From a bacterium (GTDB lineage Bacteria > UBA8248 > JACPRG01 > G963555815): a DNA stretch of 64,000 nucleotides. The notes beneath the pieces were generated by a model, which had not been told where the DNA came from, searched no databases, and was given only the letters and a program-made list of their open reading frames with translations. The stretch spans positions 1,536,001-1,600,000 of the forward strand of contig CBDHDG010000006.1 of NCBI GenBank assembly GCA_965261595.1. Direction: 5' to 3'. The number at the start of each line of letters is the position of its first letter. Within the stretch, counting starts at the first letter, position 1. Below are positions 1 through 64,000 of this stretch, piece by piece. Made by a program: the position numbers and the translations under genes.

Positions 1-1281
1 CCGGGGAGCTGGTTCGCGAGTTCGAGTGTTCCGCTTCGGCGATTCGCAACTGGGTACGTCAGGCCGATCGGGACGAAGGCCGTCGTGAGGATGGTCTGAC
101 AAGCGCCGAGCTTGAGGAGCTGCGACGGCTTCGTCGAGAGGTTCGTCAGCTTCGCGAAGAACGCGAGATACTGGCAAAAGCTACGGCTTGGTTCGCTCGG
201 GAGACCGGCTCGGTCCGGGCGAAGTCCTCGAGCTCGTGAAGGCGAATCAGGCCCATCATCGGGTGGCCACGATGTGCCGGGTGCTGGGCGTCTCCCCCAG
301 CGGGTACTACGCGTGGCGAGGCCGTGGGCGTTGTCCTCGTGCGAAGCGCGAGGAGGCGTTGCGTGGCACGATCCGGGCCATCCACGAGGTATCTGGTGGC
401 ACCTACGGGGCGCCTCGGGTCCATGCCGAGCTGATGGCCGGCGGCTGCCGGGTGAGCCGCAAACGGGTGGCTCGTCTGATGTGCGAGGCAGGGTTGGCCG
501 GGGTGAGCCGACGCCGAGGCATGCGCACTACGCGCGTGGACCAGAGCCATTGTGTGGTCCCGGACCGGGTCGAACGCCAGTTCCAGGCCGATGCGCCGGA
601 TCGGCTTTGGGTGGCCGACGTGACCTACGTGCCGACCTGGACGGGGTTCGTGTACCTGGCCATCGTGCTCGACGTGTTCAGCCGCCGGGTGGTGGGATGG
701 TCCATGACCCACCATCTTCGTACCGAACTGGTGCTCGGGGCGCTGAACATGGCGTTGGGACAGCGCCGGCCCGAAGGGGTCGTGCATCATTCCGACCAGG
801 GCTCGCAGTACACCTCGCTCGCCTTTGGCAAACGGTGCCGGGAGATGGGGGTGGTTCCCTCGACCGGGTCGGCCGGGGATTGCTTCGACAACGCCATGGC
901 CGAGAGCTTCTTTGCCACGCTGGAGTGTGAACTCATCGACCGGCGTTCGTTCCATACCCAGGCCCAGGCGCGCATGGCGATCTTCCAATTCATCGAAGGC
1001 TGGTACAACCCACGCCGCCGGCACTCCGCCCTGGGTTACCTCAGCCCCAACGACTTCGAACGCACCGCGGCGAAGGCAACGCCACGTGCGGTGCGCAACG
1101 CTCATCGTCCGGCTCGAGGCGTCCCCGGCGCTTCCCAGAGCGGCGAGCCAAAGGGAAAAACATACCCTCCGGGGGGACCCCATCGATCGGTCTTGGGTAA
1201 GACTGTACGTCCACCGGCTGTCGCTCACCTCAGGGCTGGGGACGACAGCCATAAACTGTCCACGAAAGCGGGGTAAATCCA
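1..1281 (+). mobile_element. IS3-family element (5' end outside the window): orfA to 239, orfB GTG 236..1276
   Basis: orfB has WVADVTY, HHSDQGSQY and DNAMAESFF (DDE). The right end GTCCACGAAAGCGGGGTAAATCCA (ends 1281) is an imperfect inverted match to the left end of the sister copy at 43872. Confidence 0.93.
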
Positions 1282-1474
1282 TCCCAAGAAGACAAGGGAC
1301 AGATCAAGACGATTGGACGATCAATACTCTCTGGGCATGGATGGCCCTATGGGTTGTGTTCCCAACGGCATCATCAGGTCCGTCTACACCGTATACGAAA
1401 CGATCGAGCGGCTCGACCCAGCGCATGATCAGGGAAACTCACAGTGACGCCAAGTACAATTGGCCCACACCTAA

Positions 1475-1750
<276 letters not shown>

Positions 1751-1766
1751 CAGTAGGGAACTCGGC

Positions 1767-2120
1767 ATGCGGTTCAAACTGGACGAGAATCTGCCAGTCG
1801 AACTAGCGGATATGTTTCGCGAGGCCGGGCATGATGCGGTGACTGTGCTCGACCAAGATCTTAGGGGAGCGCGGGATCCTGATCTTGCATCGGCCTGCAT
1901 GCGCGAGGGCCGAGTTATTGTCACGTTCGATACGGATTTTGCGGACATCCGGACGTACCCGCCCGGTGCGTATCCCGGGTTTGTCATATTTCGGCTGGAC
2001 AGCCAAGCGCGCGGCCATGTATTGGAGATCGGAACGCGGTTGCTCAAGATACTGTCCAGCGCCACGATCGACGGTCAGCTCTGGATCGTGGAAGAATCGC
2101 GCGTTCGAGTGCGGCAGTGA
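1767..2120 (+). CDS. DUF5615 PIN-like toxin
   Basis: MRFKLDENLP...GHDAVTV...VIVTFDTDF; directly downstream of DUF433. Confidence 0.88.
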   Translation: MRFKLDENLPVELADMFREAGHDAVTVLDQDLRGARDPDLASACMREGRVIVTFDTDFADIRTYPPGAYPGFVIFRLDSQARGHVLEIGTRLLKILSSATIDGQLWIVEESRVRVRQ

Positions 2121-2121
2121 A

Positions 2122-5100
2122 ATGAAGCGCACGAGTGAGCAGGCATTCGAAACCGTGAACGAGGCGCATTTTCTGGCGAACGGCTATGTCTCCATCGTCG
2201 GAAACGGCTTCGACCGTGAGCGTGCGCTCTTTCCCGACACGATCCTCGCTTTCATCCGGGAGACCCAGCCGAAGGAGTGGGCCAAGCTGGAGTCGCTACA
2301 CGGCGACGGGACCGGTGAGCAGGTGCTCGGCGATCTCTGCAAGTGGATGGACATGCACGGCGCGCTCGCGACGCTCCGGCACGGGTTCAAGTGCTACGGC
2401 CGGACCCTCCGCGCGGCGTATTTCAAGCCGGCGCACGCGCTGAATCCCGAGCTTGAGGCCCGCTACGCCGCCAATCGCCAGGGATTCACCCGCCAACTCC
2501 ACTTCTCGCCGCGCTCCGAACAGTCGATCGACGTTACCCTGAGTCTGAACGGCATTCCGATGGTGACGCTGGAACTGAAGAATCTGCTGACGGGCCAGAC
2601 TGTCGAGGACGCGCGGCGGCAGTACCAGCGTGACCGCGATCCGCGCGAGCCCATCTTCGAGTTCAAGCGCCGCGCGTTGGTTCATTTCGCCGTGGACACC
2701 GAATCCGTTCTCATGACCACACGGCTGGCTGGCAAAGCGACGCATTTCCTGCCTTTCGACAAGGGATTCGAAGGCGCAGCCGGCAACCCGCCCGATCCGG
2801 CTGGCCGGACCTACCGAACGGCGTATCTGTGGGAAGAGGTCCTGCAGCGTGACAGCCTTCTCGACCTTCTCGCCCGCTTCATCCACTTGCAGATCGACGA
2901 GAAGTGCGACGATCAGGGCCGCAAAGTCAAGACGGAGACCATGATCTTCCCCCGTTACCATCAGCTTGAGGCAGTGCGGATGCTGGTGGACGCTGCGCGC
3001 AGCGACGGCGTGGGGCACAACTACCTCGTCGAGCATTCCGCCGGCAGCGGGAAGAGCAACACCATCGGATGGCTTGCCCATCGGCTTGCGTCCCTGCACG
3101 ATGCCGCCAACGAGCGCGTCTTCGACAGCGTGATCGTGGTCACCGACCGCGTCGTGCTCGATCAACAGCTCCAGGACACGATCTACCAGTTCGAGCACAA
3201 GCGCGGCGTCGTTCAGCGTATCGATCAAAGCTCGCGTCAGCTCGCCGAAGCGCTCGAGAATGCGGTGCCGGTGATCATCACGACGCTGCAGAAATTTCCC
3301 TTCGTCTCGCGCCATTTGCTCAAGTTGGCCGAGGAACGCGGGACGACCGGCACGGGAACGCTCACCACCCGCCGTTGCGCCGTCGTAGTCGACGAGGCCC
3401 ATAGCTCTCAGGGCGGCGAGACGGCAACGGATCTCAAGGAAGTGTTAGGCGGCGAGGAGCTTCACGAAGAAGCCAAGAGGCGCGCGGCCGAGGAAGGCCG
3501 GGAAGACATGGAAAAACTGTTCCGCAGCATGGCCAAGCGCGGCAAGCAGGCGAACCTGAGTTTCTTTGCCTTCACCGCCACCCCCAAGCACAAGACGCTC
3601 GCCGTGTTCGGCCGCGATGGGCGACCCGCGCACCGTTACACCATGCGGCAGGCGATCGAGGAGGAGTTCATTCTCGACGTGCTGAAGCACTACACCACGT
3701 ACGAGACGTACTTCAAGCTGCTCAAGGCGTGCGAGGACGATCCCAACGTCGAGCGCAAGAAGGCCGCACGGGCGCTGGCGCGGTTCATGAGTCTGCATCC
3801 GCACAACATCGCGCAGAAAACCGAGGTGATGGTCGAGCACTTCCAGGCCGTCACGCGGCACAAGATTGGCGGTCGGGCCAAGGCGATGGTCGTGACAGGA
3901 TCGCGCCTCGAAGCGGTTCGCTACAAGCAGAGCTTTGATCGCTACATTCAGGAGAAGGGCTACGCCATCAAGTCGCTGGTTGCCTTCTCGGGGAAGGTGC
4001 AGGACGACGAGATCGCGAACGTGACCTACACCGAGCCGGGCATGAACCAGGGCATCTCCGAGAAAGAGCTACCTGAGAAGTTCGCGACGCAGGAGTATCA
4101 AGTCCTGCTCGTCGCGGAGAAATACCAGACCGGATTCGACCAGCCGCTTCTCCACACGATGTACGTGGACAAACGGCTGGCGGGCATCCAGGCCGTGCAG
4201 GCGCTCTCGCGGCTGAACCGTGTGCATCCACGCAAGGAAGATACGTTCGTTCTCGACTTCGTCAACGACCGCGAGGAGATCCAGGAAGCCTTTAAGGCGT
4301 ACTACGAAGGCGCGAAGATGGGCGAGGAAGTAGACCCTGCACGCATGTACGCGATCAAGGCCGAGGTGGATGCGTCGGGTGTCTATCTCGATGAGGAGGT
4401 CGATCGGTTCTGCGCCGTTTACTTCAAGCCGAAGCGAAAGCAGAGCCCGTTGGACCACCAAACCATGAATGCCGCGCTCGATCCGGCGGTGTCACGCTTC
4501 ACCACCCGCCGTGACGACGATGAAGAAGAGGCGGAAGACTGGCGCGGCAAGGTTCGGGCATTCCTGAACTTGTACAGCTTCCTGAGCCAGGTGATTCCCT
4601 ACCAGGACTCCGACCTGGAGCGACTGTACGTGTTCTTACGCCATCTCGCGGCGAAATTGCCGCGTCGGAAGAGCGGACCTGCGTACCGCTTCGATGACGA
4701 CGTGCAGCTTGAGTACTACCGCCTGCAGAAGATCAGCGAAGGCTCCATTTCGCTCGAAGAGGGCGAGGTGCGGCCGCTCGATGGGCCAACGGAGGTCGGG
4801 ACCGGATTGGCGCGCCCGCAACCCATGCCGCTGTCGCAGCTTATCGACATCGTGAACGAGCGCTTCGGCACGGACTTCAATCAGGCCAATCAACTCTTCT
4901 TCGACCAGGTCGTTGAAGCGGCAATGGCCGACGACGGGGTACGACAGGCGGCAACGGTCAATCCCGGCGACAAGTTTAAGTTGGTGTTCAGGGGTTTGCT
5001 TGAGAATCTGTTCGCCGAACGCATGGATCAGAACGAAGACATCTTCGTGCGCTTCATGAACGACGAGCCATTTCGGAACGTGGTGACGGAATGGATGTCT

Positions 5101-5205
5101 TCGGAAGCATATCGGCGGCTGAGGGCTGAAGGTAGCAACAGGGGTTGTTCCGAATCGGACCTGCCTGAGGATCGTCGAACCCAAGCCGGTGGAACGGTAC
5201 GTTAA
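2122..5205 (+). CDS. hsdR: Type I restriction endonuclease subunit R
   Basis: PD-(D/E)xK-like [18 protein letters not shown], Walker [21 protein letters not shown] and [12 protein letters not shown] at 2122 follows the PIN stop. Confidence 0.9.
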
Positions 5206-5656
5206 CTGCGTCCCTCTGGTCCCTCTCAGTGCCGTAGCTGACGCTTCCAGCGACATCCAGCACATCGACGACGATGATTTTGAGTGGGTGGCGGCAGAGT
5301 CCAGATATCGCCTCCGCCGAGGCATGTTCGTCGCCCAGGTGATTGGCAAGTCGATGATGGAATCGGCCATCCCCGACGGTGCGTACTGCCTTTTTCGAGC
5401 GCCGGTGGAGGGCACGCGCCAGGGCAAGACCGTGCTCGTCCAGATGCGAGACGATACTGACCCCGAAAGCGGCCAGCGTTACACGGTCAAGCGCTACCAG
5501 AGTGAGAAGGTGGCCGATGGAGACTCGTGGCGCCACTCGAAGATAACGCTGAACCCGTTCAATCCAGACTTCCAGCCGATCGTCCTGACCGGTGCGGACG
5601 AGGACCAGTTTCAGGTTATTGCCGAGGTCGTTGAGGTACTTGGGGACAGCAAGTGA
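5165..5656 (+). CDS. S24/LexA-type peptidase domain, probably the frameshifted C-terminus of HsdR
   Basis: VIGKSMM (Ser), YTVKRY (Lys) and [11 protein letters not shown]. No HTH domain. The frame is open from 5123 and overlaps the end of hsdR. Confidence 0.75.
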
Positions 5657-5829
5657 TCTCCGAGGCCTGCGAATCTGATCTTGTCGTCGCCCCAACGAGC
5701 GGTGGCCCCGTCCGCCCTAAGATGAACGGTGTCCAAAACGACGATCTGAACAATACCTACTGCCGAACACCGCATCAGAACCGAGAAAGTATCACATCGC
5801 ACGCCGCAACGTGGAGATTACCCCGAAGC

Positions 5830-5996
5830 TTCGCGACGCGACAGTCGATCCGATTGGCGGGAGCCTTGAAGAGATCGTTGGCGAGGTGGGCATAGCGAAC
5901 CGTCGTCTGCATCTTCGAATCGATCCCCGCTTCGGCGAACCGCTTAATGTATCGGATCGACGGATACTGCACGCCACGATCGCTATGATAGACCAA
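5830..5996 (-). pseudogene. Chimeric relic: IS3 integrase fragment joined to a tyrosine-integrase C-terminus
   Basis: YHSDRGVQYPSIRYIKRFAEAGI (IS3) is followed by QTTVRYAHLAND (catalytic Tyr region of tyrosine recombinases). Confidence 0.65.
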
Positions 5997-6134
5997 GTCT
6001 CCGGCGCCACGGTGGTCGTATAACTGACATCCGCCACCGTAGAGCTTGTTCGGACATCTACGGACAGGATTTTCGTCGTAAGTCGCCTACGCAAATTTAA
6101 ATCTCGAGTTGACGCGAGCTCCAATCGACGACCA

Positions 6135-6650
6135 TTCAGTGTGACGAGATATGGTCGTACATCTACGCCAAGACGAAGAACGTCAAAACCGCCAAGTCTC
6201 CCCCGTACTACGCCGGCGATTCGTGGACCTAGTTGGCGCTCGATGCGGACAGCCGGTTGGTCATCTCGTACTTGGTCGGCACCAGGGAGGTCTCCTGCGG
6301 GGTGGAGTTCACAACCGAAAACCCTCAACCAACGTGGACCTAAACCAGGGGGAAGGTCCAAGGACCTGGCGACGCGCCTAGCGCAGCGGGTCCAACTGAC
6401 CACGGACGGATACATTGCTTATCCCGAGGCGGTGTACGCCGCCTTCGGGAAGGAAGTGGACTTCGGGGTGTTGGTGAAGGAGTTCGAGAAGGGGGACCCC
6501 CACTACTTCCAGAACGTGGGGTACGGCCTCCCGGACCCCCCAAGGTTTCGACGTCATACGCCGAGCGGCAGAATTTCTCAATGAGGACGAGGATGCGCCA
6601 CTTCACCCGGAAGACGAACGGGTATTCGAAGAGCCTGACCCACCATGCCT
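6135..6650 (+). pseudogene. IS1-family transposase fragment
   Basis: QCDEIWSY, ALDADSRLVISYLVG, VQLTTDG and TSYAERQNFSMRTRMRHFTRKTNGYSK are spread across frames with stops. Confidence 0.75.
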
Positions 6651-6815
6651 CAAGGAGGCCACGCAGGTGGAATTCAAATTGGCGGCTTGAAAGGGGTAGC
6701 TGAAAGTGGTTGACACAACATGGCACAACCTCCAATTATTCCGGGTGGAACGTCGGAGGTCCTGCGAGGCTTCCCGGAAGGGAGATAGAATTGCAGTCCA
6801 TCGACCAGAAGCGGA

Positions 6816-7220
6816 ATGGGTGAAGAAAGGAGATTCACAATGGGCTTGTCAGTAGATTCAGCTATACGAATGGTCGTAGAGATCAACAGAAATGAAATAG
6901 AGAGGCGCTTTCGGAATGCTACAATGCTCCGTCGAAATTTCGAAAGAATTGCGGCTGAGCAGGAAAGTTTCACCAATCAAGTTTCGAGGGCTTTGGCTGA
7001 ACGGGAAAGACTCATCAATCAAGTTTCGAGCAGTATTGCGGCTGATGGGGAAAAGCTCAGGAAGCTGGCATTGTGTGTCAACTGGCAACCTGCTCTTCTC
7101 TTCACTTCATCCCCCACTCGAGCCAAAAAACTGCAGGAACCTCAAAAGATAAACAGAAACACTGCCGATCCGGTTCTTCATTTCATCCTGAATCCGGTCC
7201 GGAAGTTCCTGGCTGGTTGA
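6816..7220 (+). CDS. Hypothetical helical protein, AT-richer than its surroundings
   Basis: 134-aa ORF with an internal NQVS/IAA repeat; ends just before the RBS of the next gene. Confidence 0.45.
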   Translation: MGEERRFTMGLSVDSAIRMVVEINRNEIERRFRNATMLRRNFERIAAEQESFTNQVSRALAERERLINQVSSSIAADGEKLRKLALCVNWQPALLFTSSPTRAKKLQEPQKINRNTADPVLHFILNPVRKFLAG

Positions 7221-7234
7221 AAAAGGAGAAGAAA

Positions 7235-7777
7235 TTGGAATACGTTCAGTTTTCACGTCCGATTACTACCCCAGGCGCGCAAGATCTTTTAGGGAAAATT
7301 GTGGAACTCAACAAGGTGAAAGGAGAGGAGAATTTCACGGTACTGATGAGCAGTCCAGGAGGGCAGGTGGCAACGGGGATAGAATGCTACCAAACCCTAA
7401 AGGCCCTACCTTTCAATATCACGATGCACAACACCAGCCAAGTTGATTCAGTCGCTAATATAATGTTTTTGGCCGCCGACAGACGGCTGGCTTGTGAATC
7501 CAGCACCTTTCTTTTCCACGGTGTTGGGATCGATTTTAATACGCCTACCAGGCTTGAAGAGAGAGCCGCTAAGGAAACGCTTGAAAGTCTTAGGCGAGAC
7601 AACTCCAATTTGGCTAATATCATCGCCGCTCGCACGAAGCTGAAGCCCGATATGGTTTCTAGGCTTTTTAGAGAACAACATGTTCATGACTCCGAATGGG
7701 CATTGGAAAATGGTCTAATTAACGGAATAGAGGACCCGAAAATTCAATCTGGAAGTGAAATACATCAACTCTTGTGA
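7235..7777 (+). CDS. ClpP/crotonase-like serine protease
   Basis: MSSPGGQV, QVDSVANIMFLA (Ser) and FLFHGV (His). AAGGAG RBS precedes TTG 7235. Confidence 0.8.
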   Translation: MEYVQFSRPITTPGAQDLLGKIVELNKVKGEENFTVLMSSPGGQVATGIECYQTLKALPFNITMHNTSQVDSVANIMFLAADRRLACESSTFLFHGVGIDFNTPTRLEERAAKETLESLRRDNSNLANIIAARTKLKPDMVSRLFREQHVHDSEWALENGLINGIEDPKIQSGSEIHQLL

Positions 7778-7831
7778 TTGCTTTTTTGCTCCCTCCCCCC
7801 TCCAATTTCAAAATCAGTCAATACCCGCACA

Positions 7832-9100
7832 TCACCCCGTTGGCCGGAACTCCCGCGCCGCCGGTATTCCCGCCTGTATCAGTTCGTCGATGCGGTCGTC
7901 GATCCGCTGGGTGCTCTCGCGCAGCTGCTCCATGGTCCAGTCGGCGGCATAGCCCTCGGTCACGTCCGAGGGCCGTGCATGATTGACCAGCCGCTTCGTC
8001 AAACTGTTCGGCAGCATCAGCTCGCGGTCGGCCACCGTGATGAAACAGTTGCGGAAGGCATGGAACCAGAACCTAGCGCCGCCCGCCTCGCCGATCCGGG
8101 CATTGAGGTGCTGCATACTATTGAGCCTGCCCGACCTGCTCGTCTCAGACGGGAACACCCAGGACCTGGTGTGCTCGGGGAAGCGTTCGCGCTCGGACAG
8201 CCGGCGTTCGAGGATGGCGGCGAGTTGGCGGGTGACGGGCAGTTCCAGCGGCTCGCTGGTTTTGGTCTCCTCGACACGCAAGGTCATGGCCTCCAGGTTC
8301 ACCTGCTCCCATCGCAGGCCGAGCACCTCGTCGCGGCGCATGCCGGTGTAGAGGCCGAAGCGGAAGGCGTCGCGGCCCACGGGGTTGCGCACCGCCGTCT
8401 CGATGCCCTTGTGCCAGCGGGGCAGGACCTCGGCCGGGGGCGGGATACTGCGCCGGCGCACTCGGTTGGGTCGCCCGCCGGCGGCGCGCCACTGGTCCAC
8501 GGGGTTGTGCAGCCCCTCGAAGTCGATGCACTGGCGCCGGTAGAGAGCCCGCAGCATCTTGACCGCATTGTTGGCCTGGACCCATCCAGCCTCGCGGGTG
8601 AGGCGGTTGAAGCACTGCTCGACCTCCTTGCGGGAGATGGTGTCGAGGGGACGGTCGAGCCACGTACCGAGGTCGCGGTAGACGGTGTTGCGGTAGCAGT
8701 CGAGGGTGCTCTTCCTGCGCTCGGGACCGACGGCGAGATAGTCCTCGAAGGCCTCGCGCAGGGTGGGCATGGCGCGGGAGCGGGCGCGGTCTCCGGCCGG
8801 GTCCTCGCCGGCGGCGACGCGTCCGAGGATCTCCTGCGCGTTCCGCCTTGCCTGTTCGGGGGTGATGCGTCCATGCCGTCCGACGACGATGCGCCGGTTG
8901 GCGGCCTTTCGTCCGCCGTCTCCGGCGCGGTAGTTTACAATGTAGGATCTGGTTCCGGAGGGCTGGACCCGGACGCCGAAGCCCGTCAGCTTGTCGTCCC
9001 ACGCGATCCATGGCTTGTCGGCGGGCTTGAGGGCGTCGACCGCGCGTTTGCTGAGGGTGAGCTTGACGTTTGCGGTTCGCTTGGCGGACTGTGTTGACAT
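7832..9100 (-). CDS. Tyrosine integrase with arm-DNA-binding N-terminal domain
   Basis: AWDDKLTGFGVRV (arm domain), YTGMRRDE, ETKT, FHAFRNCF, LVNH and TEGY. Confidence 0.93.
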   Translation of the reverse strand: MSTQSAKRTANVKLTLSKRAVDALKPADKPWIAWDDKLTGFGVRVQPSGTRSYIVNYRAGDGGRKAANRRIVVGRHGRITPEQARRNAQEILGRVAAGEDPAGDRARSRAMPTLREAFEDYLAVGPERRKSTLDCYRNTVYRDLGTWLDRPLDTISRKEVEQCFNRLTREAGWVQANNAVKMLRALYRRQCIDFEGLHNPVDQWRAAGGRPNRVRRRSIPPPAEVLPRWHKGIETAVRNPVGRDAFRFGLYTGMRRDEVLGLRWEQVNLEAMTLRVEETKTSEPLELPVTRQLAAILERRLSERERFPEHTRSWVFPSETSRSGRLNSMQHLNARIGEAGGARFWFHAFRNCFITVADRELMLPNSLTKRLVNHARPSDVTEGYAADWTMEQLRESTQRIDDRIDELIQAGIPAAREFRPTG

Positions 9101-9297
9101 AATGATTTTCTCCCTGAAATGGCCTGAGAGTCATCATATCAATCAACACCAAAAAGTCAATACCAGCGTATATCTTCACGCCCGTGTCGCGGATGATTTT
9201 GACATGATCCGTATAATATTCTGAATTATATGTACCAATGACGTTCCTATCGCGTGCCCACGCAGCCGTGCGCAGTATTGCCATTTAAACATTCGGA

Positions 9298-9711
9298 CTC
9301 AATCGCGCTGAAGTGATCGGCCGCCTCGGCGCCGACGTCACCGTCAACCACCTCACCAGCGGCGGACGCGTCGCGAACCTGTCGATCGCCACCGACGAGG
9401 GCTACATCGACAAGCAGACCGGAGACCGGGTCGACAAGACCGAGTGGCACCGGGTCGTGACCTTCCAGCCCGGGCTGGTGGACATGTTCGAGAAGCACGC
9501 GACGAAGGGCCGGCTGGTCTATGTGGCGGGCAAGCTGCAGACCCGTCGCTGGAAGAAGGACGACGAGGACTCCGACCGGTTCTCGACCGAGATCCTGCTG
9601 GTTCCGGGCGGGCGCGTGCAGTTCCTCGACAAGCCCAACGGCAACGGCGCGCCGGTGTCGGATCCGGAGACGCCGTCCGCCGAAGCGCCCATGGACGACA
9701 TCCCGTTCTGA
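9298..9711 (+). CDS. ssb: Single-stranded DNA-binding protein (ATG start appears lost; GTG at 9313)
   Basis: LNRAEVIGRLG, TEWHRVV, GKLQTRRW and the acidic tail DDIPF. Confidence 0.88.
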   Translation, partial: LNRAEVIGRLGADVTVNHLTSGGRVANLSIATDEGYIDKQTGDRVDKTEWHRVVTFQPGLVDMFEKHATKGRLVYVAGKLQTRRWKKDDEDSDRFSTEILLVPGGRVQFLDKPNGNGAPVSDPETPSAEAPMDDIPF

Positions 9712-9905
9712 GCGCGCATTCCGTTTCCTCCCTCTACCTGGGCCGGCGCTTCGCGCGTCGGCCCTTTTTCTTGCTGCCCGTTCCGAGACAGCGCCCGTTC
9801 GCGCCTCGCGCCAGCGCTGCGCGCGGCGCTTCGTCCTCCGGCGCCGGCCGGAGGCGGAGACCGGCCGGTATCGGGCGTTCCCCGTTCATCCAGAGGAGGC
9901 CCGTC

Positions 9906-10937
9906 ATGCCGCCCCCATCGTCCCGTTCCGCATCTCCCGCCGCCGACATCGCCGCCGCGCTCGGCGCGTGCGCCGAGGCCGTCTGCCGGCGTTACCTGCC
10001 CCAGGGCAAAAAGCAAGGCCGGTACTGGGTCGCCGGCGATCTCGAAGGCGCTCGCGGCCGCTCGCTCTTCGTCCGCCTGCACGGTCCCGGCGTCCCCGGG
10101 AAGTGGACCGACGCGGCCACCGGAGAGCACGGCGACCTGCTCGATCTCGTCCGGCATCGCTCGGGCGCGCCGACGCTTCGCGCGGCGCTCGCCGAGGCCC
10201 GCGCCTTCCTCGCCCTGCCGGCTCCGCCGGCGTCGGGCGGGAGCTACGACGCAACAGAAGCGGCCCGCCGCCTCTGGCGGCGTTGCCGCGCCATCGACGG
10301 CACCCATGCCGAAGCCTACCTCCACGCCCGCGGACTCGCGCGCTGCCGGTTCCCGGCATTGCGCTTCCATCCCGAGCTTCGCTATCGCGAAGGCTCTTCC
10401 CTGCGCCGTTTTCCGGCGCTGGTCGCCGCCGTGACCGGCGACGACGGCGCCATCCACGGCGTGCAGCGCACCTGGCTCGATTCGCGCTTGCCCGCCAAGG
10501 CGGACGTCGCGGCCCCGCGCAAGGCGCTCGGCCGCATCCACGGACGCGCCGTGTGCTTCGGCAGGCCCGCCGACGGCGCTTCGCTGCTCGTCGGCGAAGG
10601 CATCGAGACGGTGCTGTCGATCGTCACCGCGGCGCCCGGGGTCATTTCGGCGGCCGCGCTCTCGGCCGGAAGCCTCGGCGCCTTCGTGCCGCCTGCCGGG
10701 CTCAAACAGCTCGTCATCGCCCGGGACAACGATTCCGAGGGGGAGCGGGCCGCCCAACGCCTCGCCCGGCGCTGCGCGCGGGCGGGCGTCGCCGCCCACG
10801 TCATCGTCTCCGAATACGGCGACTTCAACGACGACCTCGTTACTCTCGGACCCCGGGCCCTGGCCCTTCGGCTCGCCGCCCTGTTCCCCGCGCCGCAGCG
10901 GGTCGGAGAGAGGGAGGGAAGAGCGGGGGAGGGATGA
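9906..10937 (+). CDS. Toprim-domain DNA primase of mobile elements
   Basis: GKWTDAATGEHGDLLD, GVQRTWL, VGEGIET, IARDND and GDFNDDL. GAGGAGG RBS upstream. Confidence 0.87.
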   Translation: MPPPSSRSASPAADIAAALGACAEAVCRRYLPQGKKQGRYWVAGDLEGARGRSLFVRLHGPGVPGKWTDAATGEHGDLLDLVRHRSGAPTLRAALAEARAFLALPAPPASGGSYDATEAARRLWRRCRAIDGTHAEAYLHARGLARCRFPALRFHPELRYREGSSLRRFPALVAAVTGDDGAIHGVQRTWLDSRLPAKADVAAPRKALGRIHGRAVCFGRPADGASLLVGEGIETVLSIVTAAPGVISAAALSAGSLGAFVPPAGLKQLVIARDNDSEGERAAQRLARRCARAGVAAHVIVSEYGDFNDDLVTLGPRALALRLAALFPAPQRVGEREGRAGEG

Positions 10938-11484
10938 ACGGATCCAAAGGAGAAAGAGAGCATGGCGCACATCGTCAATCTCAGGCATGCGCCAGCCCTG
11001 CGGGCGGCGCTCGCGGCCCTTCACGGCAAGCCGCTGGCCTTCTGATGCGCGCCGCTGCCCTGCCATGGGCAGGTCCTCGCCCGCGCCGCGCGGCATGGGC
11101 GGCCTCCGTTCTGGCGGAACGGAGGGGAGAGTGAAGCGCGAGAGGGGCGAACGCCGCGAGGAGGGAGAGAGAGGGCCCCGGGCATCGGCAACACGGAAGG
11201 AGAACCGAAATGCAATCCGTTACCTTCAGGAGCATCGCCCGTACGAGTCGAGGGTCTACCACCATGGCAATCTCGCCGGCGAGGTTGCGGAGCCACTCGT
11301 CGATACGCGTCCGTTGCGGTGACGGGCCATGCCGTCTTCGGGCGATCCCTTCGGGCCGGGCTCTCCGCTGCAATCTCCGCTCCGCTCCGATTTTCGCTTC
11401 TATCCCTATCGCCTCCGCTCGCTGGCGCTCGCTGCGCGCTCCTGTACCTCTTATAAGTGACTCTGCGCTTCAATAGCACGGAAT

Positions 11485-11636
11485 TGGGCAGGCCGCCGGG
11501 AGCAACCCTTGCGCGCTCAGTGCCATCAGCACCTCAAGCGGACAGGTGCCCCGGCGGTCCTGCCACGACGGATGCCCCGTGAGGAGTTAGCGCCTTGAGC
11601 GCCAAGTACAGGAGTCGGCAGGCGTCGTGGCAGGCC
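11485..11636 (+). ncRNA. IS110 bridge RNA (target-binding and donor-binding loops)
   Basis: Two stem-loops with internal loops carry TGCGCGCTC/CAAGCGGA (target) and GTGAGGAGT/GTACAGGA (donor). Transcript ends are not determined. Confidence 0.87.
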
Positions 11637-11671
11637 CAGCCACCATCGCACAGATTAGGGAGGGAGACGAA

Positions 11672-13042
11672 TTGGCAGATCTCAAGTGGTTTGTCGGAAT
11701 CGATTGGGGGTCCCGAATCCACCAGGCCTGCATCCTCGACGCGAACGGCGACGTTCGAGCCGAGCATGCGTTCGCCCACGGCGGCGCCGGTTTCGCCGCG
11801 TTGACGGACTGGATTCTGTCCGGCACCGAGGAGGCGCCGGCGGACCAGGTCGGCGTGGCCATCGAGACGCCTCGCGGACCCGTGGTCGAAACGCTCCTCG
11901 GATGCGGCTTCGCCGTTCACTCCATCAACCCCAGGCAACTGGACCGCTTCCGCGACCGTTACTCGCACGCCGGGGCGAAGGACGATCGTCGCGACGCCCT
12001 GGTGCTGGCGTCGGCGCTACGCACCGACCCGCACCGGCTGCTGCGGGTCAAACCAACGGCTCCCGCAATCGTCGAGCTGCGCGAGTGGTCCCGCATCGTC
12101 GAGAGCCTGACGCGCGAGCGGGTGCGCCTGTCCAATCGCATGTGCGACCAGCTCTGGCGTTACTACCCCGAGTTCATCAATGTCGTGGAGGACTTCAATG
12201 TTCACTGGGCACTGGCCCTTTGGAACCGCGTGCCGACGCCCGCGGCCGTGCGCGGCGTCCGGCTTTCCACGCTCGAGAAGCTTCTGAAAAAGCACCGCGT
12301 TCGACGTATCACCGCCGAGGAGCTCCGCGACCAGCTTACCGCGCGCGCCATCGACATCGACCCCAGCGCAATACGCGCCGCCGAGACCCACGCCCGCATC
12401 ATTGCGAAGCAGCTTGCGCTCGTGAACCAGCAGTTGACAGAGGCCAACTCACGTCTCGAGGCGCTCGTCACCCAGCTCGCCGAAGCCGCCCCCGATCCGG
12501 ACGAAAGTTCCGAACCGGGGCAACACAAAGAACAGCGTGACGTGGCTATCCTGCGTTCTCTGCCCGGAGTCGGCACGGTTATCCTCGCCACGCTGTTCGC
12601 AGAGGCCGATGACGCTCTGCAGCGCCGAGACTACCACGCGCTGCGCTGCTTGTGCGGCGTGGCGCCCGTCACCAAGCGCTCCGGCAAGAGCATGCGCGTC
12701 TCCCTCAGACGCGCCGCGCATCGTCGCCTGCGCAATGCCACCTACCATTGGGCACGCGTGGCCATGCAGAAGGACCCCGTCTGCAAAGCCAAGTACCAGG
12801 TGCTTCGCTCCCGAGGCCACGGCCACGCCCGTTCGCTGCGCTCCGTCGCAGACCGCCTCCTCAATGTCGCCTGCGCCATGCTTCGCGACCAGACACTGTT
12901 CGACCCGCAGCACGCCAGCGCTGCAGCAGGTTCACACCGCGAAGCGGTCAATGGAATCTCAATTGAATCATCTGTTGTTGGTCCTGTGGAGCTTGTGGGC
13001 GAGAGGGGCGAGAGTGTGGGCAACGCGGTGGGCAACGCGTAA
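11672..13042 (+). CDS. IS110-family DEDD recombinase/transposase
   Basis: FVGIDWG, VAIE, AKDDRRDA, LPGVG and GVAPVTKRSG. TTG start after AGGGAGGGAG. Confidence 0.93.
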   Translation: MADLKWFVGIDWGSRIHQACILDANGDVRAEHAFAHGGAGFAALTDWILSGTEEAPADQVGVAIETPRGPVVETLLGCGFAVHSINPRQLDRFRDRYSHAGAKDDRRDALVLASALRTDPHRLLRVKPTAPAIVELREWSRIVESLTRERVRLSNRMCDQLWRYYPEFINVVEDFNVHWALALWNRVPTPAAVRGVRLSTLEKLLKKHRVRRITAEELRDQLTARAIDIDPSAIRAAETHARIIAKQLALVNQQLTEANSRLEALVTQLAEAAPDPDESSEPGQHKEQRDVAILRSLPGVGTVILATLFAEADDALQRRDYHALRCLCGVAPVTKRSGKSMRVSLRRAAHRRLRNATYHWARVAMQKDPVCKAKYQVLRSRGHGHARSLRSVADRLLNVACAMLRDQTLFDPQHASAAAGSHREAVNGISIESSVVGPVELVGERGESVGNAVGNA

Positions 13043-13470
13043 GCGTTGTCCACGGACTTGTCCATACGGCCCGCAGGGCTCGCGCCGGTCCTCAGGACTC
13101 GTCCACAAATCCATAGGACTACCCCCTTGCAAGTTGGTGAGGAGTCCGCTTGCCGGGCCGGCGCCCGAGACCCGCGTCTCAATCCCGGAACCGCACAGGG
13201 CGTCCGGGACAGTGGCTAACAATATCCCTCTCGACGTGATGGCCCATTGTCCCACACGTGCTCGCTGCGCCAACCCCGCCTCCGGCGGGGTCCTCCTCTT
13301 CGTTCCGGCCCTGGCTTGCAAGGCTACGGCGCTGAAGCGCCTAGGCGCGCCAAGAACCGCGACGGTGGCTTTGCAGCGCGCGCGTGGGCCACTCAACCAT
13401 CACGTTCGGAGACTCTCTCCGCACAACGAACCATAACGGTTCTCTACACTCAATCCATAAGGAGAGCATC

Positions 13471-14394
13471 ATGCACGATATCGACAACATCTCAGAACAG
13501 AACCAGTCCGTCACCGCCACCGTCTGCGACCAGGCGGCTCTCTTCGGAGCAACCCCGGAGCGCGACGAATTCGACAACCGGGAGGTCTGGGACCCGGAGA
13601 ACGCCCTCTCCGCCGTCACGGAAGCCTTCCGCATCATGGCACACGGCGTCGCCCCCGACGGAACGCAACTCGCCGACGAGCGCGAGAGCCTGCTCTGGGG
13701 ATTCGTCAACATGCTCGACGCCCAGACCCAACGCCTCGACCGCGCGGCCGACAGGCTCCTCCCCGACATGCGCGACCTCCAGCGAGAGCAGGACGGCTCG
13801 GAGATCCGGTCCCGAGAGCTCGAACTCGTCACCGACCGAACCAAGAACCTCACGGACCGGCGGGACGCCTTCGAGCAACTCAGAGATGCAGCGGCCGAGG
13901 CCTACCGGGTCGAGACCGGAGACCTCTGGCGGCCCCGGCGCGGGTCCCACACCTCCCAGACCGGCAAGCTCACTTCGGCCATGATCGATGCCCGCGACTT
14001 CCAGCGTGCCCGCAGGGACCGCGAGAACAAGGCGCTCCTGCCCCAGGGAACGCTCGTCGCGGTGGCAGGCGGCAAGCACGCCGGCGACGCAGGCGCCATC
14101 ATCCGCACCCTCGAGAAGCTCAAGGCCAAGTACGACGACGTGGTCCTGGTCCACGGCGGTGGCCCCGGCGTCGAGAAGATCGCGGCCAAGTGGGCGGACC
14201 GCAACGGCGTCCACCAGATCGTCTGCAAGCCCAACTGGGACGCACACGGACGCGCGGCGCCCTTCCGGCGCAATGACGAGCTGCTCGATCTCCTCCCCAA
14301 GGGCGTCATCGCGTTCCCGGGTTCGGGCATCACCGACAATCTGGTCGACAAGGCGCGCAAGCTCGGCATCCCGGTCCAGTGCGTCGCCGCCTGA
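13471..14394 (+). CDS. DUF2493 (SLOG/YspA-like) protein
   Basis: VAVAGG, LVHGGGPGVEKIA, AAPFRRND and IAFPGSGIT. AAGGAG RBS upstream. Confidence 0.85.
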   Translation: MHDIDNISEQNQSVTATVCDQAALFGATPERDEFDNREVWDPENALSAVTEAFRIMAHGVAPDGTQLADERESLLWGFVNMLDAQTQRLDRAADRLLPDMRDLQREQDGSEIRSRELELVTDRTKNLTDRRDAFEQLRDAAAEAYRVETGDLWRPRRGSHTSQTGKLTSAMIDARDFQRARRDRENKALLPQGTLVAVAGGKHAGDAGAIIRTLEKLKAKYDDVVLVHGGGPGVEKIAAKWADRNGVHQIVCKPNWDAHGRAAPFRRNDELLDLLPKGVIAFPGSGITDNLVDKARKLGIPVQCVAA

Positions 14395-14772
14395 GCCCAA
14401 CGACCTCGCGGGTCGCGTCGCCACCCGGCGGCGCGGCCCGTTCTTCTTCCGCGTTGCCCGCTGCCGCACCGCCCGCCGCTCTTCGCACCGCACCGGTGCG
14501 GACCCCACTGCTGACTCCGTCCCGCACTGCTCCATGCACCATGCTCCGCACGGCCGTCCGCTCAATCGCCGCGGCGGCTCCCCCGCGCGTCCCGCGCCCG
14601 CGGAGATCCCCCCTTCGCTCGTTCCTCACATTTTGGTCTGTCGGACGCCGGTCGGCGCTTTTACTCTCACACCTGACGCAGCGGGCTGCATGTGCGCTCC
14701 ATGCGCGCGCTTGTCCTGCATTCCTGTGCGCAGTCAACGACCTGCGGCGTCTCTGTGATGCCGGAAAAAGTC

Positions 14773-14899
14773 CTACCAATCTGGTAGCTCCCTGAATCGA
14801 GACCCAAGCTGCTGATATTGCGTCGTTTATCGGCGCCGCGCCCCAATGCGTGTTTGCCGTGCAATACGCCCCGAACACGGAGCTACCAAATTGGTAGCT
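14773..14899. promoter_or_regulatory. Pair of palindromic operator-like sites upstream of the RHH gene
   Basis: CTACCAATCTGGTAG (14773-14787) and AGCTACCAAATTGGTAGCT (14881-14899), 110 bp apart. Confidence 0.6.
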
Positions 14900-14975
14900 G
14901 TCAGTCCGCTGCCATTCGCCCTCGATTCGGCACCGATTCCGCCCCGAAACGGGCCAGACACTCGAAGAAACGACC

Positions 14976-15284
14976 ATGGTTCAGACCGTCCAGAAGAACA
15001 TCCGCGTCACCCCCGAGCAGTGGGAGCGCATCGAAAAGGCCGCCGACGAGCGCCGAGTCTCGGCCAATCAGCTCCTCGTCGAACTCGCCATGGAGGCGCT
15101 CGACCGCCGCCGGTGGCCACGCACCGAGGCGGAAATCCATCTCCTGCGCTCCGCAATGTTCACCGCCCAGGCCATGTCCCGCGACATGGCGGCGGCCGGG
15201 CGTGGCGACGAGATCGCCGAAATCGCCCGCAACATCTCCAAGGTCGCGCCGGAGTTTCCCGAAGAGCCGGGTAGAAAGGGCTGA
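14976..15284 (+). CDS. Ribbon-helix-helix DNA-binding protein
   Basis: KNIRVTPEQWERIEKAADERRVSANQLLVELA fits strand-helix-helix; a degenerate paralog lies at 33416. Confidence 0.7.
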   Translation: MVQTVQKNIRVTPEQWERIEKAADERRVSANQLLVELAMEALDRRRWPRTEAEIHLLRSAMFTAQAMSRDMAAAGRGDEIAEIARNISKVAPEFPEEPGRKG

Positions 15285-15409
15285 ACACGTAGCCCCAAAG
15301 AGCCGATACAGTCGCGCGAACCGGGAATTCTCGGACTGCTTTTCGACGCTCCGACCGTCGAGGACACGCGCATTCGGTCGTCGCTTCCGGACAGTAACGT
15401 GGTGAAGAA

Positions 15410-17613
15410 ATGGTCGATCAAACATCGTTGAACCAAGCGTGGGGCGCACTGCGCGTCGTGCTCAGGGAGGCCTTCTCGTTCTATGAGATCAAGGATCTCG
15501 CCGGATTGGCCGGCATCGACGTCACTCGGCTGGCCCGTCTTGAACAGAAGGCCGGCGGCGGCGCATCAAAGCGTCAACTCATGACCGCATTGGATCGCGA
15601 GATCGCCCAGCTCGGCCATGCAGACAAGGCGCGCGTGCTGAACCATTTCGCGGAAGAGGTCGTTCGCCAGCCGCACTACGAGAGCGAGCGCCTCGACGAC
15701 TATCTTGAACGATTGGGCTGGCAGTTCGCGGATGGGAAACTGGTTCCGATCAACGTGTTCGACGTCGCCGAACTCGCCAACCTGCCCGATGTATCGAAGA
15801 CCGATTTGCTGAAGGCGGCCACCCGCCTTCGCGACGGCGACTTGAGCGGTGCGCTGGGCGCAGCCTGCGCAGCCGTGGACTCGGCAACCAATGCCGTCTA
15901 TGCGGACCACCGCCTCGGCCCGGAACCTGCCATCGAAAGACAGCTTCCAGACGCGCTGCACGAAGGCGCTCAACGCCAAGAAAACCATTTCACGATTGCC
16001 CGGCGAGCTGACCGGCATGGGGTGGAGCGCAGCCGACGCCAAGATGCTCTCGGACAATCTGCGCGGCGCCCTGAACCAGGGCGCCTATCCCCCGCTCTAG
16101 GGTTTTGTTGGACACTCGATTGATCCATGATTCATGGAGAAAGGGGTGTCGCGATGAACGAACAAAAGCAAGAGGGGGCTTTGGCGGAGGGCGCCCGCAG
16201 GGCGAACGGAGCCAAGGCCCCAGGGCATCGCAGTGAGCGGGGTCGGTTCTCCTGCCAGCGCAAGCGGGAGGCGGTCCTGCGTCTTTTGCGGGGCGAGAGC
16301 CTGGAGACGCTCTGCCGCGAGTTGGGCACGACAGCGGTTCGGCTTTCCGCCTGGCGCGAGGCGTTCCTTCGCGGGGGCGAGGCGGCGCTCAAAGCCCGCC
16401 CGGCGGATGAGCGGGACGAGGAGAACGCCCGGCTCAAGGCCAAGGTGGGCGAACTCACGATGGAGGGCGAGGTCCTGCGGGAGAAGATCGACCGCCTGGA
16501 GGCCGGCCGCCCTTTAGCCGGCAGGAGGTGGAGGCGATGAGTCAGGCCCGCTTCACCTCCACGGGCAGAGCCTACGGCCTGAAGCGGGTGTGCGCCCTTT
16601 GGGGCTTGGCGCGCTCCACGGTCTACGCGCAACGGCGGCGAGAGGCGGTCCCCGTTCATGAACGCCCCACGCCCAATAAGCGCGGCCCTGTAGGCCCGTG
16701 CACCGATGCGGAACTCCTCGGCCACATCCGGCAGGTCCTGGAGGACTCTCCCTTCCATGGCGAGGGCTACCGCAAGGTGTGGGCGAGGCTGCGCTTCACG
16801 GGCATCCGCACCAGCAAGGAGCGGGTGCGTCGCCTGATGCGGGAGGCGGGGCTTCAGGCCCCCCACCGGGTGGGCAAACCCCGAGGTCCCAAGGCCCACA
16901 ACGGGACCATCCGCACCGAGCGGCCAGACCGAATGTGGGGCACGCACATGACGACGACGGTGACCACCGAGGAGGGGATGGCCTCGGTGTTCGTGGCGGT
17001 GGATCACTGCTCGGTGGACTGCGTGGGGATCCATGCGGCCAAGAGCGGCAACCGCTTCGAGGCCCTGGAGCCGATCCGGCAGGGGGTCGCCGAGCGCTTC
17101 GCCGGCTTGGAGGCGGACGTCGCCGAGGGGCTTAAAGTTCGTCACGACCACGGCCCCGCCTATCTGTCCGATGACTTTCAGCGGGAGATCGCCTACCTGG
17201 GCATGACCAGTTCGCCCAGCTTCGTGCGGGCGCCCGAGGGAAATGGCTACTGTGAGTGGTTTATCCGCATCTTGAAGGAGAATCTCCTGTGGGTGCGCTC
17301 TTTCGCCACCGTAGAGGAACTGCGGTGGGCGCTGCTTGAGTTCAAGAACCTGTACAACCATCATTGGATTCTCGAGGGCTACGGCTACCGAACGCCGGCC
17401 CAGGCAAGGCAGGAAAAACTCGCTCAAGTTGCGGAGGCCGCATGAGGTCGAATACCCTCACCCGAGTGTCCAATAACCCAGGGGCGGTCCACCTACGTCA
17501 TGCAAGCGCTCCGTTCGAGAATGAGCGACGTCCACGCTTCCAAACCCGTGCTGAACCCCCTGGTCTACGACTCTCTCAAGTGGGCAGCGCTCATCGTGCG
17601 CATGTTGAAATAG
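15410..17613 (+). pseudogene. Abi/HEPN-like protein, frameshifted (~15930) and split by IS3
   Basis: Removing the IS and one CCTA copy restores ALNQGAYVMQALRSRMSDVH...RMLK*, containing an Rx4-6H motif. Confidence 0.6.
16088..17491 (+). mobile_element. IS3-family element, copy 1 of 4 (1404 bp, TSD CCTA; first catalytic D>H)
   Basis: orfA 16154-16540 and orfB 16537-17445 overlap by ATGA. Ends are TCCCCCGCTCTAGGG...GGGGCGGTCCA. orfB reads WGTH. Confidence 0.95.
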
Positions 17614-17686
17614 CTCCGTGGGCGCAACGCCGTCTCGCGGCACCACCACCGCTCGACCGTGTCCACTCCATGAAAGGGAGCGCTCA

Positions 17687-18070
17687 ATGGCCGAGAACGC
17701 AACTCCCGACCAGCAACTGGCGTCCCTTCTCGTCAGGACCATAGCGCTCCGTTGCATGAGAAACACCATGATCGAGAACATCCATGCGGGCCTCGTGCCG
17801 GTCACCAGGACCGGGGACTACTCCGACGTCACGGTGATCGACGCAGATGCGCGGCGGATTCCATGGCCCGAGGTCTCGCATCTCGACGACGACGCGATGC
17901 GCGCCCTGATGCGCCAGGTCGTCGACCGCCTCTACATCTTCCAGGTCCGGGCCGAAGGACCGGGATTCCTGGATCAGATCGGCCGCTTGATGGAAGTCGC
18001 GAGCCTCTGGGACGAACCCAAGCTCGACGAGTCCCTCCTGCCCGGGACCGCCGCAAGGAGCGACCCATGA
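17687..18070 (+). CDS. Hypothetical protein of the mobile element
   Basis: AGGGAG RBS; GC-rich third positions; ATGA overlap with the next gene. Confidence 0.7.
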   Translation: MAENATPDQQLASLLVRTIALRCMRNTMIENIHAGLVPVTRTGDYSDVTVIDADARRIPWPEVSHLDDDAMRALMRQVVDRLYIFQVRAEGPGFLDQIGRLMEVASLWDEPKLDESLLPGTAARSDP

Positions 18071-18345
18071 CGCAACCCACCACCACGGATGCCGGACGCC
18101 GCTACGCCTTCGCCCCGCATCCGGACCCGATAGAAGAGATTCTCTATCGCATTCACATCGTATTTGAAGAGCCCGATGGGCGCCTGTGGTCGGCGGGAAC
18201 CGACTTCATGGCGCCGACCATGGAAAGCGCGGAGGCGTTTGCCGAGGAATTGAACAGCAAGCTTGGACTCGACTACACCACCTGGGCGGAATTCGCCCGC
18301 AGAGTCTTCGCAGCGAGAGTGGCACCAAGTGACGTCCCAGACTGA
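18067..18345 (+). CDS. Hypothetical protein
   Basis: AAGGAG RBS; start overlaps the previous stop (MTQPTTTDAG...). Confidence 0.6.
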   Translation: MTQPTTTDAGRRYAFAPHPDPIEEILYRIHIVFEEPDGRLWSAGTDFMAPTMESAEAFAEELNSKLGLDYTTWAEFARRVFAARVAPSDVPD

Positions 18346-18418
18346 CGCATCTCCGCAAGTCTCCCGCGTCCGTATCTCCAACGCCGATATGCGTCGTCCA
18401 CGCAAGGAGTAACACAAC

Positions 18419-18907
18419 ATGAGTTCGGTGCTTTGGGACGGAGACAACCTGATCCAGAAGGTCGGGCAGAACACTGAGGAACTGGGACATGTCAAGCTGG
18501 ACGAACACGCCGACGAATACGTTCTGTGGCTGAAGGACACCCGCGGCGTCTTCGCCCCCGGCAATACCTACATACGAGGTGACACCTTCCCATCGATGAA
18601 GGACGCGAAGCAGCGTGCGGCCTCGTCCGTGTCCGCCTGGCTATTCCATTACATGTGGCTGGTGGGTCTTCGTGACAGCGCAGAGCGGTCCGACAGCGCC
18701 ATTGCCCAAGCCATAGCGGATGCCCAAGACGGCAAGCCCCTGAAGGAATCCACGTTCAAGGAGGAAATGGAAAAGCTCACCAAACACCTGAACCGGGCCG
18801 AGGCCGACGCACGCGAGAGCGTAGGGAAAGCACGAACGCGGGAGAGGTGGTATTTCTTTGTGGGACTAGCCTTGGCCTTGATCGGAATTCTCGTCTCCGT
18901 CAACTGA
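18419..18907 (+). CDS. Hypothetical protein with a C-terminal transmembrane anchor
   Basis: AAGGAG RBS; ends WYFFVGLALALIGILVSVN after a helical region. Confidence 0.65.
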   Translation: MSSVLWDGDNLIQKVGQNTEELGHVKLDEHADEYVLWLKDTRGVFAPGNTYIRGDTFPSMKDAKQRAASSVSAWLFHYMWLVGLRDSAERSDSAIAQAIADAQDGKPLKESTFKEEMEKLTKHLNRAEADARESVGKARTRERWYFFVGLALALIGILVSVN

Positions 18908-19128
18908 CCTAGCCGCTCCTTCGAATTTCCAGGACAAGGCGGCTAAAGCCTAAGATCGCGATCCACATTGCGGAGTTGCCGATCGCCGGCCTTCATTTCG
19001 AGCATGCGCCCCTCCCTCGACCGGGAAGGTAATCCGCCCCTCCGTGCCCTCCGTCACCACCGCGGAATATCGCGCGATCGGGGTGAACCCACAGATCTCA
19101 ACCATTCATACTCGTCTCTTCGGATATG

Positions 19129-19620
19129 TCAGAGGAGTCCCTTTACGGTGCCACGGCGTTCAATTACTTCGAAGATGAAGGCGAACGCGCATGGAACAAT
19201 AAACAGACATACGACGACCAGTTCCACACCAGCAGATGGCTCCCTCGCACCACCGAATGCGCCTGCAAGAATGACAAAACACGCGAGAAAAACGCTCACG
19301 ATCATTTTGACGCGGTGCGTTGATGGATGCCCATTGTAGTCGGTAGCCCAGCCAAGTGGGTCCAGTCCGCCCCAAGCAGGGCGTTTTCCTGCCTGCTGGA
19401 TTACGAAGCGAACCTCGGGAACGAATCCTCCTACAAGCAAAGGCAAAATTACTCCAGGCATTCCTAGCCATGGCTCATCTGTGAACGCATAGAGTAGTGT
19501 TCCGGCCCACGCGAGCATCATCAAGATCATGGACGAAAGTCTTTCAAAACACAGCTTGCCACTGGTGTTGAAAAAGTACGGGAGTACCCGTTCTTCGAAC
19601 TGTCCAACGCGGGTGGTCAT
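19129..19620 (-). CDS. Hypothetical membrane protein (about 4 TM segments)
   Basis: Several hydrophobic stretches; GGAGGGG RBS before MTTRVG. Confidence 0.55.
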   Translation of the reverse strand: MTTRVGQFEERVLPYFFNTSGKLCFERLSSMILMMLAWAGTLLYAFTDEPWLGMPGVILPLLVGGFVPEVRFVIQQAGKRPAWGGLDPLGWATDYNGHPSTHRVKMIVSVFLACFVILAGAFGGAREPSAGVELVVVCLFIVPCAFAFIFEVIERRGTVKGLL

Positions 19621-19929
19621 TCTACCCCTCCGTAGCAATTACAATTTCCGAAACCAGCGGTCGACTGAACGCCCACAACCTTGACCAAGAGCGAATTGTA
19701 ACTCCGACGCGAGTACAACCTGCACCCGATAACAAACCTGCACGCTGATCGCGCGGTCTGACCCCCAACACCGATACACTCATCCGAGCCGCCGATGCCG
19801 CCTGCTTCACGCGGATTTCCCGACGCTCGGCCGGTGAAGCAGCGCAACCGTTCCGTCGTATGGCCAGATGCCCCGCCTCGGCGACGACTCCCATTCAGAC
19901 ACCTATTCTGACTGCGCAGCCATCTCGCG

Positions 19930-22900
19930 CTACTGCAAGACCGCCGATCGTGCAGCGCCTTCCGACGCCGTCGTCACGCGTTTTTCGATTGCCTTCAATG
20001 CCGCAATCGCTCGCCAGCCGTGTTCCTGGCTCGAACCGTATTGGCGGAGCAGCGCACGGTCCGAGCCGTTTCCATAACTCTCGAGAACCCTGATGCCAAA
20101 CGCGAGGATGCGTTTCCTGTCGAAGCGCGACCAATGACGAAAGTATGCGACCTGGCTCGTGGGGTCGGCGAGCGCATCCCGGCTGATAGCAGCGGCTTCG
20201 GCTGGGAAGCGCCCGACGACCGAACGCATGACCGTCTCGTCTCCCGGCAGCAGATCCCATCCGTCTCGCGACACGTCCTCGCACTCGCGTAGGACGTCGA
20301 GTGCCGCTCCGTTCCCAGGCTGCATCAGAGCCGCGACTTCAGGCTTGCACGCCTCCAGCCTTTCTTCCTCGTCAAGATCGGCCCGGTTGCACCAGTACAG
20401 AATCGCGCCGCAAGCCTTCATCGCTATCGCCCACGGGGCCTCGCCCTCGGTTCGATCGGCCGGGAGCGTGCAGCCGAGCCTCCCCAGCGCGATGTGCGCC
20501 GCGACGAAGGCATAGATGTCACTCTGCGGCATGGTCCGATTGTCCGCCGGCGGCGGGCTCGTCCACCGCACAATGCTCTCCCCGACGTCCGGATCAGCGA
20601 ACGATCCGAGCTCCAGAAGCAGCGGCCCGAGAAAGAGCGCGCTCTCCTTCGCTCCCCGCGACGCCATCTCCAGCAGCGTCTTCTTGTCCCGGACCGCGAG
20701 ACCCGCCACCACCTCGCAAAACGCATCCGAATAGGGATGATCGAACTGCGCCAAGTAGATGCCCCATGCTTCCTCCTGAAATTCGCCGTCCGTCGGCTGC
20801 GCCAGGCACTTGCCAATGCGCTCAAGCACGACCGTCCGATGCTCGCGCGCACCCTCATCCAGCGCGCCCAGACTCTGAAGCGCCTCCATGATGATCGACG
20901 CGACCCAGGGATCGCACCCGCCGAGCAACTCTTCGATCCTCTCGATCAATTCCGCCCGCTCGGCCTCGTCCTCTGTATCACAACGAATGGCCGCCGCATC
21001 CATGAGCGCAAGGCGCAGGTGGTACGGCGCACTGTCCCAATTCGCCGATATTGCGCCGGGACAGGAACGACGCCGGAACTCCGTCCCACCGAGACAGCGT
21101 CAGGACGAGATGGAGCTGTCCCGGAGACATCTCCCGCGCCATCAGCTCCCGCAAGACGCCACCGCCTCCTGCCTCGCCAGGCCGTCCGAAGCGTCCGCTT
21201 CGCGCCATGAACACGCCGCTGCCCAGCTCGGCACAGATCCTGGAAATCCCTGGCGAGCCGTGTGACCGCTGCGGAAACACATAGCCGATCGCGAACAGGT
21301 GGCTTCGTAGCCTGGCTCTTCCAATCTCGGTTTCCTCGCCAATCCGAACAGACTCGTCCGCGATGCGCCGGTCCAGGATCCCGACGATGTTCAACGCATC
21401 CTCAAGATCCCGACCAGCCGCCATCCGTCCGGGAAACACTGCGAAGAACGCTCGATCGCACCGGCTCCACTGCACAAGGGAAGACTCCTCGAACTCGACG
21501 TGGTCGACACCCTCGCCGCCCACCCGGAAGCGGAGGGTACGTGCTTCCTCACGGAGCCCAATCCACAGTCGCCGGCACTGCGCCTCCGCCCAATCCTGCA
21601 CATCTCTCCCGCATTGCCCGTCCAAGCAGGCCCAGACCGATCCGGACTCCTCCAGCCTTGGCAGCAGCCGTTCGAGCATGCGCTCGTCGTCGACAGCCCC
21701 GATGATCAGGTCCTTTCGCCCGGCATGCAGCGGCGCGGCAAGCGCTCTCAGGATCGGTTCCGGCGACTCCCCGGCTTGCCGAACCACCGCCTCAGCCGCG
21801 AAGGCATCAAGCAACATCTCGTGCGGAAAACTCACCCTGTCCCCGCGCAGCGTCAGCAAACCCCTGTCGATGACGGAATGGCGAACCGGCACCGGCACGC
21901 CGCTCGCGTCCATCAGTCGATCAAATACGCGGATCGTCAGGCTGAACGCGAACCGCTCGCACAGCCAAGCGGCCACCTGCGAAAGAACGCGAATGCCATC
22001 GCTTGCCACCCCGCTCAACCGATTGCGGGCGAACGCATCGAACAAGGCATAGCGGCTGCTTCCCGGTGGGAGAGTGGCCCCCACTGCTCCGACGAGCGTT
22101 GCCTCCAGGCCTGTCGACACGGCGGCTAGGAGATGCTCGATCGCCTCCGGTCGCACCTTCCCTTCCGAAGCCGCCGCTGCAATGGCGACCTTGGTTTCCA
22201 TTGCCGGCGGCGGCACTTCGATCTCCCGCAGCTCCAGAAGATCGCCGCGCACCGGCGCCACCTGAGACGCCACCACGACCCCGCCTTTGTATCTGGCTGT
22301 CAGCGCGGCCATCCCCCGGGTGAACCGCCCCTGCAGATCCTCCGCGCACTCGTTGTACCCGTCGACAATGAACAGGATGGGCCGACCCAGCCGCCAAGCG
22401 TCGTTGAGGAGTTGCACTCCCGACCGCGCTCCCAGCAGTCCCGCCTCACGCTCCACCAGCTCCTTGACGCTGCCGCCGAAATCCTTGCCCTGCACGCTGA
22501 TCGCAACACCGTCCCGAGCATTGAACGCGACGCCCGATGCCTCGGCCAGCATCGACTTCCCGCACCCCGACGGCCCCTTCAGCAACACACCGCCGCGTCG
22601 CTCGAACACAAGACCGGCAACATCGCGCGACGAGATGGTCTCTCCACCCGATCGGCATGCGAACGGAACCAGTGCCTCGCCATTCCCATAGGTCCGGCAG
22701 AACATCGCCCTGTACTGCCGAAGACGGTCTTCCGCCTCCGCCAGCCCGGGATCACAAGCCGCACACACCGATGTTGCCAGCGTCAACCCAAGATGATCCG
22801 AAAATTGCTTCCACCGCTCGACCGACCACGCTCCTCGCGTCCGCTTGCCAAGCTCTCTCTCCAGCCCGTCCTGTCCAATGACCGAAACCTTGCTGTTACC

Positions 22901-23326
22901 TGGGAAGACCTGCGAACCCGATGCAATTCCGGGCGAGAACACGAGCCCCGCATTGATGAACGGCGGATCTGTCCCGGCGAAGGCGCCCGCGGCATTCTTT
23001 ACCTCTAACGCCGCATCGAGTGCCTGCCGATAAGGGTTCCGGAAGTCCTTCCAGTGTCCGGAGGCCAGATGGACTTGCCACGGCCCGTTCTCGCCGCCAC
23101 GCACCGGGCGGGCAAAGCCTTTCGCCTCGATGACCAGAGCAAGGCCGTCCAAGACAACCAGCAAGTCGATCTGCCGCGACCTGATCTCAAAATTCGCCAA
23201 CACGACCGCCCGCCGCCCGTCGGCGACAAGCAACCGCTCGATCTCCCGCAACGTGGAATGTTCCGACTCGTGCTCGATCAGGCCGCCAATGCGGATGTCT
23301 AGCGTCTTTGTATCTCTGTCGTTCAT
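19930..23326 (-). pseudogene. NERD nuclease + NACHT/STAND-like NTPase + helical C-terminus, one frameshift near 21050
   Basis: QIDLLVV...LVIEAK and NPYRQA (NERD), GPSGCGKS, FIVDGYNE and VSFPHE. The reading continues as ISANWDSAPYHLRLALMDAA in the 19930..21003 frame. Confidence 0.75.
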
Positions 23327-23390
23327 CGCCTCGGTCCCGATTTCAGGCCACCGACGGCGCGTCGCCGCAACTCCCATGCCGAGTTCAGCA

Positions 23391-23891
23391 TCACTCCGCC
23401 ATCACCACCTCGCCGAGGGTCCGCTCGTGCCACCGCCTCGTATACGCCTCGCGAAGAACGATTCCCGGCCGATGGCCGACCTCGTCGAGCAGTCCTGCCA
23501 TCGACACGAGCCTCTCGCGCAATCCGAGCATCACGCCGCAACGCAGACTCGCCTTGTCCGGGCCGCACAGGATCCAGTCATCGTCGCGGCCCAGGACGTG
23601 CGCCGAAAGCGAGGCTTCGCCCCTGTCGAGCGCGATTTCGCCCGCGCGGATCGCGAGCACGGCACGTTCCAGATCCCCGACCGCATGAATACCCGCCAGC
23701 CTGTCCCGGAGCCGCGCCTCGTCGATCCGCCGTTCGGGTCGTCGGTGCTGGAACCCCGTCTGGGTCTCCGTGATGCAATCCTCCACGGTCTCCACGCCGT
23801 AGCCCCCTGTCAGCGCCCGCCACAAACCCGTCCGGTGCGCCTCCTAGATCACATTCGTGTCCACGAGCACGGTACCGCGATGCCGAGCCAT
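23391..23891 (-). pseudogene. PIN-domain protein with a premature TAG at 23844-23846
   Basis: MARHRGTVLVDTNVI*EAHR...LDRGEASL...CGPDKASLR. Confidence 0.72.
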
Positions 23892-23897
23892 GACGCC

Positions 23898-24978
23898 TCA
23901 TATCTCGGCCGGTTGCGCAACGCCGTGCACCGCGAACAGATCAGAAAGATCGTCGACGCTGAGATCGAGCAACGCCGCGGCCCGGCGTACCGAGACAAGT
24001 CCGTCCCCGACGGCAAGCCCGATAATCTCCAGGAACGGTCTCGAGAACAGCACCGGTGACACACCCTCGACATCCTCGCGGCCGTTGTGCCGCAATGCCG
24101 CGTCCGGCACCGCGCTCGCCGTCTCCGAGGGCAGGGCTCCGAGTGCAACCAGGCGCCATTTCAACGCCGAGGCCGTCACATGCAACTCGTCCGCCGCCCC
24201 ATTCAGCCGCGCGATCAGCCCCGCCTGTCCAGGCTCCGACCAGTCACCGAAGCGCGCAACCGTACCGGCCGGCATCAGCACTGCCGCCGCAAAATTGTTG
24301 GCGAGCTGCTCGACGCGGTTGCCGCCCGTCTCTCTCGCCTCCTCCAGATACTCCGGCGGCATCGCGTCCCAGGTCAGGAGATGAAACAGCTCGTGCGCCA
24401 GATCGAAATGACGCCGTCCTGCGACCTCGTGGCGGGCAATCAGCACCGAGTCCAGCTCAGGCAGGCGGCATGCCGCGCCGGAGATCCCCCGATGCGCGTC
24501 CACCATGAGAGCGAGGATCCCCAACTCCCGTTCCATGACATCGGCAAGGCGCACCGCCGGCACGTCGCCGAGACTGAACTCGGCAACGAACCGTTCCCCG
24601 GCACGCATGGCCTCCTCGAAACTCGAGCGCCGCACAAGACCGAGCGCGCGGCGCATGAGCGGCGCCTCGCGCCCGACCTGAGGCGCCAGCGCGCGGAACG
24701 CACCGATCCAGCGCCCCGCCTTGCGTTCATACGCTTCCAGCTGCCGCACCTCGACACCGGACTGACGCCACGAGAATCGCCCTTCGCCGGCGAGCAGGAA
24801 GGGATCGGTGAAGTACTCGAGCGGCGTGCCGAGCCTCTCGACCGCCAGCACCAGCTCCTCCGCCGTGACCCGCCTAGCGCCGGTCGTTGAATCCGAACAT
24901 CTCCGCCAGACTCTCCTGGGAGAGCCCGCGTTCCTCTCGAAGCGCCCTGATCCGTTTGCCGATCTGTTGTCTCGTCAT
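23898..24978 (-). pseudogene. XRE-HTH + ImmA/IrrE Zn-metallopeptidase; deletion and frameshift in the HTH
   Basis: IGKRIRALREERGLSQESLA, break near 24880, then RRHFDLAHELFH (HExxH) and EQLANNFAAAVLMP. Confidence 0.85.
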
Positions 24979-25141
24979 CGGCTCCTCCGCGCGTATTTCT
25001 TGCCCTTTTTATTATGCAACTTTTATATGCGATTTTTACTCTGCGCACAACACGTCAGAACCCAACGCCGCCGTTCCCCGGAGCCCGCCCTGTATCGGCG
25101 CGACACCCAACATCCCGATCCGGCGACGTCGACGCCGTTGT

Positions 25142-27185
25142 CTACAATCCCATCTCCATTCCGCGCGCGTCCCGATCCCTTGACGGCGATGCGGGACCGT
25201 CCCGCTCCTTGCCCGTTCCCGTACCGGCCCCCGGATCCCTCGTCACTTCCCAATCCCGACCGCCCGCCTTCGCGGCCTCCGGCGCCTTTGACTTCCCGTC
25301 TCCGAGCGCCTCCAGCGCCGCGATGCGCTCGCCGGTGAGTGCCTGTAGCTGCTCCCTGAGCGCCGACTTGTCGTCGGTCACGAGCTCGGCGCGGTCGCGC
25401 GCGCGGCTGATCTCGACATACAGCATCTTCTGATTGGTAAGGTTCGGATGGTTGGCCTCGATCGCGGCGATCACGGTATCGACCGTGCGCCCCTGGAACG
25501 CATGCACGGTCGAGGCCCAGGCGCGGTCGATATGGCTGAGCTGCGGGTCTCCGGCGTTCATGTCGAGCATGCGCCCGTCCTCGAGGCGGAAGCTGACCCG
25601 GCCATCGTTGACCGCCGCCACCTCCGCGGTCTCGCTGTTCACGAGCCCGAGGCCGGCATCGTTGCGGGTCCAGCGGATGCGGTCGCCGGCCCGGAGCTCC
25701 ATCGTCTCCCTCTTGTAGACCTCGACACCGCCCGCCCGAGCCGAGATCCGGCCCGGCTCCCAGGCGACCGTCCCGCCGTCCTTGCCTGCGAGCGTCACCG
25801 TCCCGGCCCCATGGTCCACTCCGGCGACCCGCAGCTCGTCGCCCTTCTCGACACCGAGGCGCTTGTAGGGGCGGTGGAACCCCACGACATCGCCGGCCAT
25901 GTAGTTCCGCGCGAGCGCCTTCTCGGCGTTGGTGTAGCCCCGTGACGCCAGCCGCTCGGTTTGCATCGCGGGGCCGTGGACGACGCCGTCGCGGGTCAGG
26001 CGCTCGCGGACGATCTCGTTGATCCCCTCGCGCAGCGCATGGCTCGGCGCCATCAGCCCCGTGCGCTCGTGCGCCTGTGGCGGGAGCGCGAGCCAGCGCG
26101 CGGCGGCGGCGCCCGCGAGGCTCGCCTCGACGGCCTCCTTCAGGGCCGGATCGCGCTGGCGCATGATCTGGTCCATCAGGGCGGTCTTCATCCCGGCGGC
26201 CTGGAGCTGCGCGAAGGGCTTGCCGGCGTCGACCGCGTCGAGCTGTTTCTCGTCGCCCACCAGCACCACGCGGGGGATGCGCAAGCGGTCGACGATCCTG
26301 AGCAGGTCGCGGGCCTGGACGGTGGAGGCGAGCGAGCCCTCGTCGACAATGAGCACGGTCTTCGCGAATGTCGCCCGCATCTCCTTTTCGCCCTTCGCGG
26401 TCATCCGGCCCGCTGCGACGCCGCCGTAGCGCGCGAGGAAGCGCTGCAGGGTCTCGGTCCCGATCCCGGCCTCGGCGCTGAGGGTGCGCGCGGCCGAAGC
26501 CGAGGGCGCGAGGCCCCGGACCTCCCAGCCGCGCTTTTCCATGAGCGCGCGGGCGCGGTTCAGCATCGTGGTCTTGCCGCTGCCCGCGTAGCCCTGGACG
26601 CCGACCGTGCGGTCCCTGTCAGAGAGGATCAGCTTCACCGCCGCCTTCTGGCCTTCCGTGAGGGGGCCTTTGCGGAGCGCCTTGTCGACGGCGCGGGCGC
26701 GCATCGGGGACGCGCCGCGGTCCCGGCCCGCTTCCATCAGCGCGATCGTCTCCTTCTCGTCGGCGACCGCCCGGTCGGTGGTCAAGAGCCCATCCATGCC
26801 GGGTAGCCTCGCGGCGTGCAGCGATCCGGCCCCCTCCAGCCGCGCCACCGCGGCCTCGGCCTCGCCGACCGTCACCTTTCCGGGGTTCCACGCGAGCGCC
26901 GCGGCCAGCAGATTCGGTGCGCGAGAACAACGCCTCGCGCTCGGAGAGATGCGCCACCGCCCAGTCCATCGCGGTCTGTGCGGGCGATTCCGGGGTGCTC
27001 TCCACCTCCGGACCGCGACCCGGCGGCGCCGTTTCAGGGGCGCTCTCCCTGTCCCGCCGCCCGGCCCCCGGCTCCTCCGCACCCGGAGGAGCCGTCTCCT
27101 TGCCGGCGCCCTCCCGCTCCGCGCCCTTCGCCGCTGCCTCGACCCCGAGCGCCCGCGCGTCGAAGCCGAGATCGGCGGCCGGGCG
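25142..27185 (-). pseudogene. C-terminal helicase part of a TrwC/TraI (MOBF) relaxase; relaxase domain missing
   Basis: VQGYAGSGKTTML, IVDEGSL, LVGDEKQL, WASTVHAFQGRT and YVEISRAR. AADLGFDARAL sits at the truncation point. Confidence 0.88.
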
Positions 27186-28333
27186 CCTGAGGACCTCTCG
27201 CCGTGGCTGCCCTGGTCGATGGGCGCGGACCGCAGGCGCGCCCTCATGACGCCGGGATGACCGGCGAGGTTGAGTGCCGCTATTACGGACGCGACTTCAC
27301 GATGCGAGAGATGGTGCTGCTGCACTCGCTGATCGCCGGCCCGCCGGCGCTGAACCGCCATGCGCTGTCGAAGGAGTTCTGCCGGCGCATCCGCTGGTTC
27401 AAGCCCGACGGCGGGCTCAAGGACATGATGGCCAGGGTGACCATGCTGGCCATGCAGAAAGACGGCCTGATCGCCCTGCCGACGCCGAAGTGGCGGCAGA
27501 ACCGGCCCGGGCCGATCGTCTTCGGGCCGGAGACCGAACCGCCGCTGATCCCGGCGCCGGCTACCCTTGAGGAGGCCCGCCCGCTCGACCTGCGGCTCGT
27601 CGTCCGCGGCACCCGCGAGGGCAAGCGGTGGAACGAGTTCGTCGCCCGCTACCACTATCTCGGCTACAAGACCCTCGTCGGCGCCCAGATGCGCTACGCC
27701 GTCCACGACCGAGGCGGCCGGCCCGTCGCCATGCTCGGCTTCAGCACTGCCGCGTGGAAGCTCGCCCCTCGAGACCGCTTCATCGGTTGGACGCCGCAAC
27801 TGCGCGAGAAGAACCTCTCCCTCGTGGTCGACAACCCGAGGTTCCTCATCCTGCCCTGGATCAAGATCCCCAACCTGGGCTCGCACATCCTCGCCATCGT
27901 CCGCCGGCGCCTGCCCGGGGACTGGACCGGGCGCTACAACACCACCCCCGTGCTCATCGAGACCTTCGTCGAGACCCCCCGCTACACCGGCGCCGTCTAC
28001 AGGGCATCGGGATGGACCCACGTCGGAACCACCCAGGGACGCGGACGCTACGACAGGTACACGAGACGCGCCCAACCGAAAAAGGATATCTGGCTCCGCC
28101 CCCTCAAAAAAAATTGGAAACGAACCCTCAACAGCTAAATTAACCCCCCATCACGGCCCGGCCGAACGTTTATCGCCAAGGACTCGCCTGTATGCGCGGG
28201 GCGTTTTAACGAATGCGCTTTCATTTTGATTACGGACTACGAAATGTGAGTTCCGGACAAGAACAGGAAGATTGTGGATTATCCAATAATATCAATAGGA
28301 TATTAGAGTTGCACGGCTGGAAAGAACGCCTAC
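27175..28333 (+). mobile_element. Right part of an IS66-like transposon: TnpC tail, DUF4338 gene and terminal repeats
   Basis: GRAPEDLSPWLPWSM...TPG* overlaps the DUF4338 ATG. The terminal ~130 bp are homologous to 45566-45697. Confidence 0.75.
27257..28138 (+). CDS. DUF4338-domain protein (DruA-like, transposon-associated type)
   Basis: RYHYLGY, GAQMRY, RDRFIGW, NPRFLILPW, NLGSHIL, LIETFVE and YRASGWTHVGTTQGRGR. Confidence 0.88.
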   Translation: MTGEVECRYYGRDFTMREMVLLHSLIAGPPALNRHALSKEFCRRIRWFKPDGGLKDMMARVTMLAMQKDGLIALPTPKWRQNRPGPIVFGPETEPPLIPAPATLEEARPLDLRLVVRGTREGKRWNEFVARYHYLGYKTLVGAQMRYAVHDRGGRPVAMLGFSTAAWKLAPRDRFIGWTPQLREKNLSLVVDNPRFLILPWIKIPNLGSHILAIVRRRLPGDWTGRYNTTPVLIETFVETPRYTGAVYRASGWTHVGTTQGRGRYDRYTRRAQPKKDIWLRPLKKNWKRTLNS

Positions 28334-28339
28334 AAGCAA

Positions 28340-29260
28340 CTATCCGGCCAGAAACTCTGGGCCGTTGTCGGATCGAATATGCTCCGGGACCCCTTGCCAC
28401 ACCATCACGTCCGACAACGTCTCGATCACCTCCGGGCTGCCTATCCTCCGCTCGACTCGGATGGCCAGGCATTCCCTCGTAACCTCGTCCAGCAGCGTCA
28501 GAAGCCGCAGCGTTCTTCCATCGTGCGTTCTGGCGCTGACAAAATCATAGCTCCAGACGTGGTTCCGATGCTCCGGCCGCAGTCGCACACAGGAACCGCC
28601 GTTCAGCCAGAGCCGTCTTCGGGGCCTTTGTTTCTGCGGCACTTTCAAACCTTCCCGCCGCCAGATTCGCTGCACCCGATCCTTCCCCACCGGCCAGCCC
28701 GAGCTCTGCAGCAACGCCGTGATTCGTCGAGTACCGTACCGCCCGTACTGCGCCGCCAGAGCCACCACCGCTCGTGTCAGCTCATCCTCGTCCAACCGAT
28801 CCATCGGCCGGTATCGTTGCGTTCCCCTCCATTGCCCTAGCAGCCGGCAGGCGCGCCGTTCCGACAGGCCATACTTCCACCGCGCACACTCCACCGCGCA
28901 ACGTCGCCGCTCAGGGCTCAGAAGTTTCCCTGGGCTACGTCCCGTAGCACTTGCTTCTCCAGCGACAACTCGGCCACCAGTCGCTCAACCGCGTATTTTC
29001 CTTCTTGAGCTCCTTCAGCCGTTTCGCCTGATCCAGCTTCAGCCCTCCATATTCCTTCCGCAGCGGTAATAAGTCTGGGTGTGGATGCCGGCTTCCTTGC
29101 AGGCTTCGGGAGCCGTCTTCCCGTTTGCCATCTGCACTTCGATCTGCCGCAGCAAGGTCACAATCTGCTCTGCTTTGTACTTTCGGATCGGCATGTCCAG
29201 CTTCCTCCTTCGTGAGATCCTCTCTCACTTCTGCTGGTACAAAAAACGCCGGGCAGGTCA
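28340..29260 (-). mobile_element. Truncated IS3-family (IS407-like) element
   Basis: Left end TGACCTGCCC at 29260; orfA is frameshifted; orfB WSYDFV...IRSDNGPEF breaks off at the IS66-like end. Confidence 0.85.
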
Positions 29261-29334
29261 GTCAACTCCTGTAGTGAAGTGACCATGCATTACTGGATGC
29301 CTCTCGCTCCCACGCCGATGATTGAAGAACGTCA

Positions 29335-29378
29335 TTGACAAAGTAAGATAAATATAGCATATTTCTTACCAAGGTCAA
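29335..29378 (+). promoter_or_regulatory. Sigma70-like promoter inside an inverted repeat (probable AbiEi operator)
   Basis: TTGACA-17 bp-CATATT; arms TTGAC..GTAAGA.AAATAT / ATATTT.CTTAC..GTCAA. Confidence 0.65.
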
Positions 29379-29407
29379 GAAGGGAATTCAGAAAGGGGTG
29401 TGATCCA

Positions 29408-30031
29408 ATGACGCGCATGGTCGACAAGATCATGGAGAAGGTGTCCGCGCACGGCAGGGGGAAGTGGGTGTGCACGCCCAAGGACTTTCTGGACCTCGGG
29501 AGCCGTGTGGCCGTTGATCAGGCTCTCTACCGCCTCGTCAAGGCCGGCCAGTTGCGCCGGGTCGGCCACGGCCTGTACGACAGGCCCAGGTTCAGCGAGG
29601 TGCTGAAGCGGCCCGCTCCGGCCGACCTGGATGCCGCCATCGCGGCCCTGGCGCGCCGGGATGGTGTCCGGATCATGCCGGACGGCTTGGCGGCCGCGAA
29701 CCGGCTGGGTCTCACCAACGCGGTTCCCGCCAAGGCGAGCTACGTGACGGACGGCCACACGAGGACCCTGAAGATCGACGGGAGAACGGTCCGGTTTCGC
29801 CATGCGGGTCCGAGGGTCATGCAGTGGGCGGGCAAACCCGCGGCCCCGGTGGTTCAGGCGCTGCGGTGGCTTGGACCCGGCGCCGCCGCGGACGCGCGCG
29901 TTGTTTCGACCTTGAAACGCCTTGTGCCCGACGCCGTGAAGCATGACCTGTTCCAGAACAGCCGGGACTTGCCCGGCTGGGCGCTGCCGCTGGCTCGGAG
30001 CATCGCGACCGGCCAGGCCGCTGCCGTATGA
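29408..30031 (+). CDS. AbiEi-type (DUF6088-like) type IV antitoxin
   Basis: PKDFLDLGSRVAVDQALYRL...GHGLYDRP and AANRLGLTNAVP; ATGA overlap with the toxin gene. Confidence 0.85.
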   Translation: MTRMVDKIMEKVSAHGRGKWVCTPKDFLDLGSRVAVDQALYRLVKAGQLRRVGHGLYDRPRFSEVLKRPAPADLDAAIAALARRDGVRIMPDGLAAANRLGLTNAVPAKASYVTDGHTRTLKIDGRTVRFRHAGPRVMQWAGKPAAPVVQALRWLGPGAAADARVVSTLKRLVPDAVKHDLFQNSRDLPGWALPLARSIATGQAAAV

Positions 30032-32480
30032 ATGAGGCCTTCGAGTCTTTTTTCTCTCTTCCGGAGCGTGGAAAGCGGGATGTGTTCGAGGCGGCCGCGA
30101 GCCGCCTCGATACGTTGCCCAGCTACGTAGAGAAGGACTTCTGGGGGTTGTCTTGTCCTCGATGCGCTCTACAACCGGCTGCCCGGCGGGCATCCGAAAT
30201 TGCTCTTCAAGGGTGGGACGTCACTTTCCAAAGCCTTCGGTCTCATTCGACGGTTCTCGGAAGATATCGATCTCGTCGTCCATCGTGACGACCTTGGTTT
30301 CGCAGGCGACCGCGATCCGGCCGTAGCATGCAATCTGTCGAACGGGAAGCGGGCCGCCCTGTTCAAGGAACTCGGCGCGGCGTGCAGCAGCTACATTCTT
30401 GGAGATCTGGCCACCGCTTTGGCGACGCTGTTCGGGGAGATGACGGAGGGGTGCCGCGTCGACCCGGATAGGGATGATGTCGACGGACAGACGATCTTCA
30501 TCGAGTACTCCACGCTGTATTCGAGGGACGATATGGCCTACGTGGTCCCGCGTGTGAGGATTGAGGCGGGAGCAAGGTCGGCGCTGGACCCCAATTTGAC
30601 CTGCTCGCTTGCTCCGTACGTCGCAGAGGAATTACCCAACTGGTCCTTTGACGTGGATGACGTCAGGGTTATGGCGCCGGAGCGCACCTATTGGGAGAAG
30701 CTGCTGATCCTGCACGGGGCGCACCATGGATACCTAGACACGCAACGTCTGCCGGCTGACAGGGACCGGATCTCGCGCCACTACTACGACGCCGCGATGA
30801 TCACGTCGACCGATCTCGGCAGGTCCGCCTTGTCGAACATCGACCTGCTGGACATGGTTCGGAACCACAACCTCGTCGCCTTCCGGCAGGCTTGGAAGCG
30901 GTTCGAAGAGGCCATTCCCGGATCGGTGAGACTGGTTCCGCAAGCGGAACTGCGTACGGTGATTGAACGGGATTACGGGGCCATGCAAAGCATGATCTCC
31001 CCCGCTCTAGGGTTTTGTTGGACACTCGATTGATCCATGATTCATGGAGAAAGGGGTGTCGCGATGAACGAACAAAAGCAAGAGGGGGCTTTGGCGGAGG
31101 GCGCCCGTAGGGCGAACGGAGCCAAGGCCCCAGGGCATCGCAGTGAGCGGGGTCGGTTCTCCTGCCAGCGCAAGCGGGAGGCGGTCCTGCGTCTTTTGCG
31201 GGGCGAGAGCCTGGAGACGCTCTGCCGCGAGTTGGGCACGACAGCGGCTCGGCTTTCCGCCTGGCGCGAGGCGTTCCTTCGCGGGGGCGAGGCGGCGCTC
31301 AAAGCCCGCCCGGCGGATGAGCGGGACGAGGAGAACGCCCGGCTCAAGGCCAAGGTGGGCGAACTCACGATGGAGGGCGAGGTCCTGCGGGAGAAGATCG
31401 ACCGCCTGGAGGCCGGCCGCCCTTTAGCCGGCAGGAGGTGGAGGCGATGAGTCAGGCCCGCTTCACCTCCACGGGCAGAGCCTACGGCCTGAAGCGGGTG
31501 TGCGCCCTTTGGGGCTTGGCGCGCTCCACGGTCTACGCGCAACGGCGGCGAGAGGCGGTCCCCGTTCATGAACGCCCCACGCCCAATAAGCGCGGCCCTG
31601 TGGGCCCGTGCACCGATGCGGAACTCCTCGGCCACATCCGGCAGGTCCTGGAGGACTCTCCCTTCCATGGCGAGGGCTACCGCAAGGTGTGGGCGAGGCT
31701 GCGCTTCGCGGGCATCCGCACCAGCAAGGAGCGGGTGCGTCGCCTGATGCGGGAGGCGGGGCTTCAGGCCCCCCACCGGGTGGGCAAACCCCGAGGTCCC
31801 AAGGCCCACAACGGAACCATCCGCACCGAGCGGCCCGACCGAATGTGGGGCACGGACATGACGACGACGGTGACCACCGAGGAGGGGATGGCCTCGGTGT
31901 TCGTGGCGGTGGATCACTGCTCGGTGGACTGCGTGGGGATCCATGCGGCCAAGAGCGGCAACCGCTTCGAGGCCCTGGAGCCGATCCGGCAGGGGGTCGC
32001 CGAGCGCTTCGCCGGCTTGGAGGCGGACGTCGCCGAGGGGCTTAAAGTTCGTCACGACCACGGCCCCGCCTATCTGTCCGATGACTTTCAGCGGGAGATC
32101 GCCTACCTGGGCATGACCAGTTCGCCCAGCTTCGTGCGGGCGCCCGAGGGAAATGGCTACTGTGAGTGGTTCATCCGCATCTTGAAGGAGAATCTCCTGT
32201 GGGTGCGCTCTTTCGCCACCGTAGAGGAACTGCGGTGGGCGCTGCTTGAGTTCAAGAACCTGTACAACCATCATTGGATTCTCGAGGGCTACGGCTACCG
32301 AACGCCGGCCCAGGCAAGGCAGGAAAAACTCGCTCAAGTTGCGGAGGCCGCATGAGGTCGAATACCCTCACCCGAGTGTCCAATAACCCAGGGGCGGTCC
32401 AGATCCTTGGCGAGGTCCCGGAGTTCGGATGGGTCATGGAACAGCTTCAGCGTGCCGAAGCCGCGATTAACCCGGCCTAA
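30028..32480 (+). pseudogene. AbiEii nucleotidyltransferase toxin, frameshifted (~30145) and IS-interrupted
   Basis: VEKDFW, LFKGGTSLSK, RFSEDID, ERTYWEK and SRHYYD. The tail MILGEVPEFGWVMEQL...* resumes after the IS. Confidence 0.9.
30998..32401 (+). mobile_element. IS3-family element, copy 2 (TSD GATC; intact WGTD)
   Basis: Near-identical to copy 1; GATC at 30994-30997 and 32402-32405. Confidence 0.95.
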
Positions 32481-32507
32481 GGCTTAGTTGTATTAGCTTT
32501 AACTTAA

Positions 32508-33407
32508 GGGGATTGTAAAAGATATGACACCGGATTAGGCTGGTGTCGTGGACGTAAATAGCTTTGAAGGGCTTGTAAAAACGGAGGTTACAGCGAGACG
32601 CCATTTGCTCAGGGCGTGTCAGAAAAACGGGCGTAAAATCTGCCCTCGTTGTGAGGGTCGAAAATGCTACGTTGTGGGCACGAAAGGGCGCTTTCGCTGC
32701 GCTGGGTGTCGGTACACCTTCGGGCCGTTCACGGGCCGCTGGCTGGGCCGGCTTCGCCTCTCGGCCCGGCAGTGGCTTTGGGTGGTGAAGCTCTTTGAGC
32801 TGGAGGTCTCGGCCCGCAAGATGGCCCAGCAACTCGCCGTGAGCTATCCGACGGCGCTCAGGGCTGTGACGACGCTCAGGCGCAGTCTTGTGGCCGGAAC
32901 GCCGGGGGGACAGGAGCTTCTTCGAGGGGAGGTGGAGGCGGACGAGGCCTACTTCGGGGGCAGGCGCAAGGGGAAGAGAGGCCGAGGCGCAGCGGGTAAA
33001 GTCCCTGTTTTCGGTATTTTGGAGCGGGGTGGCCGGGTGAAGGTGGAGGCGGTCGGCAATGTCAAGGCCCAGACCCTTTTGGCCTCCACCGTGAAGCGGG
33101 TCCATCGGGGCAGCGTGGTCTACACCGACCGCTACCAGGTCTATGACGCCCTGATGTTCTGCGGCTATCGCCACCTGCGGGTGGATCATGATCGGCGCTT
33201 CAGTCGGGGCAAAGTGCACATCAACGGCCTGGAAGGCTTTTGGGCCTACGCCAAGCAGAGACTCATCAAACATCATGGCGTGTCCAAGGAGCGATTCCCC
33301 CTCTACCGGAAGGAGATGGAATTCCGCTACAATCACCGCCACCAGGATCTCTTTCCCCTGGTGGTCCAACAACTCACCCAATTGGTGTCAAAACCTTTAT
33401 AATTCCC
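32508..33407 (+). mobile_element. IS1595-family element (transposase 32548..33402)
   Basis: CPRC/CAGC zinc finger, VEADEAY, VYTD and HINGLEGFW. Imperfect IRs GGGGATTGTAAAAGATATGACACC / GGTGTCAAAACCTTTATAATTCCC. Confidence 0.9.
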
Positions 33408-33415
33408 TAAAATGA

Positions 33416-33613
33416 ATGGTTCAGACGATACAAAAGAACATTCGGGTCATGCCCTGGCAATGGAAACGGATCGAGAAAACGGCGGAGGACGGGTATTTCG
33501 CCAACCAACTCGTGGTCGAGCCCGCGATGGAAGTCTTAGAGCGCAGAGAATGTCCCGCCCGCATGCGCGCTTTGGGGTGGAGGCGCGCTCGCGCGTGGAG
33601 GTGGGGCCCTTGA
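33416..33613 (+). pseudogene. Degenerate paralog of the RHH gene at 14976
   Basis: MVQTIQKNIRVMPWQWKRIEK versus MVQTVQKNIRVTPEQWERIEK. Confidence 0.7.
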
Positions 33614-33659
33614 CCTCCGCTCCCGAGAAGCTCGAACCCGGCGCATCGGAAGCGCTTCG

Positions 33660-34202
33660 TTGCGCCGTCCAGACTCCCGAGTTCTGGCCGCTAGCGCACC
33701 CGAGCCGCTTCGTACGGCCGAGTCGGGCGCTCGGAAGTTCGTGGCGACGCACGACATCGGGTTGGGGGACGAGCCCCTCGTGCGCACGCGTGAGCTTTGC
33801 GCAAAGCTCCACGATGGATTCGAGTATATTCCGGTCCACACCGAGGTGGACTCGCCCATCGAAGACTTCCTCGAAACCGTGCGGGGGGTCTGCCGGAACG
33901 ACGCTGACGTGAAGGCATCCATCGTGCGCGGCTGGGCGGTTCCATGCCGCTACGTGTCGGGCTATCAGGGACCGGAAACCGGGGAAGACGCGAGGGGCGA
34001 GAGCCACACCTGGGTGGCGTGCTGGTTTCTGGTCGTGGGGTGGTCCGGCTTCGATCCGACCAACACCACCGAGGGAAACGAGCGTCACGTCCGAGTGGCG
34101 GTGGGCCGCGACTACGCGGACCCTCCCGAGCCGGGGCGCGTTCCGGGGAAACGGCGGCTCGTGCTCGGCACCGAGGTGCGGATCGGGTGGCATCCGGGAT
34201 AG
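33660..34202 (+). pseudogene. Transglutaminase-like protein fragment
   Basis: GVC, RYVSGY, ESHTWV, GFDPTN and VAVGRDYAD; N-terminus absent or scrambled. Confidence 0.75.
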
Positions 34203-34285
34203 TGGGGGCTGAAGCGCGTCGGGTTGAAGAGTCGTTCACCATGAGGTTCTGGCGAATCATCCAACATCGGGCGGGAGAGGACGAA

Positions 34286-35161
34286 ATGCGATCATCATGC
34301 AAGAAACGGTTTGTCGTCACGGCCGCGCTGGCGATATGCGCATGTCTGAGCGCGGCGGGAGCGAGCGCCGCCCAGGAGGCAAAACCTTCGGGGTGGTACG
34401 TGGGGGCGGGCCTTGGGATCAACAAGATGTCCGGCGTCAAGCAGGCGGGCTGGAACCGCGACAACGTCTGCTATCCGGATGACGACTGCACGCACATTGG
34501 CGGCGCGCCCCAAGGCTACTGGTGGTACTACGACCTCGAGGCGGACGACGGTGCCGTGTTCGAGATTTCCATCGGCCGTGCATTCGACGCGCTGCGCCTG
34601 GAGTTGTCCTTCACGCAGCGAAAAAACGACCTCGGGCAAAAATTCACCGGCAGCACCTATCTCGACGGCACGCGCAGGGTGCATGTTGAAAGCAGCAACT
34701 ATGAGAGCAGATCCTCGTCCGAGGTCGATGACCTGAAGACGCGCACCCTCTCGGTGAACGCCTACTACGACTTCTCGCGTCCGGGAAACCGCTTCACGCC
34801 CTATGTGGGCTTAGGCGTGGGCGTTGCTTTCCTGAAGCTGTCGGGGCTGTATTATCAGTCGTGGTACTCGTGCAAGGACTCAGCGGCTGACTGCGACAGA
34901 CCCGAGCGGTACAACGGCCACCAGGATGAGGACCTCTCCGACACCGTTTTGTCGAAACACCTCCACGCCGGCCTCGACTACCGTTTGAACGAAAAGATGC
35001 TGATTGGCCTCAAGCTCTCCTACGCCATGGTGGGCGACATGGAAGACGTCAAAGGCGGCTACGTGCAGCATGCGGTTCCCGGCATCTCCAACTTCACCAC
35101 GATCAGCGGTATGAATCACTGGTCCGTGATGTTCGGGGTGAAATATTTCTTCGGTGAGTGA
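34286..35161 (+). CDS. Outer-membrane beta-barrel protein (opacity/OmpW-like)
   Basis: Signal peptide, GWYVGAGLG, VNAYYDF, TPYVGLGVG and C-terminal GVKYFF. Confidence 0.85.
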   Translation: MRSSCKKRFVVTAALAICACLSAAGASAAQEAKPSGWYVGAGLGINKMSGVKQAGWNRDNVCYPDDDCTHIGGAPQGYWWYYDLEADDGAVFEISIGRAFDALRLELSFTQRKNDLGQKFTGSTYLDGTRRVHVESSNYESRSSSEVDDLKTRTLSVNAYYDFSRPGNRFTPYVGLGVGVAFLKLSGLYYQSWYSCKDSAADCDRPERYNGHQDEDLSDTVLSKHLHAGLDYRLNEKMLIGLKLSYAMVGDMEDVKGGYVQHAVPGISNFTTISGMNHWSVMFGVKYFFGE

Positions 35162-35299
35162 GGAGCGTATCGGGTCTCCCGAAGCGCAACGATGGGAGAA
35201 GCGGCGCACACGATTGGTTCCGGCCGGCAGCCAGCCTTCCCCGGCGCCATAGCGGATCAACTCCACTACCAGCGCAGGGCTAAGCGCAGCAGGATCCCG

Positions 35300-35630
35300 T
35301 GCTCGACGTCGTCGTTCGCCGCCTCGCGCCGCCTGCCAGCGCGCGCTCATGCGCCACGACGGCCCGCCCTCGCCGGCGAGCCCGAGACCCGCATAGGGTG
35401 TCACCACCCCGAGGCCGCGCGCAACGCCGAGACCGTAGCCCACCTCCGCATCCAGACGGTGATTTGCCTCGAACTCCCCATTCGCCGCAAGGCCCTCCGC
35501 ATTCGGCAACGACCACAGCCGCCCCGTCCCGCTCGACGCCACTCCCCACGTAGGAGACAGGGTGAGCGAGAGGCCCAGACCTCCGGCCCCCGGGGCGATG
35601 CGCACCGACCCGCTCGCGCCCCACCCCGAG
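35300..35630 (-). pseudogene. Autotransporter-like beta-barrel C-terminal fragment
   Basis: WGASGSVRIAPG, LSLTLSPTWG, RLDAEVGYG and TPYAGLGL. Confidence 0.6.
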
Positions 35631-35639
35631 CAGCTTGCA

Positions 35640-36038
35640 CCGCGCGATATCGGTAAACGATGTGGTCGCTGAATCATCGCTCGGCGCTCTTTCAGCGGTT
35701 GCGACCGAGCGCTTTGGATAAAAAATCATTTTCCATCGTCAACTGCCCGATCTTCGCATGCAGCTTCTCCGCCTCTCGCTCCTCCCCCTCCAAACCCGAC
35801 GCCTCCCCAAACACTCCCTCCGCCCCCTTCACAAGCCGCTTCTTCCATTCCTGGATCTGGTTCGGATGCAGGTCAAACGGCTGTGTCAACTCCGCCCGTG
35901 TCCGGTCCCGCCCCACTGTCGCCAACGCCACCTTCGTCTTTACCCCCCGTGAACCGCCGTCGTGTGTTCATTGCGTATCCCTTCCTCAGTTGGTGGAATA
36001 CACCTTAACGACCCGTCCGATTTTCCAGGGCCACCTCA
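35640..36038 (-). mobile_element. IS3-family remnant (left end and orfA)
   Basis: TGAGGTGGCCCTGG end; VALA...LHPNQIQEWKK...LHAKIGQLTMENDFL. Confidence 0.78.
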
Positions 36039-36097
36039 GTGTCCGGAGGCTATAGTAGAATTTGTGCAATTTCACGGAATTGGTGTATCTCTTCAGA

Positions 36098-36500
36098 TCA
36101 TGCATGTCGGTCTGTTTTTAGATCACGACGTGCAATGCCAATTAGATCTTGCAGGCATGAATTTGTGGCTTCCCAATCACGGTAAAGGTGTTCGTCCCAG
36201 CTAGTAGTATCGGATGCAAAGTCTTCGTCCTTCTTGTATCTTTTCAGGCGAGCGCGTGCTTCTGCTCCGACCAGAAATCCTCCTAGGTCGACGGCCTTGG
36301 CGATTTCCCGACCAGCCTCCCTGGCTCTTGCTCGAAGTTCCTTGTCGCGCTCTTCTGAAATCTCCCGGCCCGCTGAGAATGCTTCCAAATGGATATCGGA
36401 GAAAACCTTCGAATGATGAAGCGCCTCAATAAGTCTCTCGTACGCGGCCACACGTCTTTCCCACCATTTCTCCGCGCGAAAGCGCCGTAGTGACAACTGA
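36098..36500 (-). pseudogene. Hypothetical protein, 5' end cut by IS1380
   Basis: QLSLRRFRAEKWWERRVAAYERLIEAL; the ORF start lies inside the IS end. Confidence 0.5.
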
Positions 36501-38195
36501 CCCGCATTTCCCATATGGATGATAATTTTTAACGCCCCGAAGGCCGTTTTCTCGTGTAAAATCAAGGTGTTGTCCTCTCCCTGCCATCATCTTGCGAGGG
36601 GACCCGATGGGTGAAGCGAAAAAGAGGCCGTTGAGGCTCCAATTCGACGGTCGGCTCAGGCTGGAGTTTCACGGAGCAAAGGTTACGAGTGACGCCGGTT
36701 TGCTTGCCTATCGTGAACTGGATGAGGTGTTGGGGCTGACGAAGGCGGCCGAGGGGTTTCTGTCCGATTCACGGACGGGCGGGAACACCCGGCACAGCCT
36801 CACCGCTTTGGTGCGCCAGTCGGTCTACAGCCGCCTGGCAGGATATAAAGACACCAATGATGCCGAGCGGCTCTGTGTCGATCCCGCCATGCGTCAGGTG
36901 GTTGGGGGGCGAGCGAAGTATCACACCGCTGCCTCCACCAGCCAGATGAGCCGATTCGAGACGCAGACCCTCACCCGGCCCCTTAACCCCTCAAGGCGCT
37001 GAGCGGTCTGCCCGGTGTGTTGGTGGATCGTGTCCGCAAACGCAAGCCGATTCGCAAGCTGATCCTGGACATGGACAGTTCGGTCAGCCCGACCCACGGT
37101 GAGCAGGAAGGCTCTTCCTACAACGGCCACTTCGGCTGCACCTGCTATCACCCACTGTTTTGCTTCAACCAGTTTGGCGATCTGGAGCGGGCGCTGTTGC
37201 GCAACGGCAAGGTCCACAGCGCTGATGACTGGTGGTCTGTATTGGAGCCGGTGGTAGCTCGCTACCGGGATGCGAAGGTCTGTCGGTTTTTTCGAGGCGA
37301 CGCGGCATTTGCCAAGCCGGAGGTGTACCGATACCTTGAGGCGGAGGGCTACTCCTATGCGATTCGGCTTCCGGCCAACGCCATCTTGTACAGGGACATC
37401 GAATGCCTTCTGACCCGGCCGGTTGGCCGACCGCCCAAAAGGCCCATTATCTTCTACCACAGCGTCTCCTATCAGGCGGCTAGTTGGGAGAAGCCTCGCC
37501 GGGTGGTGGTGGCGGTCGAGTGGCACCAGGGCGAGTTGTTTCCAAGAGTCAGCTTCATCGTGACCAACCTGCACTGGCGGGAAGAGAACGTCGTGAGGTT
37601 CTACAACCAGCGTGGGACGGCGGAGCAGTGGATCAAGGAGGGCAAGTACGCCCTGAACTGGACGCGCCTGTCCTGCCACGGCTTTGAAGAGAACCAGGTT
37701 CGCTTGCAACTATTTGCCTTGGCGTACAACCTGGCAAACTTCCTGCGGCGGCTGGCGTTGCCCAGAGCGGTGAAGCACTGGTCGCTGACGACGTTACGCG
37801 AGAAGCTGATTAAGATTGGGGCCAAGGTGGTCACCCACGCCCGGCACACCACCTTCCAGATGGCCGAGGTGGCCGTGCCGCGTCAACTGTTCAGGGCAAT
37901 CCTTGAACGAATTCGACGGTTGTGGTTACCGCCTCCCGTACCAGATACCGGATGACGGAGCAGATGGCCCGGAAGCTTAGTGACGTGGTGGAGACGGGGG
38001 ATCAGTCTGTGCCGAACTCCCCTGAGTGTGCCGGTAGAGCTGGGTTTTCAAGGGATTGCGGCTTTAGGACGGCCGTTGCCCCTCGATTGAGCAGATGGTT
38101 CTGCAAAGAGACCCTGAATCTGTAGTAAAATGGGGTACTTTGATGACACAGGAGGACCGCAGGATGGCTAAGAGTGGTCATCTGGGAAATCCCGG
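36501..38195 (+). mobile_element. IS1380-family element; transposase 36607..37955 with a frameshift near 36990
   Basis: [20 protein letters not shown] and YNQRGTAEQWIKE. IRs CCCGCATTTCCCATATG / CATCTGGGAAATCCCGG. Confidence 0.92.
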
Positions 38196-38419
38196 TTTAA
38201 ATCAAGACAACTCTTGTATTGACCACCCGTTGCTCTTTAACTCAATTAGAGCCCTCTTTACCGGGGCTGTCAACACCATTTCGGGCGCCTGAAACCCTGA
38301 TCGGAGCGGTATCCGCCATTGGAAAACCATGTCAGCGCCGGCGTGTAAACGGGCTTGACCACCAGGTTTGGAGTCTTCGTCATTTTGCCCTTGTGTGGAC
38401 TCCGCTTAGGGTCGCTAGA

Positions 38420-38804
38420 CAGGCACCGGGCATCATCGCTTGATTCTCTCCAAGATAAGGGCAAATGTCTTCCTGGATACACCGACCTCGGCCAACTGGA
38501 AGGTGATGTGGCGGGCGTACCGCACGAGCCGGCCGCCCATTTTGAGGAGCTTAAGCTGAAGGCCGCGTAACGACCAGTGCTTGATCCCTCTCGGCAGGCC
38601 AGCAATCCCGCATCCGAAGTCATTCTGGTTCCGTGAAACTCAAGCCTCAGCCGACGCTCAAAACGGACCTTCAACGCCCACTTTTTCGCTTCACCCATTG
38701 GATTACCCCGCGAGAGGATGGCTCGGGGAGGCTCATGCATTGATTTTACTCCAGAAAATGTCCTCCGGTCCGACAAAAGTTATGATCCATATGGAATATC
38801 TGGG
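38420..38804 (-). mobile_element. Internally deleted IS1380 derivative
   Basis: Left end CCCAGATATTCCATATG; N-terminal MTSDAGLL is joined directly to C-terminal RHARHITFQLAEV. Confidence 0.78.
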
Positions 38805-39271
38805 ACTGAACCGTTATCCATGAGCTTACCGCGGCAATCATGATCGTGGTCAGGGCACTGGCTACGATTTCCATTGTTCGTTGTTCCTTTGCAGTTTCCT
38901 AGTCATTGCGTTGACGATGGGCTGCCGATAGGCATTGTAATGGGGATATCTAGGACGTGGGCGCGGTGAGACCGGGACAGAAAGACCACCGATTGTATCC
39001 GGTCTGATCCTGTCTGCTGTGATCAATGCTGTTTACGACATGGTCCTTCATGTTTTCAAACAACGACACGGCGAAGGGTTTGTGTCCGGATGGTAGAACC
39101 CAAATCGTATCGTCGTCCCATATTGCATTTGCAATTACGCTGGTTTTGCCTTGGATTTGTTGTTATACTTGAAATTTCTCATTGTAATCGCGTTGGATTG
39201 TAACGCTTGTTCGAATGAAGCTAGCTGGACAATATCACCAAGTTTTACTTTCTTTCCTTTCATGGTTCCAA

Positions 39272-41000
39272 GTCCGCCGCATTGATAGATAGCGTAATCA
39301 AGGGATATCCGGTCGGTACTTTCATCTTTTAGGAGACGAGGGACTCCCCCGCTCTAGGGTTTTGTTGGACACTCGATTGATCCATGATTCATGGAGAAAG
39401 GGGTGTCGCGATGAACGAACAAAAGCAAGAGGGGGCTTTGGCGGAGGGCGCCCGTAGGGCGAACGGAGCCAAGGCCCCAGGGCATCGCAGTGAGCGGGGT
39501 CGGTTCTCCTGCCAGCGCAAGCGGGAGGCGGTCCTGCGTCTTTTGCGGGGCGAGAGCCTGGAGACGCTCTGCCGCGAGTTGGGCACGACAGCGGCTCGGC
39601 TTTCCGCCTGGCGCGAGGCGTTCCTTCGCGGGGGCGAGGCGGCGCTCAAAGCTCGCCCGGCGGATGAGCGGGCCGAGGAGAACGCCCGGCTCAAGGCCAA
39701 GGTGGGCGAACTCACGATGGAGGGCGAGGTCCTGCGGGAGAAGATCGACCGCCTGGAGGCCGGCCGCCCTTTAGCCGGCAGGAGGTGGAGGCGATGAGTC
39801 AGGCCCGCTTCACCTCCACGGGCAGAGCCTACGGCCTGAAGCGGGTGTGCGCCCTTTGGGGCTTGGCGCGCTCCACGGTCTACGCGCAACGGCGGCGAGA
39901 GGCGGTCCCCGTTCATGAACGCCCCACGCCCAATAAGCGCGGCCCTGTGGGCCCGTGCACCGATGCGGAACTCCTCGGCCACATCCGGCAGGTCCTGGAG
40001 GACTCTCCCTTCCATGGCGAGGGCTACCGCAAGGTGTGGGCGAGGCTGCGCTTCGCGGGCATCCGCACCAGCAAGGAGCGGGTGCGTCGCCTGATGCGGG
40101 AGGCGGGGCTTCAGGCCCCCCACCGGGTGGGCAAACCCCGAGGTCCCAAGGCCCACAACGGGACCATCCGCACCGAGCGGCCCGACCGAATGTGGGGCAC
40201 GGACATGACGACGACGGTGACCACCGAGGAGGGGATGGCCTCGGTGTTCGTGGCGGTGGATCACTGCTCGGTGGACTGCGTGGGGATCCATGCGGCCAAG
40301 AGCGGCAACCGCTTCGAGGCCCTGGAGCCGATCCGGCAGGGGGTCGCCGAGCGCTTCGCCGGCTTGGAGGCGGACGTCGCCGAGGGGCTTAAAGTTCGTC
40401 ACGACCACGGCCCCGCCTATCTGTCCGATGACTTTCAGCGGGAGATCGCCTACCTGGGCATGACCAGTTCGCCCAGCTTCGTGCGGGCGCCCGAGGGAAA
40501 TGGCTACTGTGAGTGGTTCATCCGCATCTTGAAGGAGAATCTCCTGTGGGTGCGCTCTTTCGCCACCGTAGAGGAACTGCGGTGGGCGCTGCTTGAGTTC
40601 AAGAACCTGTACAACCATCATTGGATTCTCGAGGGCTACGGCTACCGAACGCCGGCCCAGGCAAGGCAGGAAAAACTCGCTCAAGTTGCGGAGGCCGCAT
40701 GAGGTCGAATACCCTCACCCGAGTGTCCAATAACCCAGGGGCGGTCCAGGACCGTCTACGCAGCGTGCGCGATCTCGGTAACCAGGAACTGCCACCGCCG
40801 AAAGATGGCGAAGCCGTATCCTTTGTCCTGGACGGACAGCAACGCCTTACCAGTCTGTTCGCAACGCTTCATGGCCTCAAGATCGAGCGTGACTCCGGAC
40901 AGCGGGATGATTTTTCAGGAATCTACGTCGACCTTAATGCCAAGGAAGACGAACAGATCGTCATCATGGATATCGAGGGCCGTGACGAGCGCACTTTCAT
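39272..41000 (+). pseudogene. DUF262 (GmrS/ParB-like) fragment split by IS3 copy 3
   Basis: LIDSVIKGYPVGTFIF*ETRD | RLRSVRDLG...VLDGQQRLTSL. Confidence 0.8.
39345..40748 (+). mobile_element. IS3-family element, copy 3 (TSD GGAC; intact WGTD)
   Basis: GGAC at 39341-39344 and 40749-40752. Confidence 0.95.
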
Positions 41001-41387
41001 CCCCTCGGACACACAAAAGCGGGGGGCCCAGCTACACCACGGTCTCATCTCAACCGACCCAGGTCACGACGGTCTCCCACCCCCTGCTCTTCCCCACAGA
41101 CTTCATGGACCTACGATACCGAAGGCAGCCTACACCTTCCTCCCAACTCAGAAACAAGACAAAAAGTCAGTAGGGACCATCCTCTTCGCCTGTCGGCTCG
41201 TTCTATATTATCCAGAGTATCCGATTGCGCGGTTCGGCGAGTGCCTATCCCGTCGGGGCCTTGCGTGAATATCTTCCAGGCAATTCGCACCCGTCCGAGT
41301 TTTCATTCTGCCTCTGGTTTCTGCTTATGCGGCATCCATTTTGCCTATTTCGTCTTTTGGCGATAATACCGTTCCCTTCGGAAAACG

Positions 41388-41720
41388 TCATTTTGCGGCA
41401 GGATGAAACACAATGTCGGTGAAATCACAGCCCGCCAGCAGTTTTTTAAGCGCATCCGCTTCCTTTCGGTCTATGGTGAGATCCCATTTGCGGCGCACCT
41501 GAACAATCCGATTGGCAAACCAGCACTTGTTCTTCTCCGGCATCCATTCGGCGGCATCCTTCCCGCACTTACCAATGGGCGAGCACCGGTTCACCTTCGG
41601 GGAGGCAAGTGTAAGGTTATCGAGGTCACGAGCGAATTGCTTGCGGGTTGTCTCGTCCGCAGCGCACAAGCCACTGTCGTGGGCCTCGAGGTGGCCACGA
41701 TGTGTTCGATATCCATCTGC
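41388..41720 (-). pseudogene. DUF1524/HNH-type endonuclease C-terminal fragment, truncated by IS21
   Basis: MDIEHIVA, FARDLDNLTLA, VNR, KDAAEWMP and KWDLTID. Confidence 0.72.
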
Positions 41721-42754
41721 TGGTCAACGCCAACTATTTTTCCCGTTGGCGACAATTAAAAGTTCCGTTTTGGGACCCTGGACGCTGGGTCTGAGAACTT
41801 GAATGCTCCTGTTGTTGAGCCAGTGGGTATGTGGGGAACGGCATAGCAGGTGTCCCACCTATCCACAGGCTGTGCGACGCGAGAGAGAACACCTCGTGTC
41901 CCCTGCGGTCTCCACCGGACCGGCGCACAGGGCATCGGCGACGGCCAGACGCCGCGGGCGTTGCGGTCTTCACTCGTCCCATCGTGCGGTCAAGACTCAT
42001 CGGGCTTGGCGTCCTTCTTGCCGCGTCCGGACCGGGTGCGCTGGTGCGCCGCCTCGGCTCGATAGCTCTTGACGTTGAGTTCGAGGATCACCGAGTGGTG
42101 TACGACCCGGTCGATCGCGGCGGCGGTCATCGGGTCCTGGAAGATCTGGTCCCACTTTGAGAACACCAGGTTGGAGGTGATCGCGACGCTGCGCCGCTCG
42201 TAACGTTCGGCGAGCAGGGCGAACAGCACCTCCATCTCGCCGCGGTCGTGCTGCACGTAGCCGATATCGTCCAGGATGTGGCACTCGATGCGGTCGAGCC
42301 GGCGCAGCTCCCGGCTCAGGCGAAGATCGCGCTTTGCTTCGAGCAGCCGTTCGACCAAGGCCGAGACCGGGGTGAAGAGCACCGAATGGCCCTGGCGCAC
42401 CAGCTCATGACCGAGGGCGGAGACTACATGGGTCTTGCCCGTGCCCGGATTGCCGAATACGCACAGGTTCGTGGCTCCTTCGAGAAACTGCCCCTCGGCC
42501 AGACGCGCGACCTGGGTGCGTACCGGCGCGGGGAAGCGTCCGCTATCCAGCGTCGCCATCGTCTTGTCGCGCGCGAGCTTCGATTCGGTCATCAGTCGCG
42601 CGATCCGCCGCTCGGCGCGCTCGAGCGCCTCCACCGTCGCGAGTTCGTCGAGGTAATGCGTGTGGCTCCAGCCCCCCTTGGCCGCCTGGTCGGCAAGCGG
42701 CGCATAGTGGGCGAGGAACGAAGGCAGCCGGAAGGCCTTGGGCCAGGCTCTCAT
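41721..42754 (-). mobile_element. istB: IS21-family right part with the IstB ATPase (41990..42754, N-terminus replaced)
   Basis: GNPGTGKTH, ILDDIGY, ITSN and IDRVVHH; end ...GTTGGCGTTGACCA at 41721. No istA. Confidence 0.88.
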
Positions 42755-42946
42755 CAGGTCACGATGTCGGTCGAGGTCGGAACCTCAACCGGTTGCCCCT
42801 GGGTGGCCGACAAGTCAAGGGAACGACACCACGGTCAATCAGAGTGTGGGTCAAGCCACCCTGGGGCGGCCGGCCCTACAAGCCTAAATGCGTTACTCGC
42901 GGTACGGGTCAGACCACCTCAGGTAACCGGCCCTCACATACTCACT
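42745..42946 (-). ncRNA. Orphan structured segment resembling an IS110 left end / bridge-RNA target loop
   Basis: Stem 42850-42867 pairs with 42795-42811 and encloses CACTCTGAT-hairpin-TTCCCTTGA; the segment abuts the IS3 HSD codons. Confidence 0.55.
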
Positions 42947-43872
42947 GTCGGAGTGATGTACGACCCCGTCGGGGCGGCGCTGTCCCAACGCCATGTTCAG
43001 CGCCCCGAGCACCAGTTCGGTGCGAAGATGATGGGCCATCGACCATCCCACCACCCGGCGGATGAACACGTCGAGCACGATGGCCAGGTACACGAACCCC
43101 GCCCAGGTCGGCACGTAGGTGATGTCGGCCACCCAGATTCGGTCCGGCCCATCGGCCTGGAACTGGCGTTCGACCCGGTCCGGGACCACACAATGGCTCT
43201 GGTCCACGCGCGTAGTGCGCATGCCTCGGCGTCGGCTCACCCCGGCCAAGCCCGCCTCGCGCATCAGACGAGCCACCCGATTGCGGCTCACCCGGCAGCC
43301 GCCGGCCATCAGCTCGGCATGAACCCGAGGCGCCCCGTAGGTGCCACCAGATGCCTCGTGGATGGCCCGTATCGTGCCCCCCAACACCTCGTCGCGCTTC
43401 GCACGAGGAGAACGCCCACGGCCTCGCCACGCGTAGTACCCGCTGGGGGAGACGCCCAGCACCCGGCACATCGTGGCCACCCGATGATGGGCCTGATTCG
43501 CCTTCACGAGCTCGAGGACTTCGCCCGGACCGAGCCGGTCTCCCGAGCGAACCAAACCGTAGCTTTTGCCAGTATCTCGCGTTCTTCGCGAAGCTGACGA
43601 TTGTCCCGACGAAGCCGCCGTAGCTCCTCGAGCTCTGAGCTTGTCAGACCGTCCTCACGACGGCCCTCGTCGCGGTCGGCCTGGCGGACCCAGTTGCGAA
43701 TCGCCGAAGCGGAACACTCGAACTCCCGCGCCAGCTCCCCGGGCGTACGGCCCGAGCGAACCAGCTCAACCATCTGGCGCCGGTATTCCGGCGCGTAGGG
43801 TGAATGAGTTTTCGGCATCTGAACACCTCCTCCGCACAGTCTCAAGGTGTCCACAAAAACGGGTCAACTCCA
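42947..43872 (-). mobile_element. IS3-family element (sister of 1..1281), truncated right after HHSD
   Basis: orfA 43818..43504; left end TGGAGTTGACCCGTTTTTGTGGACAC; closely similar to the first element. Confidence 0.92.
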
Positions 43873-45697
43873 TCACCAGGCCCCCGGGAATGCGCGCCAT
43901 CTTCTTGTAGGCGCTGTAGCGGTCGCAGACGATGACCGTATGGAGGCCGGCCGTTCCGAACAGCTTCCTCGCGACCTCCGCACCGCGCGAGGGGTCAACG
44001 TGGAAGTAGACCGCGTCCTCGCTGACCGAGGTCCACAGCCAAGCCCGGCTTGAGCGGCTCTCCTCGCGAAGCGACTGCACGCGCCAGGTAGTCTCATCAC
44101 CATGGCGCACCGCCGCCTCGTTCTGGCGGGCGAGGATCGCGGCAGCCACCGGCTCGAACAGCGGCGCGATACGGCGCGCGCTGTCGCCCAGCGTCCCCGG
44201 CGAGATAGGAAGCCCCTGGCCGGACAGCCACGAGGCGACCCGGCGCAGGGGACGCCGACACTTCGGTGGGTGAGGACGCGCAGTCGCACCTCCGGCGCCA
44301 TCGCGGACGGCGGATGACGCGTTTGTGAGCCGAGACTTCGATCTCGACGATGGTGGAGACCTCGGCGCCGTTGGCCACGTAGGGCTTCCCGCATCGGCCA
44401 CAGACGCATGCCTCGGCCGGCGGATTGCGCTCTTCCGTCCTCTCCTCGAGCGCGGGCCGCAGGGTGCGGCCATGCCCGGCGGCTCCGGGCTGCCGGCCGC
44501 GCCGGCGCTCAGAGCGCGGCCTCTCCTGCTGTTCGCTCCTGCGCCCGAACAGCGCCTTCGACAGCACCGCCCCGCTCGCACGAAGCTTCGCAAGCTGCGC
44601 TTCCAGCGTCTCGTTCCGGCTCTGCGATGCATTCACGGCTTTGCACAGCCGGGCGTTCTCCCTGGATAGGGACCTGAGCGCCGTCTTCTGGCGGCGCGAC
44701 CTCCCCAGGGCCTTGCGCAGTTCAGCGTCCTCACGCGACGGCGACCTCGACCGCGCCGCCTCGCTCGCGCGCAAAAGCCGGGCCTTCAGCCGCTCCTTCG
44801 CGGCCCCGGCGACTTCCAGGGCGACCCCCAGACGGTAGACCTCCCCGGACAACGACTTGACCGCCTCCGCCTGGTCGCGCAATCGCCCCAACTCCGCATG
44901 GAGCCCAATGACCTCGCGGCCCTGCCACCTGATGGTCTCCTTGTCGGTGTCCGACGCCTGCGCCTCCCGGGCCAGCCGGTCCTCCAGCCGGGCGACTTCC
45001 CTGGTCAGCCGGACCGCCTCCTTGCGCAGCCGGGCGGCCTCCCCCGACGGCGACGCGCCCGAGCGGCCCCCGGCCGACTTGACCCTGGCTTCCGACAGGA
45101 GCTTCTCCAGACGCGCCACTTCCGCCTTCAACGATAGGGCGTCTCTCGCCGCGCGGCGGACTTCCTTCGTCTCCTCGACGGCCGCTTCCAGCTTCCTCCG
45201 GCAGGTGTCGAGCTGCCACTTCAGCGAACCCGCCCGGCCGCGGGAATCCACCTCCGCCCACCGCAACTCCTTGCAGCGCGCCTCCGCCCGCGCCCGCACG
45301 CGCTTGAACAGCGAACGCCAGTCCGGCGCCCTGCATGAGGACGTCTTGGGGGGAAGAGGCCATCGGACATCTGGCCTCTCGACCAACGAAAGTTCCGCTT
45401 GAGCAACTTCTGCGCGAATCGTCATGTCGACATGAATACCACATGCCGAATCGCGTTACCAGTGTCTTGGGAAGATTCCATCCAATGTAGACGATGCTTC
45501 CAACGCTGTGCCCATCACGGCCCGGCCGAACGGTTACCAACAGGGACTCGCCGAGATGCGCAGGAGTTTTAACGAATCCGCTTTCATTTTGATTACGGAC
45601 TGCAGAAGGCAGGTTTCGAATGAGATTGGAAATTATGTATATTCTCAATAATATCAATAGTATAATAGGATCTCACGGCTGGAAAGAACGGCTTTAC
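43873..45697 (-). mobile_element. Left part of an IS66-like transposon; TnpC pseudogene (45425..43873) with a long coiled-coil N-terminus
   Basis: LFGRRSEQ, RGRQPGAAGHGR, CGRCG, HGDETTW and VCDRYSAY; outer end GTAAAGCCGTTC. Confidence 0.85.
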
Positions 45698-45699
45698 GG

Positions 45700-46112
45700 A
45701 TGAATCAAGATGCAAAACGTCGTGAAGAAGGTCCGAAAGCGCAACCAGGAGGCGGTGGTCTCGGGCGCACAAAGGATCTACGAGGCCCACAGCCGCCGGG
45801 CGGCCATCGCCGCCTTTTGGCGATGGGCCAAGCAGTGGCGAGGGCGGGAGCCCAAGGCGGTGGCGTGCATCGAGAGCGACCTCGAGACGTTGTTGGCCCA
45901 CTTCCAAGAGCCCCCCGCCCTTCGGGTCACCCTGCGCACGATAAACCCCATTGAGCGGGTCTTTCGGGAGGTGAGACGAAGAACCAGACCCATGACCGTC
46001 ATGAACAACAACGAGTCCCTGGAACGCGTCGCCTACAGCGTGTTCCACCGCATTAACACCTAGTGGGAGACAAACCCTCTCTGCACTTCTACACAAAACT
46101 CGTGACATTACC
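45700..46112 (+). mobile_element. IS256-family C-terminal remnant with right end
   Basis: LRTINPIERVFREVRRRTR; end TACACAAAACTCGTGACATTACC. Confidence 0.82.
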
Positions 46113-46148
46113 TCAATCGGCGATCCGGCGGATTGCGGGAGCCCCCCC

Positions 46149-47569
46149 TCATACCGGCGCCCGCCGGCTGATCCAGTTTGTGACCTCCAGGTCCTTCAGG
46201 AAGATTTCGCCCTCGCCCTGGGGGGCGGTTCGCTCAAGCCGCTCGCGCTCTTCCAGCCGAAAGGTCGACGGGCGGCAGGCGTCGATGCCGATCTTGCCCC
46301 CGACCCGCTGCCAGCGGGCCCCCGGGGGCGCGACCTGGGGCAGGGCGACATCCATCGGGTGGTTTCGGGTCCCCCGGATGGGGTGGACGTCGGTGTCCGG
46401 GTTGAAGCGCGTCCCGATGGCCCACAGAATCTCTTCCGGCTTGTGGATGTCCACGTCCTCGTCGACGGCGATGGCCACCTTGGGAGGGAGGTACGCGCTG
46501 CTGAGCGCCCCCATCAGGACGTTGACCACCTGCCCCTCATAATGCGGGGTCATCCGGATCAGGATCACGAACTGGCCGCCGTACGGAGCGCAGTGGACAT
46601 CGTGGACGTCCGAGAATCCCTCCACCTCGCGCAGGCGCTCATAGAGATGGGCCTCCATCGGAAGGCCGTTGAGGGACTGGTGCTCGACGAAGTTGGTGGA
46701 CTGGCAGTGGCGGTAGATGGGATCGCTACGCAGGGTGATGGCCGAAACCTCGAAGACCGGGTTGTCCCCGGTCCCGGAAGCGTAGGAGCATTGGAACTCC
46801 CCGAACGGCCCCTCGGCCTTCCTCACACCGGACAGAAGCTTGCCTTCGATGACGATTTCCGCGCGGGCCGGGGCCACGAGGTCCACCGTCTCGCACCGGA
46901 CCATGGGGACGGGGGATTCCAGCAACGCCCCGCCAGCTCGAACTCGTCCACGCCGTAGGGGACGGTCCAGTTCGTGGCCACGTCCAGCAGCGGATGATGG
47001 CCGATGGGGACCGCCATGGGCATGTCCTCTCCGGCCGCCTCGTACTGCTCGAAATGCCGGTAGGTGTGGCGCGGGACGAGGAGCATCCCCGTGTGATTCC
47101 TGTCCTGAACCTCCATCCGCAGCATGGCCAGGTTCCCGATCCCCGTCTCCAGATCCCGGGTGTAGTTCATCCCGGCGCCGATGGTGATGTTCCCGTCCTT
47201 CCTAGAGTGTTTGACGATGGGGAGACGGTTGAGATCGACGTCGTCTCCTGTCAGGATCACCTCTTTGCACGGCCCGTCGTCAACGATTTCGAAGGGGACA
47301 AGCCCCTTGCGATAGCGCCGGACCAGCTCCGGCACGACGTCCTCCGGCTCGCAGCCCAGGGCGAGGGCCTGGGTCGTCCGCTTTGTCAGGAGCTCGCCGC
47401 AGACCCGCCAGTCTTCAAAGCCCCTGACATTCTCGAAGAGGATGGGCCGATCCGTCTGGTCGAAAAGGGTCCCCATCTCGGCGGCGGGATCAACGGGCGA
47501 GTGGACGACCCGCAACAGGTCGTTGGCCTCCAATTCGTCCAGGAATGTCCTGAGGTCTTTCTCCGGCAT
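46149..47569 (-). pseudogene. UbiD-family decarboxylase, frameshift near 46925
   Basis: DLRTFLDELE, LFENV, AEIVIEG, EGPFGEF, VDEDVDI, WAIGTR and GKIGIDA. Confidence 0.9.
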
Positions 47570-47886
47570 GGCTCTGTCCCCTTCCGGTTAAACCACCATA
47601 CGGTTCGAGATCGTCGGATAATGAATCGACCCCTCATCGGGAAAACTGCAACAAGAATGAGCCTTTCGGGATTTCAACTACTATACGCATAGCTCACCTG
47701 GAGACAAAATGGAGGGTGTCTTGCCGATCCCAGCCGGAAATGATGGGCGTTCCGCTCAGGGCGTTGAATCTGGATCGGCGTTCTGAGAAGGTCCGATCTC
47801 TTTATCCTGTTCGATCGTCTGCAAATGGCCCTTCGAGGCCGGGACTGAGCGAAGAACCACCCCCTGGCGTCTTAACGGATCCCCCT

Positions 47887-49513
47887 TTGAATACCGCAAC
47901 CCGAGTCGTTCTCCTGGGTATCGATGGAGGAACCTTCTCCCTTCTCGAGCCCTGGATGAACGATGGAACCCTTCCGAATTTCGCCAAAGTGCGTGCGGAG
48001 GGGGCCATCGGGGCTCTGGCCTCGACCGTCCCCCCCACGACCCCGACGGCCTGGACAACGTGTTTCACGGGAGTCAATCCCGGTAAGCACGGCATCTACG
48101 ATTTTCGGGAAATCCCCCCTGCTCCACCCGGAACGGCCACTCATCACGCTCGCTTCCGTCAAGTCGCCCCGTCTTTGGCACAGGCTCAACAAGGTCGGGA
48201 AGAAAACCGCCATCCTGAACATACCCATCACTTATCCGCCCGAGCCGCTCGACGGATGCATGATCTCGGGCATGCTGACGCCCGGGCCCGAGGCTGAATT
48301 CGCATACCCATCCAGCCTCAAGCCGGAGCTCTTCGCGGCTATCGGGGACTATGTGCCCGACATCGACCTGCCGAAATACGAAGCGGAAAGCCATCAGGAC
48401 GCGCTGAGCTTCATGAATGTGGTTTCTCACGCCTTCCTCCAGCGCGAGAAAGCATTCTTCTACCTGATGGACCACAAACCCTGGGACTTTTTCATGGGCG
48501 TCTTCATCCTCGCGGACCGGCTCCAGCACTTTTTCTGGAAATATATGGACCCCGATTGCGGCCTCTACGGGAGCGCCATGGCCAACCGGCTCCGGGGAAA
48601 CATCACCGATTGTTACCGCCTCATGGACGATTTCCTGGGGCGTCTCCTCGACCGCCTGACCCCGGACACCCTGTTGCTTATCATGTCGGACCACGGCTTC
48701 GGGCCCACCGACGCCTGGTTCAACGTGAGCGCCTGGCTGGAGGCGCAGGGCCTCCTGCGCATGCGCAAAGAGGTCGCCTCCCGCAAGAAGCTGCTCTACA
48801 AGCTGGTTTCCCTGAACGATGTAAAATGGGTCCGCTCACTCGTCCCCGGCTTCATCCAGAGCCGGATGAGAAAACGGGCGCGGCGGGGCCGCTCGGCCTT
48901 TGTAACCGACCTTCACGAGACCCTGGACTAGGACCGGACGCGGGCCTTCTTTCCGAGCATCCCGTCCCAGGGGATCTATATCAACGTCCGGCGCGAGGGA
49001 TTCGGGGTCGTGCCGCCCGGCGATGCGTACGAGGCCCTTCGCCGGGAAATCAAGGGGCGCCTGGAGGACCTTCGGGATGAGAAAACCGGAGAGCGTCTGG
49101 TGGATTGGGTCAAGTTCCGCGAGGAGGGGCCGGGAGAGGGCGGCGGCGAATCCTCGTGGTTCCGTGAGCTTCGTCCGGACGAGCGCGAGGGCGCGAGGGG
49201 CCGGGGGATGAACGGGACGCACCGTCCCGAGGGGTTCTTCGTTTTTTCCGGCCCCGGCGTGCGGCCGGACCGATATGAGCCCGGGGCGGACCTCGCCGAT
49301 TTCGCCCCGACGCTGATGGCGCACCTGGGCGAGCGGCCGGCCACTCCGATGGAAGGCCGGGTTCTGAGCGCCCTGCTCGACGCGCCGGGACCTTCATCGG
49401 ACCCGCCCCCGGTTCGCAACGCGGATCTCACATCCGTTACAATGGGCGCGGGCGGGCCCGATTGGGAATCGGAAACTGCCAAGCGCCTCAGAGACCTGGG
49501 ATACCTGGAGTGA
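47887..49513 (+). pseudogene. Alkaline-phosphatase-superfamily (NPP-like) protein with frameshift, TAG and deletion
   Basis: LLGIDG, STVPPTTPTAW, NPGKHGIYDF, MSDHGF and GTHRPEG; C-terminus KRLRDLGYLE. Confidence 0.85.
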
Positions 49514-49521
49514 TCCACCGG

Positions 49522-50840
49522 ATGAGCGGGACGGCTTTATTGCCTCAAGGGTTTTCCGCAAACGGGCATGGCCGCCCTCCCGAAGTCGGACGGGCGGAAA
49601 ATCCTCGGCGGATCGTCATGGCCGCGGCCTGCCCTTTTCCCGGCGTACAGGGCTCACAGGTCCTGATTCAGGAGTTGATCACCGGCCTGGCCGCCCCCGG
49701 GGCCACCGGATAGACCTGGTCACTTACCCGTTCGGGATGGACGCTCAATGGCGCTGTCCGCGGGGATGCCGAATTCATCGGGTGAACACCCGGCTCAGGC
49801 ACCCGGCTCACCATCCCGGCTTTCACCCCGTCAAACCGCTCCTCGACGCGGCCCTGGCCCGCCTTTTGAAAGAGGTGGTCCGCTGGCGGGAGGGGAGGGG
49901 GGGGGGACCGACCTGATCCACGCCCACAGTGTCGAAGGGCTGATGGCCGCCCTGTGGGTGCGCCGGCAGACCCACACGCCCGTTCTCTATCACAGCCACA
50001 CCCTTCTCGGTGAAGAGCTGCCAACCTATTACCGGCCCGGTCCGGTCCGCTTTCTGTCGAAATAGGCGGGACTTGCGGCGGACCGCCTGCTGCCCCCCCG
50101 GGCGGATCACTGCATCGCCTTGAGCCCGAGGGCGGCCCGGACCTTTCAGAAGATGGGTGTGCGGGGCGATCGGATCTCCTGTCTTCCCCCGTTCGTGTTC
50201 CCCCCTCTCCCCCTCCCCCCCCCCGGATGCCAGGCCTTTCGGCGGCGGAAGCGGGCCGGGCGCTCCCTATATCCTGTACGCCGGGAACCTCCATCCCTAT
50301 CAGGATCTGGACCTGCTCCTTCGGAGCTTCCGGATCGTTGCCGCCGCGGAGCGGGAGACCCATCTACTGATTGTTACGCACAACGACCCGTCCCGGTGGG
50401 AGAAGCGCATGGGGAGACTGGGCCTCGGGGGGCGGGTGACCTTCCTGACCGGCCGATCTTTTGAACAGGAATGGGAATGGATGTCGGACGCCGCCGTCCT
50501 GGCGCTGCCGAGACTGCGCTGCCCGGGCTATCCGATGAAGCTGCTGAATTATCTCGCGGCGGCCCGGCCCATCGTGGCGAGCGCGGATTCTGCGCGGGGT
50601 CTGACGCACGGGCGGGACGCCTACGTGGTCACCGCACCCGGGCCGGAGGCTTTCGCCGGGGGACTGTTGAGGGTGTTGCGCTCCCGCCCGCTCGCCCTCC
50701 GTCTCGCGGAGGGCGCGGGGAGGACATCGAAAGAAAGCCTCAGCCCCCGGAACCTGCTCGGGGGTATCGAAAGGGTTTACGAACGGGTATCACCTCCATC
50801 CAGGATTTGGATTTCCAGAATGGCCGCCACGGCCGTCTGA
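49522..50840 (+). pseudogene. GT4-family glycosyltransferase, several lesions
   Basis: DLIHAHSVEG, LYAGNLHPYQDLDLL and GYPMKLLNYLAAARPIV; stops and shifts in G/C runs. Confidence 0.82.
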
Positions 50841-50877
50841 CGTATCCGGCAGTCCTCATCATCAAGGAATTTCGCGC

Positions 50878-52305
50878 ATGACGAAAGTGATTCTCATCGG
50901 GCTCGATTGCGCCGAGCCGAGCTTGGTCTTCGACCAGTGGAGGCATGAGCTGCCCAACTTCAGGAGGCTGATGGCCTCGGGGGTTTACGGGCGGCTTCGG
51001 AGCTGCGACCCGCCCATCACCGTGCCCGCCTGGACCTGCATGATGACGAGCCGGGACCCGGGCGAGCTGGGGATTTACGGCTTCCGGAACCGGAAATCCC
51101 ATGAATACGGAGCGATGGGCATCGCTTCTTCCCTGAGCGTTCGGGAAGACCGGGTCTGGGACATCCTGGGCCGGGACGGACGGGAGGTGGTGGTGGTCGG
51201 GGTTCCGCCCACTTATCCGGTGCGGCCGGTCAACGGCAATCTGATCTCGTGCTTTCTGACCCCCGGCCTCGACAGCGTTCACACCCATCCACCCGAGCTC
51301 CAGTCGGAAATCCGGGACCTCGTGGGGGATTACCTGTTTGACGTGGAGGGATTCCGCACAGACGACAAACCGGAGTTGTTGAACCGGATCTACGACATGA
51401 CGCGGAAGCGGTTCCGGGTCCTCCGGCATCTCATCCAAACCAAGCCTTGGGATTATTTCATGTTCGTGGAGATGGGCACGGACCGAATCCACCACGGGTT
51501 TTGGAAGCACCACGACCCGAGCCACGTCAAGCATGAGCGCGGCAGCCCGTATGGAGACGTGATCCGGGAATACTATCGCTACCTGGATGGGGAGATCGGC
51601 GACCTTCTGGCCCTCGCCGGAGACGACACGATCATCCTGGTCGTGTCCGATCACGGCGTCAAGAAGATGGACGGCGGCGTCTGCGTGAACGAGTGGCTGA
51701 TGAACGAGGGATTCCTGACGGTGAAAAATTACCCGACGGAGCTGACCTCGCCCGCTCAGTTGGAGTTCGACTGGGACAAGACGCTGGCCTGGGGAGAGGG
51801 GGGCTATTACGGGCGGATCTACCTGAACATCCGGGGACGGGAGCCGCGGGGAGTCATCGCCCCATACGACGCGCCCCGGGTCTGCGCCGAGTTGAAGGCG
51901 GGGCTGGAAGGGATGAAGGACGAGCACGGCCGTCCGCTGGGGACCCGGGTGCTCTTCCCCCGGGACATCTACCGTGAGGTCCGGGGCGCCGCGCCCGATC
52001 TCATCACGCATTTCGGGAACCTGGACTGGCGGTCGGTGGGCACGATGGGCCATGGAAAGGTTCTCACTCGGGAGAACGACACCGGCCCCGACGACGCCAA
52101 CCACGACATCCACGGGATCTTCATCATGTCCAGGAAAGCGGATTGGGAGAAAACCGGCGAGGAAGCCGCGCCGGGCGCGCCGCTCTCCGGCCTCACCCTC
52201 TACGACGTGGCCCCGACGCTCTTGAGTCTCTTCGGGCTTCCCGTCCCGGCGGAGATGCAGGGACGGGTGATCCCGGAGGCGGAGGTCCCGCCTTTTTTCG
52301 GGTGA
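50878..52305 (+). CDS. Alkaline-phosphatase-superfamily (NPP-like) protein, intact
   Basis: IGLDCA, SCDPPITVPAW, MGTDRIHH, VSDHG and DDANH. Confidence 0.92.
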   Translation: MTKVILIGLDCAEPSLVFDQWRHELPNFRRLMASGVYGRLRSCDPPITVPAWTCMMTSRDPGELGIYGFRNRKSHEYGAMGIASSLSVREDRVWDILGRDGREVVVVGVPPTYPVRPVNGNLISCFLTPGLDSVHTHPPELQSEIRDLVGDYLFDVEGFRTDDKPELLNRIYDMTRKRFRVLRHLIQTKPWDYFMFVEMGTDRIHHGFWKHHDPSHVKHERGSPYGDVIREYYRYLDGEIGDLLALAGDDTIILVVSDHGVKKMDGGVCVNEWLMNEGFLTVKNYPTELTSPAQLEFDWDKTLAWGEGGYYGRIYLNIRGREPRGVIAPYDAPRVCAELKAGLEGMKDEHGRPLGTRVLFPRDIYREVRGAAPDLITHFGNLDWRSVGTMGHGKVLTRENDTGPDDANHDIHGIFIMSRKADWEKTGEEAAPGAPLSGLTLYDVAPTLLSLFGLPVPAEMQGRVIPEAEVPPFFG

Positions 52306-52334
52306 TTGCCCGCATGGGTGAAAGGGCGGGTGAG

Positions 52335-52943
52335 CTACTCGATATACCCCAGCTCGCCCAGCTTCGCCTTGATCCCCCGGGCTTCCTCTTCCGAATATAC
52401 GTAATCCCCCGGCTCCAGGAGGCCGAGCGCTTCCAGTTTCCGAAGGATTTTTCCCGCGCTCTCCTCGGGGGTCTCTTTGTCCGTCTCGACGACCAGCTCG
52501 GGGTTCAGGGGTTCTTCATAGGGATCGGAAACGCCGGTGAAGTTCTGGATCTCGCCCTTGAAGGCCTTGGCGTACATCCCCTTCACATCCCGCTCGGCGC
52601 ACGCCTCGACGGGGCACTTGACGTAGACCTCCACGAAATTGTCGATCCCCTCCCGGACCTGGTCGCGGATCTCCCGGTAGGGAGAGATGACCGCCGCTAT
52701 CGTCAGGACGCCGTTCCGGTTCAGGAGATGGTTCAGGAATCCGACCCGGAGGATGTGCGTATCGCGATCCTTTTTGGAAAAACCCATGTCGGCGCTCAGG
52801 TTTTTCCGCACCTCGTCGCCGTCGAAGATCTCGACATGGCGGTGATTCCGCGCATGAAGCGCGTCTTTCAGGATCAAGGATATCGTGCTCTTTCCCGAGC
52901 AGGGCAGACCCGTCATCCAGATGGTGAAGCTTGAAGAATCCAT
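52335..52943 (-). CDS. cysC: Adenylyl-sulfate kinase with a C-terminal LGY tail
   Basis: WMTGLPCSGKST, DGDEVR, ISPY, RDVKGMY and FTGVSDPYEEP. Confidence 0.95.
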   Translation of the reverse strand: MDSSSFTIWMTGLPCSGKSTISLILKDALHARNHRHVEIFDGDEVRKNLSADMGFSKKDRDTHILRVGFLNHLLNRNGVLTIAAVISPYREIRDQVREGIDNFVEVYVKCPVEACAERDVKGMYAKAFKGEIQNFTGVSDPYEEPLNPELVVETDKETPEESAGKILRKLEALGLLEPGDYVYSEEEARGIKAKLGELGYIE

Positions 52944-52991
52944 TCTCAACCTCTTGTGTTGTGACTTCTCTTTTTTCGCTCAGCGGACATT

Positions 52992-54152
52992 TTACTTTTC
53001 GCCGGTGTAGGCCTGAATCAGAATCCGGGCCACGTCGGCCCGCGTGAATTCCGGCGGAGGTATCTCCCCATTGCCCAGCATCTCCCGAACCTTGGTGCCG
53101 CTGAGGAACACGCGGCTCTCCGGGTCATGCGGGCACGTCTTCGTCGTCGCCATCCCCTCGCACTTCCGGCAATAGAAGGAGTGATCGAAAAAGAGCGGCG
53201 TAATCCCCAGGGCCGCCGGATCGAATTCCCGGAAGATGTGGTGGGCGTCGTAGGTGCCGTAATAGCTCCCCACACCGGCGTGATCCCGTCCCACGATGAA
53301 ATGGGTGCACCCGAAGTTCTTCCGGACGATGGCGTGGAAGATGGCCTCTTTCGGCCCCGCGTACCGCATGGCCGCGGGAAAGACGGAGAGAATCGCCCGC
53401 TCCTTCGGCAGATACCGGTCCACGATGACTTCATAGCACGCCATCCGGACATCGGCGGGGATGTCGCCCTCCTTGGTCGCGCCGACCAGCGGATGGATCA
53501 TCAAGCCGTCCACGCACTCCAAGGCGCATTTCATCAGGTACTCGTGCGCCCGGTGAATGGGGTTGCGGGTCTGGAAGGCGACGACCGTCTCCCATTCCCG
53601 CAACTGGAAGAGCAGACGCGTCTCCTTGGGCTCCAGATATCTTCGGCCCCACTCCGGCGGCGCGCTCCGGCGCAGCCATTTCACCGGTCCGCCCAGGAGG
53701 ACCTCCCCCCGGGCCCGAACGGCTTGCACCCCGGGATGGCCGTCATCCGCCGCGCGGAGGACTTCTTTCGCCTCCTTCTCGATGTCCGCCCGGAACCGCT
53801 CCCGGACCGCCATCACGCCCGCAACGGCCCCCGCCTCTTCGTCGAAGAGCGCGACCTCATCGCCGTCCGAGACCCGGCCGGCCGCGTCGGCATCCGCTCC
53901 CAAAACAACGGGCAGCGTCCAGGGGAGACCCGAGGCCAGGTGTCCCGTCTCGACGACCGTCTCGTAATCGGCCTTCCCCATGAAACCCCGGAGGGGGCTG
54001 TAAGCGCCCGTGGCGAGAAGCTCCAGGTCGGAGCGCTCCATCGGGGAGAGGGGGATTCGGACAAGCCCATCGGCCCGCTTCTCCAACTCCGGCGCTTCGG
54101 CCTCCGGCACAGTCAAATCGACCAGGGTTCCGCCATGTGGCTTGATCGGCAT
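52992..54152 (-). CDS. sat: Sulfate adenylyltransferase
   Basis: PHGGTL, FQTRNPIHRAHEY, MRYAGPKEA, VGRDHAGVG and LSGTKVR. Confidence 0.96.
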   Translation of the reverse strand: MPIKPHGGTLVDLTVPEAEAPELEKRADGLVRIPLSPMERSDLELLATGAYSPLRGFMGKADYETVVETGHLASGLPWTLPVVLGADADAAGRVSDGDEVALFDEEAGAVAGVMAVRERFRADIEKEAKEVLRAADDGHPGVQAVRARGEVLLGGPVKWLRRSAPPEWGRRYLEPKETRLLFQLREWETVVAFQTRNPIHRAHEYLMKCALECVDGLMIHPLVGATKEGDIPADVRMACYEVIVDRYLPKERAILSVFPAAMRYAGPKEAIFHAIVRKNFGCTHFIVGRDHAGVGSYYGTYDAHHIFREFDPAALGITPLFFDHSFYCRKCEGMATTKTCPHDPESRVFLSGTKVREMLGNGEIPPPEFTRADVARILIQAYTGEK

Positions 54153-54253
54153 TGTCAGTTCCTCGCGCTTCCAATCAACGGACGGCCGAGAGGCCAGCCC
54201 TTCAAGTTGAGTGAGCTGATTGATCCGCGGTCATTTCTCAACCCCGCATTCCC

Positions 54254-55552
54254 TCAGGTCGCGGCGGGGAGGGGTTGCCGATAGAACGATTCTCGAATGC
54301 TGAAGCTCAAGGCCGAGGCCGTGAACAACAGGACGGCGGCAAGCACAAACGCGGGCGTATACGACCCGGTCCAGTCGAAGATGAGACCGCCGACCAACAC
54401 GCCCACCGCCGATCCCACCTGATGAAGGCCCGTGATGGAGCCATAGAGGAGACCGATGTTCTTGGGTCCGTAAATCTCCCGGGTGAGGCTCGCCGTGGGC
54501 GGGACGGTCGCGAACCAGGAGAGGCCCGTCGCGATGGCGAAGATGTAAAGCGTCAGATAATTCTGCCAGAGGGAGAAGAACAGGAACGACGTCCCCCGGA
54601 TGAAGTACACGGCCGCCAGGGGATTCTTCCTGCCGATCCGGTCCGAGATCCAGCCGGAGAAAAGGGTCCCGAAGATGTTGAAGAACCCCGCAACGCTGAC
54701 CGCCGCGATGGCCGTGGTCACGTCGAACCCCTTGTCCGTCACATAGGAGGGGAAGTGAACCGCGAACAACATGACCGTGAACCCGCAGGTGAAGAACGAA
54801 CAGGCCAGCATCCAGAACGGCCTCGTCCGCAGCGCCTCACGCCAGCTCAGGTGTTCGAAATTGTTGAGACGGACCCGAACCTCCTCCTTCTTCGGGGAAT
54901 CGTCCGGCTCGTCCGACGTCTCGCCGTCCGGCAGCAACCCCATCTCCTGCGGTTTGCTCCGGACAACGAAGAACACAAGGGGCAGGGCCGTCGCCAGGGC
55001 CACCACCGCCACCGTCGGGAAAGCGGCCCGCCAACCCAACGTCAGGATGAAATAGCTGGCCAGGGGCACGACCAGGAGCTGTCCGAGCGGCGCCCCGGCG
55101 TTGCAGATTCCCAGGGCGGTCCCCCGAAGCTTATGAAACCACTGCATGACACACGTGGCGACGGGAACAAACGCCGTGCATACCGACCCGACGCCCACGA
55201 GGACCCCGTAAAAGAGATAGACGTGCCAAAGCGTCCCCGTGAGACCCAGCAGCATATATCCCGTTGCGATAAACAGGATCCCGATGATGAGGATCCCGCG
55301 GGAGCCGAACCGGTCCAGGGATCGGCCGACCACCGGGCTCAAAATCGCATACAGGAAATACGCCAGCGAGATGGACCCCGAGAGCTCCGCCCGGCTCCAC
55401 CCGAACTCCTTCAACACCGGCTTGAAGAAGAAACCGATGGAGGCCGTCGTCCCGAAGGTCATGCAGACCGAAAACGTCAACGCCGCAACAACGAACCATC
55501 CGTAGAAGATCGGCTTCCTGTCCGATACAGCCGGATTCCGCCCTGATGCCAT
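54254..55552 (-). CDS. MFS transporter
   Basis: About 12 TM segments; GRSLDRFGSR and GWISDRIGRK. Confidence 0.93.
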   Translation of the reverse strand: MASGRNPAVSDRKPIFYGWFVVAALTFSVCMTFGTTASIGFFFKPVLKEFGWSRAELSGSISLAYFLYAILSPVVGRSLDRFGSRGILIIGILFIATGYMLLGLTGTLWHVYLFYGVLVGVGSVCTAFVPVATCVMQWFHKLRGTALGICNAGAPLGQLLVVPLASYFILTLGWRAAFPTVAVVALATALPLVFFVVRSKPQEMGLLPDGETSDEPDDSPKKEEVRVRLNNFEHLSWREALRTRPFWMLACSFFTCGFTVMLFAVHFPSYVTDKGFDVTTAIAAVSVAGFFNIFGTLFSGWISDRIGRKNPLAAVYFIRGTSFLFFSLWQNYLTLYIFAIATGLSWFATVPPTASLTREIYGPKNIGLLYGSITGLHQVGSAVGVLVGGLIFDWTGSYTPAFVLAAVLLFTASALSFSIRESFYRQPLPAAT

Positions 55553-55555
55553 ACC

Positions 55556-56836
55556 CTAACTCTCCGCTGGAACCGGTTCCCGGTACCTGGACTCCCGCAC
55601 CATAAAGCTGACCAAAGACGCCCCCATCAACAGGACCACCGCCATCATATAGGCCCCTCGATAAGACCCCGTCCAGTCGAACATCAATCCGCCCAGATAA
55701 ACCCCGACGGCCGAGCCGATCTGGTGAACACCTGTCATCGTGCCGTAGATGATCCCCATGTTCTTGGAACCGTAGATGTCCCCCGTCAACCCCGCCGTGA
55801 GGGGAACGGTGGCGAAGTAGGAGAACCCGATGACCGCGGCGAAAAGGTAAAGGGTGAAAAGGTTCTGCCAAAGGAGGAAGATGACGAAGGACATGCCGCG
55901 AACGAAGTACGTGATGCCCAGGATGTTCTTCCGGCCCGTTCTGTCCGAAATCACCCCGGCCAGAAGGGTGCCGATGACGTTGAAGAATCCCGAGAAGGAA
56001 ACGGCCCACGCGGCCGTCTGGAAATCAAACCCCAGATCCGTGGCGTAGGGGATGGTGTGGATGGTGAACAGCGTGACGCTGAATCCGCAAGCGAAATATC
56101 CAGTGGAGATCAAGAAGAACGGCCGGGTCTTCATGGCTTGGCGCCAATCGAGGTGCGCGAGATTCCTGGAAGGAGCGCCCGGAGCGTCGGCGGCCCGTCC
56201 ATCCGCCGTTCTCCCGTCCGGCCGCAGACCCATCTCTTTCGGATCATTCCGGATGACGAACAGGATCACCGGCAGGGTCGTCGCGGCCAGGATCACGGCG
56301 CTGTAGACGAAGGCCAGCCTCCAGCCGATCCGCGAGATCAGGAACGCCGCGAGATACACCACGAGAAACAGCCCCAGGGCACCGCCCGCGTTGCCGATGC
56401 TCAGGGCCATGCCCCGCCGCTTCTCGAACCAATGGATCACCGTCGCCGAGACAGTCACGAAGGTCGTGGACGCCCCGCCCAACGACACCAGGACGCCGAA
56501 ATATATGTAAACGTGCCAGAGCCGGGAAACCATGGACATCAGGGCGAAACCCACCGTCATCATGACGATCCCCACGATGAACACCGGGCGGACGCCGATT
56601 CGATCGATGATCCGTCCAATGATCGGGGACGAAAGGGCGAAGAGGAAATACCCGATGGAGATTCCCAACGACAGGTCGCCCCGCAGCCAACCGAACTCTT
56701 CGACGATGGCCTTGAAATAAACGCCGATGGACGTGCTGGTCCCGAAGGACATGCAGAGCACGAACGTGATCGCCGCAAGGACGTACCAGCCGTAGAAGAC
56801 ACGTTTTTTGGGCTCAGACGGGCTTGCCGCCATCAC
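55556..56836 (-). CDS. MFS transporter, tandem paralog of the previous gene
   Basis: GRIIDRIGVR and GVISDRTGRKN; collinear with the adjacent MFS protein. Confidence 0.93.
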   Translation of the reverse strand: MMAASPSEPKKRVFYGWYVLAAITFVLCMSFGTSTSIGVYFKAIVEEFGWLRGDLSLGISIGYFLFALSSPIIGRIIDRIGVRPVFIVGIVMMTVGFALMSMVSRLWHVYIYFGVLVSLGGASTTFVTVSATVIHWFEKRRGMALSIGNAGGALGLFLVVYLAAFLISRIGWRLAFVYSAVILAATTLPVILFVIRNDPKEMGLRPDGRTADGRAADAPGAPSRNLAHLDWRQAMKTRPFFLISTGYFACGFSVTLFTIHTIPYATDLGFDFQTAAWAVSFSGFFNVIGTLLAGVISDRTGRKNILGITYFVRGMSFVIFLLWQNLFTLYLFAAVIGFSYFATVPLTAGLTGDIYGSKNMGIIYGTMTGVHQIGSAVGVYLGGLMFDWTGSYRGAYMMAVVLLMGASLVSFMVRESRYREPVPAES

Positions 56837-57016
56837 AACCTCTTTGTCCGGGGAAGTGCTTTTAGGTCCGCGTCCGATTCATCTTAACACGGATGTCCCC
56901 CGGCTCTCTCCAGCGGAAACCTTACGCATCCGATTCCCGTCGGTCCGTTAGACAGGGGAAGCGAGGAGATTCCCTGTGTTTATTCGCGAAAGGTGGAGAC
57001 GCGCGGGCCGATGCCG

Positions 57017-58006
57017 TCAGTCCGCCAACTTGAAAAGCCGGACGGCGTTATCGCCCAGAACCTTTTTTCTCTCGTCTTCCGGGCGATCCCAATCCCGGAT
57101 GCTCGTGACGGCCCGGTTGAGGTCGCCGATGCGGAACGGGAAGTCGCTCCCCATGAGCATGTTGTCCGCCCCGGCGAGGGTGTGCGTGCAATCCAGGGCG
57201 GGCGGATAGAAGCTCGTCGTATCGAAATAGAGGAGCTTGTAATACTCGTGGGGACTCTTGGGGATGTTGTGCTCGGTGTCCGGGTAGTTGTACCCCCAAC
57301 TGATCCGCTCGGCCAGAAACGGTAGCGCTCCCCCCAAATGCGTGGCGATCATCTTCAGGTTCGGGAACTCCTCATAAATCCCCTGATAGATGAGATTGGC
57401 GTAATGGATGGTGATCTCGAACATGAACCCGATCAGCGCGCCGAAATGGTGATTCTTGAGGAGCTCATGCTTGGCGCCCACGACGGGGTGATAAATGATC
57501 GGCACGTCCAGCTCGGCGGCCTTGGCGATGACGGGCCGGAACCGCCTGTCGCTGGCCGGGGTCCCGTCGATGTTGGCGAACGTGAACAGCCCCTTGAGTC
57601 CCAGCTCCCGGACGGCGCGCTCCAGCTCCTTGGCCGCCTCTTCCGGCTCTTTCATATAGACCGACGCCATGCCCGCGAAACGGTCCGGATGTTTCGTGCA
57701 GACTTCCGCCATCTCGTCATTCAGGTCGCGGACGAGGGCGATGCCGTCTTCCGGCCCCAGAAGGTCGCCGTTGGGAAAACCGTTGGTCAAGAGCTGCATG
57801 TCTATCCCGGCCTTGTCCAACATGGCGATCCGCTCCGCCGGGTCGAAGGCGGGCTCCACGATCGGTCCGTAATCCACGCCATTCCAATAAATCGTGGGCA
57901 GATCGGTGTCGCCGTACTTCACCTCGAAGTCGTATCGCGCGCTGAGCTCTTTCAGGCGGGAAATGTATATCTTCGGAAAGATGTGCGTGTGAACGTCAAC
58001 GATCAT
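57017..58006 (-). CDS. Amidohydrolase-2 family protein (ACMSD-like)
   Basis: IVDVHTH, IIYHP, THLGGALPF and MGSDFPF. Confidence 0.92.
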   Translation of the reverse strand: MIVDVHTHIFPKIYISRLKELSARYDFEVKYGDTDLPTIYWNGVDYGPIVEPAFDPAERIAMLDKAGIDMQLLTNGFPNGDLLGPEDGIALVRDLNDEMAEVCTKHPDRFAGMASVYMKEPEEAAKELERAVRELGLKGLFTFANIDGTPASDRRFRPVIAKAAELDVPIIYHPVVGAKHELLKNHHFGALIGFMFEITIHYANLIYQGIYEEFPNLKMIATHLGGALPFLAERISWGYNYPDTEHNIPKSPHEYYKLLYFDTTSFYPPALDCTHTLAGADNMLMGSDFPFRIGDLNRAVTSIRDWDRPEDERKKVLGDNAVRLFKLAD

Positions 58007-58143
58007 GAGACGAGACCTTTCATGGCGGAATCCAAGGTTCAGGCGGAGTCTCTCAAATCAGTGTTGGGAGCTTGGCGTGATGGGGGCGACCGGCGGGCTG
58101 GAATTCTCCGCGCCGGAGAGCGCCTCCGCGCCGGGGGACGACC

Positions 58144-58818
58144 TCAAGGCAAGGGAAACCGCAGGTGGAAAGAAACGCCTCCGTAAATGTGATGGGTGTT
58201 CGAATCGTTCTCGTTCGTCACGTTGGTGAGCGCGCCGGAGTTCACCCGGAAAGCGTGCTCGATGTGGGAGAACTTGTACTCGGCGAAGAGCGCGAAACTG
58301 CGGAAGAAGAAATACTTCAGACCGGCCAGCGCCTGGGCGCCCACGGCGAAATTGCTGTCATCCGTCCCGCCGGAGTCGTCCGAGCCGTAGGAAAACACCG
58401 GGCCCGCGCCGACGTATGGCTCGAAGTCATCCAACGGAAATCGGAACAAACCGTTCAATCCCAGATTGACCAGCCTGATGTCCGAGGCCGCAAACGCCTT
58501 CCGGACGCGCACGCTGGTGCTCTGATTCTCGGCGGTGACCGTCTGGGCGGGGATGTCCGCCGTGTAGGTGTAGAGATCCAGCTCCAGGCCAAAGAATCGG
58601 AGGAACCAGTAGCCCGCCTTCGCTCCGAGCACGACGGAATCGTCGATGTCCAGGTTCTCGAAAACCTCGTCCACGCCCCCCGAGGTTTGCTTGAGATTTC
58701 CGGATTGGGAAATCGATCCGCCCGCGTACAGGCTGGCGAAAAACTCCGCCGACGCCACGGCGGGCGCCAGGAACAGAACCCCGACAAATACCGCAAACGC
58801 GATTCGATAAAACCGCAT
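58144..58818 (-). CDS. Outer-membrane beta-barrel protein
   Basis: Signal peptide, EPYVGAG, LFAEYKF and YGGVSFH. Confidence 0.85.
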   Translation of the reverse strand: MRFYRIAFAVFVGVLFLAPAVASAEFFASLYAGGSISQSGNLKQTSGGVDEVFENLDIDDSVVLGAKAGYWFLRFFGLELDLYTYTADIPAQTVTAENQSTSVRVRKAFAASDIRLVNLGLNGLFRFPLDDFEPYVGAGPVFSYGSDDSGGTDDSNFAVGAQALAGLKYFFFRSFALFAEYKFSHIEHAFRVNSGALTNVTNENDSNTHHIYGGVSFHLRFPLP

Positions 58819-58913
58819 TGAATGTCTCCCCGCCGGATGTCCCATTCAGGCCGAGCCATCAAACCCTTTGAAGGATATATGCTTGCCGGTCCGCGACTGT
58901 CAAGACGCCGGCC

Positions 58914-60392
58914 TTATCGCCCGCTCGCCTCTTCTCGGTTGACATCGATGAACCGGGCGATGAATGGGTGAACGCGCTCGATCTCGCGGTGCATCTGCTG
59001 CGCCACGCGCCGGTAGGTGAAATGTCCGCCGGGGCCGCTGCGCAGCTTGACGACGTGCATGATCTCTCTCAGGTTGAGCGTCCAGAGCATCCGGCGGCGG
59101 TGGGCGTTGAGAACGAAGTAGCGCGCCTCGTTCGGGAAGTCATTCGAGAACCGCTCGTAGCCCGCCTCGGCCCGCTCGATCCCCGCCAGGTAGTCGTCCC
59201 GGGCGCCCGCGTCGTCGATCAGCTCGGGCGTCAGAAAGCCGTGCCGGATGGTGGGCGGCTGAACGCTCTGGGTGCACATCCGGTGCCGCTTCAGGTCCAG
59301 GTAGGCCCCCTGGTCCACGAGGCACTCGAAGGTGTAGTTCAGGTGCTCCATCTCGCGGATTGGGATGTCGAAGCGGTCGAGCCGCCGGAGGGCTTCTTCG
59401 ATGATCGCCTCTTTTCGCTCCCCGGGCAGGGCCGCGACGCGCCCGCGAAGGGTTTCATACGGGACGTCCCCGTGGGAATAGAGGATCGCCGCCGCGAGGA
59501 CGGTCTCCGGGTCATCGGGATGGTCGAGGATTCGGGTGTAGTTCTCCTCGGAGCGTGCTTCCGAGGGCGACCCAATCGCCGCCATCGCCGAATCCAGGGC
59601 CTTTCGGGTTTCCGCCAGATAGGGGTTGTACTCGGCGTATTTCACAAGCGTCGGGACCGCCTCCCGGCAGACCTCTTTGAGCGTCTCGCCGATCCGCCGG
59701 ACCTCGCCCAGCTCGTCGCTCAGCATCTTCCGAATGGCGTGCTCCAAAACCCGGGCGTTGGCCGTCATCCCCACGTTGGCCAGGGCGGAGATGGGCAACA
59801 GGAAACGCGCGCGGTCGAGGGCGTACGCCCGGAACCGGACGGCGTAGCCGCGCTCCGACTCGCCGTCCCGCCGGGGGAGCCGGCCCGATTCCCGGAGAAA
59901 GGCGTCCAGGCGGTTCTGGACGCGGAGATAATTATCGAACAGCCAGCGGGTCGTCTCCCGATACTCCCCCGCCAGGGACGAGGCGGCGATCTCCTCGGGG
60001 ACGTAGTAGTCATCCGGGGAGAAGACCTGATACCGGGAGGACTTTTCGGTGTAGGAGGCCAGACGGTTGGACTCGATGGCCTCGGTCGCGAACCGGCTGA
60101 CGTTTTCGATGGCGATGGACAGGACGGCGTGCTCGGCCACCGAGGCGTGGCCGTATCCGACGACCCACTTCTCGTGAAACTTCGCCGAGCCCTCGTCTGT
60201 CAGCTCCCGGGCGATCTCGTCGAAAGCCTTCGGGGAGCGGCTCGTCTTGGCGAACGCCACCGCCACGACTTCGGGGGGGAGATCTTTGAGGAGGTAGATT
60301 CGGCGGGTCTTGCCTGCGGGCGAGGGATTCCCCGTTTTCAGCGGCTCATCTGCAATTTGTGTGTTCTCGGTCGAAGCCGGTTCGGACGTCAT
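58914..60392 (-). CDS. thyX: FAD-dependent thymidylate synthase, tandem-domain type
   Basis: GYGHASVAEHA, YTEKSSRY, DRARFLLP; second repeat LKRHRM, EARYFV and NLRE. Confidence 0.85.
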   Translation of the reverse strand: MTSEPASTENTQIADEPLKTGNPSPAGKTRRIYLLKDLPPEVVAVAFAKTSRSPKAFDEIARELTDEGSAKFHEKWVVGYGHASVAEHAVLSIAIENVSRFATEAIESNRLASYTEKSSRYQVFSPDDYYVPEEIAASSLAGEYRETTRWLFDNYLRVQNRLDAFLRESGRLPRRDGESERGYAVRFRAYALDRARFLLPISALANVGMTANARVLEHAIRKMLSDELGEVRRIGETLKEVCREAVPTLVKYAEYNPYLAETRKALDSAMAAIGSPSEARSEENYTRILDHPDDPETVLAAAILYSHGDVPYETLRGRVAALPGERKEAIIEEALRRLDRFDIPIREMEHLNYTFECLVDQGAYLDLKRHRMCTQSVQPPTIRHGFLTPELIDDAGARDDYLAGIERAEAGYERFSNDFPNEARYFVLNAHRRRMLWTLNLREIMHVVKLRSGPGGHFTYRRVAQQMHREIERVHPFIARFIDVNREEASGR

Positions 60393-60552
60393 CGCGGCGG
60401 AGATTCCAGGCAAGAAGAAGTCAGAAAAAACGGGACGCAACGGCGAGGGAAGCCTGAACCTTTTATATCAGAACCAAAGGGACCGGGCAATTGATTCGCC
60501 GATTCTGATGTCCTACCCAATTGGTTCCCTCGAGAAAGAAGGCAGGGGGGAA

Positions 60553-60711
60553 GGCGGGCAGGATGCCCGCCCTACCTGCTTGAAAACACCGGCTTTCCAC
60601 CGATCGGTCGGCCGGGCATCTTGCCCGGCCGGAAAGGAGAATTCCGGTCTCGAAATGTAAAGCCGGTTTTGTGCCACACCTCTAGCGTGGAGGCTGAAGC
60701 CTCCGCGCTAC
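60553..60711. repeat. Cluster of GTAG-type REP-like palindromes
   Basis: Reverse-strand GTAGGGCGGGCATCCTGCCCGCC (60553-60575), degenerate GTCGGCCGGGCATCTTGCCCGGCC (60607-60630) and reverse-strand GTAGCGCGGAGGCTTCAGCCTCCACGCTA (60683-60711). Confidence 0.65.
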
Positions 60712-60874
60712 ACCGCAGTTCTCAAGTCCAGTTTCATTGAATCACCAAATGGGATTTGAAGAATCGACAGGGGAAGTGCAAAGTCCGAATATTTTCTGAA
60801 CGGAATAATCAAAAAAGACAATCAGACGAACACAGATCGATGGTAAGCTTTTGCGCAAGAGAGGAATAGCAGGC

Positions 60875-62984
60875 CTAGCCTTCTGGAAATTCCAGCTTTC
60901 TCGTCCGAAAGAACAGAATCTCTTCTCTTGGCGGAACCACAATCGGTTCGTAGGCCGGATTCAGCGGTTGTCCCCCGCTCTAGGGTTTTGTTGGACACTC
61001 GATTGATCCATGATTCATGGAGAAAGGGGTGTCGCGATGAACGAACAAAAGCAAGAGGGGGCTTTGGCGGAGGGCGCCCGCAGGGCGAACGGAGCCAAGG
61101 CCCCAGGGCATCGCAGTGAGCGGGGTCGGTTCTCCTGCCAGCGCAAGCGGGAGGCGGTCCTGCGTCTTTTGCGGGGCGAGAGCCTGGAGACGCTCTGCCG
61201 CGAGTTGGGCACGACAGCGGCTCGGCTTTCCGCCTGGCGCGAGGCGTTCCTTCGCGGGGGCGAGGCGGCGCTCAAAGCCCGCCCGGCGGATGAGCGGGAC
61301 GAGGAGAACGCCCGGCTCAAGGCCAAGGTGGGCGAACTCACGATGGAGGGCGAGGTCCTGCGGGAGAAGATCGACCGCCTGGAGGCCGGCCGCCCTTTAG
61401 CCGGCAGGAGGTGGAGGCGATGAGTCAGGCCCGCTTCACCTCCACGGGCAGAGCCTACGGCCTGAAGCGGGTGTGCGCCCTTTGGGGCTTGGCGCGCTCC
61501 ACGGTCTACGCGCAACGGCGGCGAGAGGCGGTCCCCGTTCATGAACGCCCCACGCCCAATAAGCGCGGCCCTGTGGGCCCGTGCACCGATGCGGAACTCC
61601 TCGGCCACATCCGGCAGGTCCTGGAGGACTCTCCCTTCCATGGCGAGGGCTACCGCAAGGTGTGGGCGAGGCTGCGCTTCGCGGGCATCCGCACCAGCAA
61701 GGAGCGGGTGCGTCGCCTGATGCGGGAGGCGGGGCTTCAGGCCCCCCACCGGGTGGGCAAACCCCGAGGTCCCAAGGCCCACAACGGGACCATCCGCACC
61801 GAGCGGCCCGACCGAATGTGGGGCACGCACATGACGACGACGGTGACCACCGAGGAGGGGATGGCCTCGGTGTTCGTGGCGGTGGATCACTGCTCGGTGG
61901 ACTGCGTGGGGATCCATGCGGCCAAGAGCGGCAACCGCTTCGAGGCCCTGGAGCCGATCCGGCAGGGGGTCGCCGAGCGCTTCGCCGGCTTGGAGGCGGA
62001 CGTCGCCGAGGGGCTTAAAGTTCGTCACGACCACGGCCCCGCCTATCTGTCCGATGACTTTCAGCGGGAGATCGCCTACCTGGGCATGACCAGTTCGCCC
62101 AGCTTCGTGCGGGCGCCCGAGGGAAATGGCTACTGTGAGTGGTTTATCCGCATCTTGAAGGAGAATCTCCTGTGGGTGCGCTCTTTCGCCACCGTAGAGG
62201 AACTGCGGTGGGCGCTGCTTGAGTTCAAGAACCTGTACAACCATCATTGGATTCTCGAGGGCTACGGCTACCGAACGCCGGCCCAGGCAAGGCAGGAAAA
62301 ACTCGCTCAAGTTGCGGAGGCCGCATGAGGTCGAATACCCTCACCCGAGTGTCCAATAACCCAGGGGCGGTCCAGTTGGAGAATTATTTGGCCGTTCTCT
62401 TTCCTGTATTTTTTTACGGTTACTCCTTCATCACCCCACTTACATACGACAGTATTTCCAATCTCCACATCCTTATTGGGTTTGACCAACAAAAGCTCAC
62501 CTTCTTGAATCGACTCGTTATCTTTATCGCCTTTCATGCTCTCCCCAGCAGCGATGACACAAAATGCGTTACGATCGTCAATGAAAATCCATGCATGTTG
62601 CTCAGCAACTCCGGTAGGATAGTCTAAGTCTGTAGTTTCTAGTATGTGCCCGCATTGCGCCTTGTTCAAAACCGGCACACTCCAAGGTCGCTTCTTGCCG
62701 TCACTCAACCGAAACCTGTCATATTCCTCTAGTCCCCAACCCCCGCCCGCATCTGTCGAACCATCAGCTTTATGTACACCGTCAGCTCTCTGTGCCAGGA
62801 GTTCGCTTATATCGACGCCCAACTCATCCGCAATGCGGGCCAAATCCCTTGGAAACGGAATGGCCTTGCCTAACTCTATTCCTTCCAAAACAACCAGAGG
62901 AATTTTTGTCTTGCGAGAGAATGTCCGCAAATCCACGCCCTGAACCTCTCGCAAGTGGCGAATCCTTGAACCAAAGTTCATCAT
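60875..62984 (-). pseudogene. XRE-HTH + S24 (LexA/CI-like) repressor split by IS3 copy 4
   Basis: FGSRIRHLRE, AAGESM and VTVKKY. Removing the IS restores IILQPLNPAYEPIVV...PEG*. Confidence 0.87.
60971..62374 (+). mobile_element. IS3-family element, copy 4 (TSD GTTG; D>H)
   Basis: GTTG at 60967-60970 and 62375-62378; orfB reads WGTH. Confidence 0.95.
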
Positions 62985-63238
62985 AAGACTCCAATCCAGC
63001 CAATATCTGGCACCACCCCACAATCCCATACACACTTATTTCATTTCTAACACGGAATTGATAAGAATCAAGCTTCCTTGCCTGTATTTTTCAAAAAGAG
63101 AAGAGGCAAGGCTTCTTTCATTCTGCCGACTCGCAGATGAACCCAAGGTATTTGTGGAGAGGATGTAGCTAGCAGTCCAAGGGGAAGCAATCGGCAATTA
63201 AGACACAACAACATTTTCGTGTTGCACTCTTGCAACTT

Positions 63239-64000
63239 TCAAGGAATCTGCGCCGCCACGGCGGAGATTCCCTTGAACAGACCGGCCACGGAGACCTTGG
63301 CCGCTTCGAGGAAGGGATGGGGGTATACGCCGATCACCAAGACGCCGGCGACCATGATCGCCAACCCGATGGTCAGGGGGACGGCATTCGAGGTGTGGAT
63401 CTTCCCCGCCGGCTCCTGCATGTACATCAGCATCACGACCCGGAAGTAGTAGTAGAGGGAAATCGCGCTGTTCAACAGACCGATGACGGCCAGCCAGATG
63501 AAGCCGGCATCGACGGCGGCGGCGAAGATGTAGAACTTCCCGACAAACCCGGCGGTGGGCGGGAGGCCCGTAAGGCTCAGGAAGAAAATCAGGAGCGCCA
63601 GCGCGGGCCACGGATGCTGCCGAGCCAGGCCCCGGAAGTCCTCCAGCCGGTCCCCGCGCATACTCGGGCGGCAGAGCAGGATGATCACGGCGAACGCGCC
63701 CAGGTTCGTGAACAGGTACGCCGCCAGGTAGAGCAGGATGCTGGCGATCCCCATCTGGGTCGCGACAACGAGACCGATCAGGATGTAGCCGGCGTGAGCG
63801 ATGCTGGAATAGGCCAACATGCGCTTCAGGTTGGTCTGGACCATCGCCGCGATGTTGCCCCACGTCATGCTCACGGCGGCCAGCAGCCAGAGCAGGATAC
63901 GCCACTGATCCATCGAATCGCCGAAGGCCACCAGGAAGACCCGAACCAGGGCCGCGAAGGCCCCCGCCTTCGTCCCCACGGACATGAAGGCCGTGATGGA
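63239..64000 (-). CDS. nuoN: NADH-quinone oxidoreductase subunit N (5' part outside the window)
   Basis: KRMLAYSSIAHAGY, SLTGLPPTAGFVGK and NSAISLYYY. Confidence 0.93.
   Translation of the reverse strand, partial: SITAFMSVGTKAGAFAALVRVFLVAFGDSMDQWRILLWLLAAVSMTWGNIAAMVQTNLKRMLAYSSIAHAGYILIGLVVATQMGIASILLYLAAYLFTNLGAFAVIILLCRPSMRGDRLEDFRGLARQHPWPALALLIFFLSLTGLPPTAGFVGKFYIFAAAVDAGFIWLAVIGLLNSAISLYYYFRVVMLMYMQEPAGKIHTSNAVPLTIGLAIMVAGVLVIGVYPHPFLEAAKVSVAGLFKGISAVAAQIP

Follow-up and report, generated by a model that had tools for sequence, protein, structure and literature searches.

An IS110-group insertion sequence with a predicted two-loop bridge RNA and loop sequences that co-vary with the flanking DNA

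The closest described system is IS621 of Escherichia coli (PMC11208160, PMC11208158; PDB 8wt6). As set out in the available portions of these papers, its parts are ordered left end (LE), RNA, recombinase, and right end (RE), and its bridge RNA consists of a 5' stem-loop, a target-binding loop, and a donor-binding loop. The left guides have the top-strand sequence and the right guides its complement, the guides include the core, handshake bases lie 3' of the right guides, and a -35 box in the RE is combined with a -10 box in the LE. The IS621 core is CT, with AT, GT, and TT reported as tolerated. According to the accessible parts of the respective reports, CT is also the core of ISCro4, or IS622, of Citrobacter rodentium (PDB 9t56; bioRxiv 10.1101/2025.05.14.653916) and of ISPpu10 of Pseudomonas putida (bioRxiv 10.64898/2026.03.19.712850); the latter has an LE bridge RNA, a junction promoter, and as its target a repeated palindrome-containing unit with a 5' stem-loop that aids recognition. 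For the IS110 group, the text of PMC11208160 available to us describes an LE longer than the RE and gives bridge RNAs as predicted in 85.7% of catalogued IS110s, whereas IS1111-group elements (seekRNA) carry the RNA in the RE together with long subterminal inverted repeats. Long right guides and core sequences of approximately 1 to 5 nt have already been described for IS110 elements in the portions seen of PMC11208160 and bioRxiv 10.1101/2024.01.24.577089.

The window (the whole 64-kb stretch of DNA that was analysed) very probably contains, at 11440-13147, a single structurally complete IS110-group insertion sequence of the IS110 family, with a two-loop bridge RNA in its LE and a mechanism proposed by analogy with IS621. 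It adds a member to a known family and does not represent a new kind of system. An earlier, sequence-only reading had proposed a complete IS110 element with a two-loop bridge RNA and four matching guides; family assignment, covariation within the RNA, and co-variation of loops with flanks support this proposal, and all the coordinates given there for the element, stems, loops, hairpins, TTGCAA, and TACCTC agree with direct reading of the sequence. The features are as follows.

11433..11439, + strand: left target half (LT), TGCGCGC; equals the 5' strand of the first loop at 11510-11516 and co-varies with the loop in homologs; if the core is CC, T11440 would be the last base before the core on this side
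11440..11442, no strand: left TCC copy, crossover region with core TC or CC; direct reading
11443..11671, + strand: non-coding LE, starting with TGTACC, the right donor half
11445..11450, + strand: TACCTC, candidate -10 box; aligns with TACCTT/TACCCT of homologs (LE consensus CTGTACCtT)
11452..11457, + strand: TATAAG, alternative -10 box; in the circle 17 nt after TTGGTG (13134-13139)
11459..11485, + strand: 5' stem-loop of the bridge RNA; helix 1, both-side changes in 8 of 9 pairs, 76.9% of cells paired
11491..11559, + strand: target-binding loop module; outer stem 11491-11506 with 11546-11559, internal loop, inner hairpin 11520-11532
11510..11518, + strand: left target guide (LTG), TGCGCGCTC; identical to 11433-11441; class-wise covariation with left flanks
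11535..11543, + strand: right target guide plus one handshake base, CAAGCGGAC; reverse complement equals 13144-13152; covaries with right flanks
11562..11631, + strand: donor-binding loop module; inner hairpin 11590-11602; outer stem reaches 11559-11634 in the window copy; a listed inverted repeat
11579..11587, + strand: left donor guide (LDG), GTGAGGAGT; identical to 13137-13145
11606..11614, + strand: right donor guide plus one handshake base, GTACAGGAG; reverse complement equals 11438-11446; also in the inverted-repeat list
11658..11666, + strand: Shine-Dalgarno-like GGGAGGGAG; AGGAGG at the aligned place in homologs
11672..13042, + strand: recombinase gene, TTG start, 456 aa; RuvC-like DEDD domain, coiled coil, Tnp (Ser) domain
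13043..13144, + strand: non-coding RE
13127..13132, + strand: TTGCAA, candidate -35 box; 4 nt before the left donor half, same position as TTGACA/TTGCAA/TTGACT of homolog right ends
13137..13144, + strand: left donor half (LD), GTGAGGAG; with a CC core, T13145 would also belong to it
13145..13147, no strand: right TCC copy; direct reading
13148..13152, + strand: right target half (RT), GCTTG; complementary to 11535-11539

The left junction reads GCTGCGCGC-TCC-TGTACC, with TCC at 11440-11442, and the right junction reads GTGAGGAG-TCC-GCTTGCC, with TCC at 13145-13147, so that a 3-nt direct repeat (TCC) stands on both sides of the element. The LE comprises 232 nt and the RE 105 nt, and the 25 longest inverted pairs, out of 40, include no terminal or end-to-end inverted repeats. 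The surrounding DNA is a conjugative-element backbone, in which a toprim/DUF7146 gene and a DUF2493 (YspA-type SLOG) gene flank the spacer that holds the element. A second copy of the reconstructed target with 3 or fewer mismatches in 19 was not found in the window, the best match having 4 mismatches in 16. A search for the empty site in plasmids gave 373 matching records, of which those spanning both flanks share the toprim and DUF2493 genes only, at approximately 65 to 72% identity, with a spacer too different to be aligned and the site read from it. Compared with two plasmid loci, the computed target matched with 3 to 4 mismatches of 16 at best.

The following IS621 traits recur in the window element: the order of the parts, the three modules of the RNA, the top-strand and complementary guides that include the core, the handshake bases, and, for its candidate -35 and -10 boxes, the placement in opposite ends. 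The two systems differ in protein sequence (approximately 19 to 21% identity over the structural alignment, the window protein being about 130 aa longer), in the repeat (TCC, with core CC or TC, versus a CT core), in the right target guide, which spans 5 to 6 target bases rather than the 4 given for IS621 in the available text of PMC11208160, and in the left donor guide, which in the window meets the core with U or A and not with full matches. ISCro4 shares the fold and the same two-loop RNA logic; it differs in its core and is distant in sequence. With ISPpu10, an IS110 element as well, the window element has the LE bridge RNA and a putative junction promoter in common, and many of its homologs likewise target a repeated palindrome-containing unit. 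Unlike the ISPpu10 target, however, the window left flank has no DNA stem-loop (z +0.81).

The protein belongs to the IS110 family by the following profiles: Pfam DEDD_Tnp_IS110 (PF01548; 2.4e-33, 115.5 bits against a cut-off of 29), Pfam Transposase_20 (PF02371; 4e-18, 66 bits against 21.3), and NCBIfam NF033542, 'IS110 family RNA-guided transposase' (169.4 bits against 140). Residues D11, E65, D105, D108, and S337 align with D11, E60, D102, D105, and S241 of IS621, for which catalytic roles are described in the available part of PMC11208158, and none of them varies among the 24 relatives aligned. The AlphaFold2 model of the recombinase reached a pLDDT of 75.9 and a pTM of 0.65, with low confidence for the Ser loop and the C-terminal tail. 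When it was compared with the PDB by Foldseek, each of the 10 best matches was a chain of IS621 or ISCro4 (E values, 5e-11 to 9e-10; target-normalised TM 0.54 to 0.59). An in-frame GTG upstream of the TTG start, at 11627, falls within the donor-loop stem and is without counterpart in homologs. At its 3' end, the gene contains a 12-nt tandem duplication.

The bridge RNA is predicted at 11456-11640 (approximately 185 nt), within the LE. The single-sequence fold of this segment has an energy of -91.7 kcal/mol, which corresponds to z -3.33 and was equalled by one shuffle in 200. Stem 1 is formed by 11491-11500 with 11550-11559, including one G-U pair, and the module it closes contains the inner hairpin GTGC/GCAC at 11520-11532; stem 2 pairs 11559-11570 with 11623-11634, with the inner hairpin GCGC/GCGC at 11590-11602. 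The fold is conserved. Over 42 pairs and 40 distinct sequences, 92.9% of the cells are paired, versus 33.6 to 42.7% with partners slid; 24 of the 42 pairs show changes on both sides, and none of 500 shuffles reached any of the five measures used. In the target loop, helix 2 comprises 14 pairs, 9 of them changed on both sides, with 98.4% paired, whereas the corresponding values for donor-loop helices 4 to 6 are 6 of 15 pairs and 96.6 to 98.3%. A covariance model built from the 40 sequences gave 79 matches in 81 sources and a single match in the 64 kb, hence one copy, at 11456-11640 with 153.6 bits and all helices intact. The two-stem, internal-loop layout seen in the sequence-only reading is kept across homologs via compensatory changes. 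Rfam, applied to the whole window, returned no family at the gathering score; around the element, it gave just three sub-threshold chance matches.

By analogy with IS621, the first loop would read the target, its 5' strand corresponding to the left target half plus core and its 3' strand being complementary to the core plus the right target half, and the second loop would read the joined ends of the element in the same manner. The element would leave as a circle, a tetramer of the DEDD/Ser recombinase would hold both loops, and strands would be exchanged at two bases of the TCC common to both. An additional base 3' of each right guide would pair with the partner DNA after top-strand exchange only (the handshake). 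For transcription, circle formation, catalysis, and present activity of the window copy, we infer the same from this analogy.

In the window, CAAGCGGA (11535-11542) is the reverse complement of 13145-13152 and GTACAGGA (11606-11613) that of 11440-11447; in the second loop, 9 nt repeat the right end exactly and 8 nt are the complement of TCC plus the left end. Right guides of 8 nt had been read earlier, and these matches are present; each 3' loop strand, however, matches 9 nt of an integrated junction (GTCCGCTTG, 13144-13152; CTCCTGTAC, 11438-11446), the ninth base being a handshake base as in IS621.

Co-variation of the loops with the flanks was analysed at 80 homologous loci whose recombinases are 56 to 65% identical to that of the window (proteins of 78 to 85% identity exist outside this DNA sample), with left ends anchored on the covariance-model match. 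The co-variation whose absence, according to the sequence-only reading, would have counted against it is present across this sample, at roughly 8.1 versus 4.1 nt on the left and 8.4 versus 5.2 nt on the right. Specifically, the longest run shared by the 5' loop strand with its own left flank averages 8.06 nt (32 target-loop classes), versus 4.10 nt for 992 mismatched pairs, and that shared by the 3' loop strand with its own right flank averages 8.37 nt (27 classes), versus 5.20 nt for 702 mismatched pairs. None of 10,000 permutations reached the observed sums, also with the core removed, in counts that ignore relatedness among the classes. The window loop strands share 9-nt runs with their own flanks on both sides, whereas the best runs with the flanks of 56 other insertions are 5 nt (left) and 6 nt (right). 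In 10 of the 57 insertions, the score against the insertion's own loop does not exceed 5 on one side; one of them, L011, represents a mis-picked right end, where the first of two right-end-like sites was used, which resulted in a 3-nt miss, and it was kept in the counts. The family shows four LD variants, each of which agrees with its own right end, a result that is partly circular, as the right-end search used the loop's own 8-mer. In one homolog genome, two of six copies sit at the target of a co-resident class. From the natural diversity of 32 target-loop classes, we infer that the RNA may be reprogrammable.

As to the crossover dinucleotide, family comparison favours CC within the duplicated TCC over TC. 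An IS621-like CT core was not found: the flanking repeat is TCC, and CC is invariant at the family junctions. Of the earlier proposal of a TC rather than a CT core, the departure from CT holds, but homolog junctions and the C counts of empty sites favour CC. CC precedes TGTAC in 57 of 57 insertions (56 homologs plus the window; in L036 the second C reads T), and, of the 47 insertions with a right end, 46 have TCC after the left donor half (45/46 homologs plus the window). Empty sites have three C in 8/8 cases of the commonest target class and in 4/5 of a second class, whereas occupied sites have three on the left and two on the right. By these counts the donor would read GAGT-CC-TGTAC, leaving CC as the sole dinucleotide that donor and target share at the crossover. 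In front of CC, all of C, G, A, and T occur, and the handshake position follows this base, which is the behaviour expected for a base of the target: the first donor-loop handshake base matches the target base before CC in all 30 distinct cases, with all four bases used, and the second in 12 of 30 only. In the 3' strand of the target loop, GGA is invariant (32/32 classes) and is followed by C in 25 of the 32; GGAC is complementary to donor GTCC.

Crossover at TC, with LT TGCGCGC, RT CGCTTG, LD GTGAGGAG, and RD CTGTAC, is plausible but probably wrong. It would account for a window left target guide that matches through TC and then stops, it would let all four guides cover the core with just one U-G pair, and its 7+2 left target guide would mirror IS621 as described in the available text of PMC11208160. 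Under a CC core, by comparison, the window left target guide is mismatched, with A, at the second core base, and the left donor guide faces CC with U and A. TC nevertheless demands a C as the first right-target base in all classes, given TCC at those 46 of 47 right junctions, and it was dropped on account of the empty-site C counts and the CC invariance; the variable, handshake-tracked base before CC and the invariant GGA also speak against it. For the window copy, the products of recombination would be the same under CC or TC. A full-text search of literature on non-CT IS110 cores, in the portions accessible, returned no mention of a CC or TCC core.

In the circle, TTGCAA would stand 17 nt before TACCTC, a pair scoring 6/12. 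TTGGTG-17-TATAAG scores best (8/12) but was rejected despite this, its -35 hexamer TTGGTG being without counterpart in homologs; both candidate -10 hexamers are without the final T. The TTGCAA/TACCTC pair, whose -10 box the sequence-only reading had called weak, is a putative junction promoter favoured over the better-scoring pair by the position of its -35 box, which is that of the homologs; as a promoter, it would be weak. A promoter scan of the integrated state found nothing.

It may be asked whether the copy, with the anatomy as described, is a resting or crippled relic, in which the weak junction promoter and the core mismatches in the two left guides block movement now. We consider this unlikely. 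There is one copy in the window, TACCTC has a C where most homologs have T, and the 12-nt duplication at the 3' end of the gene would also fit decay; however, the open reading frame, the catalytic residues, and all helices are intact. The left target guide ends in CA, while 20 of 28 distinct loop strands end in CC at a fixed register, the registers not being uniform, and at the core the left donor guide reads TA; yet homologs with U or A at these left-donor-guide positions are multi-copy. Furthermore, the guides agree with the present site over 9 nt on either side, matches that would decay in an old relic.

A vanishingly small probability attaches to the two remaining explanations. That the complementarities are chance matches in GC-rich DNA, the left end being just a 5' untranslated region, could draw on the short GC-rich words that recur in the window and on its many repeats of 10 to 16 nt, but is rejected by the covariation of the fold (0/500 shuffles) and of guides with flanks (0/10,000 permutations), and all four matches lie exactly at the junctions and exactly in the internal-loop strands. 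Membership in the IS1111 group, with a guide RNA in the right end, would agree with the shared DEDD/Ser recombinase family and RNA-guided target choice, but the layout described for that group in the accessible text of PMC11208160 is opposite to that of the window element, which has the longer end on the left, structured RNA in the LE only, and no long subterminal inverted repeats.

For the element as an IS110-group member with an LE bridge RNA, the comparison with homologs raises a further, doubtful idea, namely, that the clade may recombine at an invariant CC core and not at CT, with right guides tuned to the product junctions (full pairing over core and handshake bases) and a left donor guide that meets the core via U-G wobbles or mismatches only. 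If this asymmetry of the left donor guide is functional, core specificity and the balance of insertion and excision could differ from IS621. If the idea is true, the clade would offer a recombinase for CC-centred sites, and shared donor ends would let the RNA of one element move the circle of a relative.

Overall, the window gains a firm annotation consisting of one IS110-group element with its bridge RNA and boundaries, and of the site into which it is inserted, while little is added in kind for the field. The clade is approximately 20% identical to IS621 and occurs in Vicinamibacterales and several proteobacterial lineages. Its loop strings and protein motifs are absent from the seven text supplementary files of PMC11208160 (picture file left out), weak evidence that it was not singled out before. 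Its useful properties are the natural diversity of its target loops (32 classes), the longer right guides, and the C-rich core, and such orthologs are candidates for widening the range of sites addressable by bridge recombinases.

The element lies between two genes and is bounded by junctions that were read directly in the window; every string and coordinate of the sequence-only reading was found there.

9444-10937, DUF7146/toprim gene, upstream flank of the element
11440-11442, TCC of the left junction, GCTGCGCGC-TCC-TGTACC
13145-13147, TCC of the right junction, GTGAGGAG-TCC-GCTTGCC
13384-14394, DUF2493/YspA-type SLOG gene, downstream flank of the element
14976-15284, NikA-like gene, beyond the DUF2493/YspA-type SLOG gene

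Between the junctions are a 232-nt non-coding left end, a single long open frame, and a 105-nt right end. As listed, the frame begins with GTG at 11627; the recombinase most likely starts instead at TTG 11672, since GGGAGGGAG precedes this codon, the encoded MADLKWFVGIDWG aligns with homolog starts, and GTG 11627 sits within an RNA stem. At the extreme 3' end of the gene (13016-13039), GTGGGCAACGCG stands twice in perfect tandem, a 12-nt duplication that gives the protein terminus ...VGNAVGNA. The C-terminal tail (approximately residues 416 to 456) is missing from most homologs, which have about 420 residues, and is of low confidence in the AlphaFold2 model.

The recombinase matches Pfam DEDD_Tnp_IS110 (2.4e-33, residues 8 to 166), Pfam Transposase_20 (4e-18, residues 292 to 376), and the NCBIfam model NF033542, "IS110 family RNA-guided transposase" (169.4 bits, cut-off 140). 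A profile of 24 relatives matched only two distinct sequences in the PDB, IS621 (2.6e-15) and ISCro4 (1.3e-12). In this comparison D11, E65, D105, D108, and S337 align with IS621 D11, E60, D102, D105, and S241 (the PDB chain has two extra N-terminal residues), whose catalytic roles are described in PMC11208158; none of the five varies among the 24 aligned sequences. The AlphaFold2 model (pLDDT, 75.9; pTM, 0.65; low confidence at residues 274 to 287, 314 to 348, and 416 to 456) points to the same proteins, its ten best PDB matches being IS621 or ISCro4 chains (E, 5.2e-11 to 8.5e-10), followed by TIGR-TasR and Nop5-family proteins. Relatives are abundant: at least 7817 exist, this being the number with E <= 0.001 among 8000 scored candidates, in which the closest non-self match had 85% identity.

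Folded as a single sequence, 11456-11640 forms a 5' stem-loop together with a pair of long stems that each enclose an internal loop bearing a small hairpin (-91.7 kcal/mol; z, -3.33; equalled by 1 of 200 shuffles). For comparison, a protein-alignment scan of genome contigs gave 352 candidate stretches, 258 of them confirmed relatives, and the best 80 of these (56 to 65% identity) were retained. These loci come mostly from Vicinamibacterales metagenome-assembled genomes, with some from Alpha- and Gammaproteobacteria and one from a Longimicrobiales genome. From an alignment of 40 distinct upstream sequences including the window, RNAalifold predicted the two outer stems and the hairpin of the donor loop; the consensus structure was completed by eye with the hairpin of the target loop and the 5' stem-loop. 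Across its 42 pairs, 92.9% of cells are standard-paired, compared with 33.6 to 42.7% when partners are slid by 1 to 3 columns; in 24 pairs both partners have changed, and none of 500 shuffles reached any of five measures. Pairing is weakest in the 5' stem-loop (76.9%), a region in which distant members align poorly.

The covariance model built from this alignment matched the window once, at 11456-11640 on the + strand (153.6 bits); no matching family was found in Rfam. Over the window and the 80 loci it gave 79 matches, with none in loci L039, L052, and L079, which may have chimeric or decayed left ends, and two in locus L010 (1287-1471 and 3033-3225, 1746 nt apart), where tandem elements have a single copy of a repeated target unit between them. 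In three further loci (L074, L075, and L077) the left ends are approximately 75 to 95 nt longer than in other family members, with the CTGTAC start about 92 to 115 nt upstream of the bridge-RNA match and about 240 to 260 nt upstream of the donor-loop GTACAGG.

Covariation of guides with flanks across homologs, the test set beforehand for the bridge-RNA reading, was evident, with runs of 8.06 and 8.37 nt against own flanks and 4.10 and 5.20 nt against mismatched ones. Loop strands were taken from the covariance-model-based alignment, and junctions were set by two anchors independent of the target loop, namely, the conserved start of the left end and, on the right, the donor 8-mer of the element itself, preceded by a TT[GT]-N7 box. 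An upstream junction was available for 78 of the 79 matches (L030 is truncated by the contig end); these reduce to 57 distinct insertions, which fall into 32 target-loop classes; for 27 of the classes the right end is within the locus.

Mean longest shared run between loop strands and flanks; permutation counts are not probabilities, because the target-loop classes are related
5' loop strand versus left flank: own 8.06 nt (32 classes), mismatched 4.10 nt (992 pairs), 0/10,000 permutations reach the sum
3' loop strand (reverse complement) versus right flank: own 8.37 nt (27 classes), mismatched 5.20 nt (702 pairs), 0/10,000 permutations
Left, core removed: own 4.88 nt, mismatched 3.04 nt, 0/10,000 permutations
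Right, core removed: own 4.81 nt, mismatched 2.86 nt, 0/10,000 permutations

The window's loop scored 9 and 9 against its own flanks and at most 5 and 6 against those of other insertions. Ten insertions scored 5 or less on one side, among them L011, for which the first of two right-end-like sites was the one scored. These sites (box, GTGGGGAG, and TCC; 3096 and 3292) lie 196 nt apart, and the sequence specified by the locus's own right target guide follows the second only; the first could be a solo right end. Conservation is far higher in the donor loop than in the target loop, and each of four left-donor variants, GTGGGGAG, GTGAGGAG (the window's), GTGAACAG, and GTGGGAAG, matches its own right end, a partly circular result in that the 8-mer located that end.

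On contig OZ219745.1, where L033 and L042 were compared with L040, L041, L043, L044, and L055, one class has six copies, two of which (L033 and L042) occupy sites unlike their own target loop (runs of 3 left and 5 right); these sites correspond to the loop of another class present in that genome (8 or 6 left, 10 right). Either the bridge RNA of a relative guided, in trans, an element sharing its donor ends, or recombination took place between the elements themselves. The commonest target, seen at many Vicinamibacterales loci (e.g., L008 1243, L010 1244, and L012 1235), is a repeated unit, GGGGTCCC[AT]TTTCA..GTGGCCAC, which contains a palindrome; its empty and occupied copies occur within a few tens of bases, which makes it a REP-like target.

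The window by itself cannot separate a TC from a CC core, because TCC is common to donor and target and crossover at either gives identical products. The family junctions argue for CC, which we consider the probable core. CC precedes TGTAC at all 57 left junctions (the base before the CTGTAC anchor was taken; L036 has T in the anchor), and the left donor half is followed by TCC at 46 of 47 right junctions. Three C's are present in all eight empty copies of the commonest target and in four of five in a second class. Occupied sites have three C's to the left of the element and two to its right, so that the donor must read GAGT-CC-TGTAC, with CC the sole dinucleotide shared at the crossover. The TC core of the sequence-only reading, possible if somewhat doubtful, retains in its favor the window's left target guide, whose match extends through TC and is followed by A; against it, the base before CC is variable and tracked by a handshake position, as expected of a target base. 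With a CC core, this A would be a mismatch at the second core base, and the window's left donor guide would face CC with U and A; in most homologs that guide has UU opposite CC, which could wobble-pair with bottom-strand GG. Given the strong preference of IS621 for pairing to both core strands, reported in bioRxiv 10.1101/2024.01.24.577089, these mismatches would mean that this copy is weakened or that the clade differs.

In IS621, once the top strands have been exchanged, the two bases located 3' of each right guide pair with the partner DNA (PMC11208158 and PMC13626964), so the 3' strand of a loop, when reverse-complemented, should resemble the integrated junction. In the window it does: the target loop gives GTCCGCTTG, identical to 13144-13152, and the donor loop CTCCTGTAC, identical to 11438-11446. 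The right guides, previously read as 8 nt, keep that length against the reconstructed target and circle junction but reach 9 nt each, one more, against the integrated junction. In all 30 distinct cases the first donor-loop handshake base equals the target base beside CC (C 24, G 2, A 2, T 2), an agreement seen for the second base in just 12 of the 30; in the target loop, GGA is invariant at the same register in all 32 classes.

A rule-based promoter scan of the integrated state found no promoter-like site in 11200-13400. The computed circle junction contains TTGCAA-17-TACCTC (6/12), the pair proposed earlier, and TTGGTG (13134-13139)-17-TATAAG (11452-11457; 8/12). In homolog right ends a TTGACA-, TTGCAA-, or TTGACT-like box precedes the left donor half by 4 nt, and the window's TTGCAA occupies precisely this position (one right-end search required TT[GT] there, another did not), and homolog left ends have TACCTT or TACCCT in place of TACCTC. 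This conservation supports the former pair; as both -10 hexamers lack the final T, the junction promoter is a candidate only.

On many conjugative plasmids of Alphaproteobacteria the toprim and DUF2493 genes are neighbors, and the pair recurs on plasmids of Rhizobium, Sinorhizobium, Methylobacterium, Paracoccus, and others. The two genes are spaced by approximately 350 to 380 bp in two plasmid records versus 2446 bp in the window, about 1.7 kb of which is the element. Because these records are only about 65 to 72% identical to the window, and in genes alone, the uninterrupted target could not be read from their toprim-DUF2493 spacer. By gene content, the region around the insertion resembles a conjugative-plasmid or integrative-element backbone.

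No DNA stem-loop of the kind found in ISPpu10 targets (10.64898/2026.03.19.712850) was found in the window's left flank. IS110 cores of about 1 to 5 nt (bioRxiv 10.1101/2024.01.24.577089) and bridge RNAs acting in trans (10.64898/2026.08.14.744561) are already in print; neither a CC nor a TCC core was mentioned in the full-text literature available, and the clade strings tried were absent from seven supplementary files of PMC11208160. By every feature tested the element is an IS110-group member that would work like IS621, save for the CT core, absent here and a defining feature of the IS621-like subgroup alone. The element is real, it had been read correctly, and it is a system of a known kind.

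Follow-up and report, generated by a model that had tools for sequence, protein, structure and literature searches.

A probable truncated IS110 left end at the catalytic codons of an IS3 transposase gene, and the target preference of its relatives

IS1383 and IS4321/IS5075 are IS110/IS1111-type elements that insert into other mobile elements, and IS621 targets REP-type sequences. ISEc21, as described by Siddiquee et al. (2024, Nat Commun 15:5235, PMC11187229), is directed to the second D codon in transposases of the IS3 family, and the same target is described there for ISMch6, in terms of a natural redirection of ISEc21. In their experiments, both the formation of circles and transposition required the RNA encoded upstream of the transposase gene; this RNA purified together with the transposase and proved reprogrammable. 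Guide strand rules are given by Durrant et al. (2024, Nature 630:984, PMC11208160). Among the sources found, including a 2026 bioRxiv survey available in part, the IS3 target was reported only by Siddiquee et al. A preliminary description of the locus treated here had proposed an RNA-guided IS110-type element directed at the active-site codons of IS3 transposases. This inference is right but not new, since the principle is already published. The homology of the locus, its exact junction, the complementarity of guide and flank and the family-wide target preference are established here; RNA guidance is taken from the published experiments on ISEc21.

The disrupted IS3 gene and the stump

The stretch of DNA that was analysed (the window) is 64,000 nucleotides long, and its relevant features are collected in Table 1. 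An IS3-family orfB is cut off directly after its second catalytic Asp codon. DNA homology between this IS3 copy and its sister copy (94%) breaks off exactly at 42947/796; past the break point the sister orfB reads CAG GGC TCG CAG TAC (QGSQY), and it is the only C-terminal half of orfB in the window, the QG half of the disrupted gene being gone. At the junction the two elements meet as GAC/AGT (42947/42946), and the stump that follows has the same orientation as the IS3 orfAB.

A family profile HMM was built from 100 unique left ends of related IS110 elements, among the matches listed. With this profile, nhmmer gave a single match in the window, at 42946-42744 (E 3e-20, profile 1-205 of 305). 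The match begins at position 1 of the profile, which is the first base of the element with its terminal AGT, and the stump thus covers about 203 nt from the start of the non-coding region at the left end. Sensitive blastn against plasmids matched the stump to DNA ~130 nt upstream of the IS110-family transposase gene of ISMch6, located on plasmid pCMU01 of Methylorubrum extorquens CM4, and also to Neorhizobium galegae, in which the matching DNA has a truncated integrase-core gene on one side and an IS110 transposase gene on the other. Identity to the nearest relatives found is only ~71%, and the parent element is not among them. A 191-nt stretch of the stump folds with z = -2.8 against shuffles. 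The profile match and the homology to DNA upstream of IS110-family recombinase genes support the view, already taken in the preliminary description, that 42946-42744 is the left end of an IS110-type element, probably a truncated one of the ISEc21/ISMch6 group.

The rest of such an element was not found in the window. No IS110 recombinase gene was detected in the 64 kb by tblastn with the ISMch6 recombinase, in agreement with the earlier description, and the right end (...AGAAGGGCGTC) is absent, as there is no second family-profile match in the window. In the place of the recombinase gene stands an IS21 istB, and the window thus holds a fragment and not an element. Rfam returned no match at gathering score over the whole window, including no bridge-RNA family, and below gathering score the interval 42650-43050 yielded only asR3 at chance level (E 2.3).

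Table 1. Features of the window that bear on the IS3/IS110 junction, with the coordinates and evidence for each
Feature	Coordinates	Strand	Evidence or remark
IS3-family orfA (HTH_Tnp_1), disrupted copy	43504..43854	-	Pfam PF01527, E 1.2e-08; 93% identity to sister copy
IS3-family orfB, N-terminal part (HTH_21 and first 2/3 of rve)	42947..43555	-	Pfam rve, E 2.7e-14, profile 3-74 of 102
End of orfB remnant (...VVHHSD)	42958-42947	-	CAT CAC TCC GAC; second catalytic Asp codon, 42949-42947, is the last IS3 codon
Probable left-end non-coding region (bridge RNA / seekRNA gene), ISEc21/ISMch6-group IS110 element	42744..42946	-	nhmmer; blastn to ISMch6 and relatives
Element terminus (AGTG...) and 5' stem-loop	42868..42946	-	alignment A2; fold
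Terminus to be expected in the intact parent element			AGTGAGTATG...
Position of the family's upstream guide-like 9-mer	42904-42896	-	reads TACCGCGAG; degenerate, 5/9 to flank
Target-binding loop	42795..42867	-	stem covariation; guide vs own flank
Target-loop stem	42867-42850 with 42811-42795	-	16 pairs, one A.A mismatch, one bulged T
Left target guide	42846-42838	-	CACTCTGAT
GAC/GTC mini-hairpin	42836-42834 with 42827-42825	-	3 bp
Right target guide region	42824-42814	-	TTCCCTTGA at 42823-42815
Conserved inter-loop hairpin	42768..42791 (arms 42791-42782 with 42777-42768)	-	helix 3; kept in all full-length relatives, among the matches listed
Donor-loop 5' stem (GTGAC) and decayed left donor guide	42744..42762	-	nhmmer alignment; family homology stops here
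IS21-family istB ORF, 254 aa, chimeric start	41990..42754	-	Pfam IstB_IS21, E 5.8e-56, from residue 6
Sister IS3 copy	1..1300	+	~94% identity; runs off window start
Intact, unoccupied target in sister copy	785-802	+	CAT CAT TCC GAC / CAG GGC
Another rve-type IS, four copies	16528-17445, 31438-32355, 39785-40702, 61411-62328	+	305-aa HTH_21 + rve ORF in each
IS66-type DDE fragment, GmrSD fragments, split UbiD gene	43766-44632 (-), 40621-41268 (+), 41388-41669 (-), 46149-47569 (-)		

The end of orfB after HHSD, the stem, the guides and the hairpins had all been called on the minus strand by the preliminary description, and each was recovered where it had been placed. The structure was examined in an alignment (A2) of 77 family left ends, among the matches listed. 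Over the 77 rows, 95.4% of the cells in the canonical helices are paired, compared with 90.5 +/- 0.3% in shuffles (0 of 500 reach the observed value), and pairing drops to 37-45% when the partners are slid. Cells changed on both sides number 113, against 36.8 in shuffles that ignore the relatedness of the left ends; such compensatory changes support the predicted target-loop stem. Helix 3 (columns 198-202 with 208-212) is 96.8% paired. This second hairpin had been taken for a collapsed donor loop, a reading that has to be given up, because the hairpin is conserved between both loops in all full-length relatives among the matches listed.

The donor guides had been described as absent. That is correct for the right donor guide, which is missing from the stump together with the remaining donor loop by both the profile match and the alignment; the donor stem and a decayed left donor guide remain, the latter reading GATGAGAGCCTG where the family consensus is AGAAGGGCCTG. 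The blastn alignments to three relatives (L045, L054 and L055) extend to 42741. Across the family, RNAalifold also draws a pair between the right donor guide and base 4 of the element end, a C-G pair in 42 rows and an A-U pair in 34, as the complementarity of guide and donor leads one to expect.

The left guide of the stump agrees with its own flank at 7 of 9 positions, and both mismatches place a guide U opposite a target C, which is compatible with U.G pairing. In the register common to the family, the reverse complement of the right guide opens with TC, the two bases with which the element's right end finishes, and then runs into the start of the right flank. Read in this way, the right guide of the stump gives TC+AAGGG, a 4/5 match to the CAGGG expected from the sister copy, with which alone it is comparable, its own right flank being lost. 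The TC-plus-right-flank register replaces the simple joining of both guides into H-S-D-Q-G by which the target had originally been read, and with it the junction that had seemed one base off falls into place.

Target preference among relatives

Relatives were collected by a scan of one genome per species with a pattern derived from the conserved donor loop, which yielded at least 120 stretches, with long flanks for at least 80. There were at least 127 pattern matches, at least 116 of them with at least 262 nt upstream; seven were dropped, one for a run of N (L022) and six for a misplaced end or a guide that was not found (L025, L040, L050, L075, L084 and L096), and the remaining 109 gave 105 unique junctions. 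All scan counts describe a sample of the relatives, namely those among the matches listed.

The left flank ends in an Asp codon at 101 of the 105 junctions among the matches listed, and the flanking motif is HSD in 49, NTD in 33, NSD in five, HAD in five and another in 13. Right flanks begin with QGSQ in 20 and with RGSQ in 10 of 55 among the matches listed. When flanks of at least 150 nt were compared by tblastn with the sister OrfB, same-strand IS3 homology was found in 57 of 71 left flanks and in 33 of 50 right flanks, again among the matches listed; the alignments end at D203 in 28 cases and begin at Q204 in 27. ISMch6 is flanked by ...LLHHSD/QGSQYTSEAF and the Neorhizobium copy by ...FNTD/QGSQFTSMDF, so in each case an IS3-family orfB is interrupted between the same two codons as in the window. 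Full-length relatives among the matches listed carry the IS110 recombinase gene downstream and the halves of IS3 orfB as flanks, split after the second catalytic Asp, which bears out the targeting of IS3 active-site codons proposed in the preliminary description.

Guides and flanks vary together. Among the matches listed, the left guide matches its own flank at a mean of 6.69 of 9 positions; when guides and flanks are shuffled against each other the mean is 6.00 and does not exceed 6.33 in 1000 shuffles. For the right guide the mean is 3.65 of 5, compared with 3.34 (maximum 3.56). The left guide as originally called lies where the bottom-strand match of the ISEc21 seekRNA was mapped by experiment. 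In the ISEc21 copy this guide is identical to its flank at 9 of 9 positions, and the right guide, once reverse-complemented, gives TC+CAGGGCAG next to a flank of CAGGGCAG. The covariation of guide and flank, taken together with the ISEc21 literature, argues for the RNA-guided reading, biology that is already in print.

It had been suggested that U in the guide at third-codon positions would tolerate C in the target by wobble. This applies to the Asp codon, for which guide position 9 is U at 95 of the 105 junctions among the matches listed with targets almost evenly divided (C 52, T 53), a pattern that fits acceptance of both Asp codons. It does not extend to the other two third positions, guide positions 3 and 6, which are mostly C (86 and 79 of the 105, among the matches listed).

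The group is spread over Alpha-, Beta- and Gammaproteobacteria and Actinomycetota; relatives turn up in 1333 plasmid records and, among 5426 complete E. coli genomes, in 615. Compared with the stump, this survey tells more: the targets are codons that an IS3 transposase can change only synonymously, the guides follow the codon variants HSD, NTD, NSD and HAD among the matches listed, and in at least one lineage the target is now a different conserved motif of an IS gene.

Several further observations were made on the relatives. A copy on a Microvirga lotononidis plasmid (L004; junctions 1205/1206 and 2590/2591) occupies a site outside orfB and splits a gene for HTH_Tnp_1 (IS3/IS66-type OrfA) on the antisense strand, at Pfam profile positions 25/26. 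Its guides are altered to fit (CACGCTGAT vs flank CAGGCTGAC; CGAGG vs CGTGG), and the record contains eight tblastn matches to the recombinase. At the right junctions of L014, L041 and L078 (also L062, L016 and L081), AGT... or other non-IS3 sequence replaces CAGGG/CGNGG, which could reflect a tandem second left end or secondary rearrangement. In a subgroup on Actinomycetota contigs (L021, L050, L052, L061, L076 and L079), the right guide region is longer by one base (CGAAGG). No other terminus resembles the window's AGTGAGTATGTGAGGG as much as that of this subgroup, AGTAAGTATGTGAGGT, yet blastn ranks Methylobacterium copies closest overall. IS3-borne copies are all co-oriented with orfAB at the family junctions among the matches listed, because the target is asymmetric, so that transcription from the IS3 promoter could continue through the guide RNA and recombinase gene of an inserted element.

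A candidate second guide

In 71 of the 97 junctions from which both 9-mers could be extracted, among the matches listed, the 5' stem-loop contains a second guide-like 9-mer upstream of the target loop (A2 columns 28-63, left ends L001-L126). Both 9-mers stand in the same context, CTGAC-yC before and CGACC after. The upstream one usually spells another codon version, such as AACACCGAT (N-T-D), CACAGCGAT (H-S-D with Ser AGC) or CACGCCGAT (H-A-D), with CACTCCGAT in the loop. Sixty-six junctions have 9-mers at least 2 nt apart, and among these matches the flank is nearer to the upstream 9-mer in 36 and to the loop 9-mer in 30, with no ties. The better of the two matches the flank at 7.48 of 9 positions among the matches listed, compared with 6.80 in shuffles that ignore relatedness and host effects (0 of 2000 reach the observed value). 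Elements with a single guide match their flank at 7.54, and in dual elements the loop guide scores 6.41, the upstream guide 6.61 and the best of two 7.52, all among the matches listed. Both target classes are occupied by 10 of the 14 IS types that have at least two junctions among the matches listed.

A structural basis for a second guide can also be drawn. The 3' strand of the target-loop stem has a second possible partner in the strand 5' of the upstream 9-mer, and the alternative stem formed in this way is paired at 94.2% in 54 A2 rows with the 9-mer vs 64.2% in 22 rows that lack it (among the matches listed). Over 77 rows among the matches listed, pairing is 87.7%, compared with 84.4 +/- 0.4% in shuffles and 26-53% when the strands are slid. 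Cells changed on both sides number 53 vs 24.9, with the qualification that the shuffles ignore relatedness and that the strands concerned are paralogous. In forced folds, the alternative conformer has an energy equal to or lower than that of the canonical one in five of the six dual elements folded, and is much worse in ISEc21, whose left end lacks an upstream guide-like 9-mer in the alignment.

On these comparisons, we tentatively suggest that in most members of the group, ISEc21 not being one of them, a single RNA may offer a choice of two left target guides, the second of which would be present in the stump in decayed form; we regard this as possible and fall somewhat short of thinking it probable. 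The RNA would switch between two conformers, so that either left guide could be presented with the one right guide. A literature search largely at the level of titles and passages found no report of a second guide. If the proposal is true, IS3 transposase genes of two codon classes would lie open to attack by one element. A functional upstream guide would make a natural two-address bridge RNA, with a bearing on IS-versus-IS conflict and on bridge-recombinase engineering.

Origin of the relic and comparison with known systems

The locus is very probably the product of an IS110 insertion into IS3 orfB that was later rearranged and left a relic. Elements of the group excise as circles, and the RNA of the left end (bridge RNA / seekRNA) binds the DEDD recombinase. 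[quoted passage not shown] An ISEc21/ISMch6-group element would once have entered this IS3 between the second catalytic Asp codon and the next Gln codon, without target duplication, splitting the DDE triad of the IS3 transposase. A later rearrangement would then have cut the left end short at about nt 203, with loss of the remaining donor loop, the recombinase gene, the element's right end and the 3' half of the IS3, and joined the stump to an IS21 istB short of about 12 codons. We infer this order of events.

The join can be placed rather closely. Codons 1-5 of the istB ORF belong to the IS110 left end, and IstB homology starts at residue 6 (~42739); among the plasmid tblastn matches listed, seven of eight start at residue 6 and the rest later. 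An IstB homologue of 60% identity has 12 residues before that point and an istA upstream, and the istB in the window is without about 12 codons, with neither istA nor an IS21 left end accompanying the ORF in the window. Since IstB homology begins at residue 6 and all frames before it contain stops, the stump is fused to a piece of IS21 at about 42744-42739.

The stump is most likely an inert relic amid IS fragments today. It could instead be a working orphan guide, transcribed by read-through from the IS3 orfAB promoter and with its target loop loaded in trans by an ISEc21-group recombinase encoded elsewhere in the genome, so that it would influence how intact copies move. Its target loop is structurally complete, it is co-oriented with the IS3 orfAB, and target-loop RNA of 58-74 nt supplied in trans supports ISEc21 transposition according to Siddiquee et al. 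(PMC11187229). Against these points stand the absence of a recombinase gene from the 64 kb window, a right guide mismatched to the usual CAGGG of the family, the degeneration of both the upstream 9-mer and the left donor guide, and a setting that is a pile of IS fragments, and we consider such activity improbable. That the ~200 bp are IS21 DNA (the istA 3' end with the istA-istB junction) or the end of a group II intron or IS30 element, with a coincidental likeness to IS110, is scarcely credible: istB does adjoin the stump directly and a TGA/ATG overlap typical of istA-istB junctions lies at 42756-42752, but an istA 3' end was rejected on the stops in all three frames of 42962-42740 and on IS21 DNA matches confined to istB (protein matches begin only at residue 6), the IS110 profile spans the whole stump, and Rfam gave neither a group II intron nor any other family at gathering score, so that the group II intron and IS21 alternatives named in the preliminary description were not borne out.

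The region around the stump is, to judge from its sequence, a dump of IS debris. Nearby lie an IS66 fragment, a UbiD-family gene broken into two overlapping ORFs, and pieces of the N- and C-terminal parts of GmrSD, one on each strand. The window also contains four copies of another rve-type IS, in each of which a 431-aa ORF without a Pfam match overlaps on the opposite strand. The second-Asp region of these four copies reads RHDHGPAY instead of HSDQG, and they are therefore not targets of the ISEc21/ISMch6 group.

An IS110 relic in IS3 orfB would be a molecular fossil of one IS disabling another, and by itself adds little; its place among known elements is as follows. IS1383 and IS4321/IS5075 likewise have their targets inside other transposable elements, but these are terminal inverted repeats and not coding codons. 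The bridge RNA of IS621 has the two loops in which a left guide pairs with the bottom strand and a right guide with the top strand, for both target and donor (PMC11208160). IS621 itself belongs to a different subgroup and has a different target, and its CT core is common to both sides, whereas junctions of the ISEc21 group are without duplicated bases, both in Siddiquee et al. (PMC11187229) and at the junctions compared here. With ISEc21, an IS110 element of E. coli, the locus shares the layout of the upstream non-coding RNA, which has one loop for the target and one for the donor, insertion after the second D codon of an IS3-family orfB without duplication, and donor-loop and right-end motifs conserved in the group. 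It differs in the left guide, which is CACAGCGAT (Ser AGC) in ISEc21 and CACTCTGAT (Ser TCT) in the window, in being a stump without the recombinase gene, and in the position of an upstream 9-mer that ISEc21 lacks. ISMch6 is among the nearest DNA relatives found (71% identity over 164 nt), has the identical left guide CACTCTGAT and sits in HHSD/QGSQY; unlike the stump, it is complete at 1379 bp, its upstream 9-mer is intact (CACAGCGAT), and its right guide gives CGGGG where the window has AAGGG.
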